DNA from: an uncultured Acidobacteriota bacterium
GTDB taxonomy: Bacteria; Acidobacteriota; Thermoanaerobaculia; UBA5066; Gp7-AA6
Assembly (NCBI GenBank): GCA_963764715.1
Contig: CAVXTP010000014.1
Span: 64,001-128,000 of the forward strand
Direction: 5' to 3'
Length of the DNA stretch: 64,000 nt
Shown here: positions 1 through 64,000 of the stretch, piece by piece
Layout of the letters: every line of letters starts with the position of its first letter
Position numbering within the stretch: the stretch's first letter is position 1
The notes under the pieces: model-generated
What the model was told of the DNA's origin: nothing
The model's database searches: none
What the model saw: the letters and a program-made list of their open reading frames with translations, nothing else
Program-made: the position numbers and the translations under genes

Positions 1-1002
<1,002 letters not shown>

Positions 1003-1070
1003 GGAGTTACCTCGAATGGAAATGCCGCGGCGCCAATGGCCCCCGCCGACGACTTGTCATGGAAGGCCGT

Positions 1071-1130
1071 ATTGTAGCCGATGGCCGTCGGTGCCACTGG
1101 CCGCTGCACGAACAGGCAACGGGAATGCCG
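1071..1130 (-). promoter_or_regulatory. Candidate glmS promoter elements: sigma54-like CGGCATTCCCGTTGC (1130-1116) and sigma70-like -10 TACAAT (1076-1071)
   Basis: GG-N10-GC spacing with GGCA...TTGC read on the minus strand; TACAAT about 70 nt upstream of the ATG. Motif match only. Confidence 0.35.
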
Positions 1131-1191
1131 CCGCGGGCGAACCCCGTGCGGCCGCGCGCCGCCAGCCCCCGAAACCGTGCCGTGCCCGGGG

Positions 1192-2628
1192 TTACGTCCA
1201 GCCGGACTTCTTCGCCTTGCGCCTGGCGGCCCAGCCGGGCTTGTTGGTCTGGGCCGTCCGCGACAGGGCCAGCGCGCCGTCGGGCACGTCCTCCGTCACG
1301 GTGGTGCCCGCGCCGACGTAGGCGCCGGCGCCGACCGTGACCGGGGCGACGAGCTGGACGTCGCTCCCGACGAAGGCCCCCTCGCCGATCGTGGTCGGGT
1401 GTTTCTTCTCGCCGTCGTAGTTGCAGGTGATGACGCCGGCCCCGATGTTCGCGCCGGCGCCGATGTCCGCGTCCCCGAGGTAGGAGAGGTGCTGCGCCTT
1501 GGCCCCCCGGCCGACGCGCGTGTTCTTGGTCTCGACGAAGTTGCCGATCCGGGCGTCCTCGCCGATCGCCGAGCCGGGACGGAGGCGCGAGAAAGGGCCG
1601 ACCCGCGCCCGCGGTCCGATCGACGCCTTCTCGCTTTCGACGTGCGGCCCCACGACCGCCCCGGCCTCCACGCGCGTGTCGACGAGCCGGGTGAAGGACA
1701 GGATCTCGGCGCCCTCGTCGAGGGTCGTCTCGCCTTCGAGCGAAACGAAGGGGTGCAGCACCACGTCCGGCGCCACGCGGACCCGGGGAGCGATGCGCAC
1801 GGTCGCGGGATCGAGCACGGTCGCGCCGGCGTCGAGGGCGCGATCGACGCCGCGGCGCCGCTCCATCTCCTCGGCCGCCGCGAGGTCCCGCCGCGTGTTG
1901 ACGCCCCAGGCTTCCCGCCAGTCCCCCGCCTCGATCGCCTCGACGCGGCCCTTGCCCGAGGCCAGGATCTCGACGGCGTCGGTCAGGTAGTACTCCCCGG
2001 CGACCGGGTTCTTCCGAATCCTCGCGAGCGCCCGTCCGAGCGACTCCGGGGCGAAACAATAGACGCCGGCGTTGACCTCGCCGATGCGCTTCTGCCGCGC
2101 CGAGGCGTTCTTCGCTTCGACGATTCCCCGGACCTTTCCGCGGGCGTCCCGCACGACGCGTCCGAAGTCGCCCGGCTCGGGAGGCCGGAAGGTCAGAAAC
2201 ACGAGATCGAGCCGCTTCTCCGCCTGCCGCGCGACCAGGCGCGCCAGCGTCTCGCCCGTCAGGAGCGGCGTGTCGCCGGCGAGCACGAGAACGGGACCGC
2301 CGCCCGCGGGGAGCGCCTCGAACGCGCGCCGGGCGGCGTCCCCCGTCCCGAGCGGAGGGTCCTGAATCACGAATTCGACGGCGCGCCCGTCGAGCGAGCG
2401 CTCGATGCGCTCCCGGTCGCCGCCCACGACGACGAGGACGCGCTCCGGCGAAAGATGCGCGAGCGAGTCGAGGACGGCCTCGACGAGAGTGCGCCCCGCG
2501 ACGCGGTGCAGCACCTTGGGCAGCGAGGAGCGCATCCTCGACCCGACGCCCGCCGCGAGCACGACGGCGCGCGGAGGCGCCGGGAAGGGGCGCCCCGAAG
2601 CCGGCCGACTTCCGGAGCGCCGCTTCAT
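1192..2628 (-). CDS. glmU: Bifunctional UDP-GlcNAc pyrophosphorylase / glucosamine-1-P N-acetyltransferase
   Basis: LAAGVGSRMRSSLPKVLH, GEYYLTD, hexapeptide repeats, HLSYLGDA, NYDGEKKH; TATACT 6 nt before the ATG suggests a leaderless mRNA. Confidence 0.97.
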   Translation of the reverse strand: MKRRSGSRPASGRPFPAPPRAVVLAAGVGSRMRSSLPKVLHRVAGRTLVEAVLDSLAHLSPERVLVVVGGDRERIERSLDGRAVEFVIQDPPLGTGDAARRAFEALPAGGGPVLVLAGDTPLLTGETLARLVARQAEKRLDLVFLTFRPPEPGDFGRVVRDARGKVRGIVEAKNASARQKRIGEVNAGVYCFAPESLGRALARIRKNPVAGEYYLTDAVEILASGKGRVEAIEAGDWREAWGVNTRRDLAAAEEMERRRGVDRALDAGATVLDPATVRIAPRVRVAPDVVLHPFVSLEGETTLDEGAEILSFTRLVDTRVEAGAVVGPHVESEKASIGPRARVGPFSRLRPGSAIGEDARIGNFVETKNTRVGRGAKAQHLSYLGDADIGAGANIGAGVITCNYDGEKKHPTTIGEGAFVGSDVQLVAPVTVGAGAYVGAGTTVTEDVPDGALALSRTAQTNKPGWAARRKAKKSGWT

Positions 2629-2665
2629 GGCCGAAGTATAGGCCGAGGCCCGGCGGGCCCCGGCG

Positions 2666-3337
2666 CTACGACGCCAGCAGCTTCTGGAACTCGGGCGCCT
2701 CGCGCACCGGGTCGAAGTCCCGGTCGTGCCGCGCGAGCACGCGGTGGCGCTGGTCCTCCTCGATCGCCTTCTGCAGGTGGACGAGGGCGGTTCCGAGCTC
2801 CCCCTGCTGCGCGTAGCAGCAGGCGAGCAGGAAGTCGACGCGGCCGCCGCCGTTCTTGCGCGCCGCGCGGTTCAGGTGCTCGATGGCCTCGGCGACGTTG
2901 CCGCGGTTCTTCTCGAGGACCGCCGCGTAGTAGAAGTCCTCCGGCTCCGTCAGCGCGGGACGCGGATCGCGGCGCTGGCGCTCGCACACGGTCAGGTAGA
3001 CGCGCGCGCGGTCGACGAGCTCGCGCTCCTCGGGGTACTTCTGGATGAGGTCGACGAAATGCCGCTCGGCTTCGTCGAGCTTCTTCTTCTGGAGGGCCGC
3101 GACGCCGCGGTCGTAATCCTTGCGCGCGTTCTCGGTGTGCTTCGAAAGCTCCTTGAACGTCTGGGGCTTCTTCGGGGCGGGGCCGTCGGCCGCGCCGCCG
3201 AGCAGTCCCAGGGCCTTCATCTTCTTCTCGAGCTCGTCGATCCGGACCGACAGGGCGTCGGCGAGCGCCTGGACGCTCATCTTCTCCGCGTTGTCCCGGA
3301 GGAACCTCAACTCTGCTTCCGCCCAGCGCTTGCTCAT
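2666..3337 (-). CDS. TPR-repeat protein with an N-terminal HTH/Myb-like segment
   Basis: TPR-like helices (YDRGVAAL...AERHF; FLLACCYAQQG...ARHDRDF); GGAGG SD 9-10 nt before ATG 3337. Confidence 0.7.
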   Translation of the reverse strand: MSKRWAEAELRFLRDNAEKMSVQALADALSVRIDELEKKMKALGLLGGAADGPAPKKPQTFKELSKHTENARKDYDRGVAALQKKKLDEAERHFVDLIQKYPEERELVDRARVYLTVCERQRRDPRPALTEPEDFYYAAVLEKNRGNVAEAIEHLNRAARKNGGGRVDFLLACCYAQQGELGTALVHLQKAIEEDQRHRVLARHDRDFDPVREAPEFQKLLAS

Positions 3338-3469
3338 CTCGATCAAACCTCCCGGCCGCTTTCGAAAAAACGGCGTATTGTAGGGAGGCCCCGGCGCGGT
3401 GTCAAATGACGGGAATCGCCGGACCGCCCCGAAGCGTTGATTCCGGTGGAGAACGCCCGAGAAACTCGA

Positions 3470-3760
3470 ATGAGCCGAGCCATCCGTTTCACGCTGCTGG
3501 CCGCCGCGCTCGCGGCCCCGCCGGCGCTCCGGGCCGAGGCGGACAAGGCGCTGACGGTGACCGGAACGATCGCGCGGCTGCAGGCCACGGCGCGAACGGT
3601 CGTCGTCGCGCTCGCGGAGGGCGGCGAGGCCACCTTCGTCTGGAACGCCGACACGAAGATCAGCGGGGTCCTGACGCCCGGGGCCCGGGTCACCGTGCGC
3701 TACGTGTCCGGCGACAACGGCGGCAATCTCGCCCTCCAGATCACCGTCGCGCGGAGCTGA
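3470..3760 (+). CDS. Small exported OB-fold-like hypothetical protein
   Basis: Signal peptide MSRAIRFTLLAAALAAPPALRA; beta-rich VTGTI...TKISG..L.PG.RVTVRY pattern. Confidence 0.6.
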   Translation: MSRAIRFTLLAAALAAPPALRAEADKALTVTGTIARLQATARTVVVALAEGGEATFVWNADTKISGVLTPGARVTVRYVSGDNGGNLALQITVARS

Positions 3761-3839
3761 TCCGCGGCGCCCTCGACCGGCCGTCCCGGTTTGCTAGAAT
3801 CTCCGCGCGCCGCGCTCCGTCGCGGCGAGGAGGAATCCG

Positions 3840-4103
3840 ATGGGGATGTACATCATCGCGGAGCCGTGCATCGGGACCAAGGACACGGCGTGCGTCGACG
3901 TCTGTCCGGTCGACTGCATTCATCCGCGCAAGGACGAAGCCGGCTTCGAGGCCGCGGAAATGCTCTACATCGATCCCGACGTCTGCATCCAGTGCGGCAA
4001 CTGCGAGCCGGCCTGCCCGGTGACGGCCATCTTCACGGAAGAGACGATCCCCGAGAAGTGGAAGCACTTCCAGCAGATCAACGCGGACTGGTACAAGAAA
4101 TGA
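3840..4103 (+). CDS. Dicluster ferredoxin (FdxA type)
   Basis: EPCIGTKDTACVDVCPVDCI and CIQCGNCEPACP; GAGGAGG SD. Confidence 0.93.
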   Translation: MGMYIIAEPCIGTKDTACVDVCPVDCIHPRKDEAGFEAAEMLYIDPDVCIQCGNCEPACPVTAIFTEETIPEKWKHFQQINADWYKK

Positions 4104-4104
4104 C

Positions 4105-4151
4105 GTAGGGGCGGGGCTTGTCCCCGCCCGGGGCGGCCGCACGGCCGCCCC
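4105..4151 (+). repeat. GTAG-type REP element, copy 1
   Basis: GTAGGGGCGGGGCTTGTCCCCGCCC followed by a second palindrome GGGCGGCC-GCAC-GGCCGCCC. Confidence 0.85.
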
Positions 4152-4167
4152 AGGTCCCGTTCGGTCC

Positions 4168-4914
4168 CTACTTCCCCTTCAAGGTTCTCCCAAGAAACGC
4201 GTCCGCCCGAGCGTCGGCGTCCTTCGCGTCCGCCGAGCGATACACCTTCGGGTCCTTCGACGACGCGAAGCCGTGGCCGGCGTCGGGGTAGACCTTGAAG
4301 TCCACGCTCTTGCCGTCCTTCTTCGCCGCGGCGGCGAACTCCTCGACGTCCTTCGCGGGAATGCCCTGATCCTGCCCGCCGAAGTTGCCGAGGAGGGGCA
4401 CCTTCAGGCCGGCGATCGTCGCCGGATCGGTCATGAGGTGGCCGTAGTAGATGACGGCGCCGGCGAGCGTCGGCTCCGCCACCGCCAGGTTGAGCGAGAG
4501 TCCGCCGCCCATGCACCAGCCCACGGACGCGATCTTCGTGCCGTCGACGTCGGGGCGCCCGCGCAGGTAGGCCACCGCCGCCTTCATGTCCCGCAGCGCC
4601 CGGTCGTCGGGCATGCCGCGCATCAGCTGGTGCGCGGTGTCGGGGTCCGCGGTGACCTTCCCGCGGTAGAGATCGACGGCGAGGGCGACGTAGCCCTGTT
4701 TCGCGAAGCCGTCGGCCTTGGCCCTGGCCCAGTCGTTCAATCCCCACCACTCGTGGATCACGACGATCGCCGGCTTCCTGGCGGCGCCCTCGGGCGCGGC
4801 GAGGTAGCCCGTGACCGTCTCGGGACCGCTGGGATACGAAACCATCGTGCCGGCCGCCGCGAGACCCGCGACCGCGAGCCAGCCGACGAGCGTGACGAAG
4901 AGCTTTCTGAGCAT
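4168..4914 (-). CDS. Dienelactone hydrolase family protein, exported
   Basis: IHEWWGLN, GWCMGG nucleophile motif, YPDAGHGF; signal peptide; GGAGG SD before ATG 4914. Confidence 0.92.
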   Translation of the reverse strand: MLRKLFVTLVGWLAVAGLAAAGTMVSYPSGPETVTGYLAAPEGAARKPAIVVIHEWWGLNDWARAKADGFAKQGYVALAVDLYRGKVTADPDTAHQLMRGMPDDRALRDMKAAVAYLRGRPDVDGTKIASVGWCMGGGLSLNLAVAEPTLAGAVIYYGHLMTDPATIAGLKVPLLGNFGGQDQGIPAKDVEEFAAAAKKDGKSVDFKVYPDAGHGFASSKDPKVYRSADAKDADARADAFLGRTLKGK

Positions 4915-4942
4915 GGTGCCTCCCTGCGCTAATCTTAGTGCG

Positions 4943-5434
4943 GTGGAGCTGCTCTTCCCCATCGCCGAGCCCGACCCCGAGTCGCGGCTCCAGCTCCTCT
5001 ACGATCGCCTCGCCTCCCGCTTCGGTCTCGACCCCGCCCGCGTCCGGCTCTCGCGCCGCAAGCTGACGGGCGGCGAGATCGTGTACGGACCGCCGCACCG
5101 CATCGTGATCTCCGCGCACCTCTCCCCGGCCGAGCAGGAGGACACTCTCCGGCACGAAGCCGCCCACGCCTGGGTGTGGCGTCTCGAGGGCCCCCGGGCC
5201 GGGCACGGCGCCCTGTTCCGACGCCTTTCCCGCACGCTCGGGGCCCGCGACGGCGGGGCCCCCGAGACCGCGGCGCTGCGCGAGTTCCGCGAGAAACGCG
5301 CCCGCGTCGCGTACGGGTGCGAGGGATGCCGGCGGATCTTCCGGCGCTTCCGTCCGTTCCGCGGCGCGCGCGAGTGCCTGGCCTGCCGGCGGGCCGGACG
5401 GCCGGCGCGCCTCGAGCGCCTGCCGCTTCCATGA
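4943..5434 (+). CDS. SprT-like zinc metalloprotease domain protein
   Basis: TLRHEAAH, GHGALF, and C-terminal CxxC...CxxC zinc ribbon; start uncertain. Confidence 0.8.
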   Translation: MELLFPIAEPDPESRLQLLYDRLASRFGLDPARVRLSRRKLTGGEIVYGPPHRIVISAHLSPAEQEDTLRHEAAHAWVWRLEGPRAGHGALFRRLSRTLGARDGGAPETAALREFREKRARVAYGCEGCRRIFRRFRPFRGARECLACRRAGRPARLERLPLP

Positions 5435-6282
5435 CCTCGGAGCGCAAGGGGCTCCTCTTCGTCGCGGCGGCGGCGCTGCTCTGGTCGACCGGAGGCATCG
5501 GCATCAAGTCCCTGTCCGAGCCGCCGCTCGTCATCGCGTTCTACCGTTCGGCCACGGCCGCGGTCGCGCTGCTCGCGATCTTCCGGCCCCGCGCCTGGCG
5601 CTGGACGCCGGCCTTCCTCGTCGGCCTCGTCAGCTACGCCGCGTGCCTGACGACCTTCGTCCTCGCCACCAAGTGGACCTCGGCCGCCAACGCGATCTTC
5701 ATCCAGTACGCCGGCGTCATCTGGGTGCTGCTCGCCTCGCCCCTCGTCCTGCGGGAGCCCCTGCGCCGCCGCGACGCGTTCGCCGTGGCGGCCGCGTTCG
5801 CCGGGATGCTGCTCTTCTTCCTGGGCCGCTTCGAGGCCCGCGGCCTGCGGGGCGAGATCACGGCCCTCCTCTCGAGCCTCTTCTTCGCGGCCCTCGTCCT
5901 CGCCCTGCGGCGCGAGCGGGGCCAGGCGGCCGAGGCCGTCGTCTGCTGGGGCAACGTGCTCGCCGCCGCGGCCCTCCTTCCGTTCGTGTGGAGCGAGCTC
6001 GCGGTGCCGCCGCGCTCGGCCGCCATCCTGACGTTTCTCGGCGTCTTCCAGATCGGCGTGGCCTACGCGCTCTTCGTCCACGGCCTGCGGTACGTCACGG
6101 CGACCGAGGCGTCGCTCATGGGGATGCTCGAGCCGATCGCCAACCCCATCTGGGTGTTTCTCTTCGTCGGCGAGCGGCCGACCGCGCCGTCGCTCGCGGG
6201 AGGCGCGATCGTCCTCTCGGCGATCGCCTGGCGCACGCTCACGGGCGGCACGCCGACGCCCGAGGCCCAGCCGCCGGACTGA
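5431..6282 (+). CDS. EamA/DMT family transporter
   Basis: About 10 hydrophobic segments, LLWSTGG and LEPIANPIW; ATGA overlap with the upstream gene. Confidence 0.9.
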   Translation: MTSERKGLLFVAAAALLWSTGGIGIKSLSEPPLVIAFYRSATAAVALLAIFRPRAWRWTPAFLVGLVSYAACLTTFVLATKWTSAANAIFIQYAGVIWVLLASPLVLREPLRRRDAFAVAAAFAGMLLFFLGRFEARGLRGEITALLSSLFFAALVLALRRERGQAAEAVVCWGNVLAAAALLPFVWSELAVPPRSAAILTFLGVFQIGVAYALFVHGLRYVTATEASLMGMLEPIANPIWVFLFVGERPTAPSLAGGAIVLSAIAWRTLTGGTPTPEAQPPD

Positions 6283-6288
6283 GGACCC

Positions 6289-7428
6289 TCAGCCCGGGAG
6301 GTCGAACTCGCGGCGCAGCCGCTCGCCGTCGGCATCGAGCGCGGGCGGGGCTTCGAGGCGCCGGGGCGCTCCCTCGACCCGGATCGGCGACGCGACGAAC
6401 GCGAAGCCCCCGGCCTCGACGACGGCGCCGAGGGCGCGGGCCGTCTCGCTGCGGAGCGCCTCGAGCGGGCTCCGAACCGGTCCGGCGGGAATGCCCGCGG
6501 CGCGGCAGCGCGCGACCCAGGCCTCGCGGGTCTCGCGGCGGAAGATCCCGGAGAGCTCGGCCTCGAGCCCGGCGCGGTTTCGCACGCGGTCCGCGTTGGC
6601 CCGGTAGCGCTCGTCGGCCGCCCACTCCGGCCGGCCGACGAGCCCGGCGAGCCGCTCGAACTGCCGGTCGGTCCCGACTCCCAGCACGAAGGCGCCGTCG
6701 GAGGCCTCGAACGTCCGGTACGGGACGATCTGCGGATGCGCGTTCCCGTGGCGGGCGGCCTCTTCGCCCGTGACGAGCGCCGACTGCGCGACGTTGATGA
6801 GCGAGCCGAGCGTCGCCGAGAAGAGGTCGGTTTCGACGTGCGTCCCCCGCCCGGTCCGCTCGCGCGCCGTGAGTGCGGCGAGGATCCCGATCGCCGCGTA
6901 ACAGCCGGCGAGCAGGTCCGAGACCGCGACACCCACCTTGGTCGGGCCCGACTCGGGCGTGCCCGTGATCGCCATGAGGCCCGCGCCCGCCTGCGCGAGC
7001 AGGTCGAAGCCCGGGGCCGTCGCGTCCGGACCGCGCGGGCCGAAGCCCGTGATCGAGGCGGTCACCAGCCGCGGGTTCTCGCGCCGCAGCTCCGCGGCGG
7101 ACAGGCCGAACTTCTCGAGTCCGCCCGGCGGGAAGTTCTCGACGAAGACGTCGGCGCGCCGCGCGAGCCGCCGCACGGATTCCGCGCCCGCCGGCGAACC
7201 GAGGTCGAGGGCGATCGACTCCTTGTTGCGGTTGACCGAGAGAAAGTAGGCCGAGAGACCGGAGCCGGGGTCGTAGGGCGGGCCCCAGCCGCGCGTCACG
7301 TCGCCGTCGCCGGGGTGCTCGACCTTGACGACGCGCGCGCCGAGGTCGCCCAGCATCATCGTGCAGAACGGGCCCGCCAGCACCCGCGAGAGATCGAGGA
7401 CGAGGAGGCCCTCGAGGGGCGCGCCCAC
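6289..7428 (-). CDS. CoA-transferase family III (CaiB/BaiF)
   Basis: DLSRVLAGPFCTMMLGDLGA, NRNKESIALDL, ENFPPG. Confidence 0.93.
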   Translation of the reverse strand: MGAPLEGLLVLDLSRVLAGPFCTMMLGDLGARVVKVEHPGDGDVTRGWGPPYDPGSGLSAYFLSVNRNKESIALDLGSPAGAESVRRLARRADVFVENFPPGGLEKFGLSAAELRRENPRLVTASITGFGPRGPDATAPGFDLLAQAGAGLMAITGTPESGPTKVGVAVSDLLAGCYAAIGILAALTARERTGRGTHVETDLFSATLGSLINVAQSALVTGEEAARHGNAHPQIVPYRTFEASDGAFVLGVGTDRQFERLAGLVGRPEWAADERYRANADRVRNRAGLEAELSGIFRRETREAWVARCRAAGIPAGPVRSPLEALRSETARALGAVVEAGGFAFVASPIRVEGAPRRLEAPPALDADGERLRREFDLPG

Positions 7429-7434
7429 CGCGGC

Positions 7435-9045
7435 CTACCGGGCGGCCGCCGGCGCCGGGTGCCAGCCGAGCGGGCCGGGGAGGAAGTGGAAGAGGCCGAT
7501 CGGGGAAAGCTCCACGCCCTGGACGCGCCGCGAAACGCCCCAGTACTGGTCGGCGCCCCAGAGGAAGTCGGCCGGCGGGTCCTCGGCGAGGATGCGGTGC
7601 ACCTGCCGGTACAGACCGATGCGCTTCTCGGGGTCGGTCTCGAGACGCGCCGCGGCCATGACGCGGTCCGCCTCGGCGTTGGCGTAGAACCCGGTGTTCT
7701 GGCCGCGCGGAGCGTGCTGGCTCGAGTGGTAGTACGGGAACGGATCGAAGTTCGGAGGGAGGAAGAACCGGGCCGTCAGGTAGCCGTCGTAGTCGCCGGC
7801 CTGCGCGCGCTCGGCGACCTGCGCCGCGTCGAGGGCGAGGATCTGGAGCTCGACGCCCACCTGGGCGTAGGCGCTCCGGAGGATCTCGGCGAGGTTGCCG
7901 TCGATCCGCCGACCGGCCTTGATCAGCAGGGTGAGCGAGGCTTTCTTCCCGCCCCTGCGCCGCACGCCGCCCGCGTCCGCCCTCCAGCCGGCCTCGTCGA
8001 GGAGGCGGCCGGCGAGGGCCTTGTCGAAGGCGGCCGGCGCGACGTCCGGCGCGTTGGCCGAAACAGCCGGCGGAAACGGGCCCGACACCAGGGCCGCGCC
8101 GTCGGGCGGATAGAGCAGCTTCGCCGCGTCCTCGCGGGACCAGGAATGCGCGAGGGCCCGCCGCACGCGCGGGTCCGACAGGAACGCGTTCCGGACGTTC
8201 CAGAGAAGGAGGACCTCGAGGGGTTGGGGAACGCGCAGAATCCGGTTGCGCGCCTTGAACTCTTCGCTCGACTCGGCGATCGCCCGCTGGTCGCGGCTGA
8301 TCCGGAACTCGTCGAGCTCGCCGCGGGCGCCCGCCTGGAAGCGGGTGCTGTCGCTCGGGATGACTCGGAAGACGAGCTCCGGGAAGCCTCCCTCCTTCGC
8401 GTCCGGGCGCCGCGTCAGCCGGATGCTCCGGTTGGGCTCCCACGACGCGAACCGGTAGGGGCCGCTCCCGACCGGCGAGCGGTCGGTATCGGCGCGGCTC
8501 TTCGCGCGGCCGTAGGCGGCCGCCGAAACGATCGGCAGGTTGAAGGCGAGGATCCGCTCCGCGTAGGGGCGGGAGAACCGCACCCGCACGGTCGCGGCGT
8601 CGGGCGTCTCGATCGCGGCCACTTCCTCGAAGAACCCGCTCCAGCTCGCCGCGTGGACCTTCGGGTCCCGGATCCGCTCGATCGTGAAGCGTACGTCGTC
8701 CGAGGTCACGGGCGATCCGTCGTCCCAGGTGGCCGCCGGATCGAGCCGGAACTCGTACGTCAGTCCGTCCGGCGAGACGGTCCACGATTTCGCGAGCGCC
8801 GGAACGGTCGCGAGCGTCCGGTCGAGCCCGACGAGCGGCCGGAACATCATCCAGACGACCCGCAGCTCCTCCTCCTCCGTGATGGCCGTCGGGTCGAGGG
8901 TCGCGGGTTCTCCGAGGAGGTGCAGCGAGAGAGGAGCGGCCGACGGCGCCGGCGCCTCGCGGCGGGCGCAGGAGACGGCGGCGAGGAGCCCGAGACCGAG
9001 TCCGAAGCCGGCGAGAGCGGTGAGGCTTCGGGAAAGGCGCTTCAT
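7435..9045 (-). CDS. ABC transporter substrate-binding lipoprotein, family 5 (peptide/nickel)
   Basis: PALAKSWTVSPDGLTYEFRL, PVGSGPY; lipobox AVSC. Confidence 0.9.
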   Translation of the reverse strand: MKRLSRSLTALAGFGLGLGLLAAVSCARREAPAPSAAPLSLHLLGEPATLDPTAITEEEELRVVWMMFRPLVGLDRTLATVPALAKSWTVSPDGLTYEFRLDPAATWDDGSPVTSDDVRFTIERIRDPKVHAASWSGFFEEVAAIETPDAATVRVRFSRPYAERILAFNLPIVSAAAYGRAKSRADTDRSPVGSGPYRFASWEPNRSIRLTRRPDAKEGGFPELVFRVIPSDSTRFQAGARGELDEFRISRDQRAIAESSEEFKARNRILRVPQPLEVLLLWNVRNAFLSDPRVRRALAHSWSREDAAKLLYPPDGAALVSGPFPPAVSANAPDVAPAAFDKALAGRLLDEAGWRADAGGVRRRGGKKASLTLLIKAGRRIDGNLAEILRSAYAQVGVELQILALDAAQVAERAQAGDYDGYLTARFFLPPNFDPFPYYHSSQHAPRGQNTGFYANAEADRVMAAARLETDPEKRIGLYRQVHRILAEDPPADFLWGADQYWGVSRRVQGVELSPIGLFHFLPGPLGWHPAPAAAR

Positions 9046-9076
9046 CGGCGGCGGCAGACAGAATAGCATCCCGGGC

Positions 9077-9763
9077 GTGGCGACCGTCGTCCTCGACATC
9101 GAAACCGCCGGTCAGCCCTGGGACTCGCTCGACGACGCGCAGCGCACGTACCTCGCGAAGAACGCGCGCTCGGACGAAGAGCGCGAGAAGCTGCCCGAGA
9201 CGCTTTCGCTGTGGCCCCTGACCGGAAAGATCATCGTGGTCGCAATGCTCAATCCCGAGAGCGGCCGCGGCCGGATCTGGTACGAGAAGACCGACGGGCG
9301 CTCCGAGGAGACCTCCACCGACCGGCGCTTCACCTTCGTCGGCGACGAGGAGCCGGTCTTCCTCGCCGAGTTCTGGAAGGCGATGCGCCGCTTCCAGCGC
9401 TTCGTGACCTTCAACGGCCGCGGCTTCGACGGCCCGTTCCTGATGCTCCGCAGCGCCGCCCTCGGCGTGCCGGCGACCCGCAACCTCGTCGGCTACCGCT
9501 ACTCCCTCAAGCCCCACACCGACCTGCTCGAGGCGATCACCTTCTTCGGCGCCTCCCGCAAGTGGAACCTCGACTTCGCCTGCAAGGCGTTCGGGGTGGA
9601 AAGCCCGAAGGAGCAGGGAATGGACGGATTCTCGGTGGGACCGTATTATCGGGCGGGGAGGCTGCGCGAGATCGCGAACTACTGCCGTCGGGACGTCGAG
9701 GCCACGGCCGGGCTCTACCGGAAGCTCGAGAAGACGCTGCTCCCGGCCCTCGATATCCGCTGA
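9077..9763 (+). CDS. DnaQ/PolB-like 3'-5' exonuclease (RNase H fold)
   Basis: ExoI VLDIET, ExoII FNGRGFD, ExoIII YCRRDV. Confidence 0.88.
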   Translation: MATVVLDIETAGQPWDSLDDAQRTYLAKNARSDEEREKLPETLSLWPLTGKIIVVAMLNPESGRGRIWYEKTDGRSEETSTDRRFTFVGDEEPVFLAEFWKAMRRFQRFVTFNGRGFDGPFLMLRSAALGVPATRNLVGYRYSLKPHTDLLEAITFFGASRKWNLDFACKAFGVESPKEQGMDGFSVGPYYRAGRLREIANYCRRDVEATAGLYRKLEKTLLPALDIR

Positions 9764-9804
9764 AAGTGCTGTGCTACGATGACGACCCCAAAACCGAACT
9801 CAAC

Positions 9805-10170
9805 ATGCGGAAGGATCCGAGTCAGCGCTCTATGACTCGAAAACCGGCGAACGAGAGATCTTCCGAGCGCGTCCGCATCGGCGCGCCCGCGACGCTCAAG
9901 TGGGGTGAGCAGGAGCTGACCGGTTTCGTCGAAGTCGTGAATACGAACGGGATGTTCGTGGCGACTCCGAAGGCGCCCGAGATCGGCGACTACGTCGAGC
10001 TCGTGTTCTCGCTGCCGGGAGATCGCCGGAGCTTCCGGGTCCGCGGCAACGTCGTCTTCCTCGACCAGACGCCCCCGACGGGCGCACGGCGCCCCGGCTT
10101 CGGCGCCCGCTTCGAACGGCCGCCCGTCACCCTCCTCGACGCGATCCGCAACCTTCACCGCGAACACTGA
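9805..10170 (+). CDS. PilZ domain protein
   Basis: RxxxR motif (RSSER), NTNGMF, GFGARF; start 9805 or 9832. Confidence 0.8.
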   Translation: MRKDPSQRSMTRKPANERSSERVRIGAPATLKWGEQELTGFVEVVNTNGMFVATPKAPEIGDYVELVFSLPGDRRSFRVRGNVVFLDQTPPTGARRPGFGARFERPPVTLLDAIRNLHREH

Positions 10171-10179
10171 ACCGGCAAA

Positions 10180-10204
10180 GGGCGGGGACAAGCCCCGCCC
10201 CTAC
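10180..10204 (-). repeat. GTAG-type REP element, copy 2 (single unit)
   Basis: Reverse complement of GTAGGGGCGGGGCTTGTCCCCGCCC, identical to copy 1. Confidence 0.85.
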
Positions 10205-10235
10205 GTACCGGAGCCCCGTTAGAACACCCCTCAGC

Positions 10236-10427
10236 AACATCCGTTCGCGGCGCGGGAAGTCTCCCGACCGAAGGGAGGGAGGAGGCCCGCGCCGCGGGAG
10301 CGAAGCGCGAAGCGCAGGGTCAGGCCCGCGGTCGAGCGCCGTCCGCGAGCCGCGGGCCGGTGCGACGCCGCGGCGAGCGAAGCGAGCCGCCGGCGGCGCA
10401 GACCCGAAGCGCAGCGCGGAGCGACGG
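10236..10427. repeat. Structured intergenic repeat, copy A (about 190 bp)
   Basis: Shares TCGCGGCGCG..AGTCTCCCGACCG(A/G)AGGGAGGGAGGAGG..CGCGCCGCGGGAGCGA..GGTCGAGC..GCGAGCCGC..GAGCGACGG with copies at 11634 and 17038. Confidence 0.85.
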
Positions 10428-10910
10428 CTAGTCCGGTTTCGCCTGCGTCAGCGTCAGCGTGCTGTAGGAGAACTCGATCGTGGCGGTGACCTCGGTCAGG
10501 GAGCCGGTGCCGGCGGACGAGAACGTGGCCGGCTGGACGTTGGTCAGCTCCCATCGCGCCAGGATCACCTGCTGGTTGTCGCGGGCCACGATCGAGGCAT
10601 TCTTCGAAACCGGATTGTCGTTGGACGTCGCGTCGTTCAGCCAACCCATGAGACGGTTGAGCCCCTTCTGGGTCACGGTGATCGCGAGGCGCCGCTGGTC
10701 CGGCGAGTACGCCGTGTTGAGCTGGCGCGAGTCGGTCTTCAGCTGGGGGTCGTGATTGAACTCGATCCGGTAGCCGATCACTCCCTGGACCTGCGCCCCG
10801 TCGACGATGAACTGAAAGCTGTTCTCGCGCGGATCGCCCCCCGTCTGGGCGGAGAGCAGGGCCGGCGACAGCATCGCCATCGCGAGCAACAGGTGACGAA
10901 ATCGAAGCAT
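10428..10910 (-). CDS. Signal-peptide-bearing protein resembling a phage/eCIS tail-tube protein (T4 gp19-like)
   Basis: DP...FQFIVDG, LMGW, KNASIVARDNQQVILARWELTNVQP and EVTATIEFSYSTL match the gp19-like pattern; N-terminus MLRFRHLLLAMAMLSPALLSA-Q; GGAGG SD. Confidence 0.7.
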   Translation of the reverse strand: MLRFRHLLLAMAMLSPALLSAQTGGDPRENSFQFIVDGAQVQGVIGYRIEFNHDPQLKTDSRQLNTAYSPDQRRLAITVTQKGLNRLMGWLNDATSNDNPVSKNASIVARDNQQVILARWELTNVQPATFSSAGTGSLTEVTATIEFSYSTLTLTQAKPD

Positions 10911-11077
10911 CGTGCCTCCAAAAAATGAGGCCCCAGCCTAGCATGGGGCCGGCGGATTCGCGGGAGACCCGGACGCAGGAACTACGGAGCTCGGGGCGAG
11001 CTCGTCGCTCGTTCCCGGAACGCGGACGGCGAGGGCCCGTTCGTCGTTTGCCGGTAGAATCGCCGGGGAGGGACAGC

Positions 11078-11632
11078 GTGACGCCCGACGACATCGCCCC
11101 CGAGTTCCGCTCCCAACCCAAGGACTACGCGAAGGCGGCCCCGATCGACGGGGTCCGGACGCTCCGCCTCACCCGCTTCACCGACGACCGCGGATTCTTC
11201 CTCGAGATCTTCCGTTCGAAAGCGAACCATCCCGGCAGCCGCGAGCTCGCGGAGTTCTTCGCCGGCGTGCCGGTCGCCCAGATGAACTACTCGATCGTCG
11301 ACGCCGAAGGCCACATCAAGGGGCTTCACTACCACCTCAAGCAGGACGACATCTGGTTCGTGCCGCCCCCGTCGAAGGCCAAGTTCGTGCTCTTCGACGT
11401 CCGCGAGCGCTCGTCCACGTTCGGAAAGACCCAGGTCATCGTGGCCGGCGGCGGGCAGGACGTCCTGGTCCGAATTCCCGCCGGCGTGGCCCACGGCTAC
11501 CGTCCGCTGACGAACCCGTGCGCTCTCCTCTACTTCGTGACGGAGACCTTCGACCCGGCGGCGCCGGACGAGCTGCGGATCCCCTGGGACCACCCGGCCG
11601 TCAAGGACCTCTGGGCGGTCCCGAACGGATAA
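11078..11632 (+). CDS. dTDP-4-dehydrorhamnose 3,5-epimerase family (RmlC-like cupin)
   Basis: FTDDRGFFLE, KGLHYH, IPAGVAHGY; GTG start with GGAGGG SD. Confidence 0.88.
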   Translation: MTPDDIAPEFRSQPKDYAKAAPIDGVRTLRLTRFTDDRGFFLEIFRSKANHPGSRELAEFFAGVPVAQMNYSIVDAEGHIKGLHYHLKQDDIWFVPPPSKAKFVLFDVRERSSTFGKTQVIVAGGGQDVLVRIPAGVAHGYRPLTNPCALLYFVTETFDPAAPDELRIPWDHPAVKDLWAVPNG

Positions 11633-11633
11633 A

Positions 11634-11786
11634 CCGTCGCTCGCGCTTCGCTCGGGGTCTCGCTGCGCGACCGGTGGGCGGCTCGCCAAATGGGGCTCGA
11701 CCGCCCACCTGACCCCTCGCTTCGCGCTCGCTCCCGCGGCGCGGACCTCCTCCCTCCCTTCGGTCGGGAGACTATCCGCGCCGCGA
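11634..11786. repeat. Structured intergenic repeat, copy B (inverted relative to A and C)
   Basis: Reverse complement aligns with copies A and C. Confidence 0.85.
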
Positions 11787-11818
11787 GCTTGAGGGACTTC
11801 TCCTCTCGACGAGGTTCG

Positions 11819-12319
11819 TCAGGCTGAGGTGCTCGCCGCGAGCTTTTCCATCGCGTCTTCCGGGAGCGTGTAGCGCACCCAGTCGGGCTGGGGACCCGCG
11901 CCGATGCGGCGGTAGAAGCGCATCGCGTTCACGTTCCAGTCGAGGACGGCCCAGTCGATCCGGAGGACCTTGCGGCGCACTCCCTCGCGGGCGAGCGCGA
12001 CCATGAGCGCCTCCCCCACGCCGCCGGAGCGGTCGGTCTGCGCGACCACGAGGTCCTCGAGGAACAGGAAGGGCCGGGCGCGGAACGAGGAGCCGAGGCC
12101 CTCCCAGAAGATCGCCATGCCTTCGATCCGCCCGCCGCGCTCGGCGACGAGGGCCTCGATCTTCTTCTCGTCGAAAATCATCGCGCCGAGCCGGGCCGCC
12201 TCGGCGTCGTCGGGCAGAGGCAGCTTCTCGAACGCCGCGAGCTCGCGGTCGAGCTCGACCATGCGCGGCCAGTCCTCCCGGCGCGCGGGCCGGACCGAAA
12301 CCGGGTCCGGCGAGGTCAC
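11819..12319 (-). CDS. GNAT family N-acetyltransferase (SSAT-like)
   Basis: FLEDLVV..RSGGVGEALM, WAVLDWNVNAMRFY; GTGA overlap with the upstream gene. Confidence 0.88.
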   Translation of the reverse strand: MTSPDPVSVRPARREDWPRMVELDRELAAFEKLPLPDDAEAARLGAMIFDEKKIEALVAERGGRIEGMAIFWEGLGSSFRARPFLFLEDLVVAQTDRSGGVGEALMVALAREGVRRKVLRIDWAVLDWNVNAMRFYRRIGAGPQPDWVRYTLPEDAMEKLAASTSA

Positions 12320-12843
12320 TTCGCCGCCGCGACCTGGGCGAAGTCGACGTACGAAAGGAGCTTCAACGCCGCGTCCCGGTCGATGTTCGCTCCCTGGGCG
12401 AGCACCAGGCGCGAGGGCAGCACCACGACCGTGACGAGCGTCGTCGGGTTGCCGCTCGAGCGGTCGGTCACGGCGAACGCCTTCTTGCCGGCGATCGTCG
12501 TCTCCTTCGTCTCGACGCTGCCGACCTTGGCGGACTCCGCGACGGCCTTCCGGATCTCGGGCTCGAGGTCCTTCTCCTTGCCGTAGTCCTGGACGACCAG
12601 GCGGAACTGCCGCGTCACGGTCGGCCCCTCGATGCGCTGGTAGAAGCGCGAAACCTCGGTGAAGACCCCCATGTCGTTCTCGTCGGTGTCGGGCAGAGGG
12701 TCGCGGGGCGCCGCCTCCCAGCCCGGGATCTGGGCCGGCAGTCCGTTGCGAAGCGATCCCGGCCAGGCCGTCGGCGCCTTCTCCTGCGCCGCGAGCGCCG
12801 AGGCGAGCGCGAGGCCGAGGACGGCGGCGGAAAGCGTGCGCAT
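12316..12843 (-). CDS. Exported hypothetical protein
   Basis: Signal peptide MRTLSAAVLGLALASALAAQ; C-terminal part of the 677-aa ORF; coupled to the GNAT gene. Confidence 0.75.
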   Translation of the reverse strand: MRTLSAAVLGLALASALAAQEKAPTAWPGSLRNGLPAQIPGWEAAPRDPLPDTDENDMGVFTEVSRFYQRIEGPTVTRQFRLVVQDYGKEKDLEPEIRKAVAESAKVGSVETKETTIAGKKAFAVTDRSSGNPTTLVTVVVLPSRLVLAQGANIDRDAALKLLSYVDFAQVAAAK

Positions 12844-12897
12844 TGCGAAAAGGATAGCGCAATCGTTGTTAAACTCGGGAGAGTCGCCGTCAACTCC

Positions 12898-14418
12898 ATG
12901 GACGAGCTCGAGCGCGCGCGCATTCGCGTGTATCGCAACGACCCTGCCGGGCGGGGCGAGCGGCTCGTCGCCACCGATCCCCCGCGCTTCGTGGACGAAG
13001 GCGCATGGGCTTTCCGCGTCGAGGGACGCGCTCCGGACCCGAAGCCTTACCCTCCCGACACCGCCGAGTTTCTCCACTGGCAGCTCTCTTCGGCTCTCGA
13101 GCGCGGCAAGCGGCTGTGGCAGGGGCTCCGGCCGGGCGGCCGCTGGGTGCCGGGCGCGGTGCTTCCGGCAGTTCCGGCCGCGGGCGACGACCTCAACGCC
13201 TACTACGACCGCCGCGCGCTGCGCTTCTTCCGCACCCGGGACGCGCGGACCGGCGCCGTCGTCCAGTCGGGCGACAGCGTCGACGTCGCCGCGCACGAGC
13301 AGGGGCATGCGGTCCTCGACGCGCTGCGGCCGGACCTCTGGGACGCGCCGCACTTCGAGGTCGCCGCGTTCCACGAGGCCTTCGGCGACCTCGCCGCGAT
13401 CTTCGTGGCCCTCGCCGAGCCACCGCTCGCCTCGCGCGTCGTCGAGGAGACCGGCGGCGACCCGGCGCGCTCGAATCTCGTCTCGCGACTGGCCGAGGAG
13501 CTCGGCGGCGCGGTGCGCGACCGCTACGGCGAGGACGCGGCGATGCCCCGGTCGCTCCGCGACGCGGCCAACGACTTCCGCTACGCCGACCCGAAGACGC
13601 TGCCCGACGCGGCGCCGGCGTCCGAGCTTTCGGCCGAGCCCCATTCCTTCTGCAACGTGATGACGGGCGCCGGCTGGGACCTCCTCGTCGCGCTCTTCCG
13701 CGCCGAGCCGGAACGCGACCGCGTCGGGGCCCTGCGCAACGCGGCCGCCGCGCTCGCCCGGCTCGCCGTCGCGGCGGCGGAGGCGGCGCCCTCCGGCGCC
13801 GACTTCTTCGGCCGCGTGGCGCGCCGCCTCGTCCGCTCGGCGCGGGACGCCGGTGACGCCTCCGCCCCGGAGCTCGCGCGAGCGCTCGTGGCGCGCGGGC
13901 TCCTGTCGACCTCCGACGTCGGCGACGAGCTCGCGCCGGACGCGGACCGCGCCCTCTTCCTTCCGGACGACGGCGGGCCGATGCCGCCGCCGCTTCGCGC
14001 GGCGATCGAAGCGAGGCTGCCTCCGGCGCGGGGCGGCGAGATCGTCACCCTCGCGTCCCGGGGCCCGGAACGCCCGCCCCTTCTTCGCGGGCGACGCCGC
14101 CGCGACCTCGTGCTGCGCGGCAGCGAGTTCGGCCCCGCCGACGGCGCCGCCGTCGAGCTGTCGGATTCCTTCGCCCTGGCGTTCGAAGGCTCCGGCGTGC
14201 TGCGCGCGTCGCGCTTTCATCCGGCGTCCGACCGCGATGCCGACGACGCTCGCGCCTTCGTGCGGTTCCTCGCGCGCCGACGCGCGATCGCCGACGAGAC
14301 CGAGGGCCGCGCCGCGACCCGGCGGCTCGCAAGCGAGGGGAAGTCCCACGCCGTGGTCCGGGAAGAAGACGGGATCCGCCGCCTGCGTCGCGTGTGGATC
14401 GCGAAGGAGGAACGATGA
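12898..14418 (+). CDS. Gluzincin zinc metallopeptidase (M4/M36-like), no signal peptide, with an unassigned C-terminal domain
   Basis: DLNAYYDR, DVAAHEQGHAVLD (HEXXH), FHEAFGD third ligand, EPH. Confidence 0.85.
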   Translation: MDELERARIRVYRNDPAGRGERLVATDPPRFVDEGAWAFRVEGRAPDPKPYPPDTAEFLHWQLSSALERGKRLWQGLRPGGRWVPGAVLPAVPAAGDDLNAYYDRRALRFFRTRDARTGAVVQSGDSVDVAAHEQGHAVLDALRPDLWDAPHFEVAAFHEAFGDLAAIFVALAEPPLASRVVEETGGDPARSNLVSRLAEELGGAVRDRYGEDAAMPRSLRDAANDFRYADPKTLPDAAPASELSAEPHSFCNVMTGAGWDLLVALFRAEPERDRVGALRNAAAALARLAVAAAEAAPSGADFFGRVARRLVRSARDAGDASAPELARALVARGLLSTSDVGDELAPDADRALFLPDDGGPMPPPLRAAIEARLPPARGGEIVTLASRGPERPPLLRGRRRRDLVLRGSEFGPADGAAVELSDSFALAFEGSGVLRASRFHPASDRDADDARAFVRFLARRRAIADETEGRAATRRLASEGKSHAVVREEDGIRRLRRVWIAKEER

Positions 14419-15020
14419 GGATGAGGAAGCAACTGCTCGCCGCGGCCGCCGTCCTGGCGTCCGCGCGCTGCGCGTCGGCGCCGACCGCCGCGACCGCTCC
14501 GGCGCCCGAGCCCGTGACGCCGGCCGACTTCGTCGCGTCGATCGCCGACGTCGCCGCCGGCCGCAACGCCGCCATGGCCGAGGCCGGCCTCGTGCTGGCG
14601 AAGGTCGAGTTCCGCCTCGCCGTCGGCACCGAGACGAAAGGCGGCGGGAAGATCGAGGTCCTGGTGCTCGACGCCGAGGCGGCCCGGCGAACCGAGACGT
14701 CCTTCCTCCAGGAGCTCACGCTCGAGATCCCGGCGTCCGGACGGCGTGGCGCGGCGCCGCGGCCGCTCGTTCCGGGCGTGCGCGAGTTCGTCGAGGCCGC
14801 GATGAACACGGCGCGGGACCTCGCGCGGGCGACGGCGGAGGCCGGCCTGCCTCAGCGCCTGCGGTCGGTCGAGCTGACGGCGAAGATCACGCGGTCGCGC
14901 ACGCTCTCGGGCGGAATCGCCGCGACGATCCCGGCCTGGGTCAAGCCCTCGGTCGGCGCCGAGCTCGGGCGGACCGCCGAGGAGGAGAACACGGTCCGGA
15001 TGGTCTTCGAGGCGCGCTGA
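14415..15020 (+). CDS. Exported or lipoprotein-like protein with two tandem Trypco-like domains
   Basis: Two repeats of a helix plus long beta-hairpin: KVEFRLAVGTETKGGGKIEVLVL...QELTLE and SVELTAKITRSRTLSGGI...GAELGR...NTVRMVF; ATGA overlap with the peptidase; GGAGG SD. Confidence 0.65.
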   Translation: MRMRKQLLAAAAVLASARCASAPTAATAPAPEPVTPADFVASIADVAAGRNAAMAEAGLVLAKVEFRLAVGTETKGGGKIEVLVLDAEAARRTETSFLQELTLEIPASGRRGAAPRPLVPGVREFVEAAMNTARDLARATAEAGLPQRLRSVELTAKITRSRTLSGGIAATIPAWVKPSVGAELGRTAEEENTVRMVFEAR

Positions 15021-15038
15021 CGCGGCCGCTCCCGGGCC

Positions 15039-15073
15039 AAAAAAAAGCGGCCCCTTGCGGGACCGCTTCTTTC
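15039..15073. terminator. Bidirectional intrinsic terminator
   Basis: A8 run, then GCGG-C-CCC / TTGC / GGG-A-CCGC stem-loop, then TTCTTT, between convergent genes. Confidence 0.8.
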
Positions 15074-15092
15074 TCTCCCCGGGAGAAACGAA

Positions 15093-15392
15093 CTACTTCT
15101 TCACTCCGAGGATGGCGTCCTTCGCCTTCTTCGAAACGCGGAACTTCACCACCCGCTTGGCAGGAATCTTGATCTCTTCGCCCGTGGCCGGGTTGCGGCC
15201 CATGCGCGCCTTCCGATTCACGAGAACGAGCTTGCCGACGCCGGGGATCGTGAAGCTGTTCTTCGCTTCCTTGTAGGCGAGCGCCGTCAGGTCGTCGAGG
15301 AACTGCGTCGCAACCCGCTTCGTGGTGCCCGTGGACTTGGAAAGATGATCGGCGATGGAGGACTTCGAAAGCGCCTTGGAGTCTTTGGCCAT
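15093..15392 (-). CDS. hup: HU family DNA-binding protein
   Basis: FTIPGVGKL...RKARMGRNPATGEEIKIPAKRVVKF. Confidence 0.95.
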   Translation of the reverse strand: MAKDSKALSKSSIADHLSKSTGTTKRVATQFLDDLTALAYKEAKNSFTIPGVGKLVLVNRKARMGRNPATGEEIKIPAKRVVKFRVSKKAKDAILGVKK

Positions 15393-15566
15393 ATGCACTA
15401 CCCCTTTTCTCTGTGGAATCGCCCCTTCGGGGCGTATCAAACTGGGGCCGTATTCTAGTCCCCCCGGCGCGACGTGAAGCAAGAAAAATTCGCGCCCGCC
15501 TGCGAAAAACCATTGGCCGACTCTTTCGCCGCATCGCGCGCCGGACGATGTAAGATCCGGCGTCCG

Positions 15567-17024
15567 ATGATTCGCGCCCTCGATCGGGACCCCGGAACCG
15601 TCGGCCGCGGACGATCGGAAACACGACGAGCGATCGCGACGGCCGCCGTCTGCCTCGCGCTCCTCGGCACATCCGGATGCGAAGGCGGCTCCGCCGCGAT
15701 AGGCGGGCGCATCCTCGAGCGTTACCGCAAGGTCTCCGGGGCCAAGCCTTTGCCGGCCGGCGGGATGATCCGGATCCGCCTCGCCCGTCCGGCCGGCGAG
15801 CCGGGCGAGCCCGGCCGCGAAGAGGTGCTCTGGGAGCCGTTTCGGTATCGCGACACGGTGTCGTCGGCCGGGCTGACGACGGTCCTGGGGATCGAGTCGG
15901 CACGCGCGTTCTTCGTCGACGGCGACGGCGTCACGCGCGTCGCCTCCGAGCCGGTGCTCCGCGACCTGCTGACCCGCTCCTATTTCTGGCGGCGCGCCTG
16001 GCTGTTCCGCGATCGGGAGAAGGCGCTCCTGCACCTCGGGCCGGCGGAGGCCGACGCGGTCTCGATCCGGCTCGAGGTCCTCGGCGGAAACACCCTGACC
16101 CTGTCGTTCTCGGGAAAGGACGGACGGCTCCTTTCGGCCCGCGCTCCCCGCTTCCACCTCGAGTTCCAGTCCCCGGAGCGGTTCCGCGACCTCTCCGACC
16201 CAAAGCGCCCGTTCGAGGGCGAGATCGCCTGGACGGGCCTGCCGACCGGCCGCATGCCGAGCCCCGAGGTCGGCGGGGGGCGGGCGCGGTTCGCGCAGCC
16301 GTCGTCGCAACTCCCCTACGTGCGCGCCGGCGGGGCCCTCGTGGTGGATGCCCGCATCTCCGGCGTCCCGGTCCGTCTCGCGATCGACGCCGCCGCCGAC
16401 GGGCCGATCGTCCTGTCCCCCGCCCTCGCGGCGCGACTCCCCCTGAAGTTCACGACCGACGTGTTCGGACGGCGGCTCGCCCCCGGGGCGACGCTCGAGG
16501 CCGGGGCGGCCTCGTGGCCCTCCCTCTTCGCGCAGGTCGACGACTCGGTGCCGTCCGGCGCCGACGCCGTGGCCGGGGCCTGCCTGTTCCGCGAGACGGT
16601 CGTCGAGCTCGATCCCGTCGCGCGCCGCCTCGGGCTCCACGACCCGGCGGCCTGGGTGGCGCCGGACGGCTTCGTCCGGATCGTGATCGACGACGACAAC
16701 GACCGCCCCGTCGCCACGCTCCGGAACGGCTCCGAGGACTTGCGGCTGACGGCCCCGAGCGACGCCGGCGGCGCGGCCATCGAGCTTTCGGCGGCGAGCG
16801 CCGCGCGGACTGGGCTCGCGGGGGCCCCCGAGGCGGCGGGGCTCAAGTGGGGACCGCTCCGTCTCCCGGCCCTGCGCCTCGCCACCTCGTCTCGCGCGTT
16901 CGCCCCCGACTGGGGCGACGACGGGCGCCTCGGGTTCCCGATCTTCGAGCGCTGCCACGCCTTCATCGACATGCCCCAGCGCTGGTCGTACCTGAAGCCG
17001 TTGGATGAGGCGACCGCTCCTTAG
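15567..17024 (+). CDS. Hypothetical lipoprotein with degenerate aspartyl-protease-like domains
   Basis: Lipobox TSGC; VDARISG...LAIDAAADG and DGRLGFPIF resemble a retropepsin fold but lack DTG; start uncertain. Confidence 0.55.
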   Translation: MIRALDRDPGTVGRGRSETRRAIATAAVCLALLGTSGCEGGSAAIGGRILERYRKVSGAKPLPAGGMIRIRLARPAGEPGEPGREEVLWEPFRYRDTVSSAGLTTVLGIESARAFFVDGDGVTRVASEPVLRDLLTRSYFWRRAWLFRDREKALLHLGPAEADAVSIRLEVLGGNTLTLSFSGKDGRLLSARAPRFHLEFQSPERFRDLSDPKRPFEGEIAWTGLPTGRMPSPEVGGGRARFAQPSSQLPYVRAGGALVVDARISGVPVRLAIDAAADGPIVLSPALAARLPLKFTTDVFGRRLAPGATLEAGAASWPSLFAQVDDSVPSGADAVAGACLFRETVVELDPVARRLGLHDPAAWVAPDGFVRIVIDDDNDRPVATLRNGSEDLRLTAPSDAGGAAIELSAASAARTGLAGAPEAAGLKWGPLRLPALRLATSSRAFAPDWGDDGRLGFPIFERCHAFIDMPQRWSYLKPLDEATAP

Positions 17025-17037
17025 CGCGTCCTTCCGA

Positions 17038-17202
17038 AACATCCGTTCGCGGCGCGAATAGTCTCCCGACCGGAGGGAGGGAGGAGGTTCGCGCCGCGGG
17101 AGCGAGAGTGCGGCGAGGGACCAGGGGCGCGGTCGAGCCCACAGGCGAGCCGCGACCCGGTGCGCCCGCAGGGCGCAGGTCCCGCGCAAGCTCGAGCGAC
17201 GG
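17038..17202. repeat. Structured intergenic repeat, copy C
   Basis: AACATCCGTTCGCGGCGCG...GAGCGACGG aligns with copy A. Confidence 0.85.
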
Positions 17203-17436
17203 TTACAGGGCGCGCTCTTGCCGCGGCTCGAACGCGATCTCGGCGTCGCAGCGCCCGCAGAGAACCTTGTCCAGTCCCTCGAGCCAGCGGGCCGCCAGGC
17301 GAAGCTCGCTCGCGCAGCCGGGGCACTCCATCCGAACGTACTCGTCGGCGGAGGTTCCGTTCTTGTCGGGGGCGCCGCGGCGCGCCAGGCCTCCGCGCCG
17401 CGCGGGGTCAAAAGGGACAACGTTGGGTTGGCTCAC
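17203..17436 (-). CDS. Small zinc-ribbon protein
   Basis: CPGC...CGRC; GGAGG SD; GTGA overlap with the upstream gene. Confidence 0.65.
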   Translation of the reverse strand: MSQPNVVPFDPARRGGLARRGAPDKNGTSADEYVRMECPGCASELRLAARWLEGLDKVLCGRCDAEIAFEPRQERAL

Positions 17437-17753
17437 CGTCGTTCCTCCTGTCCGAAATGCCGTTGGGCTTCCGCCACGGCAGAAGCATCCGGGTCCGCCA
17501 GGGTCAGGCGCGTCCGTCCCGGGCCCCGCGACTTGCGGACCGCGAGCAGGACGACGCCGAAGAAGAAGAGCACGCCCCCGGTCGAGAGCAGGCTCGCGAT
17601 CGCGGCCCGCACGGGCCGGGGAGCTTCGCGCAGGTCACGCCCGCCGGCACCGACGACGACCCCGCCGAGAAAGAGGCACAGCACCGAAACGAGCAGGAGG
17701 GTCCGCGGGCGGTCGTCCGAGCGGCGCGCGGGCTGCGACCACACGAGCCTCAT
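17433..17753 (-). CDS. Small membrane protein (2 TM)
   Basis: Two hydrophobic segments; coupled to the zinc-ribbon gene. Confidence 0.5.
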   Translation of the reverse strand: MRLVWSQPARRSDDRPRTLLLVSVLCLFLGGVVVGAGGRDLREAPRPVRAAIASLLSTGGVLFFFGVVLLAVRKSRGPGRTRLTLADPDASAVAEAQRHFGQEERR

Positions 17754-17958
17754 GCCGTCACCGAAAGCGTCCGGGACGCGGCTGGCCGGGATGGCCGCCG
17801 CGAAGCTGCGTCGCGAGCGAGGTCGAGTGCCAATCGGCCCTCCGCAGCGTCCGGGGGCGAAGAATGGCTCTTCGTCCCCTATTTCAACGATTCGATTCTA
17901 CCCGTCGGGCGGCGCACCGGCAATGGAATTATGCTTGCGCCCCGTCGAAAGGAACTTC

Positions 17959-20217
17959 ATGCGCCGCTCCGCACCGATCGCCCTCGCCTTCGTGTTTCTC
18001 GCCGCGTCTCCCGCGACCGGCCCCGTCCCGCCCGCGCCGCGCGGCTTCTTTCCCGACGGCGTCGCCGCGCAGCAGAAGGTCGAGCGCGAGTTTCGCGCGA
18101 TCCCCGACCCCGCCGTCGCGCGCGAGACGATGCGGCGGCTCGCGGCGGCCCCGCACCATCTCGGCTCCCCCGAGGGCGCGAAGAACGCCGAGTGGATTCT
18201 GGCGAAATTCCGAGAATACGGCCTCGAGGCGCGCATCGAGACCTTCGACGTGCTGTTTCCGACGCCGACCGAGCGCGTCGTCGAGCTCGTCGAGCCCTAC
18301 AAGTTCCGCGCGGCGCTCGCCGAGACGACCCTCAAGGAGGATCCGACCTCCGGCCAGACCGCGCAGCAGCTGCCGACCTACAACGCCTACTCGATCGACG
18401 GCGACGTGACGGCGCCGCTCGTCTACGTGAACTACGGCGTGCCCGCCGACTACGAGCGTCTCGAGCGGCTCGGCGTCGACGTGAAGGGCAGGATCGTCAT
18501 CGCGCGCTACGGCGGGGGCTGGCGAGGCATCAAGCCCAAGGTCGCGGCCGAGAAGGGCGCCGTCGGCTGCATCATCTACTCGGACCCGAAGGACGACGGC
18601 TTCTTCGAGGGCGAGGTCTACCCGAAGGGGCCCTTCCGCCCCGAGCAGGGCGTCCAGCGCGGGAGCGTCGCGGACATGCCCGTCTATTCGGGGGACCCGC
18701 TGACGCCGGGCGTTGCCGCCACGAAGGCCGCGGCGCGCCTCGACCGCAAGGACGCCGCCACGATCACGAAGATCCCCGTGCTCCCGATCTCCTACGCCGA
18801 CGCGAAACCCCTGCTCGCCGCCCTCGAGGGAGCGGTCGCGCCGGCGGACTGGCGGGGCGCCCTGCCGATCACCTACCGCGTCGGCCCGGGGCCCGCGAAG
18901 GTCCATCTCAAGCTCGCCTTCGACTGGAAGCTCGTCCCCGCCAACGACGTGATCGCGACGATCCCGGGCGCGGTCTGGCCGGACGAGTGGATCATCCGCG
19001 GCAACCACCACGATGCCTGGGTCAACGGCGCCGAGGACCCGATCTCCGGCCTGAGCGCCCTCCTGGAGGAGGCGCGCGCCTACGGACAGCTCCTCGAGAA
19101 GGGCTGGCGGCCGAAGCGGACGATCGTGCTCTGCGCGTGGGACGGCGAGGAACAGGGGCTGCTCGGGTCGACCGAGTGGGCCGAGGCGCACCAGGACGAG
19201 CTGCGCGCGAAGGCGGTCGCCTACATCAACACCGACGGCAACGGCCGCGGGTTCCTCAACGCGGGCGGCTCGCATTCCCTGGAGGGCCTCGTCTCGGCGG
19301 CCGCGGCCGAGATCGAGGACCCGGAGAAGAAGATGCCCGTCCTCCAGCGGGCCCGCCTCAAGCAGATCGAGGACGCGGACAAGCCCGAGGACCGCAAGCG
19401 GATCCGCGAGCACGCGTACCTGCAAATCGAGGCCCTCGGCTCGGGCTCGGATTTCACGCCCTTCCTCCAGCACGTCGGGGTCGCCTCGCTCAACCTCGGC
19501 TACGGCGGGGAGAGCTCGGGCGGCATCTACCATTCGATCTACGACGACTTCACTTGGTACTCGCGCTTCGCCGACACGGACTTCGTCTACGCCCGCGCCC
19601 TCGCCCAGACCGGAGGGACGCTGACGCTGCGCCTCGCCAACGCCGACATCCTGCCGTTCGAGTTCACCGCCGCCGCCGAGTCGATCGCCCGCTACGTCAA
19701 GGAAGTCTCGGAGCTCGCCGACACGAGACGCAAGGACGCCGAGGAGTGGAACCTGCAGATCGAGGAGAACCTCCCCTGGGCGGTGAACGACCCGAAGAAG
19801 CCGTTCGCCGCTCCGAAGCCGCGGATCGTGCCGCCGCACTTCGACTTCGCCCCGCTCCAGAACGCCTCGGACTCGCTGACGGCCGCGGCCGGCGTCTACT
19901 CGCGGGCCTTCGAGTCGGCCATGGCGCCCGGCGCCGCTCCGCTGCCCGCGGACCGTCTCGCCGCGCTGAACCGGGCGATCGCCGCCTTCGAGCGCAGCCT
20001 CACCTCGGAGGCCGGACTGCCCAACCGCGCCTGGTATCGCCACTTCGTCTACGCCCCCGGGGCCTACACGGGCTACGGCGTCAAGACGCTTCCCGCCGTC
20101 CGCGAAGCCCTCGAGGAGCGCCGCTGGAACGACGTCAACCCGGCCGCTGAGCAAACCGGCGCCGTCATCGAAAAGGCCGCCGAGCAGGTCCGCACCGCCG
20201 CCAAACTGCTCCAATAG
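17959..20217 (+). CDS. M28 peptidase, glutamate carboxypeptidase II / transferrin-receptor-like
   Basis: PA domain (VYVNYG), GNHHDAW, AEDPISG, WDGEE, GSGSDF, YHSIYD, C-terminal dimerisation domain; signal peptide. Confidence 0.95.
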   Translation: MRRSAPIALAFVFLAASPATGPVPPAPRGFFPDGVAAQQKVEREFRAIPDPAVARETMRRLAAAPHHLGSPEGAKNAEWILAKFREYGLEARIETFDVLFPTPTERVVELVEPYKFRAALAETTLKEDPTSGQTAQQLPTYNAYSIDGDVTAPLVYVNYGVPADYERLERLGVDVKGRIVIARYGGGWRGIKPKVAAEKGAVGCIIYSDPKDDGFFEGEVYPKGPFRPEQGVQRGSVADMPVYSGDPLTPGVAATKAAARLDRKDAATITKIPVLPISYADAKPLLAALEGAVAPADWRGALPITYRVGPGPAKVHLKLAFDWKLVPANDVIATIPGAVWPDEWIIRGNHHDAWVNGAEDPISGLSALLEEARAYGQLLEKGWRPKRTIVLCAWDGEEQGLLGSTEWAEAHQDELRAKAVAYINTDGNGRGFLNAGGSHSLEGLVSAAAAEIEDPEKKMPVLQRARLKQIEDADKPEDRKRIREHAYLQIEALGSGSDFTPFLQHVGVASLNLGYGGESSGGIYHSIYDDFTWYSRFADTDFVYARALAQTGGTLTLRLANADILPFEFTAAAESIARYVKEVSELADTRRKDAEEWNLQIEENLPWAVNDPKKPFAAPKPRIVPPHFDFAPLQNASDSLTAAAGVYSRAFESAMAPGAAPLPADRLAALNRAIAAFERSLTSEAGLPNRAWYRHFVYAPGAYTGYGVKTLPAVREALEERRWNDVNPAAEQTGAVIEKAAEQVRTAAKLLQ

Positions 20218-20308
20218 GGGGTCAGGTCTTCATTTTTCGGATTTCAGGTCTCGCCCCGCTGCCAGGGGGAAACCCGTCTGAAATCCGAAAAACTGAATAC
20301 CTGACCCC
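20218..20308. repeat. Inverted-repeat element GGGGTCAGGT...ACCTGACCCC (REP/MITE-like)
   Basis: Arms of about 30 bp: GGGGTCAGGT-cttca-TTTTTCGGATTTCAG / CTGAAATCCGAAAAA-ctgaat-ACCTGACCCC; AT-rich relative to the flanks. Confidence 0.75.
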
Positions 20309-20317
20309 GATTCGGAC

Positions 20318-20824
20318 TCAAGGGGCGATTCCGCCCCCCCGCATCCGCTCGTAGATCTCCTGGGCGTCGGACTTGCCGAGCGCGATGGCGCAGGTGCCGT
20401 CGCAGCGGGCCGTGACCCGGCCCTCGCCGTCGAAGATCTCCGCGGCGGCGAAGACGAGGTTGAGCCCCGCACGGACGAGGCGGGCTTCGGCCACGATGCG
20501 GTCGCCCCGCGTCGCCCGAAAGAACGACATCGCGAGGTTGACGGTCGCCGAGCGCGTGTCGGGCCGCGTCAGCCAGCCCACGGTGCCGATGACGAGATCG
20601 AAGAGCCCGGCGAGGACGACGCCGTTGACGGCGTCCGTGCCGAGACCGCCGCGGTGAATGTCCCCCACCGGATCGATCACGGCCCGCACGCGGTCGACGC
20701 GCTCGAACTCGAGCCTCGCCCCGAAATGCTTCATCGCCGGCGAGTCGTTCCACATCTGGCCGAGCGCGCGGAGCGACTCGAGCGTCGGGTACGCGGGCGA
20801 GAACGGCTGGCCTTCGGGCGGCAT
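20318..20824 (-). CDS. PaaI family thioesterase
   Basis: VNGVVLAGLFDLVIG and ATVNLAMSFFR hotdog-fold motifs. Confidence 0.85.
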   Translation of the reverse strand: MPPEGQPFSPAYPTLESLRALGQMWNDSPAMKHFGARLEFERVDRVRAVIDPVGDIHRGGLGTDAVNGVVLAGLFDLVIGTVGWLTRPDTRSATVNLAMSFFRATRGDRIVAEARLVRAGLNLVFAAAEIFDGEGRVTARCDGTCAIALGKSDAQEIYERMRGGGIAP

Positions 20825-20837
20825 CCGGAAGGCGACT

Positions 20838-23429
20838 CTACTTCAGGCCCTCGACGACGAACAGGTCGGAGAGCAGGCGGCTGTACGTGTAGGCGTAGGA
20901 GGCGCCGTCCGGCGTGACGACGACGTTGGAGATGCGCTCGATGCCCGACGGGTCGACCGGCATCAGCGCCTTCCACGGCTCGTGCCGGCCGCTGGCGATG
21001 TCGACCCGGGACACGTGGGCGGGAAGGTCGCGCCGCCAGACGTAGAGCGTCTTGCCGTCCGGCGTGAAGCGCAGGGGGAACTCCCCCGACTCGAGACCCG
21101 GGATCGGCCGCGGCTCGCCGCCGCCGAGCGGGAAGAGAACGCCCTTGTGATCGGGCCCGACGGCCGCGACGGAGTGCCCGTCCGGCGAAACCGCGAAACC
21201 CGGGAACGCCGTGTTGATGCCCTCCGTCGTCACGGCCCGGGGCGCCCCGCCGTCGATCGGCTGGACGTAGAGGCGGACGCCGCGGCCCGGCGCATTGCCG
21301 GCGATCAGGACGCTCTTGTTGTCCGGGAGCCAGTAGGCCGACTGGGACGGCGTGATCCCGGCGAACTCGAGGCGCCGCGGCTGCCCCGCGCCCGTCGGCA
21401 GGAGCATCAGCATCGACGTCGGCGTCGAGATGGCGGCCAGCGCCCACTGCGTATCGGCCGAGAGTGCGAGGGCCGAGCCGTCGCCGAGCTTGACGACCGG
21501 AGCGCCGACCTTCCGGAGGTACGTCGTGTAGTTGGTTCCGCCCGCCTCGCCCTCCTCGTCGAAGAGCAGCGTGCGGCCGTCGGCCGAGATGTCGGCGACG
21601 AAAGAATAGTCGAGCCACGACAGGTCGCGCTCCCGCGTGTCGCCCGGGAGGATCCCGAGCGTGCCGACCCGCGAGCTGCCGCGCGCCATCAGGACGCGGC
21701 CGTTGGGCGCGACGTCCTGGAGCCGGATGCCGCCCGGAACGCGCACGATGACGCGCACGACGCCCGAGAGGTTGACGGCGTAGAGCGACAGGTTGGCGCC
21801 CGTGTCGGTGGCCGTGAACCAGACCTCGTTGCCCGACGGCGACCAGGCAAGACCGCCGGCCTTGTTCCACCGCGACGTGAGCACCTTCTTCGCGCCCCTG
21901 GCGTCGAGGACCGCGACCACGCCCGAGTCGTCCTGCGGATACGGATGATCGAGGAAAGCGATCAGCTTGTTGTCGCGCGAGAGGCGCGCGTCGCTGACGT
22001 AGCCGGTCGTCTCGTAGAGGACCTTGCCGATCGGATACTCGATCCGCGCCTTTCCCTCGACGTCACGCACGATCATCAGGTTCGTGCCGTCGGCGGACCA
22101 GTCGGCGTCCTGGACGTTCTCGGCGACGTCGCGGGGGGAACCGCCCGTCAGGGCCGCGCGGGCCAGAGTCCCGGCGCAGGCGGAGGGATGCGAGCCGCGG
22201 CAATTCACGTCGATCGCCATCTCGCCCGACGGCGAGATCGAGAGCAGGTTGGCGCTCGGAAGCTCCAGCGGCAGGGCTTCGGGGCTCGACGGGTGCTTCA
22301 GGAAGAGCTTGCGCGGATTGCCGTCCCAGGCGGCGCTGTAGACGATCGTCTGCCCGTCGGGGGCGAAACGCGCTGCGAGAATGGTCCCGCTGCCAAAGGT
22401 GATCTGCTGAAAGGACGGCGGGACCGTGCGGCTGAATCGGCGACCCGTCCAGGCGCCCGCCACGAAGGCCGCCGCGATGGCAACGAGGACCCCGAGGGCC
22501 CCCAGCCACCGGCGCCTCGGCCGGACGGGCGCCGTCGGTCCGGAGCGGGCCGCGCCCGTCGGCAAAGACGCCTCCGACAGATGCTCGCGCACGGAGCGGA
22601 CGTCGCGTGCCAGGTCCCGGGTCGAGGCGTAACGCTCCTCCGGGTCCTTCTGCAGGCAGCGTTCGATGATCCAGCGGAACGGCCCCGGCACGCTCGCGTT
22701 GACCTCGGCGACGGGCTCGGTGTCCTCCCGGATGATCGCGGTGAGCGTCTCGGCCGTCGTGCCTCGCTGGAACGCGCGCTTGCCCGTCGCCATCTCGTAG
22801 AAGATCGAGCCCATGGAGAACTGGTCGGTGCGATAGTCGAGCGGCTTGCCGCTCGCCTGCTCGGGCGACATGTAGCCGATCGTGCCCATCACCGTTCCCG
22901 CTTGCGTCGCCTGCGCGGTGGGCGCGTTGGTGACCTGGTCCGACGGGTCCTTGAGGAGCTTGGCGAGGCCGAAATCGAGGATCTTGAGCGCCCCGTCCTT
23001 CGTCACCATGACGTTCTCGGGCTTCAGGTCCCGGTGCACGATGCCCGCCGCGTGCGCCTTGGCGAGGCCGTCGGCGAGCTGGTAGGCGAGATCGAGGAGC
23101 CGCCGCGTCGGCAGCGGCCCGGCCCCGAGCACGTCCCGAAGCGTGCGGCCGTCGATGAGCTCCATCGCGATGTAGACGGTGGAGGCGTCGGTCCCGATGT
23201 CGTGGATCGTGACAATGTTGGAATGGTTCAGGGCCGACGCCGAACGCGCCTCCTGCTCGAAGCGCTTCCGGCGGTCGACGTCGGACGCGAACTCGGGCGA
23301 GAGGACTTTCACGGCGACCTCGCGACCCAGACGCGTGTCGCGCGCGCGGTACACCTCTCCCATGCCTCCGGCGCCGAGGGGCGCAAGGATCTCGAAGGGA
23401 CCGAGTCGGGTTCCGGCCGCGATGGTCAT
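20838..23429 (-). CDS. Hanks-type Ser/Thr kinase with a TM segment and a TolB-like beta-propeller
   Basis: [26 protein letters not shown]; WSADG/SPDG repeats. Confidence 0.95.
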
Positions 23430-23442
23430 GGATTCGGCGTCG

Positions 23443-23475
23443 CGGGATTCTACCCAGAATCGCCGTAGAATCCCG
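23443..23475. promoter_or_regulatory. Symmetric divergent promoter region: CGGGATTCTAC-N11-GTAGAATCCCG
   Basis: Perfect 11-bp inverted repeat; each arm gives a TAGAAT -10 pointing at one of the two divergent genes. Confidence 0.6.
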
Positions 23476-23494
23476 GCCTCCGAAAGGAAATCGG

Positions 23495-24790
23495 ATGCGA
23501 TCGGTCCTGCGCTGCCTCGTTTGGCTTTATCTCGTCGCTGCCGCCGCGCGCGCCGCCGATGCGCCGGTGACGGCCGTCAAAGCCGGGCGACTGATCGATC
23601 CGAAGGCGGGCAGCGTCGTCCCGGGCGCCGTGATCCTAATCGAGGGAGGCCGGATCAAGGCCGTCGGCCCCGCGCTCGCGATCCCGCCCGACGCGAAAAT
23701 CATCGACCTCTCCGGCCTGACCGTCCTCCCGGGCCTCATCGACTGCCATACCCACCTCGTCGGCGACTACGCGAACGACTCGGACCCGCTGACGGAGCTC
23801 CGGAGCTCCTCGGCGCAGCGCGCCTTCGAATCCGTTCCGAACGCCCGGGCGACGCTCGACGCCGGGTTCACGACCGTGCGGGACGTCGGCACCTACCGCG
23901 CCTTCGTCGACGTCGCCCTGCGCGACGCGATCGCGAAGGGATATTTCCCGGGCCCCCGCATGTACGTCGCCGGCGCCTACCTGACGATCACCGGCGGCGG
24001 CGGCGCCATGTCCGGTAGCCTCGCCCCGGACATCGCGCTGCCCTGGGACCTCAGGTTCGGGATCGCCGACGGCGTCGACCAGGTGCGACAGCGCGTGCGG
24101 GACATCGCGCAGCACGGCGTGGACGTCATCAAGCTGCTCGCCACCGGCGCCTTCCTCGCCCACGGGTCGGACCCCCACGCGGTGGAGTACACGTACGACG
24201 AGATCCGGGCCGCCGTCGAGGAAGCGCAGCACAAGGGCCTGAAGGTGGCCGCCCACGCCCACTCGGCCGAGGGCATCAAGCTCGCCGTCCGCGCCGGCGT
24301 CGCCTCGATCGAGCACGGCACGTACGTCGACGAGGAGGGGCTGCGTCTCATGAAGGAGCGCGGGACCTACCTCGTGGCCGACGTCTACGACGCCGAGTAC
24401 ATCCGCCAGGGCAAGGCCGCCGGCATCCCCCAGGACTTCGCCGACAAGCAGCCCGAGGGCGACGAGATCCAGCGGCAGAACTTCCGCAAGGCCGTCCAGA
24501 TGGGGGTCCGGGTCGCGTTCGGCACCGACGCGAGCGTCTATCCCCACGGGCTGAACGCCCGGCAGTTCGCCTGGCAGGTCCGCTACGGCCAGACGCCGAT
24601 GGAGGCGATCCGCTCGGCGACCGTCTCCGGCGCGGACCTGATCGGCCGCGGCAACCAGGGCGGCTCGCTCGAGCCGGGAAAGTGGGCGGACCTGATCGCC
24701 GTCGCGGGCGATCCCCTCCAGGACGTCACGGCCCTGGAGAAGGTCGCGTTCGTGATGAAGGAAGGGCAGGTCTCCAAGAGCCTCCGTTAG
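23495..24790 (+). CDS. Metal-dependent amidohydrolase (Xaa-Pro dipeptidase-like), exported
   Basis: PGLIDCHTH, IKL, AAHAH, IEHG, FGTD. Confidence 0.92.
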   Translation: MRSVLRCLVWLYLVAAAARAADAPVTAVKAGRLIDPKAGSVVPGAVILIEGGRIKAVGPALAIPPDAKIIDLSGLTVLPGLIDCHTHLVGDYANDSDPLTELRSSSAQRAFESVPNARATLDAGFTTVRDVGTYRAFVDVALRDAIAKGYFPGPRMYVAGAYLTITGGGGAMSGSLAPDIALPWDLRFGIADGVDQVRQRVRDIAQHGVDVIKLLATGAFLAHGSDPHAVEYTYDEIRAAVEEAQHKGLKVAAHAHSAEGIKLAVRAGVASIEHGTYVDEEGLRLMKERGTYLVADVYDAEYIRQGKAAGIPQDFADKQPEGDEIQRQNFRKAVQMGVRVAFGTDASVYPHGLNARQFAWQVRYGQTPMEAIRSATVSGADLIGRGNQGGSLEPGKWADLIAVAGDPLQDVTALEKVAFVMKEGQVSKSLR

Positions 24791-24846
24791 CCGCGGCCCC
24801 GGCGTCTTTTTCCATCGGTTCTCCGCCCGAGGGCGACTTCGCGAAT

Positions 24847-24862
24847 TGATGCAGCTGCATCA
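24847..24862. promoter_or_regulatory. Perfect palindrome TGATGCAGCTGCATCA upstream of the hydrogenase operon (putative transcription-factor site)
   Basis: 16-bp palindrome; -10-like TATGTT at 24887; a related site lies at 37634. Confidence 0.65.
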
Positions 24863-25064
24863 TGGCCCCTCGCCACGCACGGACCCTATGTTGAACGGAA
24901 CTCGGAGGGCTCGTGCATCGAGACCTTGTGCTTCCGCAGCCGCCTCCCACGCTGCAACCGCGGACCGCACCCGAGCCCTCCTCATCTCTTCATGCTCCGC
25001 GCCCCTTCGCCGGCCCGGAAGGAGCGCTTTCGTAATCCGGCGCCGCCGGAAGGAGGCATCGCCC

Positions 25065-26216
25065 ATGCCGCAGTCCACGCGTTGGTTTCTGGATGAGCTC
25101 GATCGCCGGGGAGTCTCGCGCCGGGACTTCATGTCGTTCTGCGGCGTGATGGCCGCGGCGCTGGCCCTGCCCAGGAGCGCCGCCGCCACCATTGCCGCCG
25201 CGATCCAGAAGACCCAGAAGCCGGTCCTCGTCTGGCTCGAGTTCCAGGATTGCTGCGGCAACACGGAGTCATTCCTGCGGGCGGGACGCCCGACCGTCGC
25301 CGAGATCGTCCTCGACACCCTCTCGGTCGACTACCACGAGACGATCATGGCCGCCGCCGGCGACCGCGCCGAGGCCAACCTCGCGAAGGCCGTCAAGGAC
25401 AACAAGGGCAAGTACATCGCGGTCGTCGAAGGCTCGATCCCGACCGGGATCGACGGCGCCTACTGCACGATCGGCGGGCGGGCGGCCCTCGACATCGCCC
25501 GCGAGGTCTGCGGCGACGCCCTGGCGACGATCGCGATGGGGACCTGCGCCACGTTCGGAGGGCTTCCGGCCGCCGCGCCGAACCCCACGGGCGCGCTCGG
25601 CGTCGCCGACGCCGTCCCGGGGGTCAAGAACCTCATCAACCTCTCGGCCTGCCCCGCCAACGTCGAGAACCTGACGGCCCTGATCGTCTACTACCTGACG
25701 TTCAAGGCGCTTCCGCCGACCGACTCGTACCACCGCCCGCTCTTCGCCTACGGCAAGGCCATCCACGACAACTGCGAGCGCCGCGCCCACTACGACGCCG
25801 GCCAGTACGTCGAGGCCTGGGGCGACGACGGGCACCGCACCGGATACTGCCTCTACAAGATGGGGTGCAAGGGCCCCGTCACCTTCCAGAACTGTCCCAA
25901 CGTCCGCTGGAACAGCGGGACCAACTGGCCGATCGGCTGCGGCCACCCGTGCATCGGCTGCGCCGAGCCCGATTTCTGGGACAAGATGACTCCCTTCTAC
26001 CGCCACCTCGAGGGCATCCCGGGCTTCGGCGTCCAGTCCAGCATCGACAAGGTGGGCGTCTGGTCCACGGTCGGCGTCGGCGCCGCCTTCGCCACCCACG
26101 GACTCATCTCGCTCGCCAAGCGCTGGAAGGCGGGCTCGCCGCCGCGCAACCTTCCCGAGCCTCCGGAGAAGCCGGCCGCGAACAAACCGCCCGCGGAGAA
26201 AGGAGAGCGGTCATGA
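25065..26216 (+). CDS. hyaA: [NiFe]-hydrogenase small subunit, group 1, Tat-exported with C-terminal membrane anchor
   Basis: SRRDFMSFC Tat motif, QDCCGNTES, GTCA, ACP, IHDNCERR, CLYKMGCKGP, GHPCIGC; GGAGG SD. Confidence 0.96.
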   Translation: MPQSTRWFLDELDRRGVSRRDFMSFCGVMAAALALPRSAAATIAAAIQKTQKPVLVWLEFQDCCGNTESFLRAGRPTVAEIVLDTLSVDYHETIMAAAGDRAEANLAKAVKDNKGKYIAVVEGSIPTGIDGAYCTIGGRAALDIAREVCGDALATIAMGTCATFGGLPAAAPNPTGALGVADAVPGVKNLINLSACPANVENLTALIVYYLTFKALPPTDSYHRPLFAYGKAIHDNCERRAHYDAGQYVEAWGDDGHRTGYCLYKMGCKGPVTFQNCPNVRWNSGTNWPIGCGHPCIGCAEPDFWDKMTPFYRHLEGIPGFGVQSSIDKVGVWSTVGVGAAFATHGLISLAKRWKAGSPPRNLPEPPEKPAANKPPAEKGERS

Positions 26217-27919
26217 CGCATGTCGTCGTCGATCCCGTGACCCGCATCGAAGGCCACCTCCGGATCGAGGCCGAAGTCGACGGTGGAAAAGTCCAGGACG
26301 CCTGGTCCTCCGCCACGATGTTCCGCGGCGTGGAGCTGATCCTGAAGGGCCGCGATCCGCGCGACGCCTGGGCCTTCACGCAGCGGATCTGCGGCGTGTG
26401 CACGACGGTGCACGCGATCGCCTCGATCCGCGCCGTCGAGAACGCGATCGGCGCAACGCCGCCGCCCAACGCCCGCCTCCTGCGCAACCTGATCATCTCC
26501 TCGCAGTGCGTGCAGGACCACGTCATCCACTTCTACCACCTGCACGCGCTCGACTGGGTCGACATCGTCTCGGCGCTCTCGGCGGACCCGGCGAAGACCT
26601 CCGCCCTCGCGCAGTCGATCTCGGACTGGCCGCTCTCGAGCACGACCTACTTCGCCGGGATCCAGGGCCGCGTGAAGGCGTTCGTCGAGCGCGGGCAGCT
26701 CGGGCCCTTCGCCAACGCCTACTGGGGCCACCCGGCCTACAAGCTGCCGCCGGAGGCAAACCTGATGGCGGTCGCCCACTACCTCGAGGCGCTCGACTGG
26801 CAGCGCGAGTTCATCCGGATCCACGCGATCCTGGGCGGAAAGAACCCGCACCTCCAGAGCTTCCTCGTCGGAGGCATGGCGACGCCCATCGACCCGGACC
26901 GGCAGGCGTCGTTGAACGCCGGATCGATCGCCGAAATGCAGGAGCTCATCCAGAAGGGCCGCGACTTCGTCACGCGCGTCTACATTCCGGACCTCCTGGC
27001 GATCGCGTCCTTCTACAAGGACTGGGCCGGGTACGGCGCCGGGGTCGGAAACTACCTGGTCTACGGCGAGTACCCCGAGGACGACGGGCCGAACCCGCGG
27101 CTCTTCCTGCCCTCCGGCGTCATCCGAAAGCGCGACCTCTCGAAGGTCGACAAGTTCGATCCCGCGAAGATCACCGAGCAGGTCAAGCACTCCTGGTACG
27201 AATACGACGGCGGGGACGACAAGGGCCTTCACCCGTTCCAGGGCGAGACGAAGCCGAAGTACACCGGCCCGAAGCCGCCGTACGAGCGGCTCGCGACCGA
27301 CGCCAAGTACAGCTGGCTGAAGTCCCCGCGCTACGACGGCGAGCCCATGGAGGTCGGTCCCCTCTCCCGGATGCTCGTCGCGTACGCGTCGGGCCAGCCG
27401 CGCGTCAAGGAGCTCGTCGGAGCGGTCCTCGGGAAGCTCAACGTGGGTCCCGAGGCCCTCTTCTCGACGCTCGGCCGCGTCGCCGCCCGGGGCATCGAAA
27501 CCCAGGTCCTCGCCGAGAAGATGGACGAGTGGGTCAACGCACTGGCCGCGAACATGGCGCGCCGCGAGCTCCGCATCGCCGACAACTCGAAGTGGGAGCC
27601 CTCGACCTGGCCGAAGGAGGCCTCGGGCGCCGGCTTCCACGAGGCGCCCCGCGGCGCGCTCGGCCACTGGGTCCACATCCGCGACGGCCAGATCGCCAAC
27701 TACCAGTGCGTCGTGCCGAGCACGTGGAACGCCGGGCCGCGCGACGCCGAGGGCAACCGCGGCCCCTACGAGGAAGCGCTTCGCGGCACCCCGGTCCACG
27801 ACCCGGCCCAGCCGATCGAGATCCTGCGCACCGTGCACTCGTTCGACCCCTGCATCGCCTGCGGCGTCCACGTCGTCGACGTCGAGCGGCGCGAGCTCGC
27901 GCACGTGAGGGTCCTGTGA
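26213..27919 (+). CDS. hyaB: [NiFe]-hydrogenase large subunit, group 1
   Basis: DPVTRIEGH, L1 QRICGVCTTVH, L2 SFDPCIACGVH plus a cleavable tail; ATGA overlap. Confidence 0.98.
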   Translation: MTHVVVDPVTRIEGHLRIEAEVDGGKVQDAWSSATMFRGVELILKGRDPRDAWAFTQRICGVCTTVHAIASIRAVENAIGATPPPNARLLRNLIISSQCVQDHVIHFYHLHALDWVDIVSALSADPAKTSALAQSISDWPLSSTTYFAGIQGRVKAFVERGQLGPFANAYWGHPAYKLPPEANLMAVAHYLEALDWQREFIRIHAILGGKNPHLQSFLVGGMATPIDPDRQASLNAGSIAEMQELIQKGRDFVTRVYIPDLLAIASFYKDWAGYGAGVGNYLVYGEYPEDDGPNPRLFLPSGVIRKRDLSKVDKFDPAKITEQVKHSWYEYDGGDDKGLHPFQGETKPKYTGPKPPYERLATDAKYSWLKSPRYDGEPMEVGPLSRMLVAYASGQPRVKELVGAVLGKLNVGPEALFSTLGRVAARGIETQVLAEKMDEWVNALAANMARRELRIADNSKWEPSTWPKEASGAGFHEAPRGALGHWVHIRDGQIANYQCVVPSTWNAGPRDAEGNRGPYEEALRGTPVHDPAQPIEILRTVHSFDPCIACGVHVVDVERRELAHVRVL

Positions 27920-28677
27920 GCACCGCGCGGCCGCTCGTCGATCCCGGCTCGATCCCGCCTCCCGCCGACACGGACCTCGTCCGCGTCTACGTCTGGGAGT
28001 GGCCCGTGCGCCTGGCGCACTGGCTGATCGTCATCTCGCTCGTCGTGCTCTCCTGGACCGGCCTCTACATCGGCCGTCCGTTTCTGATCTCGCCCGGCGA
28101 GGCCCGCTTCGAGTTCGTGATGGGCACGGCGAAGACCATCCACTTCTACGCGGCGATCGTCTTCACGATGGCCGTCCTCGTGCGGGTCATCTGGATGTTC
28201 ACCGGAAACCGGTTCTCGCACTGGGACAAGTTCCTTCCGGTCGCCAAGCGCCGCCGGCAGGCGATGATCCCGACGCTCAAGTACTACCTCTTCGCGCTGC
28301 GCAAGCCGCCGGGCTTCATCGGCCACAATCCCCTGGCCGGGCTCACCTACACCCTGGTGTTCGTCCTCTACTTCACGATGATCGCCACGGGGATCGCGCT
28401 CCGCACGGTGGGCGCGGACGTGCACTCGCCCCTCCGGATCTTCTCCTTTCTCGTGCCCCTCTTCGGCGGCCCGCAGTCGGCGCGCTGGATTCACCACGTC
28501 GGCATGTGGCTCCTCTGGGGCTTCGCCGTGCACCACGTCTACAGCGCCATCCTGATGTCGCAGGTCGAGGGCAACGCCACGATCGAATCGATCTTCTCGG
28601 GCTACAAGTTCGTTCACCGCGACGACGTCTACTACTCGGGCTACCGCTTCCTCGCCCGGAAGGACGAGCATGGCTGA
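27916..28677 (+). CDS. hyaC: Hydrogenase b-type cytochrome subunit
   Basis: YVWEWPVRLAHW, GHNPLA, IHH...VHHVY, IFSGYK; GTGA overlap. Confidence 0.95.
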   Translation: MSTARPLVDPGSIPPPADTDLVRVYVWEWPVRLAHWLIVISLVVLSWTGLYIGRPFLISPGEARFEFVMGTAKTIHFYAAIVFTMAVLVRVIWMFTGNRFSHWDKFLPVAKRRRQAMIPTLKYYLFALRKPPGFIGHNPLAGLTYTLVFVLYFTMIATGIALRTVGADVHSPLRIFSFLVPLFGGPQSARWIHHVGMWLLWGFAVHHVYSAILMSQVEGNATIESIFSGYKFVHRDDVYYSGYRFLARKDEHG

Positions 28678-29215
28678 GCCGGGCCGCCTGCTCGTCCTCG
28701 GGCTCGGCAACCTGCTCTGCGGCGACGACGGCCTCGGCGCGGCCGCCGTCGCCCGGCTCGACCGCGACTGGGAGGCGCCCGACGAGGCGCTCGTCCTCGA
28801 CGGCGGAACGCTCGGTCTCTCGCTCCTGCCGTACCTCGAGGACGCCGAGGACGCCATCCTCGTCGACGCCATCCGCGACGACGCGCCGGCCGGCGCGCTC
28901 GTGCGCCTGACGGGTGAAAACGTCGCGCCCGCGGTGCTCCATCGCCTCTCGCCCCACCAGGTCGGGGTCGCCGACCTGCTCGACGGAGCGCGGCTCCACG
29001 ACCGGTATCCGCGCCGCCTCGTGCTCCTCGGGCTCGTGCCCCTGACGCTGGGGCTCGGCGTCGAGCGCTCGGCCGGGGTCGAGGCCCGGATCCCCGACCT
29101 CGTCGAGGCGGTCGTCGAGGAGGCTCGCCGCATGGGCCACACCTTCGTGCGCAGGACGGACGATGAAAAAGTCTCTCGTTGTCGCGGCGATGTGGCTCGC
29201 GTTTTCGGCCTGTAG
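28670..29215 (+). CDS. hyaD: Hydrogenase maturation endopeptidase
   Basis: LGLGNLLCGDDGLG, LDGGT, VDA, SPHQ. Confidence 0.95.
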   Translation: MAEPGRLLVLGLGNLLCGDDGLGAAAVARLDRDWEAPDEALVLDGGTLGLSLLPYLEDAEDAILVDAIRDDAPAGALVRLTGENVAPAVLHRLSPHQVGVADLLDGARLHDRYPRRLVLLGLVPLTLGLGVERSAGVEARIPDLVEAVVEEARRMGHTFVRRTDDEKVSRCRGDVARVFGL

Positions 29216-29561
29216 GGGCGGGGACGGCCGCCTGCCGGAGCCGTACCGGAGCCTGGCCGTGCCCGAGGAGCGGCTGCGCTCGGCCGAGGCGCGGGCGCAC
29301 GGCCGCGCGCTCTATCTGCAGAACTGCGCCCTCTGTCACGGCGAGCGCGCCGACGGCCGCGGCGTCCGGCAGCAGGCCCTGAGCACTCCCCCGCGCGACT
29401 TCACCGATCCGGCCTGGCGCAGGCGCACTTCTCCGCGCCAGGTGTTCCACGTCATCCGCGAGGGCTCCCCCGGCACGCCGATGCCGGCCTGGAAGGCCCT
29501 CGACGAAAACGACGCGTGGGACCTGACCGCCTACCTGCTCGCCGTCGGAGAGAGGCCGTGA
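29163..29561 (+). CDS. Monoheme c-type cytochrome lipoprotein
   Basis: Lipobox FSAC, CALCHG, GTPMPAW distal Met. Confidence 0.88.
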   Translation: MKKSLVVAAMWLAFSACRGGDGRLPEPYRSLAVPEERLRSAEARAHGRALYLQNCALCHGERADGRGVRQQALSTPPRDFTDPAWRRRTSPRQVFHVIREGSPGTPMPAWKALDENDAWDLTAYLLAVGERP

Positions 29562-31849
29562 GCGCGCAGGGACGGCGCATCGAGGTCCGCGGGATCGTGC
29601 AGGGCGTCGGGTTCCGGCCCTGGGTCTACCGCCTCGCCCGCGAGGAGGGCATCGGCGGGCGGGTCTCCAACGGAACGGAAGGAGTCACGATCGAAGCCTT
29701 CGGCCTCGACGCGGCGCTCGATGCGTTCCTCGACCGGCTGCGCTCGAGCCCGCCGCCCGCGGCCCGCATCCGGGAGCTCGAGTGGACGCCGATCCCCGCG
29801 GAGCTCGCGAGGGAGTTCGTCATCGTCGAGAGCCGCGCCGGGGGAACCCGCCGCGTCTCGATCCCGGCCGACCTCGCCACCTGCCCGGATTGCCTGCGCG
29901 AGGTCTTCGATCCGGAGAACCGCCGCTACCGCTACCCGTTCACCAACTGCACCAACTGCGGCCCCCGCTTCACGATCGCCCGCGGCGTGCCGTACGACCG
30001 GCCGGCGACCACGATGGCGTCCTTTCGCATGTGCGCGGACTGCCAGCGCGAGTACGACTCGCCGCTCGACCGCCGTTTCCACGCCCAGCCCAACGCCTGT
30101 CCCGCCTGCGGCCCGCGCCTCTTCGCCGTGGATGCCCGCGCCCGAATTCTCGACGCGGCCGACCCGATCCGCGCCGCCGTGCAGGTCCTCCGGGACGGCG
30201 GCATCCTCGCCCTCAAGGGCATCGGCGGCTTCCACCTCGCCTGCGACGCCACCGCGCCGCCGGCCGTCGCCCTGCTGCGCCGCCGGAAGCGGCGCGACGA
30301 GAAGCCCTTCGCCGTCATGGTCGGCGATCTCGAAGCGGCCGAAGAGGTCGCCGTCCTCTCCGGGGCGGACCGGACGCTCCTCACCGCGATCGAGAGGCCG
30401 ATCGTTCTCGTTCCGCGCCGCGGCCGAAGCCGCCTCGCACCCGAGATCGCGCCCCGCAATCCGCTCGTCGGTCTTCTCCTCCCCTACTCGCCGCTCCATC
30501 ACCTGCTCCTCGCCGACGCCGGGCGGCCCCTCGTCATGACCTCCGGCAACCTCTCGGAGGAGCCGATCGCGTACGAAGACCGCGACGCCCTCGCGCGGCT
30601 CGCGGGCATCGCCGACCTCTTCCTGGTGCACGACCGGGAGATCGAGTCGCGCTCGGACGACTCGGTGGCGCGCGTCGTCGCGGGCCGCCCCGTCGTCTTC
30701 CGGCGGTCCCGCGGCTACGTACCGCGCGGCGTGCCCGTGCGGCGGCCGTTCGAGCGTCCCGTGCTCGCCTGCGGGGGCCACCTGAAGAACACGTTCTGCA
30801 TCGGCCTCGGCGACACGGCGTGGCTCGGCCCGCACATCGGAGACCTCGACGGCCTCGACACCGTCCGCGCCTTCGAAGAGGCGATCGAGCGCGCCGAGCG
30901 CTTCCTCGGGGTCCGTCCCGAGGTGGTCGCGCACGACCTTCATCCCCTCTACGCGTCGACGCGCTACGCGCTGGAGCGGCCGGAGGCGCAGAAGGTCGCG
31001 GTCCAGCATCACCACGCCCACGTGGCGAGCGCCATGGCCGAGCACGGGCTCGAAGGCCCGGTCCTCGGCGTCGCCTTCGACGGCACCGGATACGGAACCG
31101 ACGGCACCGCCTGGGGCGGCGAGCTGCTGCTCGCGTCCGCCGACCGGTTCGAACGCGCGGGCACGCTCCGGCCGATCGCGCTGCCCGGCGCCGACCAGGC
31201 GATCCGCGAGGTCTGGCGGATCGCGGCGGCGCTGCTGTGCGACGCGTTCGGCGACGATCCGCCCTTCGACGCCTTCCCCGTCTTTTCGGAGGTCCCGGCC
31301 CGCCGCCTCGAGCTCGTCCGCCAGATGGCCCTCCGGGGCATCCAGGCGCCGCTCGCCCGCGGCGTCGGCCGGTACTTCGACGCGCTGGGCTCCCTCTTTC
31401 TCTCCCGGCCCGTCTCCCGCTTCGAAGGCCAGGTCGCACAGGAGTGGAACTTCGCCGCCGACGTGCGCGAGCGCGGCGCCTATCCCTTCGAGATCGCCGC
31501 GGACCATGGCCTGCGGACGCTCGACCTGCGGCCGCTCGTGCGGGCCGCGGCGGCCGACTTCCAGGGCGGGGCGTCCCCCTCCGAAATCTCGGGCCGCTTT
31601 CACAACACGCTCGCCGGAGCGACGGCGGCGATGGTCCGGGCCGCGGCCGAAACGGCCGGCGCGCTTCCGGTCGTGCTGACGGGAGGATGCTTCCAGAACG
31701 CCCTCCTGACCGAGCGCGTCCTCGCCGCGCTGACGCCCGAGTTCCGGGTCTTCCTCCACGGCGAAGTGCCGCCCGGCGACGGCGGCCTCGCCCTCGGCCA
31801 GGCGCTCGTCGCCGGCGCGGTCGCACGCTCGAGCGAAGGAGGTTTCTGA
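29558..31849 (+). CDS. hypF: Carbamoyltransferase HypF
   Basis: GIVQGVGFRP, zinc fingers (CPDC/CTNC/CADC/CPAC), KGIGGFHL, QHHHAH, PPGDGG. Confidence 0.97.
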   Translation: MSAQGRRIEVRGIVQGVGFRPWVYRLAREEGIGGRVSNGTEGVTIEAFGLDAALDAFLDRLRSSPPPAARIRELEWTPIPAELAREFVIVESRAGGTRRVSIPADLATCPDCLREVFDPENRRYRYPFTNCTNCGPRFTIARGVPYDRPATTMASFRMCADCQREYDSPLDRRFHAQPNACPACGPRLFAVDARARILDAADPIRAAVQVLRDGGILALKGIGGFHLACDATAPPAVALLRRRKRRDEKPFAVMVGDLEAAEEVAVLSGADRTLLTAIERPIVLVPRRGRSRLAPEIAPRNPLVGLLLPYSPLHHLLLADAGRPLVMTSGNLSEEPIAYEDRDALARLAGIADLFLVHDREIESRSDDSVARVVAGRPVVFRRSRGYVPRGVPVRRPFERPVLACGGHLKNTFCIGLGDTAWLGPHIGDLDGLDTVRAFEEAIERAERFLGVRPEVVAHDLHPLYASTRYALERPEAQKVAVQHHHAHVASAMAEHGLEGPVLGVAFDGTGYGTDGTAWGGELLLASADRFERAGTLRPIALPGADQAIREVWRIAAALLCDAFGDDPPFDAFPVFSEVPARRLELVRQMALRGIQAPLARGVGRYFDALGSLFLSRPVSRFEGQVAQEWNFAADVRERGAYPFEIAADHGLRTLDLRPLVRAAAADFQGGASPSEISGRFHNTLAGATAAMVRAAAETAGALPVVLTGGCFQNALLTERVLAALTPEFRVFLHGEVPPGDGGLALGQALVAGAVARSSEGGF

Positions 31850-32139
31850 TGTGCCTCGGAGTTCCGGGCCGCGTGCTCGCCGTCGAGGGCCTGACGGCCA
31901 CCGTCGACTTCTGGGGGATCCGGCGCCAGGTGCGCCTCGACGTCGTCGACCAGGCGGTCGAACCGGGCGACTACATCCTCAACCACGTCGGCTTCGCGAT
32001 CCGCCGCATCCCGGCCGAGGAGATCGGCGAGACGCTCGCCCTCTACGAGACCCTCCTCGCCGAGGCGCGCAAGGACGACCTCATGGCCGCCGACGTCCGG
32101 GGCGAGATGAGCGGCACCGCGCCGGAGGAACCGCGATGA
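31849..32139 (+). CDS. hypC: Hydrogenase chaperone HypC
   Basis: MCLGVPG...GDYILNHVGFAI; TGATG overlap; GGAGG SD. Confidence 0.96.
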   Translation: MCLGVPGRVLAVEGLTATVDFWGIRRQVRLDVVDQAVEPGDYILNHVGFAIRRIPAEEIGETLALYETLLAEARKDDLMAADVRGEMSGTAPEEPR

Positions 32140-33281
32140 TTCTGCGGGAGCTTTCGGCCGCGGCCCGCGAGGTCAAGTTCCGCGACCCGCAGCTGGCGCG
32201 GCGGCTCTCCGCGCAGATCGCCCGTCACACCGCCGAGATCGGGCGTTCCCCCGTCTCGGTGATGCACGTCTGCGGCAGCCACGAGCAGGCGATCGCGAAG
32301 TGGGGCCTGCGGGCGACCTTCCCGAAGGACCTCAACGTCATCATGGGGCCCGGCTGTCCCGTCTGCATCACCGACATGCCCGAGGTCGACGAGGGCGTGG
32401 CGCTCGCCCGGCAGGGCGTCGTCATCGCCACCTACGGCGACATGGTCAAGGTCCCCGGGACGGTCCAGTCCCTCGCGGACGCCCAGGCCGCGGGCGCCGA
32501 GGTGCGCGTCGTCTACAGCGCGGAGCAGGCGGTCGCCCTCGCCCGCGAGACCTCGAAGGAGGTCGTCTTCTTCGCGACCGGCTTCGAGACGACGGCCGTC
32601 GCGACCGCGGCGATCGTGCGGGGACCGCTGCCGCCGAACTTCTCCGTGCTCTCCGCCCACAAGTACATCCCCCCGGTGATGGAGATCGTCGCCGAAATGC
32701 CCGAGACGCGTGTCGAGGGGTTCCTCGCGGCCGGGCACGCCGCCGCCATCACCGGCTGGGGAATCTTCGAGGCCTTCGTCGAGCGCCACGGGATCCCGGT
32801 CGTCGTCGCGGGCTTCGAGCCGCTCGACATCCTCGCCGGCCTCGCGCGCCTGGTGGAGCTGATCCGCGACCGGACGCCGCGGGTCGTCAACATGTTCCCG
32901 CGCTGCGTCACCCGCGCCGGGAACCTGCGCGCGCAGGAAGAGCTCTGGAGCGTGTTCCGTCCCGTCGGCGGGCGCTGGCGGGGCATCGCCCACGTCCCGA
33001 ACGGAAACCTCCGGCTGCGCGACGAATGGGCCCGCGTCGACGCGCGCCGGCGTTTCGCGATCGACCTGACCGGGCTCTGGGACTACGCGCCGCCGACCCT
33101 GGCGGCGAGCTGCATCTGCGGGGACATCATGTCCGGCATCGCGTCCCCGAAGGACTGCTCCCTCTTCGGCCGCGAGTGCGTGCCGGACACGCCCGTCGGC
33201 GCGTGCATGGTCTCGAGCGAAGGGACCTGCAAGATCTGGCACCAGTACGGCGGGATTCCCAACCTCGGAGAAGCGCTGTGA
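32136..33281 (+). CDS. hypD: Hydrogenase maturation protein HypD
   Basis: MHVCGSHE, GPGCPVC, GFETT, CICG...C...C...PVGACMVSSEGTC. Confidence 0.97.
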   Translation: MILRELSAAAREVKFRDPQLARRLSAQIARHTAEIGRSPVSVMHVCGSHEQAIAKWGLRATFPKDLNVIMGPGCPVCITDMPEVDEGVALARQGVVIATYGDMVKVPGTVQSLADAQAAGAEVRVVYSAEQAVALARETSKEVVFFATGFETTAVATAAIVRGPLPPNFSVLSAHKYIPPVMEIVAEMPETRVEGFLAAGHAAAITGWGIFEAFVERHGIPVVVAGFEPLDILAGLARLVELIRDRTPRVVNMFPRCVTRAGNLRAQEELWSVFRPVGGRWRGIAHVPNGNLRLRDEWARVDARRRFAIDLTGLWDYAPPTLAASCICGDIMSGIASPKDCSLFGRECVPDTPVGACMVSSEGTCKIWHQYGGIPNLGEAL

Positions 33282-34322
33282 AGATGCTGACGATTCTCGA
33301 AGAGCGGGTGACCCTCAAGCAGGGGGCGGGGGGCCGCGCCATGCGGTCCCTGATCGAGGACGTGTTCCTGAAGGAAATGCCGGCGCCGCCCGACGCTCTC
33401 AAGGGGATCGGCGCCGAGGCGATGGACGACGGCGCGGCGCTCTGGCTCGGAGACCGATACCTCGTCGTCACGACCGACTCGCATGTCGTCCATCCCATTT
33501 TCTTCCCCGGAGGCGACATCGGGCGGCTCTCGGTCTCCGGCACCGTCAACGACCTCGCCATGATGGGCGCGACCGAGGTGCTGGCCCTGACCTGCGCCGC
33601 CGTCATCGAGGAGGGCTTCCCGCGCGCCGAGCTCGAGCGCATCCAGGACTCGATCCGCGCGACCTGCCTCGAGGCGGGCGCCGCGATCGTCACGGGCGAC
33701 ACGAAGGTGATGGGCCGCGGCGAGATCGACGGGATCGTGCTCAACACCACGGGCCTCGGCCTGACCGACCGCGTCGTCCCGGACTCGGGGCTCTCGCCCG
33801 GGCGACCGGATCCTCGTCACGGGCACCGTGGGCGACCACGGCCTGGCCATCATGGCCGCCCGCCACGCCCTGGAGCTCGAAGGCGCGCTCGCGTCCGACG
33901 TCGCGCCGATCAACGGGCTCATCCGCGCGGCGCTGTCCGCCGCGGACGGCGCGATCGTCGCCATGAAGGACCCCACGCGCGGAGGGCTCTCCTCCGCCCT
34001 CCACGAGATGGCGGAGAAGAGCCGCGTCGGCATCCTCCTCGAGGAGCCCTCCGTCCCGGTCACCTCCGCCGTCCGCGCCGCGGGCGATCTCCTCGGGATC
34101 GATCCGCTCCACGTCGCCAACGAGGGCAAGGCCGTCCTCGGCGTGCGTCCGGAAATGGCCGAGCGCGTGCTCGCCGCGCTCCGCGCGCATCCCCTCGGGA
34201 GGGACGCCGCCATCGTCGGCACCTGCATCGCCGAGCGCCCCGGCTCGGTCATCCTGGATACGGGCTTCGGGCGGCGGCTCCTCGCCGAGCCCGAGGGCGA
34301 GCCCCTCCCCCGCATATGCTGA
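33278..34322 (+). CDS. hypE: HypE carbamoyl dehydratase with a +1 frameshift near 33800 (probably a sequencing error)
   Basis: TTDSHVV, GTVNDLA and TGDTKV in one frame; DPTRGG, ANEGK and terminal PRIC in another; CCCGGGCGAC where CCCGGCGAC would restore the frame. Confidence 0.93.
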
Positions 34323-35065
34323 CGCCCCGCGTCCGCGTCGCCGTCCTCTGCTCCCGGCGCTGCCCGGGGCTCGAGAATCTCCTCGAGGGCCACCGCCGAC
34401 GCGAGTGGGACCTCGTCGGCTGCCTCGTTTCCGGCGACGAGCTTGCGGAGCGGCGGGAGCTCGAGGCCGCGCGCGTCCCCGTGCGGTGGCACTCGATCCG
34501 CGCCTTCTACGCCGGCCGGCCGCTCTCCGACCTCGCGCGGCGGCGCGAATACGACCGTGGAATCGTCGAGCGCCTCGACGCCTGGCGGCCGGAACTCGTG
34601 CTCCTCTCGAGCTATCTCTATCGGTTGACGGAGCCGATGCTCGAGGCCTTCCCCGGCCGGATCGTCAACGTCCACGGCAGCGACCTCGCGCTCACGGGAC
34701 GCGACGGGCGCCCGGTCTACCCGGGGTTGACGGCCGTGCGCGACGCGATCCGGGCGGGCGAGCCCGAGACGCGGGCGACCGCCCACGTCGTCACCGAACG
34801 CCTGGACGAGGGCCCGATCCTCCTTCGTTCGCGGCCCTTCCCGGTCGCGCCGCTCGTCGCGGACCTGCGGCGGCGCGGGCTCGCCCACGCCGTCAACGCC
34901 TACGCCTTCGCGCACCAGGAGTGGATGCTCGCGACCGCCTGGGGACCTCTGCTGACGGACGCGATCGCGTTGATGACGGGGCGGGTCGAGCGCGGCCGCG
35001 CCCGGTTCGAGATCGGACCGGCGGACCGTCGCGCGCCGGCCGCCGCCGCGGGGGCCCCGCGATGA
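34316..35065 (+). CDS. PurN-like formyltransferase in the hyp operon (candidate HypX N-module analogue)
   Basis: PELVLLSSY, IVNVHGS (N-x-H) and RLDEGP formyltransferase motifs; overlaps the hypE stop; 249 aa. Confidence 0.85.
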   Translation: MLTPRVRVAVLCSRRCPGLENLLEGHRRREWDLVGCLVSGDELAERRELEAARVPVRWHSIRAFYAGRPLSDLARRREYDRGIVERLDAWRPELVLLSSYLYRLTEPMLEAFPGRIVNVHGSDLALTGRDGRPVYPGLTAVRDAIRAGEPETRATAHVVTERLDEGPILLRSRPFPVAPLVADLRRRGLAHAVNAYAFAHQEWMLATAWGPLLTDAIALMTGRVERGRARFEIGPADRRAPAAAAGAPR

Positions 35066-35895
35066 CGCACATCCGGGTGGACCGCGACGGCGCCGTCGCC
35101 TTCCTGACCATCGACCGGCCCGAGCGGTTCAACTCGCTCGACGTCGAGACGGCGCGTGACTTTCGCAAGGCCGGCCTCGCGCTCGCCCGGGACCCGGCCG
35201 TCCGGGCGGTCGTCCTCTCCGGCATCCCGGGCGCCTTCTGCAGCGGCGCGGACCTGAAGTACATCCGGTCGGGCGGAAAGCGGGAGGACCTCGGCTACCT
35301 GCAAGGCGCGCGGCCGGAGCAGACCGGCTACGGAGAGATCTTCAAGCAGATCCTGGAGTACATCCACAGCACGATCTCCGAGATCAAGCGCGCGCCCAAG
35401 CCCTTCGTCGCGGCGGTGGACGGGGTCGCCGCGGCCGGCGGCTTCGGGATCGCCATGGCCTGTGACCTCGTCTACGCCTCCGACCGGTCGACCTTCGAGT
35501 GGGCGTACGGAAAGACCGGGCTGACGGGAGCGGAGAGCTCGACCTTCTTCCTGCCGCGGCTCCTGGGTCTTCGCCGCGCGATGGAGCTCGTGCTTCTCAA
35601 CCCGCGCCTCGACGCCGCGCGGGCCCTCGAGTACGGACTGATCAATGGCGTTTTCCCGGCCGTGACCTTCGACGCCGAAGTCCGCGCGATCGCCCGGCGC
35701 CTCGCCGAGGGCCCCACCGAGGCGCTCGGCATCGCCAAGAGCCTGGTCCAGCAGGCGGCCGGAGTGGACCGCCTCGATCACCACCTCGACCGCGAGCTCG
35801 AGCAGCTCGCGCGGATCGCCGACGGGGCGGATTTCGCGGAGGGCCTCGAGGGCTTCTTCGCCCGCCGGCCCGCGCGCTTCGGCGGCGGGGGCTGA
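35062..35895 (+). CDS. Enoyl-CoA hydratase/isomerase-fold protein in the hyp operon (candidate HypX C-module analogue)
   Basis: DRPERFNSL, FCSGADL, AVDGVAAAGG, ACD, AYGKTGLTGAESSTFFLPR; ATGA overlap; 277 aa. Confidence 0.9.
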   Translation: MTHIRVDRDGAVAFLTIDRPERFNSLDVETARDFRKAGLALARDPAVRAVVLSGIPGAFCSGADLKYIRSGGKREDLGYLQGARPEQTGYGEIFKQILEYIHSTISEIKRAPKPFVAAVDGVAAAGGFGIAMACDLVYASDRSTFEWAYGKTGLTGAESSTFFLPRLLGLRRAMELVLLNPRLDAARALEYGLINGVFPAVTFDAEVRAIARRLAEGPTEALGIAKSLVQQAAGVDRLDHHLDRELEQLARIADGADFAEGLEGFFARRPARFGGGG

Positions 35896-35900
35896 GCCGC

Positions 35901-36248
35901 GTGCACGAGTACTCGATCGTCCAGGCGCTCGTCGAGCGGGTCGAGGCCGAGGCCGCTCAGCGGGGCGCGGCGTCCGTCCACCGCCTCCACGTCCGGATCG
36001 GCGAGGCGTCGGGCGTCGAGATCGATCTGCTCAAGACGGCCTACGGCGTCTTTCGCGAGCGCACGATCTGCGAGACGGCGGATCTCTCGATCGTCCCGGT
36101 CCCCGCGCGATGGGAGTGCCCCCGCTGCCACGGAGACATCCCGCGGGGATCGATTCTTCGCTGCGCGGAGTGCGCGGTCCCCGCTCGCCTCGCGGCCGGA
36201 GACGAGATCTTCCTGGACCGAATCGAGATGGAGGTGGCGAGTGTGTGA
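35901..36248 (+). CDS. hypA: Nickel metallochaperone HypA
   Basis: (M)HEYSI, CPRC...CAEC, GDEIFL. Confidence 0.95.
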   Translation: MHEYSIVQALVERVEAEAAQRGAASVHRLHVRIGEASGVEIDLLKTAYGVFRERTICETADLSIVPVPARWECPRCHGDIPRGSILRCAECAVPARLAAGDEIFLDRIEMEVASV

Positions 36249-36960
36249 GACCCGCGACCGCGGCGACCTCGAGTCCGTACCCGTCGAAGTGCGCGATCGG
36301 ATCCTCTCCGGCAACGACCGGACCGCCCGCCACAACCGCGAGCACTTCGCCTCGCGGGGGCTGCTGGCGATCAACCTGATGGGCTCGCCCGGCGCAGGGA
36401 AGACCGCCGTCCTCGAAGCCACCGCCCGGGCCGTGCAGGGGCGCCTGCGGCTCGGCGCGCTCGCCGGCGATCTCGAGACCGACCGCGACGCGCAGCGGCT
36501 GCTGCGGGCCGGCATCCCCTCGGTCGCGATCACCACGGGCTCGGCCTGCCACCTCGACGCCGAGCTCGTCCACCGCGCACTGCACGGTTTCCCCGTCGAC
36601 GACCTCGACATGCTCTTCATCGAGAACGTCGGCAACCTGGTCTGCCCCGCCGTTTACGACCTCGGGCAGGCCGCCAGCGTCGTCGCGCTGTCGGTGACCG
36701 AGGGCGAGGACAAGCCCGTGAAGTATCCGGTCATGTTCCGCAAGGCCGACCTCGTCCTGGTCACGAAGACGGACCTGCTGCCGCACCTGCCCGAGGTGAG
36801 CCTCGCGGCGATCGAGGACGCGCTGTCGCGCGTCATGCCCTCGCCCCGCCTCATCCCGTTCTCGGCGCGGACGGGCGCCGGCGTCGACGCCTGGCTCGAC
36901 TGGCTGGAGGAACGGCGCCTGAACGCCGTCCTCGCGCTCGAATCCCGGGTGCGGGCGTGA
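36241..36960 (+). CDS. hypB: Nickel insertion GTPase HypB
   Basis: GSPGAGKT, ACHLDA, ENVGNLVCP, EGEDKP.KYP. Confidence 0.96.
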   Translation: MCETRDRGDLESVPVEVRDRILSGNDRTARHNREHFASRGLLAINLMGSPGAGKTAVLEATARAVQGRLRLGALAGDLETDRDAQRLLRAGIPSVAITTGSACHLDAELVHRALHGFPVDDLDMLFIENVGNLVCPAVYDLGQAASVVALSVTEGEDKPVKYPVMFRKADLVLVTKTDLLPHLPEVSLAAIEDALSRVMPSPRLIPFSARTGAGVDAWLDWLEERRLNAVLALESRVRA

Positions 36961-37604
36961 ACGGCCTGTTCGCGGCCCTGGCCCTCGGAGCCCTGACGGT
37001 CGGAAGCCTGCATACGCTGGCGCCGGACCACTGGGTCCCGTTCGCGGCGCTGGCGCGCGCGCGCGGCTGGTCGGCGGGACGGACGCTGCGCGTGACGCTC
37101 GCCTGCGGCTTCGGCCACGTCACGGTGTCGGCCCTGCTCGGCGGGCTGGGCCTTCTCTTCGGCATGGGGATCATCGAGCGCTTCGGCCGGCGGATGGAGG
37201 CTGCCGCGGGCGTGCTCCTGGTGGGATTCGGCGTGGCGTACGCGATCTGGGGGCTTCGCCGGGCGGCCGGGCGAAAGCTCCACGGCCATTCCCATGCCCA
37301 CTACGACCACATCCACGACTCGGGCGGCATGACGGCCTGGACGCTCTTCGTTCTCTTCTCCGCCGATCCGTGCGTGGCGGTGATCCCCCTCCTCTTCGCG
37401 GCGGCGCCCCTGGGGGCGGCCGCGGCGGCCGGCATCGTCCTCGTCTACGAGATCTCGACCCTCGCGACCATGGTCGCCCTGGTCCTGCCGGCGCGGGCCG
37501 GCGCCTCCAGGCTGCGCGCCCCGTGGCTCGACCGTTACGGGGACGCCGTGGCGGGCGCCCTGATCGCGGCCATCGGTCTCGCCGTCGGGGCCCTCGGCAT
37601 CTGA
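36957..37604 (+). CDS. Putative nickel/cobalt transporter (NiCoT/UreH/RcnA-like)
   Basis: LHTLAPDHW, GHV, His-rich loop HGHSHAHYDHIH, 6 TM segments; last gene of the hyp operon. Confidence 0.8.
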   Translation: MNGLFAALALGALTVGSLHTLAPDHWVPFAALARARGWSAGRTLRVTLACGFGHVTVSALLGGLGLLFGMGIIERFGRRMEAAAGVLLVGFGVAYAIWGLRRAAGRKLHGHSHAHYDHIHDSGGMTAWTLFVLFSADPCVAVIPLLFAAAPLGAAAAAGIVLVYEISTLATMVALVLPARAGASRLRAPWLDRYGDAVAGALIAAIGLAVGALGI

Positions 37605-37633
37605 AGCCCCCCCGGACCCCCCGGCGCAGCGGA

Positions 37634-37649
37634 TGATGCGTTTGCACCA
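37634..37649. promoter_or_regulatory. Palindrome TGATGCGTTTGCACCA, second copy of the hydrogenase-promoter motif
   Basis: TGATGC-N4-GCAYCA; -10-like TACCCT at 37673. Confidence 0.55.
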
Positions 37650-37703
37650 TGCGCGCGCCCGGCGCGCCTGTCTACCCTCGAGTTGAACGCACGGAGGTGG
37701 GTG

Positions 37704-38258
37704 ATGACACTTCTGAATCTCTTTCTGATCGTCCTGGCCGTCTCCCTGATTCCGGTGATTTTCGTCTCCGTCCGCGCCTACCGGCGTTACCGGGGCGCAC
37801 GGGTGGTCACCTGTCCCGAGACGAAGCAGACGGTCGCCGTGACGATCGACCGGGGCCATGCCGCGGCCACGACCCTCGCCGGCGAGCCGGAGCTGCGCCT
37901 CGAATCCTGCACGCGCTGGCCCGAACGGCAGCACTGCAACCAGGCGTGCATCTCCCAGATCGAGAGCTCGCCCGACGGCTGCCTCGTGCGCAACATCCTC
38001 ACCCACTGGTACGAGGGAGCCTCCTGCGCCCTCTGCGGAAACAAGATCGAGATTCACTGGGGCGACAACAGGCCGGCGATCCTGGGTCCGGACAACAAGT
38101 CGCTCGAATGGGACGAGATCCGGCCCGAAAAGCTGCCGGAGATCCTGGCGACGCACAAGCGGGTCTGCTGGAGCTGCCACGTCGCGAACACGTTTCACGA
38201 CCAGTACCCGGACCTGGTGACCGAGCGCAAGGCCGCGCCCGAGCGCCGCGTCTCCTAG
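37704..38258 (+). CDS. Membrane-anchored Cys-rich hypothetical protein
   Basis: N-terminal TM followed by RAYRRYR; 9 Cys: CPE, CTRWP...CNQAC, GC, CALC, CWSCH; GGAGG SD. Confidence 0.85.
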   Translation: MTLLNLFLIVLAVSLIPVIFVSVRAYRRYRGARVVTCPETKQTVAVTIDRGHAAATTLAGEPELRLESCTRWPERQHCNQACISQIESSPDGCLVRNILTHWYEGASCALCGNKIEIHWGDNRPAILGPDNKSLEWDEIRPEKLPEILATHKRVCWSCHVANTFHDQYPDLVTERKAAPERRVS

Positions 38259-38385
38259 TCCGGGACCGAACGACCGGACACTCGAGACCGAGGCCAGGTC
38301 GGCCAGTGCCGGCGGGACGACCGCCGGCACATCTCCGTTTCGAGAGAGACTGGGTTGGCTCGGCCCATCGACCGGAGGGAGACGA

Positions 38386-38919
38386 ATGAAGATCAGGCCA
38401 TCGACTCCGACGGGAGGCTCGGCCCTCCGGCTGGGGACGCTGTTCGCAATCGCTCTGGCCGGTGCTCCGGGGGCGACCCTCGCTCGGGGTGCCCCGTCCG
38501 AGCAAGGAGAGGGTGGCCGGCCCTCCGACCCGTGGCAGGTCAGTCAGATCGTGAAACCGGAAGACCTCGCCGCGTCCCTGTCGAAGGCGGCGGCCGACAA
38601 GCCTTTGCTGCTCTACGTCGGGCCCCGGTTCCCCTACCTGGGCGGTCACATCGCGGGGTCGATCTTCGCCGGACCCGCGTCGAAAACCGAGGGTCTCGAG
38701 GCGCTGAAGGCGGAGGTGAAGAGTCTCCCCCGGGACAAGCCGATCGTCATCTATTGCGGCTGCTGTCCCTGGAAGGTTTGTCCCAACATCCGCCCGGCCT
38801 TTCGCGCCCTGCAGGACATGGAGTTCAGGAACGTCCGGGTCCTGTATCTGCCGACGAATCTGCGGCAGGACTGGATCGACAAGGGATGGCCGACTCAGAA
38901 GGGAGACGATGCCCGATGA
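38386..38919 (+). CDS. Exported rhodanese-like domain protein
   Basis: GHIAGS, IVIYCGCCPW..CPNIRPA, W..KGWP. Confidence 0.85.
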   Translation: MKIRPSTPTGGSALRLGTLFAIALAGAPGATLARGAPSEQGEGGRPSDPWQVSQIVKPEDLAASLSKAAADKPLLLYVGPRFPYLGGHIAGSIFAGPASKTEGLEALKAEVKSLPRDKPIVIYCGCCPWKVCPNIRPAFRALQDMEFRNVRVLYLPTNLRQDWIDKGWPTQKGDDAR

Positions 38920-38968
38920 GGAGCGATTCCTGAATCCATAGTCCCCCCGGGCCGAGGACAATCCAGAG

Positions 38969-41652
38969 TCAGCGGGGGTTCCCGCCCGGCACGAGAGCCG
39001 GCCAGTCGACGATCACGCCGATGGGCGCCGGTTCGGCCGTCGCGATGTCGATCAGGAATCGCTGGCCGGAGGAATCGACGTCGTAGTCGCGCAACTCTCC
39101 GTCGAGCGGAAACAGCAGCGTCGGGGCGCCCGGGTCCGGACTCGGGCCCGGACGGATCGCGACCGCCGTGAGTCGGCCCTCGCCCGACACGTAGAAGAGC
39201 TCGCGACCGTCCCGCCGCCACCGCGGCAGCCTTCCACCGCCGGAGGAGATCCGGATGCTCTGGCCGCCACCGTCCACCGGACGCAGGTAGATCTCGCGCG
39301 CGCCCGACTCGTTGGAGACGTAAGCCAGCCAGCGTCCATCGGGCGAGAACGCGGACTCGCCTCGAAGAAAGGCGTCTGCGCGACGGGCACGGCTCCTTCG
39401 AACCCGAGAGGGGCAGGAACCAGATGTCTCCGTTGGTCTGGCGGCTCCACTCGCTGAAGACCAGCGTCCGTCCGTCCGGCGACGCGTCTTCGCGGGTTCT
39501 GGACTCCGGGGCGGCGCAGCAGCGGAGCGTCGCGTCCGGGCGACGACGCGGGGATCTCGAAGAGGTCGGGAGGACCGAACCGGTCGCCGCGGAAGAAGAT
39601 CTTCGTCGCGTCGGCCGACCAGACCGGCGCCTGGTCGTCGCCCTCGTCGACCGTGAGACGCAGCGGCAAGCTTGCGCGCGAGGTCGTAGAGCCAGATGTC
39701 GGAGGTTCCCTGCTTCTCGTCGCGGACGGTCGGCCGCGACCGTCCGGCCGTCGGGCGAGAGCCGGACATGCGAGACGATTCCCTCCAGGCCGATCGTCTC
39801 GATCGGGCGGCCGGAACGGTCCAGCCACACGACGCGGCTCGGGTTGCGCAGCTTCTCGTAGGAGATGACGCCGGCCTGCGACGTCGAGAATCCCGCCTGC
39901 GCCGGGCCGTTGAAGTAGTAGACCCGCTCGGCCAGCGTGGTCGCTTCGCCAGAAAGCCGCAGGGTGCGGAGCGTCGAAGCGCTGCGCCAGGAGAGAGCCT
40001 TGCCGGGCGTAGATCAGGTATCCCGGAGCGACGTACTCGACCCGGGACCAGATCGCGTCGGAGATCGGCGTGATCTCCCGCGAATCGAGCGGAGCCCGCG
40101 TTCAGGTACCAGCGTCGATCCCCCTGGGCCTCGAAGTCGCGCGACAGAAAGAGGAACCGGCGGCCGTCGGGAAGGAAGTGCGGCCAGAGGCCGACGTTCT
40201 CCTTCCTGTCCTTGTAGATGATCCGGCTGCGGCTCGCCGCCCTCGGCGGCGACGGCGTAGATCCCGGGTCCCTGCGGCCCGATCTGGGCGAAGAGGATCG
40301 TGCCGGCTGAGCCCCAGCTCGCCAGCGTCTCGAGATAGGGCGCATCGCAGATCGTCCGGGGAGGCCCGCCGGCCAGATCCATCCGCTGGAGCTTTCCGTC
40401 CGCGAAGAACCCCAGCGATCGGGAGTCGGGAGACCAGAAAGGCGAGACGCCTCCCTCGGTCCCCTCGAGGGCCCGGACCTCGAGCGAGTCGAGGGCGCGA
40501 AGGTAGATGCGCCGGCGGCCCGACGCGGCGCCCACGATGGCGAGGTTGCGCCCGTCGGGCGACAGCGAAGTCTGTCCTTCGATCTCGCCGGATTCGAAAC
40601 CCACGCCCTCCGGAAGCGACACCGAGAACCGGATCACGCGGCGGCGCCGCGGGAGGCCGCCCGCGTCCCGCCGTCAGCGCCCAGCCGAGCGCGGCCGCCA
40701 GCGCCGCGGCGATCGCCCAGGGCGCGCCCGTCGCCAGGCCGCGCCGCGCCGGGCCCGCGGGTCGCGTCACGCCGGTCCCGCCGCTCGCTTCGCTCAGCCG
40801 GTCCTTGAGCGTCGCGAGGTCCCGCGCGAGGTCGCGGGTCGAGGCGTACCGGTCGTCCGGCGCTTTCGCGAGGCAGCGCTCCACGACCCAGCGCAGCGGC
40901 GCCGGCGCCAGCGGGGCGAGCGCCGCGATCGCTTCGGGCTCGTCGCGGATGATCGCCGAGAGGGTCTCGGGGGTGCTTCCGCGCTGGAACGCCCGCTTGC
41001 CCGTCGCCATCTCGTAGAGGATCGAGCCGAGCGAGAACTGGTCCGACCGGAAGTCGACCGGCTTGCCGAGCGCCTGCTCCGGCGACATGTAGCCCGCCGT
41101 CCCCATCACGACCCCCGGCTCGGTCGCCCCGGAGACGGTCGGCGACGACGTGACTTCGCTCGAGCCCTCGGGCTCCGTCAGCTTCGCGAGGCCGAAGTCG
41201 AGGATCTTCACGAAGCCGTCCTTCGTGACCATCAGGTTCTCGGGCTTCAGGTCCCGGTGCACGATCCCGGCGCCGTGGGCCTTCGCGAGGCCGTCGGCCG
41301 CCTGCGCCGCGACCGAGAGCAACGAGCGGACCGGCAGCGCGCCCTCCGCCAGCGCCTCGCGCAGCGTCCGTCCGTCGACGAGCTCCATCGCGATGAACGC
41401 CACCCCGTCGGCCGAGCCGATGTCGTAGATCGTGACGAGGTTGGGATGGTTGAGCGCCGACGCCGCGCGCGCCTCCTTCTCGAAGCGCTTCAGGCGCTCG
41501 ACGTGCGAGGCGACCTCCGCCGGCAGCACCTTGATCGCGATCTCGCGCTGCAGCCGCGGGTCCCGCGCCCGGTACACCTCGCCCATCCCGCCCGCGCCGA
41601 GCGGCGCGACGATCTCGTACGGGCCGAGGCGCTGACCGGTGCGAAGCGACAT
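38969..41652 (-). pseudogene. Ser/Thr kinase-TolB propeller paralog broken by multiple frameshifts (true pseudogene or assembly errors)
   Basis: Intact kinase domain at 41652 to about 40650; propeller blades (SPDG repeats, YVSNESG) are spread across at least five ORF fragments in different frames. Confidence 0.8.
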
Positions 41653-41788
41653 CGGGGAGTGCCCCGATACTACCTCCCGAAGCTCGCCCGGGACGAACGG
41701 ACCAAAAGCCCGGACGAATCGGCCGGCGGCCCCGATTCTCCGATCATTCTCCGTTCCCGTCCCGATCCTTATGGGCTAGCCTGATCGC

Positions 41789-42865
41789 ATGCATCCACGC
41801 TTGGCGTTTCCGGCCGCTCTTCTCTCCGCCGCCGCTCTCGCCCGCGCGGGCGCGGCGGCCGCCCAGGAGCCGGCCGACCGGCAGGGCGCGGTCCAGGAAG
41901 AGGTCGTCGTCGAGCGCGTCGTCATCGACGCGCACGTCATCGGACCCGACGGCAACCCGCTCCCCGACCTGACCGCCGAGGACTTCCGCGTCAAGATCGA
42001 CGGCCGCTCCGTCATCCTCGAGGACGTCGAGTGGCTGCCCGGCGACAAGCCCGAGAACGACGCCTCGGCGCTCGTCGGCATCGAGGGGGAGGAAGCCGAG
42101 CGCTTCCGGCAGGACGCGCCGCCGGGCCGCCTCATCGTCTTCTTCTTTCAGCACGACGGCAGCCAGACCACCCGCCTGCACGGCCTGATGCGCAACGCCC
42201 AGCAGGCCCGCCGCTTCCTCGACACGCTCCTGCCCACGGACCGGATCGCGGTCGCTTCGCACGACTCGCAGCTGAAGCTGCGGCAGGACTTCACGTCCGA
42301 CCGGGCGAAGATCGAGACCGCGATCACGTCCTCGATCCGCACGTCGATGCCGCCCGAGCCGGACCCCGCGAGCCAGCCCTCGATCGGACGCTACCTCGAC
42401 CGCGACCGCGGCGAAGAACGCGGGACGACGGACCGCGCGATCGAGGTCCTCGCCCGCGCGCTCGAGCCGCTGCCCGGCGGCAAGTCGATGGTGTTCTTCG
42501 GCTGGGGCCTCGGCAGCACGCAGGGCGGAGTCAGCGGCCCCGTCGCCTCCGAGTCCCGGGACTACAGCGAGATGATCTATTCGCTCGGCCGCTCGCGAAC
42601 CAACCTCTTCACGCTCGACGTCGCCGACGCCGACTACCACTCCCTGGAGGATTACCTCAAGCAGGTCTCCCAGGTGACGGGCGGCACCTACCAGAAGACG
42701 CACATCTTCCCGGCCCTCGCGATGGAGCTCGTCCGGCGGACGATCTCGGGCCGCTACATCCTGGTCGTCGTGAAGCCCCGCGGCACCCGCGGCGACCACC
42801 AGATCGACGTACAGCTCGTCGGCCGGAAGGGCTACGTCTACGCGAGGCAGTACTACCAGGACTGA
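41789..42865 (+). CDS. Exported VWA-domain protein (Acidobacterial VWFA-related type)
   Basis: PDLTAEDF, LLPTDRIAV...QDFTSDR, LPGGKSMVFF, TGG, YARQYY. Confidence 0.8.
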   Translation: MHPRLAFPAALLSAAALARAGAAAAQEPADRQGAVQEEVVVERVVIDAHVIGPDGNPLPDLTAEDFRVKIDGRSVILEDVEWLPGDKPENDASALVGIEGEEAERFRQDAPPGRLIVFFFQHDGSQTTRLHGLMRNAQQARRFLDTLLPTDRIAVASHDSQLKLRQDFTSDRAKIETAITSSIRTSMPPEPDPASQPSIGRYLDRDRGEERGTTDRAIEVLARALEPLPGGKSMVFFGWGLGSTQGGVSGPVASESRDYSEMIYSLGRSRTNLFTLDVADADYHSLEDYLKQVSQVTGGTYQKTHIFPALAMELVRRTISGRYILVVVKPRGTRGDHQIDVQLVGRKGYVYARQYYQD

Positions 42866-42902
42866 ATCGCGGGGATCGAGCCTGACTCCAGCGCCCCGGT
42901 TT

Positions 42903-42962
42903 GTAGGGGCGGGGCTTGTCCCCGCCCGGCGTCACAAGGCGGCCGCAAGAGGCCGCCCCGAC
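42903..42962 (+). repeat. GTAG-type REP doublet, copy 3
   Basis: GTAGGGGCGGGGCTTGTCCCCGCCC plus an inverted GGCGGCC-GCAAGA-GGCCGCC unit. Confidence 0.85.
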
Positions 42963-42984
42963 GGCCATCAACGGCCGGGAGCCC

Positions 42985-44000
42985 TTACCGCCGCTCGAGC
43001 GTCGCCCTTCCCGAAGTTTCCTTCGCCAGCCCTTCGGAGGCGAGGAACGCCTTCGCCGCGGCGTCGCCGAGCAGGGTCGCATCCCAGAACGCGACGGTCA
43101 CAGCTTTCAGGTCCTTGAAGATCGCGACCTCCTCGTCGACCGACGGCGCGCCCTTGCCGCGCCCGGACAGCGAGGCTCCCGGCTCGGCGTACTGTCCCGT
43201 GAAAGACAGGGCGCCGGCGCCCCGCAGCAGCAGCATGAACTTGTCCCCCGGCGGCGATAGAGCGAATGCGTCGAGGCGCCACGAGGAGTCCTGCCCCTTC
43301 GGGCCCTTGTCGCGCGAGCCCGTCACGACCATGAGCGGGCGGGCGACATGCGACCAGGAGCTCCTGGTGAACCCGCGCCAGCCCTGGCCCGGCGGCGAGA
43401 GCAGGAGGAACGCCTTCGGACGGGGATCGGCGAAGCTCTTTCCCTTTTCGCCCTTCGGCACGTCCACCGTCGCCCCCGCGAGAAGGCCGGCGGTGTACGC
43501 GCCGTAGGCCTGTCCGCCCACGCCGATCCTGGCGGCATCGATCCGGCCGGCGAGCGACGGGACGCGCTCTCCGACGAGCGCGAGCGAATCGAGAACGAAC
43601 GCGAGGTCGCGCGCCCGGTTCTCCCACGCCTTCGGATCGGCCGCGCTCTTCCCGGAGCGCCGTCCGCGTGCGACGGGGCGAGGACCACGTACCCGCGCGT
43701 CGCCCAGAAGCGCAGGAGCGGCCGCGAGTCTTTCGCCGTTCCGGACTCTCCGTGCGAGAAGACGATCACCGGGAACGGTCCGTCGCCGCTCGGGTAGGTC
43801 ACCGCGATCGGGATCTCGCGCCGGCGCGCGTCGTCGCGCAGTCGCACGTCGGCCTCGGCCGCCACCGCGATTCCGCTCCGCGCGAGCTCCGCGGCCGGCG
43901 GAGCGACGGGCGGCGGCGCCGGGGAGGACGGGCCCGGGGAGGCGGCGGGCGCGCAGGCCGTCGCGAGGCATAGGCTCAGTGTGCCGAGGAATCGCCGCAT
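42985..44000 (-). CDS. Alpha/beta-hydrolase-fold lipoprotein with degenerate catalytic residues and a frameshift near 43650
   Basis: LATAC lipobox and PVIVFSHG..APSHAD in one frame; RARDLAFVLD, GGQAYGA and GSRD in another. Confidence 0.75.
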
Positions 44001-44016
44001 GGAGCTCCGTGACGGT

Positions 44017-46798
44017 TCAGGGCCGGAAGATGAGGTCAGCATATCCCCGGACGGTGTCGAACCGCGGCGCCGCGCTCTGGATCCAGGCCGCCCCGACGCG
44101 AAACGAAACGGACCGCCCGAACTCGGCGGGGATCAGACGCTCGAGACGCGCCTCCGCGCCGGCGACGCGCACCGGTTGGGGCCGCAGCGAGCCCGGGTTC
44201 CACGCGCGCAGCCACTCCCCGTAGAGGACGAGAGGCCACGCCGACGCCTCCGCCTCGGCGCGGTACGCCTCGAACTTCTCGCCGAGCTGGACGGCGAAAG
44301 GCAGCGCCCGGCTCTCGATGCGGTTGCGGTCGAAGCCGGGCGGCAGGATCGTCGAAGGCGAGCCGCCGATCTCGAAGACGTCGAAGCGCGTCGGCTGACC
44401 GCCCGTGTCTCCCCAGCGCGCGCCCGCCGAGAACGTCGCGAGCGGAGTGACGCCGAAGAGCCGGGCGTTTCCGGCCGCCTGGCTCCAGCCGCGGCCGTCG
44501 GTCTCGCCGGCCGATCCCCGGGCCTCGAGGTCGACTCCCCCGCCCCACCGGCCCCGCGTGCGCCGGTAGACCGCGCGCAGGCGCGCGGTGCCGAGCGCCC
44601 GTCCGAAGTCGCGGCCCGTCGCGAGGGCGTCGTAGTTCGCCACGCCTTCGCCGCCGTCGACCTCGAGGCGTCCCCAGTCGAAGGCCCGGGCCCAGGCGGC
44701 CTCGAAGTAGCCTCCGCGGCGCTCGACGTCGAGCGCCGGACGTGGCGCGAGGCTCTGGCGGCCGGGCTTCTCGAGCGCCGAGAAGAGCTGGAGCGAGACC
44801 GTCACGGGCAGGCCGCGCCAGGCGGCCGCGATCGTTCCGCCGCGCGGCCCGGGCGTGTTGCCGACCGAGCCCGCGGCGAGCCAGTGCAGGCGCCCGACCA
44901 CGTCGCCGCCGTCGACGCCGAGCTGCACGGTGTCCCCGTCGGGACCGAGGGAGAAGTTCAAGAGCGGACGGACGGCCTGCGAGGGCCATACCGAGTAGGG
45001 CCGGTCCGGCGCCGTGGGCCCGGCGACGATCGGCGGCGCGGCCTCCCGCCGCGGCGCGCCGAGCGGCTCCTCGCCCGACGGCGGCGCCGGCGCGAGGTCC
45101 AGGCGGCGGACGTCGACTCCCCGCGCCGTCCAGTCGAGGAAGTAGAGCGCGCGGCCGTCCGGCGACGGCGCCGGCGCGAAGGCGCCGCCGGTCACGCGGG
45201 TGCGGACCGTCGCGGCACCCTGGCCGTCGGCTGGAATCGCGGCGACGTTCCAGGTCCCCGTTCCGTCGGACGTCACGAAGATCGTCGAGCCGTCCGCGCT
45301 CCACGCGGGAGCGGCCGCGGCCGCTCCGGCGACGGCGAGCTCGGTCAGCTTCCCGCCCGCGGCGGGCACCACGACGAGCCGCCACCGGGCGTCGCGATGC
45401 AGCAGCGCCGCGACGCGTGTCCCGTCCGGTGAGAGGCGGGGCTCCGCCCAGACCGGCCAGTCGCCGGGGACGAGGCCCTCGCACGCGATCTCGGCGACTT
45501 CGCCGGTCGCGAGGTCGACGCGCACGAGCGCCGTCGCTCCGAACCGCGACCGGACGGCGACGGCGAAGCGGCCATCCCGCGAAGGGTCGGCCTGGGACAC
45601 GTCGGCCCGCCGCGTCACGCGGGCGACCGAGCCGCGCTCCCAGTCCCAGAGATACAGGTCCCGCCGGAGAACGCCTTCGTCGTCCGGCGCGCGCCGCGAG
45701 AAGAGCACGCGCCGCCCGTCCGGCATCCAGCGCGGGTCGGCCGGAGAGTATCCGTCGAGCCGCGGCAGGGTCCGCAGCGGCTCCCGCTCGGTCTTCTGCG
45801 GCGCGAGGTCCCAGACCGACAGCAGGCTCACGCGCCGGGACGGGTCGCGGCGGACGAGGAGCTTCGAGCCGTCGGGTGAAACCTGCGGCGAGAGCGTCGA
45901 GCCCTCGAGCGAGAGCACGAGGTCGCCGTCGACGAGGCCCGCCGCCTTCAGCCGTTTCTCCTCGTCGATCGCCCGCGCGCAGGACTCGGCGACGAAACGC
46001 TCGTAGAGGTCCTTCGGCGAGTCGCCGTAGACCTCCCGGAAGGAGGCGTCGAAGCCGTCCGCGAACCGCGAGGCCATCCTCTGCCAGAGATCGGGCAGGC
46101 TGTTCGGGCCGGCCCGGTCGACGAGCCACTCGAGGTAGGCCGACCCCACGAGGTACGGCATCGCATCCGAGAGCCAGCCGTCCCCGCTCGTCGAGATCCC
46201 CGTAGGCCGGGAGCTTGCCGGCGATCGCGAGCCCGCGAAGGACCATCGCGCGCAAGCTCGAGGCCGGCCGCCCCGAGCCCGTCAGCGCGCCCTCGACGAG
46301 CGTGGCGTAGCCTTCGATCAGCCACCTCGGGGAACCGAAAACCAGCGGGCCGAACGGCGCGGGCGAGAGTCGAGACACGAAGCCGCGCCATCCCGGCGCC
46401 GGCCGCGCGAGATGGACGACGTGCGCCACCTCGTGCGTCGCCAGCATCTCCGTCCAGTCGCGGAAGTCCGAAAGCTCCGACGCCGCGCCCGGCGGGGACG
46501 TCCAGAGCAGGATCTCGGGCCGGTCGAGAAACGGCGCGGCGGCGCCGTTGGCGTCGGCCGCGGGGTCCGACACCACCACGTCGATCGGCCGGTCGGGAGC
46601 AAAGCCCACGAACGCCGCGACGCGCGCGTGGATCGGCTCGAGCTGCCCCGCGGCGTGCCGGGCCCAGGCCTCGAAGGGCGCCGGAAAGTGGACGCGGAAG
46701 TGGGCGGTCTCGACGGTGCGCCACTCGGCCGACGGCCCCTGCGCCGCCGCGGCGGACGCCAGAGCGAGGAGGAATCCGACGAGCCCGCCGCGGCGCAT
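44017..46798 (-). CDS. Exported multidomain protein: zincin peptidase + TolB-like propeller + C-terminal beta-barrel-like region; frameshift near 46180
   Basis: WRTVETAHFRVHF, HEVAH and WLIEGYA in ORF 44036-46798; PYLVG, SPDG repeats and amphipathic strands in ORF 44017-46161. Confidence 0.75.
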
Positions 46799-46875
46799 CG
46801 CCGAGAGGCTATCAGGGGGTCGCCTGCTAAAATCGCGGCGAAAATCCGCACCCGTGTAAAACGAAGGAGAGGTCG

Positions 46876-48849
46876 ATGCCCAAGGCCCTTCGCACCGCTC
46901 TCGCCCTGGCCCTCGTCTGGACGGCCGGGACCGCCGCCGCCCAGACCTGGACTCCCATCGGGCCGTGGACGGGAGAAGTCAAAGCGCTCGCGATCGACCC
47001 CTCGGCCCCGGCGACGCTCTATGCCGGGACGTTCGGCGGCGGCCTCTACCGAACGACGGACGGGGGCGCGACGTGGACGTTGTGCGACGCGGGCTTCCCC
47101 CGCGACTCGGTGGTCGAGGGCGTCGCCGCCGACCCGTCGTCCCCGAAGACGGTCTGGGCGGTGACCAACATGGAGGGCGTCTACCGCAGCGCCGACGGGG
47201 GCGCCACCTGGAAACGCGTGCTCGCGATCGAGCGGCAGGAGTGGGCCGCCCTCGCCGTCGACCCGAAGGGCGTCGCGTACGCGGCCGGAGACACCACCGG
47301 GCCAAAGCCCGGCGTCCACCGCTCGAGCGACGGCGGTCGCACCTGGACGCATTCGGACAAGGGCTTCCCGCACAACTTCCGCCTCCGCGCGCTCGCCGTC
47401 GATCCCAGGACGCCCGCGACGATCTACGCCGGCACGATCAGCGACGGCATCTTCAAGTCGACCGACTCGGGCGGCACGTGGGCCCCCTCGAGCGACAAGA
47501 TCGAGAAGGAAAACATCCATGCCCTCGCGGTCGACCCGGTCGGCCCCGAGACCGTCTGGGCCGGGACCAACGGCGCCATCTACCGGAGCGACGACTACGG
47601 CAAGACCTGGGTGAAGAAGAGCCCCGACAAGTGGCGGCCCTTCGACGGCGACGCCTTCGCCATCGATCCCAACGACCCCAAGATCGTCTACGCCGCCGTC
47701 CCCAACCGCGTCATCAAGACGACCGACCTCGGCCGCAACTGGGCCGAGATCGCGAAGGGCTTCAACTGGATCAACTTCTCGGTGCTCGCGCTCGATCCGG
47801 CCGGGCCGCTCTACGCCGGCACCAATCGCGAAGGCGTGCTGAAGACGACCGACGGCGGACGGACCTGGTCGCCGACGCCCGACGGATTCAGCGCCGCGGA
47901 CGTGAAGGCGCTCGTGTCCGACCCGTCGGCGCCGGGCACGGTGTACGTCGGGACCGTGCAGGGCAACGTCGCCCGCACGACCGACGGCGGCCGGACGTGG
48001 ACCCGCCTCGCCGAGGGGATGACCACGACGGACGTGCGCGCGGTCGCGATCGACCCCACCTCGCCGAAGATCATTCTCGCCGGGACGGACGAGGGCATCT
48101 TCCGCAGCACCGACGGCGGCGAGAGCTGGGAACTGGTCCACAAGGACATCGTCGTCACGCGCAGCGTTCTGGCGTTTGTTTTCGATCCGGCCGACCCGAA
48201 GCGCGTCTACGCCCGCGATCCCGACACCGTCTACGCCAGCACCGACGGCGGGAAGTCCTGGAAAGAGATGCCGGACCTCGAGCGCGGCTCGAGCCTCAAC
48301 GGGTTCTTCGGGTTTGCGGCGCTGCCCGGCTCGCCCACGACGCTCTTCATCAGCACGCACGCGGGGCTCTTCAAGTCGACCGACGGCGCGAAGACGTGGA
48401 GCCCGAGCGGGGCGGGCCTTCCCCATTCCCAGATCCAGACGATCGTCGCCGATCCCGCGACGAAGACGATCTACCTCGGCACCGAGGACGAGGGTGTCTT
48501 CCGGAGCTCCGACGGCGGCGCGACGTGGACGGCGGGCCACCAGGGCCTCGGGCGCGCCAACGTCCAGGTCCTCTTCCTCGACCCGGCCGAGCCGAAGTCG
48601 CTCTACGCCGGGACCTGGAAGAAGGGCGTCTTCCGATCCCAGGACGGGGGCACGACCTGGCGCCCGGTCGGCGGGGAGCCGCCGCATCCCGACATCACGG
48701 CGCTCGCGCCGGACTACGCCAGCCCGCGCCGCCTCCTCGTCGGCACCGCCGGGCGGAGCGTCTGGAGCCTCGACACGAGCGCCGCCGCGGCCCCTCCCGC
48801 CCCGACGCCGGCGAAGAAGGCTCCCGCTCCGCCGAAGAAGAAGCCGTAA
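46876..48849 (+). CDS. Exported BNR/Asp-box repeat (VPS10/sialidase-like) beta-propeller protein
   Basis: More than 10 (S/T)xDGGxTW repeats; signal peptide; Pro/Lys tail. Confidence 0.9.
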   Translation: MPKALRTALALALVWTAGTAAAQTWTPIGPWTGEVKALAIDPSAPATLYAGTFGGGLYRTTDGGATWTLCDAGFPRDSVVEGVAADPSSPKTVWAVTNMEGVYRSADGGATWKRVLAIERQEWAALAVDPKGVAYAAGDTTGPKPGVHRSSDGGRTWTHSDKGFPHNFRLRALAVDPRTPATIYAGTISDGIFKSTDSGGTWAPSSDKIEKENIHALAVDPVGPETVWAGTNGAIYRSDDYGKTWVKKSPDKWRPFDGDAFAIDPNDPKIVYAAVPNRVIKTTDLGRNWAEIAKGFNWINFSVLALDPAGPLYAGTNREGVLKTTDGGRTWSPTPDGFSAADVKALVSDPSAPGTVYVGTVQGNVARTTDGGRTWTRLAEGMTTTDVRAVAIDPTSPKIILAGTDEGIFRSTDGGESWELVHKDIVVTRSVLAFVFDPADPKRVYARDPDTVYASTDGGKSWKEMPDLERGSSLNGFFGFAALPGSPTTLFISTHAGLFKSTDGAKTWSPSGAGLPHSQIQTIVADPATKTIYLGTEDEGVFRSSDGGATWTAGHQGLGRANVQVLFLDPAEPKSLYAGTWKKGVFRSQDGGTTWRPVGGEPPHPDITALAPDYASPRRLLVGTAGRSVWSLDTSAAAAPPAPTPAKKAPAPPKKKP

Positions 48850-48893
48850 CCTTTCCCGGACGCGGCCGTCTCCTCCTTCGAGATGGAGGAACC

Positions 48894-49622
48894 ATGCGTC
48901 TGAAAGCGACCCTTCTGGCGGCCCTGCTGATTCTCCCCACGGCCTCCCGCGTGGAAGCGGGCGGCGCCCCCGAGACGACCCCCAAGGCCAAAGAGAAGAA
49001 GAAGATCGTCGTGGTCTCGCCCGAGAAGGAGATCGTCGTCGACGACGACGGCGTCTTCGTCTCCGGCGACGAGGACTTCGAGACGTTCGCGGACCTGCGC
49101 GATTTCGAGGGCCTGCCCGGGTTCGGATGGTCCGAGGGCGGCGGCACCATCGGCGTGCGTCCCGTCGAGATGACGCCCGACCTTCGGGTTCACTTCGGCG
49201 CTCCGAAGGAGGCCGGCGTTTTCGTCGGCACGGTCGAGAAGGATTCGCCGGCCGCGAAGGCCGGGCTCCAGGTCGCCGACATCGTGACGACGGCCGACGG
49301 CGAGAAGATCGGATCGACGCGCGACCTCGTGCGCGCGATCCGGCGCAAGAAGGAGGGCGAGACCGTCAAGCTCGAGCTTCTGCGCAACCGCGCGCCGAAG
49401 ACGCTGACGGTGACGGTCGCCGAGCGCGAAGGCGGAAAGGTCCGCGTCGGCGACTTCGGGCCCGGGATGCGGAAGTTCAAGTTCCGCCACTGGGGCGTGC
49501 CCCCGGTCCCGCCCGCGCCCCCCGTCGCCCCGGTCCCTCCCGGCTCTCCGGATCTCCGGGAGCGGCTCGACGACCTCGAAAAGCGCCTCGACGCGCTCGA
49601 AGGGCGCACTCCGAAAAACTGA
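48894..49622 (+). CDS. Exported PDZ-domain protein
   Basis: VEKDSPAAKAGLQVADIV; signal peptide; C-terminal coiled coil; GGAGG SD. Confidence 0.88.
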   Translation: MRLKATLLAALLILPTASRVEAGGAPETTPKAKEKKKIVVVSPEKEIVVDDDGVFVSGDEDFETFADLRDFEGLPGFGWSEGGGTIGVRPVEMTPDLRVHFGAPKEAGVFVGTVEKDSPAAKAGLQVADIVTTADGEKIGSTRDLVRAIRRKKEGETVKLELLRNRAPKTLTVTVAEREGGKVRVGDFGPGMRKFKFRHWGVPPVPPAPPVAPVPPGSPDLRERLDDLEKRLDALEGRTPKN

Positions 49623-49646
49623 ACGAGATTCCTCAACCTTCCTCAC

Positions 49647-49678
49647 GGGCCGCCGGCCGATCCGGCGGCCCTTTTTTT
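49647..49678 (+). terminator. Intrinsic terminator
   Basis: GGGCCGCCGG-CCGAT-CCGGCGGCCC followed by T7. Confidence 0.9.
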
Positions 49679-49763
49679 CGCCTTCCCGGCGGGTCGGCCC
49701 CGCGAACGGCGGGATAGAGTTATCGAAACCGCGACGCCGTCGCCGAACCCGGGAGGCCCGCCC

Positions 49764-51086
49764 ATGTCGGAGCTCCGCCGCGACCTCACGCTCTATGACG
49801 CCATCAACCTGGTGATCGGCACGATCATCGGGTCCGGCATCTTCCTCGTCCCGGCCGAGATCGCACGGGCCGTCCACCAGCCCGGCTGGATGCTGGCGGT
49901 CTGGGTCATCGGCGGGGTCCTGACGATGCTCGGCGCGCTGTCGCTCGCCGAGCTCGGCGCCGCGATGCCCGACGCCGGCGGGATCTACTCCTTCATCACC
50001 CGCGGCTTCGGCCGGCTGCCCGGATTCCTCTGCGGCTGGATGCTCTTCACGGTCGCGACCTCCGGCTCGATCGCGACCCTCGGAGCGGCCTTCCCGATCT
50101 ACCTCGGGGCCTTCGTTCCCCTGAACCCGACGACCACGAAGGTGGTGGGCGTCCTCGCGATCGCTCTCCTGACGTGGATCAACATCGTCGGAGTCAAGAA
50201 TGGCGCGCGGGTCGGCAACGTGCTGACGGCGCTCAAGGTCGGCGGGCTCGTCGTCATGGTCGTCGTGATCTTCCTCCTGCCGGGCCCCGCGCCCGACGCG
50301 ACGCGCGCGCCCGCGGCGCCGCTCCCGACCGGGCCCGTGCCGCTGGCGGCGGTGGGCGTGGCGCTCGTCGCCGTGCTCTGGGCGTACGAGGGCTGGCACG
50401 ACGTCAGCTTCGCCGCCGGCGAGATCCACGAGCCGCAGAAGAACTTCCCGCGGGGCCTCATCGGCGGCGTGGCGATCGTGATCGCCCTGTACCTGCTGGC
50501 CAACCTCGCGTATCTCAAGGTGCTCACGCCGGCCGAGATCGCGGCCTCCGACCGCGTCGCGCTGACGGCGATGACGCGCGTGACCGGGGAGTGGGGCGGC
50601 AAGCTCCTGACCGCCGCGATTCTCTGCTCGATCCTCGGCGCGATGAACGCTCTCATCCTCGCCGGCCCCCGGGCCTACTACCAGATGGCCAAGGACGGCC
50701 TCTTCATCGACCGCGTCTCGCGCGTGCACCCGAAGTGGCGCACGCCCGTCGAGGCGCTGCTCTTCCAGGGACTGTGGTCCGGGTTCCTCGTCCTCATCAT
50801 CGGCGGCTTCTCGCAGCTCTTCACCTACGTGATCTTCGGGGGCTGGATCTTCTACGCCCTCGCCGTGCTGTCGGTGATCGCGCTGCGCAAGAAGGAGCCC
50901 GGCCTCGTGCGGCCGTACCGCGTGCCCGGCTACCCCTTCGTCCCGATCCTCTTCGGAGCGACCGCCCTGGCGATCGTCGTCAACACGCTCATCGAGACGC
51001 CGCGGGAGTCCCTGTTCGGCCTCGGCTTCATCGCGCTGGGGATTCCGGTGTACTGGCTCCAGCGGAAGCTCCGGCCGGCCCGCTGA
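49764..51086 (+). CDS. APC family amino acid permease
   Basis: GTIIGSGIF, AELGAAMP.AGG.Y, WAYEGW, RPYRVPGYP. Confidence 0.95.
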   Translation: MSELRRDLTLYDAINLVIGTIIGSGIFLVPAEIARAVHQPGWMLAVWVIGGVLTMLGALSLAELGAAMPDAGGIYSFITRGFGRLPGFLCGWMLFTVATSGSIATLGAAFPIYLGAFVPLNPTTTKVVGVLAIALLTWINIVGVKNGARVGNVLTALKVGGLVVMVVVIFLLPGPAPDATRAPAAPLPTGPVPLAAVGVALVAVLWAYEGWHDVSFAAGEIHEPQKNFPRGLIGGVAIVIALYLLANLAYLKVLTPAEIAASDRVALTAMTRVTGEWGGKLLTAAILCSILGAMNALILAGPRAYYQMAKDGLFIDRVSRVHPKWRTPVEALLFQGLWSGFLVLIIGGFSQLFTYVIFGGWIFYALAVLSVIALRKKEPGLVRPYRVPGYPFVPILFGATALAIVVNTLIETPRESLFGLGFIALGIPVYWLQRKLRPAR

Positions 51087-51609
51087 GCGCGGAGCGCGAG
51101 GCGGGGTCCTTCGCCCCTCCGCGTCCGATCGCCTTCGTCATCTCCTCGAGGCGCAGGCGCTCCAGGCTTTCGATCGGGAGTGCGGTGAAGAGACCGAGGC
51201 GTCGGAAGATCTCGACGGCGACCTTCCGGACGAGCCTCCGCTGCGGCTCCTCCCCGTCGACTCCGTCCGGATCCTCCGACCCCCAGTGCGCGACGATCGG
51301 CTGGCCCGGCCAGACCGGGCACGACTCGCGCGCCCGGTCGCACACCGTGATGACGAAGTCGAACCCCACGCCCCGGAACTCTTCCCAGGACTTGCTCCGC
51401 GCTCCGCTCACATCGACGTGGTACTCGTTCTTCAGCAGGTCGAGCACGAGCGGGTTCACGCGGCCGCGCGGGCTCGATCCGGCGCTGAACGCCTCGAACC
51501 GCAGTGGGTCGAGCTTCCGAAGAAGGAACTCCGCCAGGATGCTCCGGGCGGAATTGCCCGTGCACAGAAAGAGGACCTTGAATTTCTTCCGAGCGGATCC
51601 ATCGTCCAT
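51028..51609 (-). CDS. arsC: Arsenate reductase, LMW-PTP type
   Basis: CTGNSARS, ITVCD...CPVWPG, HWG..DP; GGAGG SD before ATG 51609. Confidence 0.92.
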   Translation of the reverse strand: MDDGSARKKFKVLFLCTGNSARSILAEFLLRKLDPLRFEAFSAGSSPRGRVNPLVLDLLKNEYHVDVSGARSKSWEEFRGVGFDFVITVCDRARESCPVWPGQPIVAHWGSEDPDGVDGEEPQRRLVRKVAVEIFRRLGLFTALPIESLERLRLEEMTKAIGRGGAKDPASRSALSGPAGASAGASTPESPAR

Positions 51610-51684
51610 CGATTCCTCCCCGCCGCGCGTCGGCGCGGCGTCGTTACGGTTCACGGACCGATGACGCCTTCCTTCAACGAAGCC

Positions 51685-52152
51685 TCAGCAGCAGGCCGCC
51701 GGAAGCGACGCCTTCTCCGTGCCCTCGGAAGTCGACGCCGCGGCGGCGGGCTGGCAACAGGTCGTCGTCGAATCGGCCTTCCGGTCGACGTCCTCCAGCA
51801 CCGTGTAGACCTCCCAGCGGTTGCCGTCGGGATCCGTCACCCAGAACTTTTCCTGGAGCGCGTAGCAGCAGGCTTCCCGCTTCTCCTCCTCGGTCGGAAG
51901 GCCGTTGACCCCTAAAGCGCTCTTCCACTGCCTCACCTGCTCGGGCGAGTCGACCCGGATGCCCAGATGCGAGAGGGCACCCGAACCGCGGATCTCGCCG
52001 GGCTGGAGGGCGAGATGGATCTCCGGTTCGGCGGCGACGAACTTCGCATAGTCCGCCTTGAGCTTGCGAGGCTCGCCGAGAAAGCGCCGATAGAAGTCGA
52101 CGGAACGGGAAAGATCCGAGACGTTCAGAGAGATGTGGACCGCAGACGGCAT
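51685..52152 (-). CDS. arsI: ArsI/CadI-like VOC-family metalloenzyme (C-As lyase-like)
   Basis: HISLNV, HLGI, ACCYALQEKFWVTDPDGNRWE, terminal CC. Confidence 0.88.
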   Translation of the reverse strand: MPSAVHISLNVSDLSRSVDFYRRFLGEPRKLKADYAKFVAAEPEIHLALQPGEIRGSGALSHLGIRVDSPEQVRQWKSALGVNGLPTEEEKREACCYALQEKFWVTDPDGNRWEVYTVLEDVDRKADSTTTCCQPAAAASTSEGTEKASLPAACC

Positions 52153-52205
52153 GAGAGCCTCCATTTCGAAAGATAATGAATGATCGATCTATCGAGCCAA
52201 TTTTT

Positions 52206-52514
52206 TTAGACGGCTTTGGCTACGGCCTCCGCGAGGCCGGCCAGGGCGGCCTCGTTTCTCCGGTAGAACACCCATCGGCCCCGCTTCTCGGCCTCGACGA
52301 GGCCGCTGCGCCGGAGCAGGTCCATGTGATGCGAGACGGCCGCCTGGGAAAGGCCCACGGCGGTCTCGATGTCGCAGGCGCAGAGTCCCCGCTCGTCGCG
52401 GGCGATGAGCTCGCAGCAGGACTGGCCGCGCGACCTCAGCAGGTCCAGGATTTTCAGACGCGTCGGGTCCCCCAGCGCCTTGAAGATGACCACCAGCTCA
52501 TCGGCACGTCTCAT
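52206..52514 (-). CDS. arsR: ArsR/SmtB family regulator
   Basis: FKALGDPTRLKIL, CC..LCACD, LSQAAVSHH, GRWVFY. Confidence 0.93.
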   Translation of the reverse strand: MRRADELVVIFKALGDPTRLKILDLLRSRGQSCCELIARDERGLCACDIETAVGLSQAAVSHHMDLLRRSGLVEAEKRGRWVFYRRNEAALAGLAEAVAKAV

Positions 52515-52552
52515 ACATCGATAAATGTAGAACTGACGAAACCTTCTGTCAA
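52514..52552 (-). promoter_or_regulatory. arsR promoter TTGACA-17-TACATT with an overlapping palindrome TACAT-N6-ATGTA (near-leaderless)
   Basis: -35 at 52552-52547, -10 at 52529-52524, ATG 9 nt downstream of the -10. Confidence 0.75.
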
Positions 52553-52737
52553 GCCCCCGGAGTGAATTGCCGGAGAATGGGCTAACTTATTCTGCTAAAA
52601 GAGCTTTAATGGCAAAAAGAATCTGCTGGAACTGGCATCCGGGCAAAATTTTTCTGCCCGAACGGCCTCGCCGGCAGACGATTTCTACCTGTCGCCGCTG
52701 CCGCCGAGCCAGACTCCGCATCCGGGTCGGGCGCATC

Positions 52738-52784
52738 TTGACGACGGCGCTCCGACGTCCGTATATTTCGTGTAGTGACGAAAT
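52738..52784 (+). promoter_or_regulatory. acr3 promoter TTGACG-18-TATATT with ArsR-type operator ATTTCGT-N6-ACGAAAT
   Basis: Perfect 7-bp arms at 52765-52784 overlapping the -10 and the ATG. Confidence 0.75.
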
Positions 52785-53979
52785 GACGAAACCGGTCCCT
52801 CCCCCGCCGGCACTCCACGCACCGAAGGTGTTGGAGCCGAGCGTGGCCGGGAAGCTTTCCCTGCTCGACCGCTACCTGACCGTCTGGATCTTCGCCGCGA
52901 TGGCCCTGGGCGTGGGAATCGGCTACTTCATCCCGGCCTCGCACGCGTTCATCAGCCGCTTCGACGTGGGGACGACCAACATCCCCATCGCGATCGGTCT
53001 GATCCTCATGATGTATCCGCCGTTGGCGAAGGTGAAGTACGAGCAGATGGGCCGAATCTTCCGCGACTGGAAGATCATCGGGCTGTCCCTGGCGCAGAAC
53101 TGGATCATCGGCCCGATCCTGATGTTCGCCCTGGCGGCGCTGTTCCTCCACAACCATCCGGAGCTGATGGTCGGGTTGATCCTGGTCGGCATCGCCCGCT
53201 GCATTGCGATGGTGCTGGTCTGGAACGAGCTGGCTGGAGGCAACAGCGAGTACGCCGCGGGGCTGGTGGCGGTCAACAGCGTCTTCCAGGTCCTGTTCTA
53301 CGGCCTGTTCGCCTGGGTGTTCGTGACCGTGCTGCCGGGCCGGCTCGGCATCGACCTGTCGGTCGTCCAGGGCGCCGGCGGAAAAACGCTCCGGGACATC
53401 ACCATCGGAGAGATTTTCCGGAGCGTGTCGATCTACCTGGGTATCCCCTTCGCCGCGGGCATTCTCAGCCGCGTCATCCTGCTGCCGACGAAGGGCCGGG
53501 AGTGGTACGAGAAGAAGTTCATTCCCCGCATCTCGCCGGTCACTCTGGTCGCGCTGCTCTTCACGATCGCGATCATGTTCAGCTTCAAGGGCGACAAGAT
53601 CGTGCAGTTTCCGATGAAGGTGCTGCTGGTCGCCATTCCGCTGACGTGCTACTTCGCGCTGATGTTCCTGGTCACCTTCTTCATGGCCCGGCGGCTCGGA
53701 AGCGACTACAGCCGTAGCGCGACCCTGGCCTTCACGGCCTCGGGCAACAACTTCGAGCTGGCGATCGCCGTTGCGATCGCCGTCTTCGGCATCACCTCCG
53801 ACGTCGCGTTCGCCACGGTCATCGGCCCGCTCGTCGAAGTGCCGGTGCTGATCGGCCTCGTCCACGTGAGCCTGTACTTCCTTCGCCGGTTCTATGGAGG
53901 CAAGGTCGAGGGCGACGGCCTCGGGGCGGCGACGGCGGAAATGTCACGGGGCTTCGCACCCCGGAGGACGACGAAGTAA
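52783..53979 (+). CDS. acr3: Arsenite efflux transporter ACR3
   Basis: [45 protein letters not shown]. Confidence 0.97.
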
Positions 53980-54410
53980 TGCCAAAGCTTCCCGAGCTCG
54001 TGCGCATTCACAAGGCGCTGGCTCACCCGGTCCGTCTCCGCATCCTCGCGATGCTGCGGCGCGGCCCCCTCTGCGTCTGCCAGATGACGGCGGTCCTGCA
54101 GCTCGCCGCCTCCACCGTCTCGGCCCACCTGTCGGACCTGCGCCGGTCCGATCTCGTCCTGGAGCGCAAGGCCGGGAAGTGGGTCGAGTACCGCCTTGCG
54201 GACGATGCTTCCGACGCGGCCCTCGCAAGCATTCCCTGGGGAGACCTCGAGAAGGACACCATGGTCACGCGGGACCGGGCGCTTCTGAAGGAGCTCCGCA
54301 AGGTGCCCCTCGAGGAGCTCTGTCGCGTCGACCTCGATCTCTCCCGGCTCGGAATCCGGCTCCCCGTCCGGGACGCTCCCGCCTCCTCGAAACGCACGGA
54401 AAGCGCATGA
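53979..54410 (+). CDS. arsR: Second ArsR/SmtB family regulator
   Basis: KALAHPVRLRIL, LCVCQ, STVSAHL, GKWVEY. Confidence 0.92.
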   Translation: MPKLPELVRIHKALAHPVRLRILAMLRRGPLCVCQMTAVLQLAASTVSAHLSDLRRSDLVLERKAGKWVEYRLADDASDAALASIPWGDLEKDTMVTRDRALLKELRKVPLEELCRVDLDLSRLGIRLPVRDAPASSKRTESA

Positions 54411-55510
54411 CTCCGCAGATCCCGGCCACGCCCGCAAGCGTCTTTCCTTCCGGCGGCTCGCTCCCGGTCTTCAATCCGCCCGCGGCTCCGCCGGCCTCCC
54501 TGCCCCGCCGCCTCGCCCTCGTCGCCGGCGCAGGTCTCGCCTGGCTTCTCCTCTACGCGAGCCTCCCGGCGATTGCCGGCTGGATCACCCACGGGCTCCT
54601 TGGACTGCCGCCCGCGGGCCGCCTGTCCGAGGCGGTCCAGTTCTTCACCTACGACGCCCCGAAGGTGTTTCTCCTCCTCGTCGCCGTCGTCTACGCGGTC
54701 GGGATCGTCCACACCTTCGTGACGCCCGAACGGACGCGCCGGCTCCTCGCCGGCCGGCGCGAGGCGGCCGGCTACCCGCTCGCCGCCGCTCTCGGCGTCG
54801 TGACACCGTTCTGCTCGTGCTCGGCGGTGCCCCTCTTCATCGGGTTCGTCACGGCGGGCGTGCCGCTGGGCGTCACCTTCACGTTCCTGGTCGCGGCGCC
54901 CATGGTCAACGAGGTCGCACTCGTGCTCCTCCTCGGGCTCTTCGGCTGGAAGGTCGCGGGACTCTATCTCGTGACCGGCCTGGCCGTCGCAACGGCCGCC
55001 GGCGCCGTCATCGGGCGCCTCCACATGGAGGGCTCGGTGGAGGACTGGCTCTTCGCGACGCGGGCGAGCACCGAGCTCCGGGTGAACGCCCCCACGTGGG
55101 CGCAGCGGCTCGGCGACGCAGCCCTGTCGGTCCGCGACGTCGTCGGAAAGGTCTGGCTCTACCTCGTCGCCGGCATCGCGGTGGGGGCCATCATCCACGG
55201 CTACGTCCCGACCGACTTCATGGCGTCGTTCATGGGCCGGTCCTCGTGGTGGGCCGTGCCGCTCGCCGTCCTCATCGGCATCCCGATCTACTCGAACGCG
55301 GCGGGCGTCGTGCCGGTCGTCCAGGCGCTCCTCGCCAAGGGCGCGGCGCTCGGGACCGTGCTCGCCTTCATGATGGCGGTGATCGGGCTGTCGCTGCCCG
55401 AGACGATCCTCCTTCGCAAGGTCCTGAAGCGCCGGCTCATCGTCGTGTTCATCACCGTCGTCGCCATTGGAATCCTTCTCGTCGGCTATCTCTTCAACGC
55501 CATCCTCTGA
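54407..55510 (+). CDS. arsP: ArsP-like permease (DUF318)
   Basis: TPFCSCSAVP, APMVNE, SLPE; multiple TM segments. Confidence 0.9.
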   Translation: MTPQIPATPASVFPSGGSLPVFNPPAAPPASLPRRLALVAGAGLAWLLLYASLPAIAGWITHGLLGLPPAGRLSEAVQFFTYDAPKVFLLLVAVVYAVGIVHTFVTPERTRRLLAGRREAAGYPLAAALGVVTPFCSCSAVPLFIGFVTAGVPLGVTFTFLVAAPMVNEVALVLLLGLFGWKVAGLYLVTGLAVATAAGAVIGRLHMEGSVEDWLFATRASTELRVNAPTWAQRLGDAALSVRDVVGKVWLYLVAGIAVGAIIHGYVPTDFMASFMGRSSWWAVPLAVLIGIPIYSNAAGVVPVVQALLAKGAALGTVLAFMMAVIGLSLPETILLRKVLKRRLIVVFITVVAIGILLVGYLFNAIL

Positions 55511-55544
55511 TCCCAACCTGGTGAGTCACCAACCGGAGGCGCCC

Positions 55545-55793
55545 ATGGACACCATTCGAAAGATCGAGATCCTCGGCCCCGGCTGCAGCCGGTGCAAAGA
55601 GACGTACCGCGTCGTTCAGCAAGTGGTGGCCGAGGCCGGTGCGAGTTTCGAGGTGACGAAGGACGATTCCATCGAACGGATGCTCGAGCTCGGACTTCTC
55701 GCGACCCCCGGAGTCGTGGTGGACGGGAACGTAATGCTGTCGGGCCGCGTTCCGAAGCCTCAGGAAGTCCGCAGGCTCCTCGGCCTCGGATGA
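55545..55793 (+). CDS. Small thioredoxin-like redox-active disulfide protein
   Basis: [21 protein letters not shown]; GGAGG SD. Confidence 0.9.
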
Positions 55794-56221
55794 CGAAGGG
55801 CGTCCTCTTCCTCTGCGTCGCGAACTCCGCCCGCAGCCAGATGGCCGAGGGGCTCGCACGCGCGGCGTTTGGCGATCGAGTCCCGGTGGCGAGCGCAGGC
55901 TCGCACCCCACAGGCCTGAACCCGCTCGCGGTCAAGGCCCTCGCGGAGCTCGGCATCGACATCTCCGGGCAGCGCTCGAAATCCGTCGATTCCATCGATC
56001 CCAGCACGGTGGGCCTCGTCGTGACCCTCTGCGCGGACTAGGTCTGTCCGGTCTTCCTGGGCGAGGCCCGCCGCCTCCATTGGCCGCTCCCCGACCCGGC
56101 CGGGGCCCGGGGGACGGACGAGGAGCGCCTGGCGAAGTTCCGCCAGGTGCGCGACGAGATTCGCCGTTGGTTGCCATCCCTCTTCGAGGCTTCCGCCGGC
56201 ATCTCCGCACCCAGGACCTAA
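55790..56221 (+). pseudogene. arsC: Second arsC interrupted by an in-frame TAG at 56039-56041
   Basis: [12 protein letters not shown]...VTLCAD*VCPVF...HWPLPDP...FRQVRDEI; the frame continues to TAA at 56221. Confidence 0.88.
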
Positions 56222-56322
56222 CGACACAGGAAACGAGTACCGGGGAAATCCGGCTGAGGCTCGTCAGACGCGAAGGCGATCCAAAGACTCCGGCTATCCG
56301 CCTCGGCCGGCACTCTGGCCCG

Positions 56323-57660
56323 CTACCGCGCCCCCGCTGCCTCGAAGGACTCGCGGATGATCGCGAGGGCCTCCTCGATGTCCGAGCGTCCGACGTTCAG
56401 GGCCGGCGCCACGCGGAAGACGTTGCCGTCGAGGCCGCTCTTTCCGACGAGGAGGCCGCGCCGGCGCGTTTCCTCGAAGACGCGATTCGTCAGGGCCTTC
56501 TCGGGCGTGCGGTTGCCCGCGGGTTCGTCTTCGACGAGCTCGATCGCCTGCATGAGGCCCATCCCGCGCACGTCGCCGACGTTCTTCGGGAAGCGGCGCT
56601 TGAGCTCCTCGAAGCCGTCGCGCAGGACCCGGCCCATCCGCTCGGCGTTGCCGGGCAGGTCCTCCTCCTCGATGATGCGGATCGTCGCGTTCGCCGCTGC
56701 GCACGCGACCGGGTTACCGCCGAAGGTCGAGATCGTCAGCGCCTTCAGCGAGGCCGCGATCTCGGGCGTCGCGACGCAGGCGCCGAGGGGCAGGCCGTTG
56801 GCGATGCCCTTGGCCATCGTCATGATGTCGGGCGCGACGCCGTAGTGCTCGATGCCCCAGAACTTGCCGCCGGTGCGGCCGAAGCCCGTCTGGACCTCGT
56901 CGCAGATGAAGACGCCGCCGTACTTCCTGACGATCCCGACGGCGATCTCGAAGTACTCCGGCGGCGGCGTGATGAAGCCGCCGACGCCCTGGATCGTCTC
57001 GGCGAGAAAGCCCGCGATCCGGCCGGAGGTCGTCGTCCGGATCAGCTCCTCGATGTCCTTCGCGCAGGCGACGCCGCAGGAGGGATACGTCAGTTTCAGC
57101 GGGCAGCGGTAGCAGTACGGCGCCATCGCGTGCTTGATGCCTGGGACCGGCGAAGCCAGCGGCTTCCAGGTCGAGACGGCCGTCAGCGACTGGGCGAGCA
57201 TCGAGCGTCCGGAGTAGCCGTGGCGCAGGGCGACGATCTCGGAGGCCCCGGTGTGGAGCTGCGCGAGCATGACCGCGGTCTCGTCGGCCTCCGTGCCCGA
57301 GCTCGCGAGGAAGCTCTGCCGCATGCGCCCGGGCGCCAGGCGCGCGAGCGTCTCGGCGAGCTCGACGGCGGGGATCGTCGGGTAGAGCGTCGAGACGTGC
57401 GAGAGCCGGCTGATCTGCGCGACGACGGCGGCGTTGACCTTCTCGTTGGCGTGGCCGACGGAGACGGTCAGGATCCCCCCGAAGAAATCGAGGTACTCGT
57501 TGCCGTCGGCGTCCTTGATCCGGAGGCCCCGGCCCTCCGTCAGGACGAGGGGCTCGGCGTAGTACTGGATCGTCGCGGGAAGCATGTACTCCTTGTGCTT
57601 CTCGCGGACCTCGCGCGTCGTCGCGCTCGTCGGGGCCTGGGCCTTCGTCGTCGTGGTCAT
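56323..57660 (-). CDS. Class III PLP aminotransferase (AGXT2 / beta-alanine--pyruvate-like)
   Basis: YLDFFGG, AETIQGVGG, DEVQTGFGRTG, MAKGIANG, TFGGNP. Confidence 0.93.
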   Translation of the reverse strand: MTTTTKAQAPTSATTREVREKHKEYMLPATIQYYAEPLVLTEGRGLRIKDADGNEYLDFFGGILTVSVGHANEKVNAAVVAQISRLSHVSTLYPTIPAVELAETLARLAPGRMRQSFLASSGTEADETAVMLAQLHTGASEIVALRHGYSGRSMLAQSLTAVSTWKPLASPVPGIKHAMAPYCYRCPLKLTYPSCGVACAKDIEELIRTTTSGRIAGFLAETIQGVGGFITPPPEYFEIAVGIVRKYGGVFICDEVQTGFGRTGGKFWGIEHYGVAPDIMTMAKGIANGLPLGACVATPEIAASLKALTISTFGGNPVACAAANATIRIIEEEDLPGNAERMGRVLRDGFEELKRRFPKNVGDVRGMGLMQAIELVEDEPAGNRTPEKALTNRVFEETRRRGLLVGKSGLDGNVFRVAPALNVGRSDIEEALAIIRESFEAAGAR

Positions 57661-57686
57661 CGGAATCACCTCGAGCCGGGATCGGC

Positions 57687-57743
57687 GTAGGGGCGGGGCT
57701 TGTCCCCGCCCGGTTCAACAGGGCGGCCACAAGGGCCGCCCCT
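57687..57743 (+). repeat. GTAG-type REP doublet, copy 4
   Basis: GTAGGGGCGGGGCTTGTCCCCGCCC plus GGGCGGCCACAAGGGCCGCCCCT. Confidence 0.85.
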
Positions 57744-57754
57744 GGGACCGGGAC

Positions 57755-59203
57755 CTAAAACCAGCGTGAAATCACCACTTTCTTGTCCGTGTAGAACTCG
57801 TAGGCGTCGCGCCCGTGCGCCTTGAGGTCGCCGAAGAAGCTGTCCTTGGCCCCTCCGAACGGGAACTGGGCCATCGGCGCCGCCACGCCGATGTTCACCC
57901 CGACCATCGACGCGGTCGCGAGCCGCGCAAACTCCCGCGCGGCCTTGCCGCTCGACGTGAAGATCGAGGTCGCGTTCGCGTTCGGGTGGGCCTGCATGAC
58001 GCGGATCGCCTCCTCGAGGCTCCCGACGGGCGTGATGGACGCCACCGGGCCGAAGATCTCCTCGCGGCCGATCGCCATCCCGGGCGACACACCGTCGAAG
58101 ATCGTCGGTCCGAGGAAGAAGCCCTTCGCCCGGCTGGCCACGGGGTGCGCCCGGCCGTCGAGGACGAGACGGGCGCCCTCGGCGACGCCCTTCTCGATGT
58201 AGGAGACGACGCGCCGCCGGTGCGTGTCGCTGATGACCGGGCCCATCTCGACGCCCGGGGCCGCGCCGTCCCCGACCTTCAGCGCGTTCGCCGCCGTGGC
58301 GAGGCGCTCGCGCGCCTCCGCGTGGACGGGGCCGACGGGCAGCAGCACGCTGCCGGCGAGGCAGCGCTCGCCGGCGCAGCCGAAGAAGGACTCCGTGAGG
58401 ATCTCGATCGTCCGGTCGAGATCGGCGTCCGGCATCACGACGACGAAGTTCTTCGCGCCTCCGAGGGCCTGGACCCGCTTGCCCGCGTGCGTGGCGCGCC
58501 GGTATACGGCCTGCGCCACCGCCGTCGAACCGACGAAGGACACCGCGCGGATGCCGGGATGGTCGCAGATCGCTTCGACGACGGCGCGCCCCCCGTTGAC
58601 CAGGTTGACGACACCCGGCGGCAGGCCGCACTCCTCTAGAAGCGTCGCCATCAGGCGCTGCGTCAGGGGGACCTGCTCCGACGGCTTGACGATGAACGTG
58701 TTGCCCGTCGCGACGGCGAACGGGAGGAACCAGAGGGGCACCATCGCCGGAAAGTTGAAGGGCGCGATCGCGGCGCAGACGCCGAGCGGCTGGCGCAGCA
58801 CCTGGCAGTCGATGCCGGAGGCGATGTTCTCGAGGCCGTAGCCCATCATGAGCGAGGGCGTGCCGCAGGCCACCTCGACGCACTCGATCCCGCGCCGCAC
58901 ACTGCCCCGGGACTCGTCGAGGGTCTTGCCGTGCTCGCGCGTCACGGTCGCGGCGATCTCGTCGAAGTGCTCCTCGAGGAGCTCGCGGAACCGGAACATC
59001 GTGCGCGCGCGCGCGACGACGGGGGTGTCGCGCCAGCCGGGGAAGGCGGCCTTCGCGGCGGCGACCGCCCGATCGAGGTCCTCGCCGGTCGAGAGGGGGG
59101 TGCGCGCGATGACTTCGCCCGTCGCGGGGTTGTGGACGTCGAGGAAATCGGTCGCTCGCGAAGAGACCCAGGACCCGGCGATGAAGTTGGGGAGCGATTC
59201 CAG
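57755..59203 (-). CDS. mmsA: CoA-acylating (methyl)malonate-semialdehyde dehydrogenase; probable CTG start
   Basis: PFNFPAM, KPSE, SFVGST, GGAKN, GCAGERCLA, EIFGPV; the frame extends 68 codons upstream of the ORF-track ATG (NFIAGSW...NPATGEV). Confidence 0.93.
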   Translation of the reverse strand: MESLPNFIAGSWVSSRATDFLDVHNPATGEVIARTPLSTGEDLDRAVAAAKAAFPGWRDTPVVARARTMFRFRELLEEHFDEIAATVTREHGKTLDESRGSVRRGIECVEVACGTPSLMMGYGLENIASGIDCQVLRQPLGVCAAIAPFNFPAMVPLWFLPFAVATGNTFIVKPSEQVPLTQRLMATLLEECGLPPGVVNLVNGGRAVVEAICDHPGIRAVSFVGSTAVAQAVYRRATHAGKRVQALGGAKNFVVVMPDADLDRTIEILTESFFGCAGERCLAGSVLLPVGPVHAEARERLATAANALKVGDGAAPGVEMGPVISDTHRRRVVSYIEKGVAEGARLVLDGRAHPVASRAKGFFLGPTIFDGVSPGMAIGREEIFGPVASITPVGSLEEAIRVMQAHPNANATSIFTSSGKAAREFARLATASMVGVNIGVAAPMAQFPFGGAKDSFFGDLKAHGRDAYEFYTDKKVVISRWF

Positions 59204-59309
59204 TGGGACCTCCCGCGGACGGACGGCCGACGGCAGAGGAGACTATAGCCCCGCTCGTCCGCCGTCGGCGGTCCGCGGTCTGAAGCCTGAGTTCTTCGGT
59301 CTCTTCGAC

Positions 59310-59744
59310 CTATTCGTCGCAGTCGGGGCAGCCGAGAAACGGGATGGGGTCCGAGGGCGACGGGTGCGCGTCGCCGGCGATCCCGGCCCACGCGCCGCCG
59401 TGGGCGTGCCAGAGGTAGCACTCCAGGCGGTAGGCCTCGTTCGCGTCGTCGGCCAGGATCCACCCGAAAAGAACGTTGGGAATCGCGCTGCGGGCGTGCT
59501 GGAGGAGCCGCTGGCGAAGGTCGACGTCGTCCCGGCCGACCCTCTCGGAAACCTGGCCGTCGGCGGCCACGCTCTTCAGGAAGAAGACGCCGGGCCGGCC
59601 GGGCGGCACGTTCCGGGCGACGTTCTGCTCGGTCAGCCGGATCGCGGGCTGGATCCGAACGCTCGGCGGAAGACCCGGAAAGAGGGAAAGCTGCGCCGGG
59701 TCGAAGGGTGGAGGTTGCTGGCGTGCGCGCCCGGCGAGCCTCAT
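59310..59744 (-). CDS. Small degenerate GIY-YIG-like protein with a QLSLF motif and terminal CxxC
   Basis: PGVFFL...RVGRDDVDLRQRLLQH...AYRLEC.LWH...HP...CPDC. Confidence 0.65.
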   Translation of the reverse strand: MRLAGRARQQPPPFDPAQLSLFPGLPPSVRIQPAIRLTEQNVARNVPPGRPGVFFLKSVAADGQVSERVGRDDVDLRQRLLQHARSAIPNVLFGWILADDANEAYRLECYLWHAHGGAWAGIAGDAHPSPSDPIPFLGCPDCDE

Positions 59745-59848
59745 CGTTGGGGCCCATTTTAGCAGGCCGGCGCGCGTTTCTCGAACTCCATCCCCGTTTC
59801 CGGCCGCTGGCGCTTGTACAATCGCGGCCGCTTCTACGAGGAGGACCG

Positions 59849-60412
59849 ATGAGACTGAAGACCGTTTCGCTGACGCTTCTCGGCGCCCTGGTGTCGTTCG
59901 GACTTCTGGCCCAGGGCGCGGGCGCGCCCACGGCGGCGCCGAAAGCCGCCGGCGTTCCGGGCGGAGCCGGGGGCACCAAGATCTCGGGAACGATGCGCTG
60001 CGGCAAGACCACGCGCAACGCCGTCGAAGTGGGCGACGAAGCGGGCCACGCCCTCGCGGTCGGGAAGACCCCCTGCACGTGGACCAAGGCGATGACGATC
60101 GGCGGCTCGACGACCAAGGAGGGCACGAGCTCGGCGCTGAGCGACGCACGCGGCGACGTTTCGTCGGATCACGGGTACCACGTCGGAACGATGGCGAACG
60201 GGGACAAGTACTTCGTCCGGTTCGACGGCCGCTCGGAGTCGAGCAAGGGCGCGCTGCAGGGCCAGATCGGGCGCTGGGGCTTCACGGGCGGCACCGGAAA
60301 GCTGACGGGCCTGCAGGGCCGCGGCACCTACAAGACCTCCGCCGCGGCCGCGGACGGATCGACGACCGTCGAGGTCGAAGGCGATTACCGGCTGCCCGAG
60401 CCGTCCAAGTAG
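59849..60412 (+). CDS. Exported beta-rich hypothetical protein
   Basis: Signal peptide; NGDK and W.FTGGTGKL.GL.GRGTY pattern; GAGGAGG SD. Confidence 0.8.
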   Translation: MRLKTVSLTLLGALVSFGLLAQGAGAPTAAPKAAGVPGGAGGTKISGTMRCGKTTRNAVEVGDEAGHALAVGKTPCTWTKAMTIGGSTTKEGTSSALSDARGDVSSDHGYHVGTMANGDKYFVRFDGRSESSKGALQGQIGRWGFTGGTGKLTGLQGRGTYKTSAAAADGSTTVEVEGDYRLPEPSK

Positions 60413-60435
60413 CCGTGACGGCCGTGAGGTCGCGC

Positions 60436-60864
60436 ATGCTCGCGTCGAGGGCTCTGCTTCTTTCCGCCGCTCTCGGGCTCGCTGCCGCCGCGGAGGCGCT
60501 GCCGCCGCCCGGGGCCGGGGAATACGAGATGACGACCTACCAGGTCGCCTTCCTCCGGAAGGGGCCGGCCTGGACGCCCGGCTCGACGCCCGAGCTCGAG
60601 AAGCTCCAGGCCGCCCACCTCGCCCACATCGGAAAGATGGCCGAGAGCGGCAAGCTCATCATCGCCGGGCCCTTCTCCGACGGCGGGGACCTCCGCGGCA
60701 TGTTCATCTTCCGTGTCGACACGCTCGAGGAAGCGAAGGCGCTCGCCGAGCAGGATCCCGCCGTGAAGGCCGGGCGCCTCGTGCTCGAGTGGCATCCGTG
60801 GTTCGCGGCGAAGAACATCGTCGTCACGCCCCGCGCCCAGGCGCCGCCGGCCGCGCACCCTTAG
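60436..60864 (+). CDS. YciI family protein, exported
   Basis: AHLAHI, AGPF, DPAVKAG. Confidence 0.88.
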   Translation: MLASRALLLSAALGLAAAAEALPPPGAGEYEMTTYQVAFLRKGPAWTPGSTPELEKLQAAHLAHIGKMAESGKLIIAGPFSDGGDLRGMFIFRVDTLEEAKALAEQDPAVKAGRLVLEWHPWFAAKNIVVTPRAQAPPAAHP

Positions 60865-60931
60865 CGCCGCGCCGGGGAATCCCCGGAATAGAATTGGCGC
60901 GCGCCCGGGTTGCCGGTGCGCGGAGGTACCC

Positions 60932-61309
60932 ATGCGACCGGCGATCCTGCGGTTTTCACTCGCTCTCTTCGCGGCCTGCGCCGCCGCGGCCGTTTCCGCC
61001 CTTCCGGGCCCGGATGCGCCGCCGACCTGCCCCGCGATCGACCCCCCGGCCGCCCCGGCCGGCGCCGGAGTGCGCGCGTTCGTCGATCCCGTGACACGGA
61101 AGCTCCGGCCGCCGACCGCCGCCCAGAAGCGTCAGCTGGTCGTGCCGGTCCGCGATCGGGCATCCCGAACCTACGCCGTGATCTTTCGGCCGGACGGGTC
61201 GCGCCTCGTCGAGCTCGACGACACGTTTTCGATGAGCGTCGTCGCGACCAGGGCTCCCGACGGCGCGCTCGAGTATCGCTGCGTCAACCGGCCGACCGAG
61301 GAGAAGTGA
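60932..61309 (+). CDS. Small exported protein (post-PEP-CTERM-1-like), partner of the downstream protease
   Basis: RAFVDPVTRKLRPPT...DGS...VVATRAPDG...C; GGAGG SD. Confidence 0.7.
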   Translation: MRPAILRFSLALFAACAAAAVSALPGPDAPPTCPAIDPPAAPAGAGVRAFVDPVTRKLRPPTAAQKRQLVVPVRDRASRTYAVIFRPDGSRLVELDDTFSMSVVATRAPDGALEYRCVNRPTEEK

Positions 61310-62796
61310 CGGTGGCGCGCTTTGACCGGCTCGGCGTCCTGGCGCTCGCCGCGGCGGGGATCCTCGCGGCGGCCCCGGCGCGGCCCGCCGCAGTGATCAC
61401 GGTCGTCAACAACGACGGTCCGGGCGAGGGATTCAACGACGCGACCGCCGCGACCCCGGTCGGCGGCAACACGGGAACGACCGTCGGGCAGCAGCGCCTG
61501 ATCGTCTTCGAGCGGGCGGCCGCGATCTGGGGCGCTCAGCTCGATTCCCCGGTCGAGATCAAGATCCGGGCGACCTTCGATCCGCTGTCGTGCGACGCCA
61601 ACACCGCGACGCTCGGTCAGACCCGCCCCAACACCGTCGTCGCCGACTCGCCGGGAGTGCCTCTCGCGGGCGTGTGGTACCCCGCGGCCCTGGGGAGCCG
61701 GTTCGCGGGCTCGGATGTCGACCCGACCGGCGAAGACATGGTCGCGCAGTTCAACTCGAATCTCGGCCAGGCCGGCTGCCTCGACGGCGTCGGCTGGTAC
61801 TACGGGCTCGACGACAACCACGGCGACCAGATCGACCTCGTCACGGTGCTGCTCCACGAGTTCGCCCACGGCCTCGGCTTCCTGTCGCTCGTCGACGAGT
61901 CGACCGGGGCCGAGTTCCTGAACACCCCCGACATCTTCGAGTCCTTCATCCTGGACACCGAATCCAACAAGCACTGGATCGACATGACGCCGGCCGAGCG
62001 GGCCGTCTCCGCGATCAATACGGGCAATCTCGCCTGGGACGGCGCCAACGGAGTCTCGTTGGCGCCCGAGTATCTCGGCCCGAGTCCCGTGCTGACGGTC
62101 GACTCGCCCACGTCCCTCGCCGGCGACCGACGGGTCGGAACTGCGACGTTCGGGCCGCCCGTGTCCGAGGAGGCCGTGTCGGGGGTCCTCGTCCAGGCCG
62201 CGGATCCGAATGACGTCGCCGGACCCTCGACGACCGACGCCTGCAGCGCGCTGACCAACGCCGCCCCGATGGCCGGCCACGTCGCGATCGTCGACCGCGG
62301 CACCTGCACGTTCGTCTCGAAGGCCGCCAACGTCCAGGCCGCCGGCGCGATCGCGATGGTCGTGGTCGACAACGTCCCCTCGTCCGCGCCGGCCGGGATG
62401 AGCGGAGACGACGCATCCGTCACGATCCCGTCGGTCCGCCTCACCAAGGCCGACGGCGACCTTCTCAAGGAGAACCTGGCCGCCGGAATCGTCGTCTCGC
62501 TGCGCATCAACCCGCGGAGCCTCGCGGGCACCGGGGCGGGCAAGCGGCCGCTCCTCTACGCGCCCGATCCGGACGAGCCGGGCTCGTCGATCTCCCACTG
62601 GGACACGAGCGTGACGCCGAACCTCCTGATGGAGCCGAACATCAACGGCGACCTCGGGCACGACGTCGACCTCACGCTGCCGGTCCTGCGGGACCTCGGC
62701 TGGACGTCGGACGCGGTGCCGCCCCCCGCGCCGCGGTCGGCGCCCGCGCAAACCCCCGCGGACCATTCGACGCGGGCTCTGGCCGAGCGGCCGTAA
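61306..62796 (+). CDS. Exported zinc metalloprotease with an inserted PA domain
   Basis: VLLHEFAHGLGF, VDRGTCTFVSKA, GSSISHWD, LLMEP Met-turn; GTGA overlap. Confidence 0.88.
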   Translation: MTVARFDRLGVLALAAAGILAAAPARPAAVITVVNNDGPGEGFNDATAATPVGGNTGTTVGQQRLIVFERAAAIWGAQLDSPVEIKIRATFDPLSCDANTATLGQTRPNTVVADSPGVPLAGVWYPAALGSRFAGSDVDPTGEDMVAQFNSNLGQAGCLDGVGWYYGLDDNHGDQIDLVTVLLHEFAHGLGFLSLVDESTGAEFLNTPDIFESFILDTESNKHWIDMTPAERAVSAINTGNLAWDGANGVSLAPEYLGPSPVLTVDSPTSLAGDRRVGTATFGPPVSEEAVSGVLVQAADPNDVAGPSTTDACSALTNAAPMAGHVAIVDRGTCTFVSKAANVQAAGAIAMVVVDNVPSSAPAGMSGDDASVTIPSVRLTKADGDLLKENLAAGIVVSLRINPRSLAGTGAGKRPLLYAPDPDEPGSSISHWDTSVTPNLLMEPNINGDLGHDVDLTLPVLRDLGWTSDAVPPPAPRSAPAQTPADHSTRALAERP

Positions 62797-62880
62797 CACG
62801 GCGGTCGCGCTCGGGAGCGCCGGAAGAGGTTCACCTGGAGCTCCGGACCGTGGGGTCGAGCCGGCCCGGGGCGCCCGACG

Positions 62881-63285
62881 TCAGGACGACGCGAGCTTCT
62901 CGATTCCGGCCCACTCCTTGTCGGAGACGGGCATGACCGAGAGACGCGAGATGCGGACCAGCGGGAACTCTCGAAAGGCCGGCGAGGCCTTGATCTCCGC
63001 GAGCGTGACGGGCCGCGCGAGCTTCTTCAGCGGCACGACGTCGACCGCGTACAGCTTTCCGCTCTCGTCCTTCGGATCCGGATAGGCGTCCCCGGCGGCC
63101 TTCGCGGTCCCGACGACGGCCTTCTCGTCTCCCGTGTGGTAGTAGAAGACCCGATCGCCCTTCTTCACCGAACGCAGGTGCTTCTGGGCGAGCGGATTCT
63201 TCACGCCCGTCCAGCTCGTCTTTCCGTCCCGGGCGAAATCATCCCAGGAGTAGTGCGTCGGCTCTTCCTTGAACAAGAAGTTCAT
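62881..63285 (-). CDS. EVE domain protein
   Basis: LFKEEP..YSW, WTGVKN, YYHTG, RLSVMPV. Confidence 0.93.
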   Translation of the reverse strand: MNFLFKEEPTHYSWDDFARDGKTSWTGVKNPLAQKHLRSVKKGDRVFYYHTGDEKAVVGTAKAAGDAYPDPKDESGKLYAVDVVPLKKLARPVTLAEIKASPAFREFPLVRISRLSVMPVSDKEWAGIEKLASS

Positions 63286-63315
63286 TGCGGTCTCCTTACC
63301 TCTTCGCTCCCGGTC

Positions 63316-63367
63316 GTAGGGGCGGCCCTTGTGGCCGCCCGAGGGCGGGGGCGAGCCCCGCCCCTAC
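63316..63367. repeat. GTAG-type REP doublet, copy 5 (complete GTAG...CTAC)
   Basis: GTAGGGGCGGCCCTTGTGGCCGCCC-GA-GGGCGGGGGCGAGCCCCGCCCCTAC. Confidence 0.85.
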
Positions 63368-64000
63368 GAACCGGGGCCCGGCCTCGGCCGGTTCCGGTAC
63401 CTTTCGTACAGCCGTTTCTGCCTGTCCGTCAAATCGAGTGCCCTGCCGTCGACGTACGCGGCGACGACGTGCGATCGCAGGTCGAGGACGTCCCCGTCGG
63501 TCAGGATGAACGTCGCGTCCTTGCCGGCCTCGATCGAGCCGACGCGGCCGTCGACGCCGAGCACCCGGGCGGGCTCGAGCGTCAGCGCGGCGACCGCCTT
63601 CTCGCGCGGGAACCCGTACGCGACGGCCGTGGCGGCGAGCTGCGGGTAGTTCCGGACGTTCGACGCGTCCGAGCCACCGTCGTTGAAGATCACGCGCACG
63701 CCGGCCCGGTCGAGCACGGCCGCGTTGGCGAACTGCACGTCGTACGTCTCGTCCTCGCGTTGCGGCAGGTCGAGCGGCGACTCGACGATGACCGGCACGG
63801 CGGCCGAGGCGAGCTCCCCCGCCATCCGCCACGCGTCGGCGCCTCCCCAGACGACGAGCCGAAGCTTCTCCTCGGCGGCCCACTTCACGGCGTCGCGGAT
63901 CTGGGCCAGCCGCTGCGCATGCACGACGACGGGGATCGCGCGGTCGATCGCCGGCAACAGCGCGGCGAGCTTCGGGTCGAAGTCGTGCTTCGGGACCCCG
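63364..64000 (-). CDS. Amidohydrolase family protein, 3' part; start lies outside the window
   Basis: ALTLEPARVLG, VGSIEAGKDATF, GDVLD; the stop codon falls in the REP GTAG. Confidence 0.85.
   Translation of the reverse strand, partial: GVPKHDFDPKLAALLPAIDRAIPVVVHAQRLAQIRDAVKWAAEEKLRLVVWGGADAWRMAGELASAAVPVIVESPLDLPQREDETYDVQFANAAVLDRAGVRVIFNDGGSDASNVRNYPQLAATAVAYGFPREKAVAALTLEPARVLGVDGRVGSIEAGKDATFILTDGDVLDLRSHVVAAYVDGRALDLTDRQKRLYERYRNRPRPGPGS

What the first reader, a model, noticed from the sequence alone, without database searches (positions are those of the whole stretch)
34316..35895. Two-gene HypX-like CO-ligand synthesis module inside a hydrogenase maturation operon
Seen: between hypE and hypA lie two translationally coupled genes, a 249-aa formyltransferase (NVH and LDEGP motifs) and a 277-aa crotonase-fold protein. 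No fused hypX is present in the window. Known: HypX/HoxX is a single polypeptide with an N10-formyl-THF formyltransferase domain and an enoyl-CoA-hydratase-like domain, and it makes the CO ligand of the NiFe(CN)2CO site via formyl-CoA under oxic conditions. Seen: the crotonase lacks both canonical hydratase glutamates and the PaaG-type PD. It instead has AAAGG and AY-GKTGLTGA-E-SSTFFLPR, which by eye matches the HypX motif AGAGG / HY-xxMG(N)LYGS-E-YWTYxLPR carrying the proposed catalytic Tyr/Glu. The formyltransferase looks PurN-like rather than like the HypX N-domain and has an extra AHQEWM tail. Inference: this is a split, ancestral-like or convergently assembled CO-generating system in which formyl-CoA passes between two proteins.
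Basis: partly seen in the sequence, partly recalled or inferred. Interest (0 to 1): 0.92.

Follow-up and report, generated by a model that had tools for sequence, protein, structure and literature searches.

The report
Two-gene HypX-like module in hyp operon
Between hypE and hypA this soil acidobacterium carries two separate genes, a PurN-like formyltransferase and a crotonase with HypX-like active-site residues. They probably make the carbon monoxide ligand of its nickel-iron hydrogenase the way the single fused protein HypX does in other bacteria.

Summary
Genes at 34316-35065 (249 aa, Formyl_trans_N) and 35062-35895 (277 aa, ECH_1) overlap by ATGA and lie between hypE and hypA. The genome has no fused HypX, and it has its own true PurN and Fmt.

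The split is real. All 30 related Acidobacteriota loci read hypC-hypD-hypE-FT-ECH. In 27 of 27 clean pairs the two genes are in different frames. Bridging public contigs show no frame-changing indel at the junction.

The crotonase is the constant part. Of 80 metagenome loci found with it, 76 hold hyp genes. Thirty-three have the formyltransferase and 38 join hypE to the crotonase directly.

Crotonase Y149 and E158 align with HypX catalytic Tyr439 and Glu449. Its G-A-E replaces the P-D-G of PaaG-like relatives; HypX has G-S-E. The Tyr, however, is common in those relatives.

The formyltransferase is PurN-type, not the Fmt/FDH type of the HypX N-domain. So this is not a simple split of HypX.

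Best reading (about 0.5): a non-orthologous, two-protein analogue of HypX that makes CO through formyl-CoA. No biochemistry exists, and the formyl-CoA source in operons without the formyltransferase is unknown. I found no description in five literature searches.

The parts
34316..35065 (+). Formyltransferase (FT; P0001, 249 aa). PurN-like single domain with a conserved C-terminal helix (AYAFAHQEWMLxTAWGPLL) and a variable tail.
   Evidence: Pfam PF00551 at 1.5e-20. NCBIfam PurN scores 66.8 bits against a cut-off of 150.1. Best solved relative is PurN 3auf at 8.6e-18. Foldseek top hits are all PurN. Invariant residues in 16 relatives include N118, H120, S122, D123 and D164.
35062..35895 (+). 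Crotonase-fold protein (ECH; P0002, 277 aa) with invariant E146, W147, Y149, G156, A157 and E158. Candidate formyl-CoA decarbonylase.
   Evidence: Pfam PF00378 at 8.6e-47. All NCBIfam hits are below their cut-offs. Y149 and E158 align with HypX Tyr439 and Glu449. These residues are invariant in 20 relatives. It is hyp-linked in 76 of 80 metagenome loci.
35062..35065 (+). ATGA start/stop overlap between the two genes, suggesting translational coupling.
   Evidence: Sequence. The same 4-nt overlap occurs in 19 of 27 related pairs, and the other 8 have gaps of 2-29 nt.
33278..34322 (+). hypE. It is interrupted in this assembly by one extra base at about 33796. Its stop overlaps the FT start.
   Evidence: Three relatives lack the base. 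Contigs of 4 public runs also lack it (table 4).
32136..33281 (+). hypD
   Evidence: Pfam PF01924 at 1.5e-122.
31849..32139 (+). hypC (starts MCLGVPG)
   Evidence: Pfam PF01455; translation.
29516..31849 (+). hypF
   Evidence: Five HypF domains in Pfam.
35901..36248 (+). hypA
   Evidence: NCBIfam TIGR00100 at 1e-23, 83.6 bits against a cut-off of 88.1.
36241..36960 (+). hypB
   Evidence: Pfam cobW/HypB/UreG at 4.6e-17.
24846..27919 (+). [NiFe] hydrogenase small subunit (longest ORF 24846-26216; true start probably later) and large subunit (26213-27919). This is the enzyme that would receive the cofactor.
   Evidence: Pfam. The best solved relative of the large subunit is the A. vinosum membrane-bound hydrogenase 3myr at 5.9e-225.

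Best explanation
The two genes encode a two-protein, non-orthologous analogue of HypX that supplies the CO ligand of the NiFe(CN)2CO cofactor when the cell makes its uptake hydrogenase in air.

Step 1 (inferred): the PurN-like formyltransferase takes the formyl group of N10-formyl-tetrahydrofolate. It passes the group to the thiol of coenzyme A to give formyl-CoA.

Step 2 (inferred): the crotonase binds formyl-CoA in its oxyanion hole and splits it into CO and CoA. It would use Tyr149 and Glu158, the counterparts of the Tyr and Glu that are essential in HypX.

Step 3 (inferred): the CO goes to the iron held on HypC-HypD.

Shown here: gene structure, conservation, operon linkage, residue equivalence, and absence of fused HypX. 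Not shown: any enzyme activity.

The crotonase is the core component. The formyltransferase is an add-on found in about half of the operons. Where it is missing, formyl-CoA would have to come from another source.
For: 1. Position and linkage.
- All 30 genome loci found with the formyltransferase read hypC-hypD-hypE-FT-ECH.
- In one family (4 genomes) the pair moved as a unit to lie between hypD and hypE.
- All 10 other genomes that have the crotonase, out of 401 Acidobacteriota sampled, carry it next to hypE or hypD.
- 76 of 80 metagenome loci found with the crotonase hold hyp genes.

2. Same slot as HypX. In C. necator pHG1 and in acidobacterial genome G280, hypX directly follows hypE.

3. 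No co-occurrence in the sample. In the same 401 genomes, 189 have HypD, 11 have the crotonase and 2 have HypX, with no overlap.

4. Same domain content as HypX: a formyl-THF-type transferase plus a crotonase (HypX paper PMC6802093, Results and Discussion read).

5. Residues.
- Y149 and E158 align with HypX Tyr439 and Glu449 in BLASTP and MAFFT and are invariant in 20 relatives.
- G-A-E at 156-158 matches G-S-E of HypX. By contrast, 99 of 111 related crotonases have Asp at 157, and only 7 have Glu at 158. Six of those 7 are close kin or fragments of this family.

6. The formyltransferase keeps invariant Asn118, His120 and Asp164, which align with PurN. Its N-terminal loop reads SRRxPGL. I recall that this loop binds the substrate phosphate in PurN. 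The protein is not the housekeeping enzyme: the genome has a true PurN next to purM (236.6 bits against a cut-off of 150.1) and a true Fmt.

7. The genome encodes haem-copper oxidase subunit I at 495 bits, so the cell can respire oxygen.

8. The split is genuine. All 27 clean pairs are in different frames. Contigs from 3 public runs bridge the junction without a frame-changing indel (tables 4 and 8).
Against: 1. The formyltransferase is missing from 38 of 75 assessable crotonase loci. Genome G236, 99% complete, has the crotonase after hypE but no member of the formyltransferase family; its best hit, 4.4e-9, is at PurN level. The crotonase must therefore work without it, and no alternative formyl-CoA source was seen next to it.

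2. Tyr149 is shared by 80 of 111 related crotonases, so only the Asp157-to-Ala change and Glu158 are specific.

3. The Tyr-to-Glu spacing is 9 residues, against 10 in HypX.

4. The formyltransferase shows no similarity to HypX (best BLASTP E = 1.3). Nothing shows that it accepts CoA.

5. By sequence and fold both proteins look like ordinary PurN and PaaG-like enzymes. No HypX chain appears among the 23 PDB hits of the formyltransferase, among the 60 listed for the crotonase, or in the listed top ranks (to rank 49) of either Foldseek search.

6. HypX keeps CoA bound in an internal cavity that spans both domains (PMC6802093). Two separate proteins would need a complex or free formyl-CoA. Neither has been tested.

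7. The modelled active-site loop (residues 150-160) has low confidence, mean pLDDT 54. The geometry of the dyad is therefore unknown.

8. 176 of 189 HypD-bearing genomes in the sample have neither system. Three genomes of the same HypD lineage lack it. It is accessory. This fits HypX but also fits a dispensable side function.
Confidence: 0.5

Rival explanations
1. The crotonase serves hydrogenase maturation through a different CoA-thioester reaction. Examples would be decarboxylation or hydrolysis of another small acyl-CoA, or making a different C1 precursor. The formyltransferase would then formylate an acceptor other than CoA. The resemblance to HypX would be one of parts, not of chemistry.
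For: The operon linkage is as strong as for the main reading. The formyltransferase is dispensable in 38 of 75 loci. The Tyr is ancestral in the PaaG-like group. The crotonase family forms its own clade within ordinary crotonases (SH-aLRT 90). A catalytically altered formyltransferase paralogue (Asn118 to Ala, Asp164 to Gly) sits next to a HypC paralogue in G096, which hints at roles other than formyl transfer.
Against: The specific PDG-to-GAE switch converges on the HypX G-S-E motif that carries the essential Glu. The domain pair and the operon slot both match HypX. No other maturation step is known to need an acyl-CoA (review PMC12134894, passages read).
Confidence: 0.25
2. The pair is HypX by descent: either an ancestral unfused form or a secondary split of a fused hypX.
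For: For the crotonase half only. A tree that holds the crotonase family and the HypX C-domains together is not rejected and scores 5.98 log-likelihood units better than the free search (p-AU 0.63). Family members are enriched among the best phmmer hits of the HypX C-domains: ranks 1, 2, 4, 6 and 8 of 123 for C. necator. The G-[AS]-E motif is shared.
Against: - The formyltransferase is PurN/PurU-type: PurN 66.8 bits, PurU 44 and Fmt 30.6. It has no second subdomain.
- The HypX N-domain is Fmt/FDH-type with an OB subdomain (PMC6802093). HypX finds Fmt and FDH in the PDB, but no PurN chain.
- In the tree the formyltransferase family (support 99) and the HypX N-domain (support 99) are separate clades.
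- The HypX C-domain sits on a very long branch, so its placement is unreliable.
- I named the tested group after seeing the tree.
- No true fusion was found among longer proteins. The 6 close 'long' hits are over-extended or frameshifted ORF calls.
Confidence: 0.12
3. The two genes are ordinary metabolic genes, a spare PurN and a PaaG-like isomerase/hydratase, that merely travel with the hyp operon.
For: Public annotations call them PurN or formyltransferase family protein, and PaaG-type isomerase or enoyl-CoA hydratase. The folds are standard.
Against: Both score far below the curated cut-offs for PurN and PaaG. The PaaG Asp is replaced. A true PurN exists elsewhere in the genome. Linkage to hyp genes survives operon rearrangements and holds in 76 of 80 independently found loci. 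Start/stop overlaps with hypE and with each other are conserved.
Confidence: 0.05

Closest known systems
HypX / HoxX (C. necator, R. leguminosarum; A. aeolicus structure 6J0P)
   Same: Both combine a formyl-THF-type transferase with a crotonase. Both sit directly after hypE in a hyp cluster. Tyr and Glu occupy the aligned catalytic positions of the crotonase part, with a shared G-[AS]-E motif. Both are accessory: present in a minority of hyp-bearing genomes, in an organism that can respire oxygen.
   Different: Here there are two polypeptides, not one. The transferase is PurN-type without the OB subdomain, and it has no detectable similarity to the HypX N-domain. The crotonase is only 28% identical over 205 residues and lies among PaaG-like enzymes. 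The Tyr-Glu spacing is one residue shorter. The transferase is absent from about half of the operons. There is no covalent link to create the shared internal CoA cavity described for HypX (PMC6802093).
PurN, glycinamide ribonucleotide transformylase (TIGR00639; e.g. PDB 3auf, 1cde)
   Same: The fold is the same and it is the best sequence match. The Asn-x-His and Asp of the formyl-transfer site are kept.
   Different: It scores 66.8 bits against a cut-off of 150.1. It has an 8-residue insert after the His motif and a different N-terminal loop, SRRxPGL. It carries an extra conserved C-terminal helix, and it is encoded in hyp operons only. The genome has a separate true PurN beside purM.
PaaG, 1,2-epoxyphenylacetyl-CoA isomerase, and related PaaG-like crotonases (TIGR02280; PDB 4fzw_C, 6sla)
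   Same: The fold is the same and these are the closest named relatives, at about 30-40% identity.
   Different: It scores 160.1 bits against a cut-off of 345.15. The catalytic Asp of the P-D motif is Ala157, with Glu at 158 instead. A conserved insert of about 14 residues lies at 70-90. No paa genes are nearby; the neighbours are hyp genes.
Hydrolase domain of 10-formyl-THF dehydrogenase (FDH)
   Same: It is a precedent for formyl transfer from N10-formyl-THF to a phosphopantetheine thiol. The HypX paper uses it to explain formyl-CoA formation (PMC6802093, Discussion read).
   Different: FDH is Fmt-type with an OB subdomain. It does not appear among the 23 PDB sequence hits of the formyltransferase.

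Membership tests
HypX/HoxX | One polypeptide with an N-terminal formyltransferase domain and a C-terminal crotonase domain. | tested here: not met
   There are two ORFs in different frames in the window and in 27 of 27 related pairs. Bridging contigs show no frame-changing indel at the junction. No genuine fusion was found among longer proteins.
HypX/HoxX | N-domain of the Fmt/FDH/ArnA type with an OB-fold subdomain B (PMC6802093). | tested here: not met
   P0001 has Formyl_trans_N only. Its model is a single domain plus one long helix. Its best folds and sequences are PurN.
HypX/HoxX | Catalytic His74, Asp80 and Asp109 in the transferase part. | tested here: inconclusive
   No alignment to HypX is obtainable. 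P0001 has invariant His120 and Asp164 at the PurN-aligned positions, plus an invariant Asp123 three residues after the His. Equivalence to Asp80 could not be tested.
HypX/HoxX | Tyr and Glu in the crotonase part (A. aeolicus Tyr416/Glu426, which are C. necator Tyr439/Glu449). | tested here: met
   Y149 and E158 align with them and are invariant in 20 relatives. There is one alignment gap between them.
HypX/HoxX | Family-level sequence similarity to known HypX. | tested here: not met
   The crotonase is 28% identical over 205 aa, with pairwise E = 4e-10. True HypX proteins are 53-56% identical to C. necator HypX with E around 1e-176. The transferase shows no similarity.
HypX/HoxX | Encoded in a hyp cluster. 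| tested here: met
   HypX lies after hypE.
HypX/HoxX | Releases CO from N10-formyl-THF through formyl-CoA. | not testable with these tools
   This needs an enzyme assay.
PurN (TIGR00639) | Score above the curated equivalog cut-off. | tested here: not met
   66.8 bits against 150.1. The genome's own PurN scores 236.6.
PaaG (TIGR02280) | Score above the cut-off, and the catalytic Asp of the P-D motif. | tested here: not met
   160.1 bits against 345.15. Ala157 aligns with the Asp of E. coli PaaG. That this Asp is catalytic is taken from the title of PDB entry 6sla ('D136N') and from recall.
Crotonase superfamily (PF00378) | Pfam gathering score and crotonase fold. | tested here: met
   160 bits against 27. 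Foldseek TM up to 0.84 to solved crotonases.
Formyl transferase (PF00551) | Pfam gathering score and Rossmann-type formyltransferase fold. | tested here: met
   74.2 bits against 26.1. Foldseek top hits are PurN structures.

The most novel reading that the evidence does not exclude
The stand-alone, hyp-linked crotonase is a widespread formyl-CoA decarbonylase in its own right, and it is the lineage from which the HypX C-domain arose. Formyltransferases would then have been recruited to it twice independently: a PurN-type as a separate gene here, and an Fmt-type by fusion in HypX. In the many operons that have the crotonase alone, it would draw on a formyl-CoA source not yet linked to hydrogenase maturation. 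That would bear directly on the open question of where the CO ligand comes from outside HypX organisms.
Probability: 0.2. Interest if true: 0.9.

Novelty: new variant of a known kind. Interest (0 to 1): 0.76.

Why it matters
How [NiFe] hydrogenases obtain their CO ligand is settled only for organisms with HypX. [quoted passage not shown]

In the Acidobacteriota sample, 189 of 401 genomes have HypD and only 2 have HypX.

A second, independently assembled transferase-plus-crotonase system in the same operon slot would have three consequences.
- It would show that the formyl-CoA route to CO was invented or re-assembled more than once.
- It would give a natural experiment that separates the two half-reactions into two proteins that can be purified and mutated apart.
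- It would offer, in the crotonase-only operons, a handle on other cellular sources of formyl-CoA for the CO ligand.

It also corrects the annotation of several hundred metagenome and genome genes now labelled PurN or PaaG.

Tried and rejected
Complex prediction. The formyltransferase (alignment A1), the crotonase (A2) and CoA, at 1:1, gave no support (score 0.00 against a mark of 0.32; controls not run). This is neither for nor against binding. A crotonase trimer plus the transferase exceeded the size limit and was not tried.

RNA evidence. No RNA holder was listed for window:33600-35300. No run held more than 0.21 of the sampled words. Nothing can be said about expression.

Fold searches. 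HypX (6J0P) is not in the listed top ranks (to rank 49) for either model. Since every crotonase or PurN structure outranks it, this adds little.

Protein atlas. It returned only generic crotonase clusters.

Plasmid collection. There was no match to the crotonase at E<=1e-40.

Fusion search. The 'longer' search gave 18 hits. The 6 close ones (P0127-P0132) are ORFs over-extended into the upstream wrong frame, or frameshift-ridden calls. They are not fusions.

Replacement for the transferase. In transferase-less loci I looked for a neighbouring gene that could replace it. I found a NicO-type nickel transporter, multihaem cytochromes, a nitroreductase-like protein, a short-chain dehydrogenase and a 174-aa ORF without a family and without similarity to the transferase. 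No candidate emerged.

Wrong frame. My first coordinates for the cytochrome b gene (27999-28677) were in the wrong frame. The corrected range 27931-28677 hits Ni_hydr_CYTB. The 'cytb?' rows in my tblastn tables used the wrong-frame query and should be ignored.

Literature. Five searches found no paper describing a split or two-gene HypX, or a hyp-linked stand-alone crotonase. The hit PMC6176080 was a false match of 'hype' to 'hypersaline'. PMC2974642 only uses crotonases as an outgroup for a HypX tree. Subscription papers, such as the Schulz et al. study cited in the review, and all supplements were not visible. The list of HypX homologues in earlier work could bear on novelty.

Overlapping sets. 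The 30 genome-contig loci overlap the 9 loci (same contigs, for example L037=L020 and L049=L021). L062 and L091 are the same contig. So the 27 pairs are 26 distinct ones.

Rows dropped. Of the 34 loci given, 5 were dropped because indel-rich assemblies broke the hits into pieces (L039, L048, L053, L061, L063). Two more (L087, L088) have no transferase.

Sampling bias. The 80 metagenome loci are the best 80 of at least 584 relatives, so they are not an unbiased sample.

Unpublished genome. The tallies include one genome flagged unpublished (G064). It has a HypD match, no crotonase and no HypX. It is 1 of the 401 and 1 of the 189, and no other claim rests on it.


Full report
**What is there.**
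The window is 71% GC. It carries on the + strand a complete uptake-hydrogenase and maturation operon:
- small and large [NiFe] subunits (to 26216 and 26213-27919)
- a cytochrome b (27931-28677)
- the maturation protease (28670-29215)
- a c-type cytochrome (29163-29561)
- hypF (29516-31849), hypC (31849-32139), hypD (32136-33281) and hypE (33278-34322)
- the two genes of the finding
- hypA (35901-36248) and hypB (36241-36960)
- a His-rich membrane protein (36957-37604) and a Cys-rich protein (37683-38258)

These rest.

The first gene of the finding (34316-35065, 249 aa, P0001) starts with an ATG that overlaps the hypE stop (ATGCTGA). The second (35062-35895, 277 aa, P0002) starts in an ATGA overlap with the stop of the first. 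Third-position GC is 0.91-0.95 in exactly these frames. Pfam gives Formyl_trans_N (1.5e-20) and ECH_1 (8.6e-47).

**Is the split real?**
Yes. A scan of one genome per species with an alignment of the transferase found 30 loci, all Acidobacteriota MAGs labelled Thermoanaerobaculia, Vicinamibacteria or unclassified. All 30 read hypC-hypD-hypE-FT-ECH.

In 27 of 27 pairs with clean hits (26 distinct contigs) the two genes are in different frames. Nineteen have the same 4-nt overlap and 8 have gaps of 2-29 nt.

Public short-read contigs from three runs bridge the junction. Two have no gap and one has an in-frame 3-base deletion (tables 4 and 8).

A search among longer proteins gave six close hits. 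All are over-extended or frameshifted ORF calls from high-GC or indel-rich assemblies, not fusions.

C. necator HypX (fetched from pHG1) finds no fused homologue in the window's 96.8%-complete genome. Its best crotonase-domain hit there is P0002 itself, at 2.6e-7.

**Linkage to hydrogenase maturation.**
I sampled 401 Acidobacteriota genomes. HypD occurs in 189, the crotonase (E<=1e-60) in 11 including this one, and true HypX (53-56% identical to C. necator) in 2. The crotonase and HypX sets do not overlap. One of the 401, G064, is flagged unpublished.

All 10 other crotonase genomes carry it inside the hyp operon. Eight have the transferase directly upstream. In one family (4 of those genomes) the order is hypD-FT-ECH-hypE, so the pair moved as a unit.

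The hyp genes of these genomes form a distinct lineage, with HypD at least 66% identical against 48% or less for the rest. Three genomes of that lineage lack the module and show no gene between hypE and its next neighbour; in two of them that neighbour is hypA.

In C. necator and in the HypX-bearing acidobacterium G280, hypX lies directly after hypE. That is the same slot.

**The crotonase is the constant part.**
A metagenome scan with the crotonase alignment found at least 584 relatives, and the best 80 were kept.
- 76 hold at least one hyp gene.
- 33 have FT-ECH.
- 38 have hypE followed within 200 nt by the crotonase, with no room for the transferase.
- 3 have larger gaps and 1 has no hyp gene.
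- 5 have too little upstream sequence to judge.

One public contig laid on the window joins hypE to the crotonase and skips the transferase (table 5).

Genome G236 (99% complete) has hypE-ECH and no member of the transferase family anywhere. G096 has hypE-ECH and, on another contig, a 39%-identical transferase paralogue directly after a HypC paralogue. That paralogue has lost the Asn and Asp of the formyl-transfer site.

Nothing that could obviously make formyl-CoA lies beside the crotonase in transferase-less loci.

**What the proteins are.**
The transferase is PurN-like but is not PurN.
- NCBIfam gives PurN 66.8 bits (cut-off 150.1), PurU 44 and Fmt 30.6.
- Its best solved relatives and folds are PurN.
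- The genome has a true PurN beside purM (236.6 bits) and a true Fmt.
- The family keeps Asn118, His120, Ser122, Asp123 and Asp164 invariant. It has an 8-residue insert after the His motif, an SRRxPGL N-terminal loop and a conserved C-terminal helix.
- It has no detectable similarity to HypX. It forms its own clade (support 99), apart from PurN, Fmt and the HypX N-domain.
- The HypX N-domain is Fmt/FDH-like with an OB subdomain (PMC6802093, Results read). HypX finds Fmt and FDH in the PDB, but no PurN chain.

The crotonase is a standard crotonase fold (pLDDT 83.9, TM up to 0.84). Its named neighbours are PaaG-like enzymes, all below curated cut-offs. In a search of 1.84 billion representatives its orthologues form a compact group (57% identity or more). 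A gap then follows to generic crotonases at about 40%. In a 45-row tree the family is one clade (SH-aLRT 90).

**The HypX-like residues.**
The HypX paper names Tyr416/Glu426 (A. aeolicus), equal to Tyr439/Glu449 (R. eutropha), as the residues needed for decarbonylation (PMC6802093, Discussion read). I verified the C. necator positions.

BLASTP and MAFFT align P0002 Y149 and E158 with them, with one gap between. Both are invariant in 20 relatives.

A table of 126 sequences sharpens this.

| Group | Position 149 | Positions 156-158 |
|---|---|---|
| Hyp-linked crotonase family (12 of 12 rows) | Tyr | G-A-E |
| HypX C-domains (3 of 3 rows) | Tyr | G-S-E |
| Related crotonases (111 rows) | Tyr in 80 | Asp at 157 in 99; Glu at 158 in 7 |

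The Asp at 157 aligns with the Asp in the P-D motif of E. coli PaaG. Six of the 7 rows with Glu at 158 are fragments or close kin of this family.

So the Tyr is inherited from PaaG-like ancestors. The loss of the PaaG Asp and the gain of the neighbouring Glu is specific, and it is shared with HypX.

Glu175 is retained in 11 of 12 family rows.

**Common descent or convergence?**
For the transferase half, descent from HypX is not supported (see above).

For the crotonase half the data are undecided.
- The HypX C-domain sits on a very long branch that joins an unresolved node.
- A tree holding it together with the family is not rejected and scores slightly better (p-AU 0.63). I named that group after seeing the tree.
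- Family members are enriched but interleaved among the best phmmer hits of HypX C-domains.

**Mechanism.**
The most likely reading, at about 0.5, is a two-protein analogue of HypX.
1. The transferase makes formyl-CoA from N10-formyl-THF.
2. The crotonase decarbonylates it with Tyr149 and Glu158.
3. The CO goes to HypCD.

The genome encodes haem-copper oxidase, so an oxygen-compatible CO route makes sense. All three chemical steps are inferred.

The strongest points against are these:
- the transferase is optional
- the transferase shows no link to CoA
- the Tyr is ancestral
- the Tyr-Glu spacing is one residue shorter than in HypX
- HypX relies on a shared internal CoA cavity

**Novelty.**
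Public annotations call these genes PurN or formyltransferase family protein, and PaaG or enoyl-CoA hydratase. The 2025 review of [NiFe] cofactor biosynthesis treats HypX as a single two-domain protein and mentions no split or stand-alone form (PMC12134894, passages read). Five literature searches found nothing. Subscription papers and supplements were not visible.

I rate it a new variant of a known kind.

Noticed in passing
window 33790-33800 (hypE): hypE is broken by one extra base in the run CTCTCGCCCGGG. Three close relatives lack the base. So do contigs of four public soil or biofilm runs, two of them nearly identical to the window here (tables 4 and 8). It is probably an assembly error. 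The same genome also has a COX1 gene split into two adjacent matches.
   Followed up: partly
window 36957-37604: This is a 215-aa membrane protein with a His-rich loop (HGHSHAHYDHIHD). It has no Pfam or NCBIfam hit. It is conserved after hypB, or directly after the crotonase, in many related loci. An ORF in the same position in L109 hits the NicO nickel transporter family. It is likely a nickel importer.
   Followed up: partly
window 37683-38258: This is a 191-aa protein with one N-terminal membrane helix and many Cys residues (CxxC-like pairs). It has no family hit. It is conserved downstream of the operon in most close relatives at 40-86% identity.
   Followed up: no
window 29163-29561: A c-type cytochrome gene (Cytochrome_CBB3 domain) sits between the hydrogenase protease and hypF. 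It is conserved in the relatives. This is an unusual member of a group 1 hydrogenase operon that already has a cytochrome b.
   Followed up: no
L089 9573-13245 (genome G096, another contig): A HypC paralogue is directly followed by a 39%-identical paralogue of the formyltransferase that lacks the catalytic Asn and Asp. A radical SAM protein and a nitroreductase-like protein follow. This may be a second, different maturation module.
   Followed up: partly
L150 1887-2411 and L152 3355-3879: In two metagenome loci a 174-aa ORF fills the slot between hypE and the crotonase and overlaps the crotonase start. It has no Pfam family and no similarity to the formyltransferase.
   Followed up: partly
window 38386-38919: A rhodanese-like protein lies downstream of the operon. 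It is conserved only in the closest relatives.
   Followed up: no
P0127: This is a 65%-identical crotonase orthologue with a very acidic composition and lower GC. It comes from an unnamed NCBI record and looks halophile-like. The family may reach beyond Acidobacteriota. One transferase relative is labelled Gemmatimonadota.
   Followed up: partly
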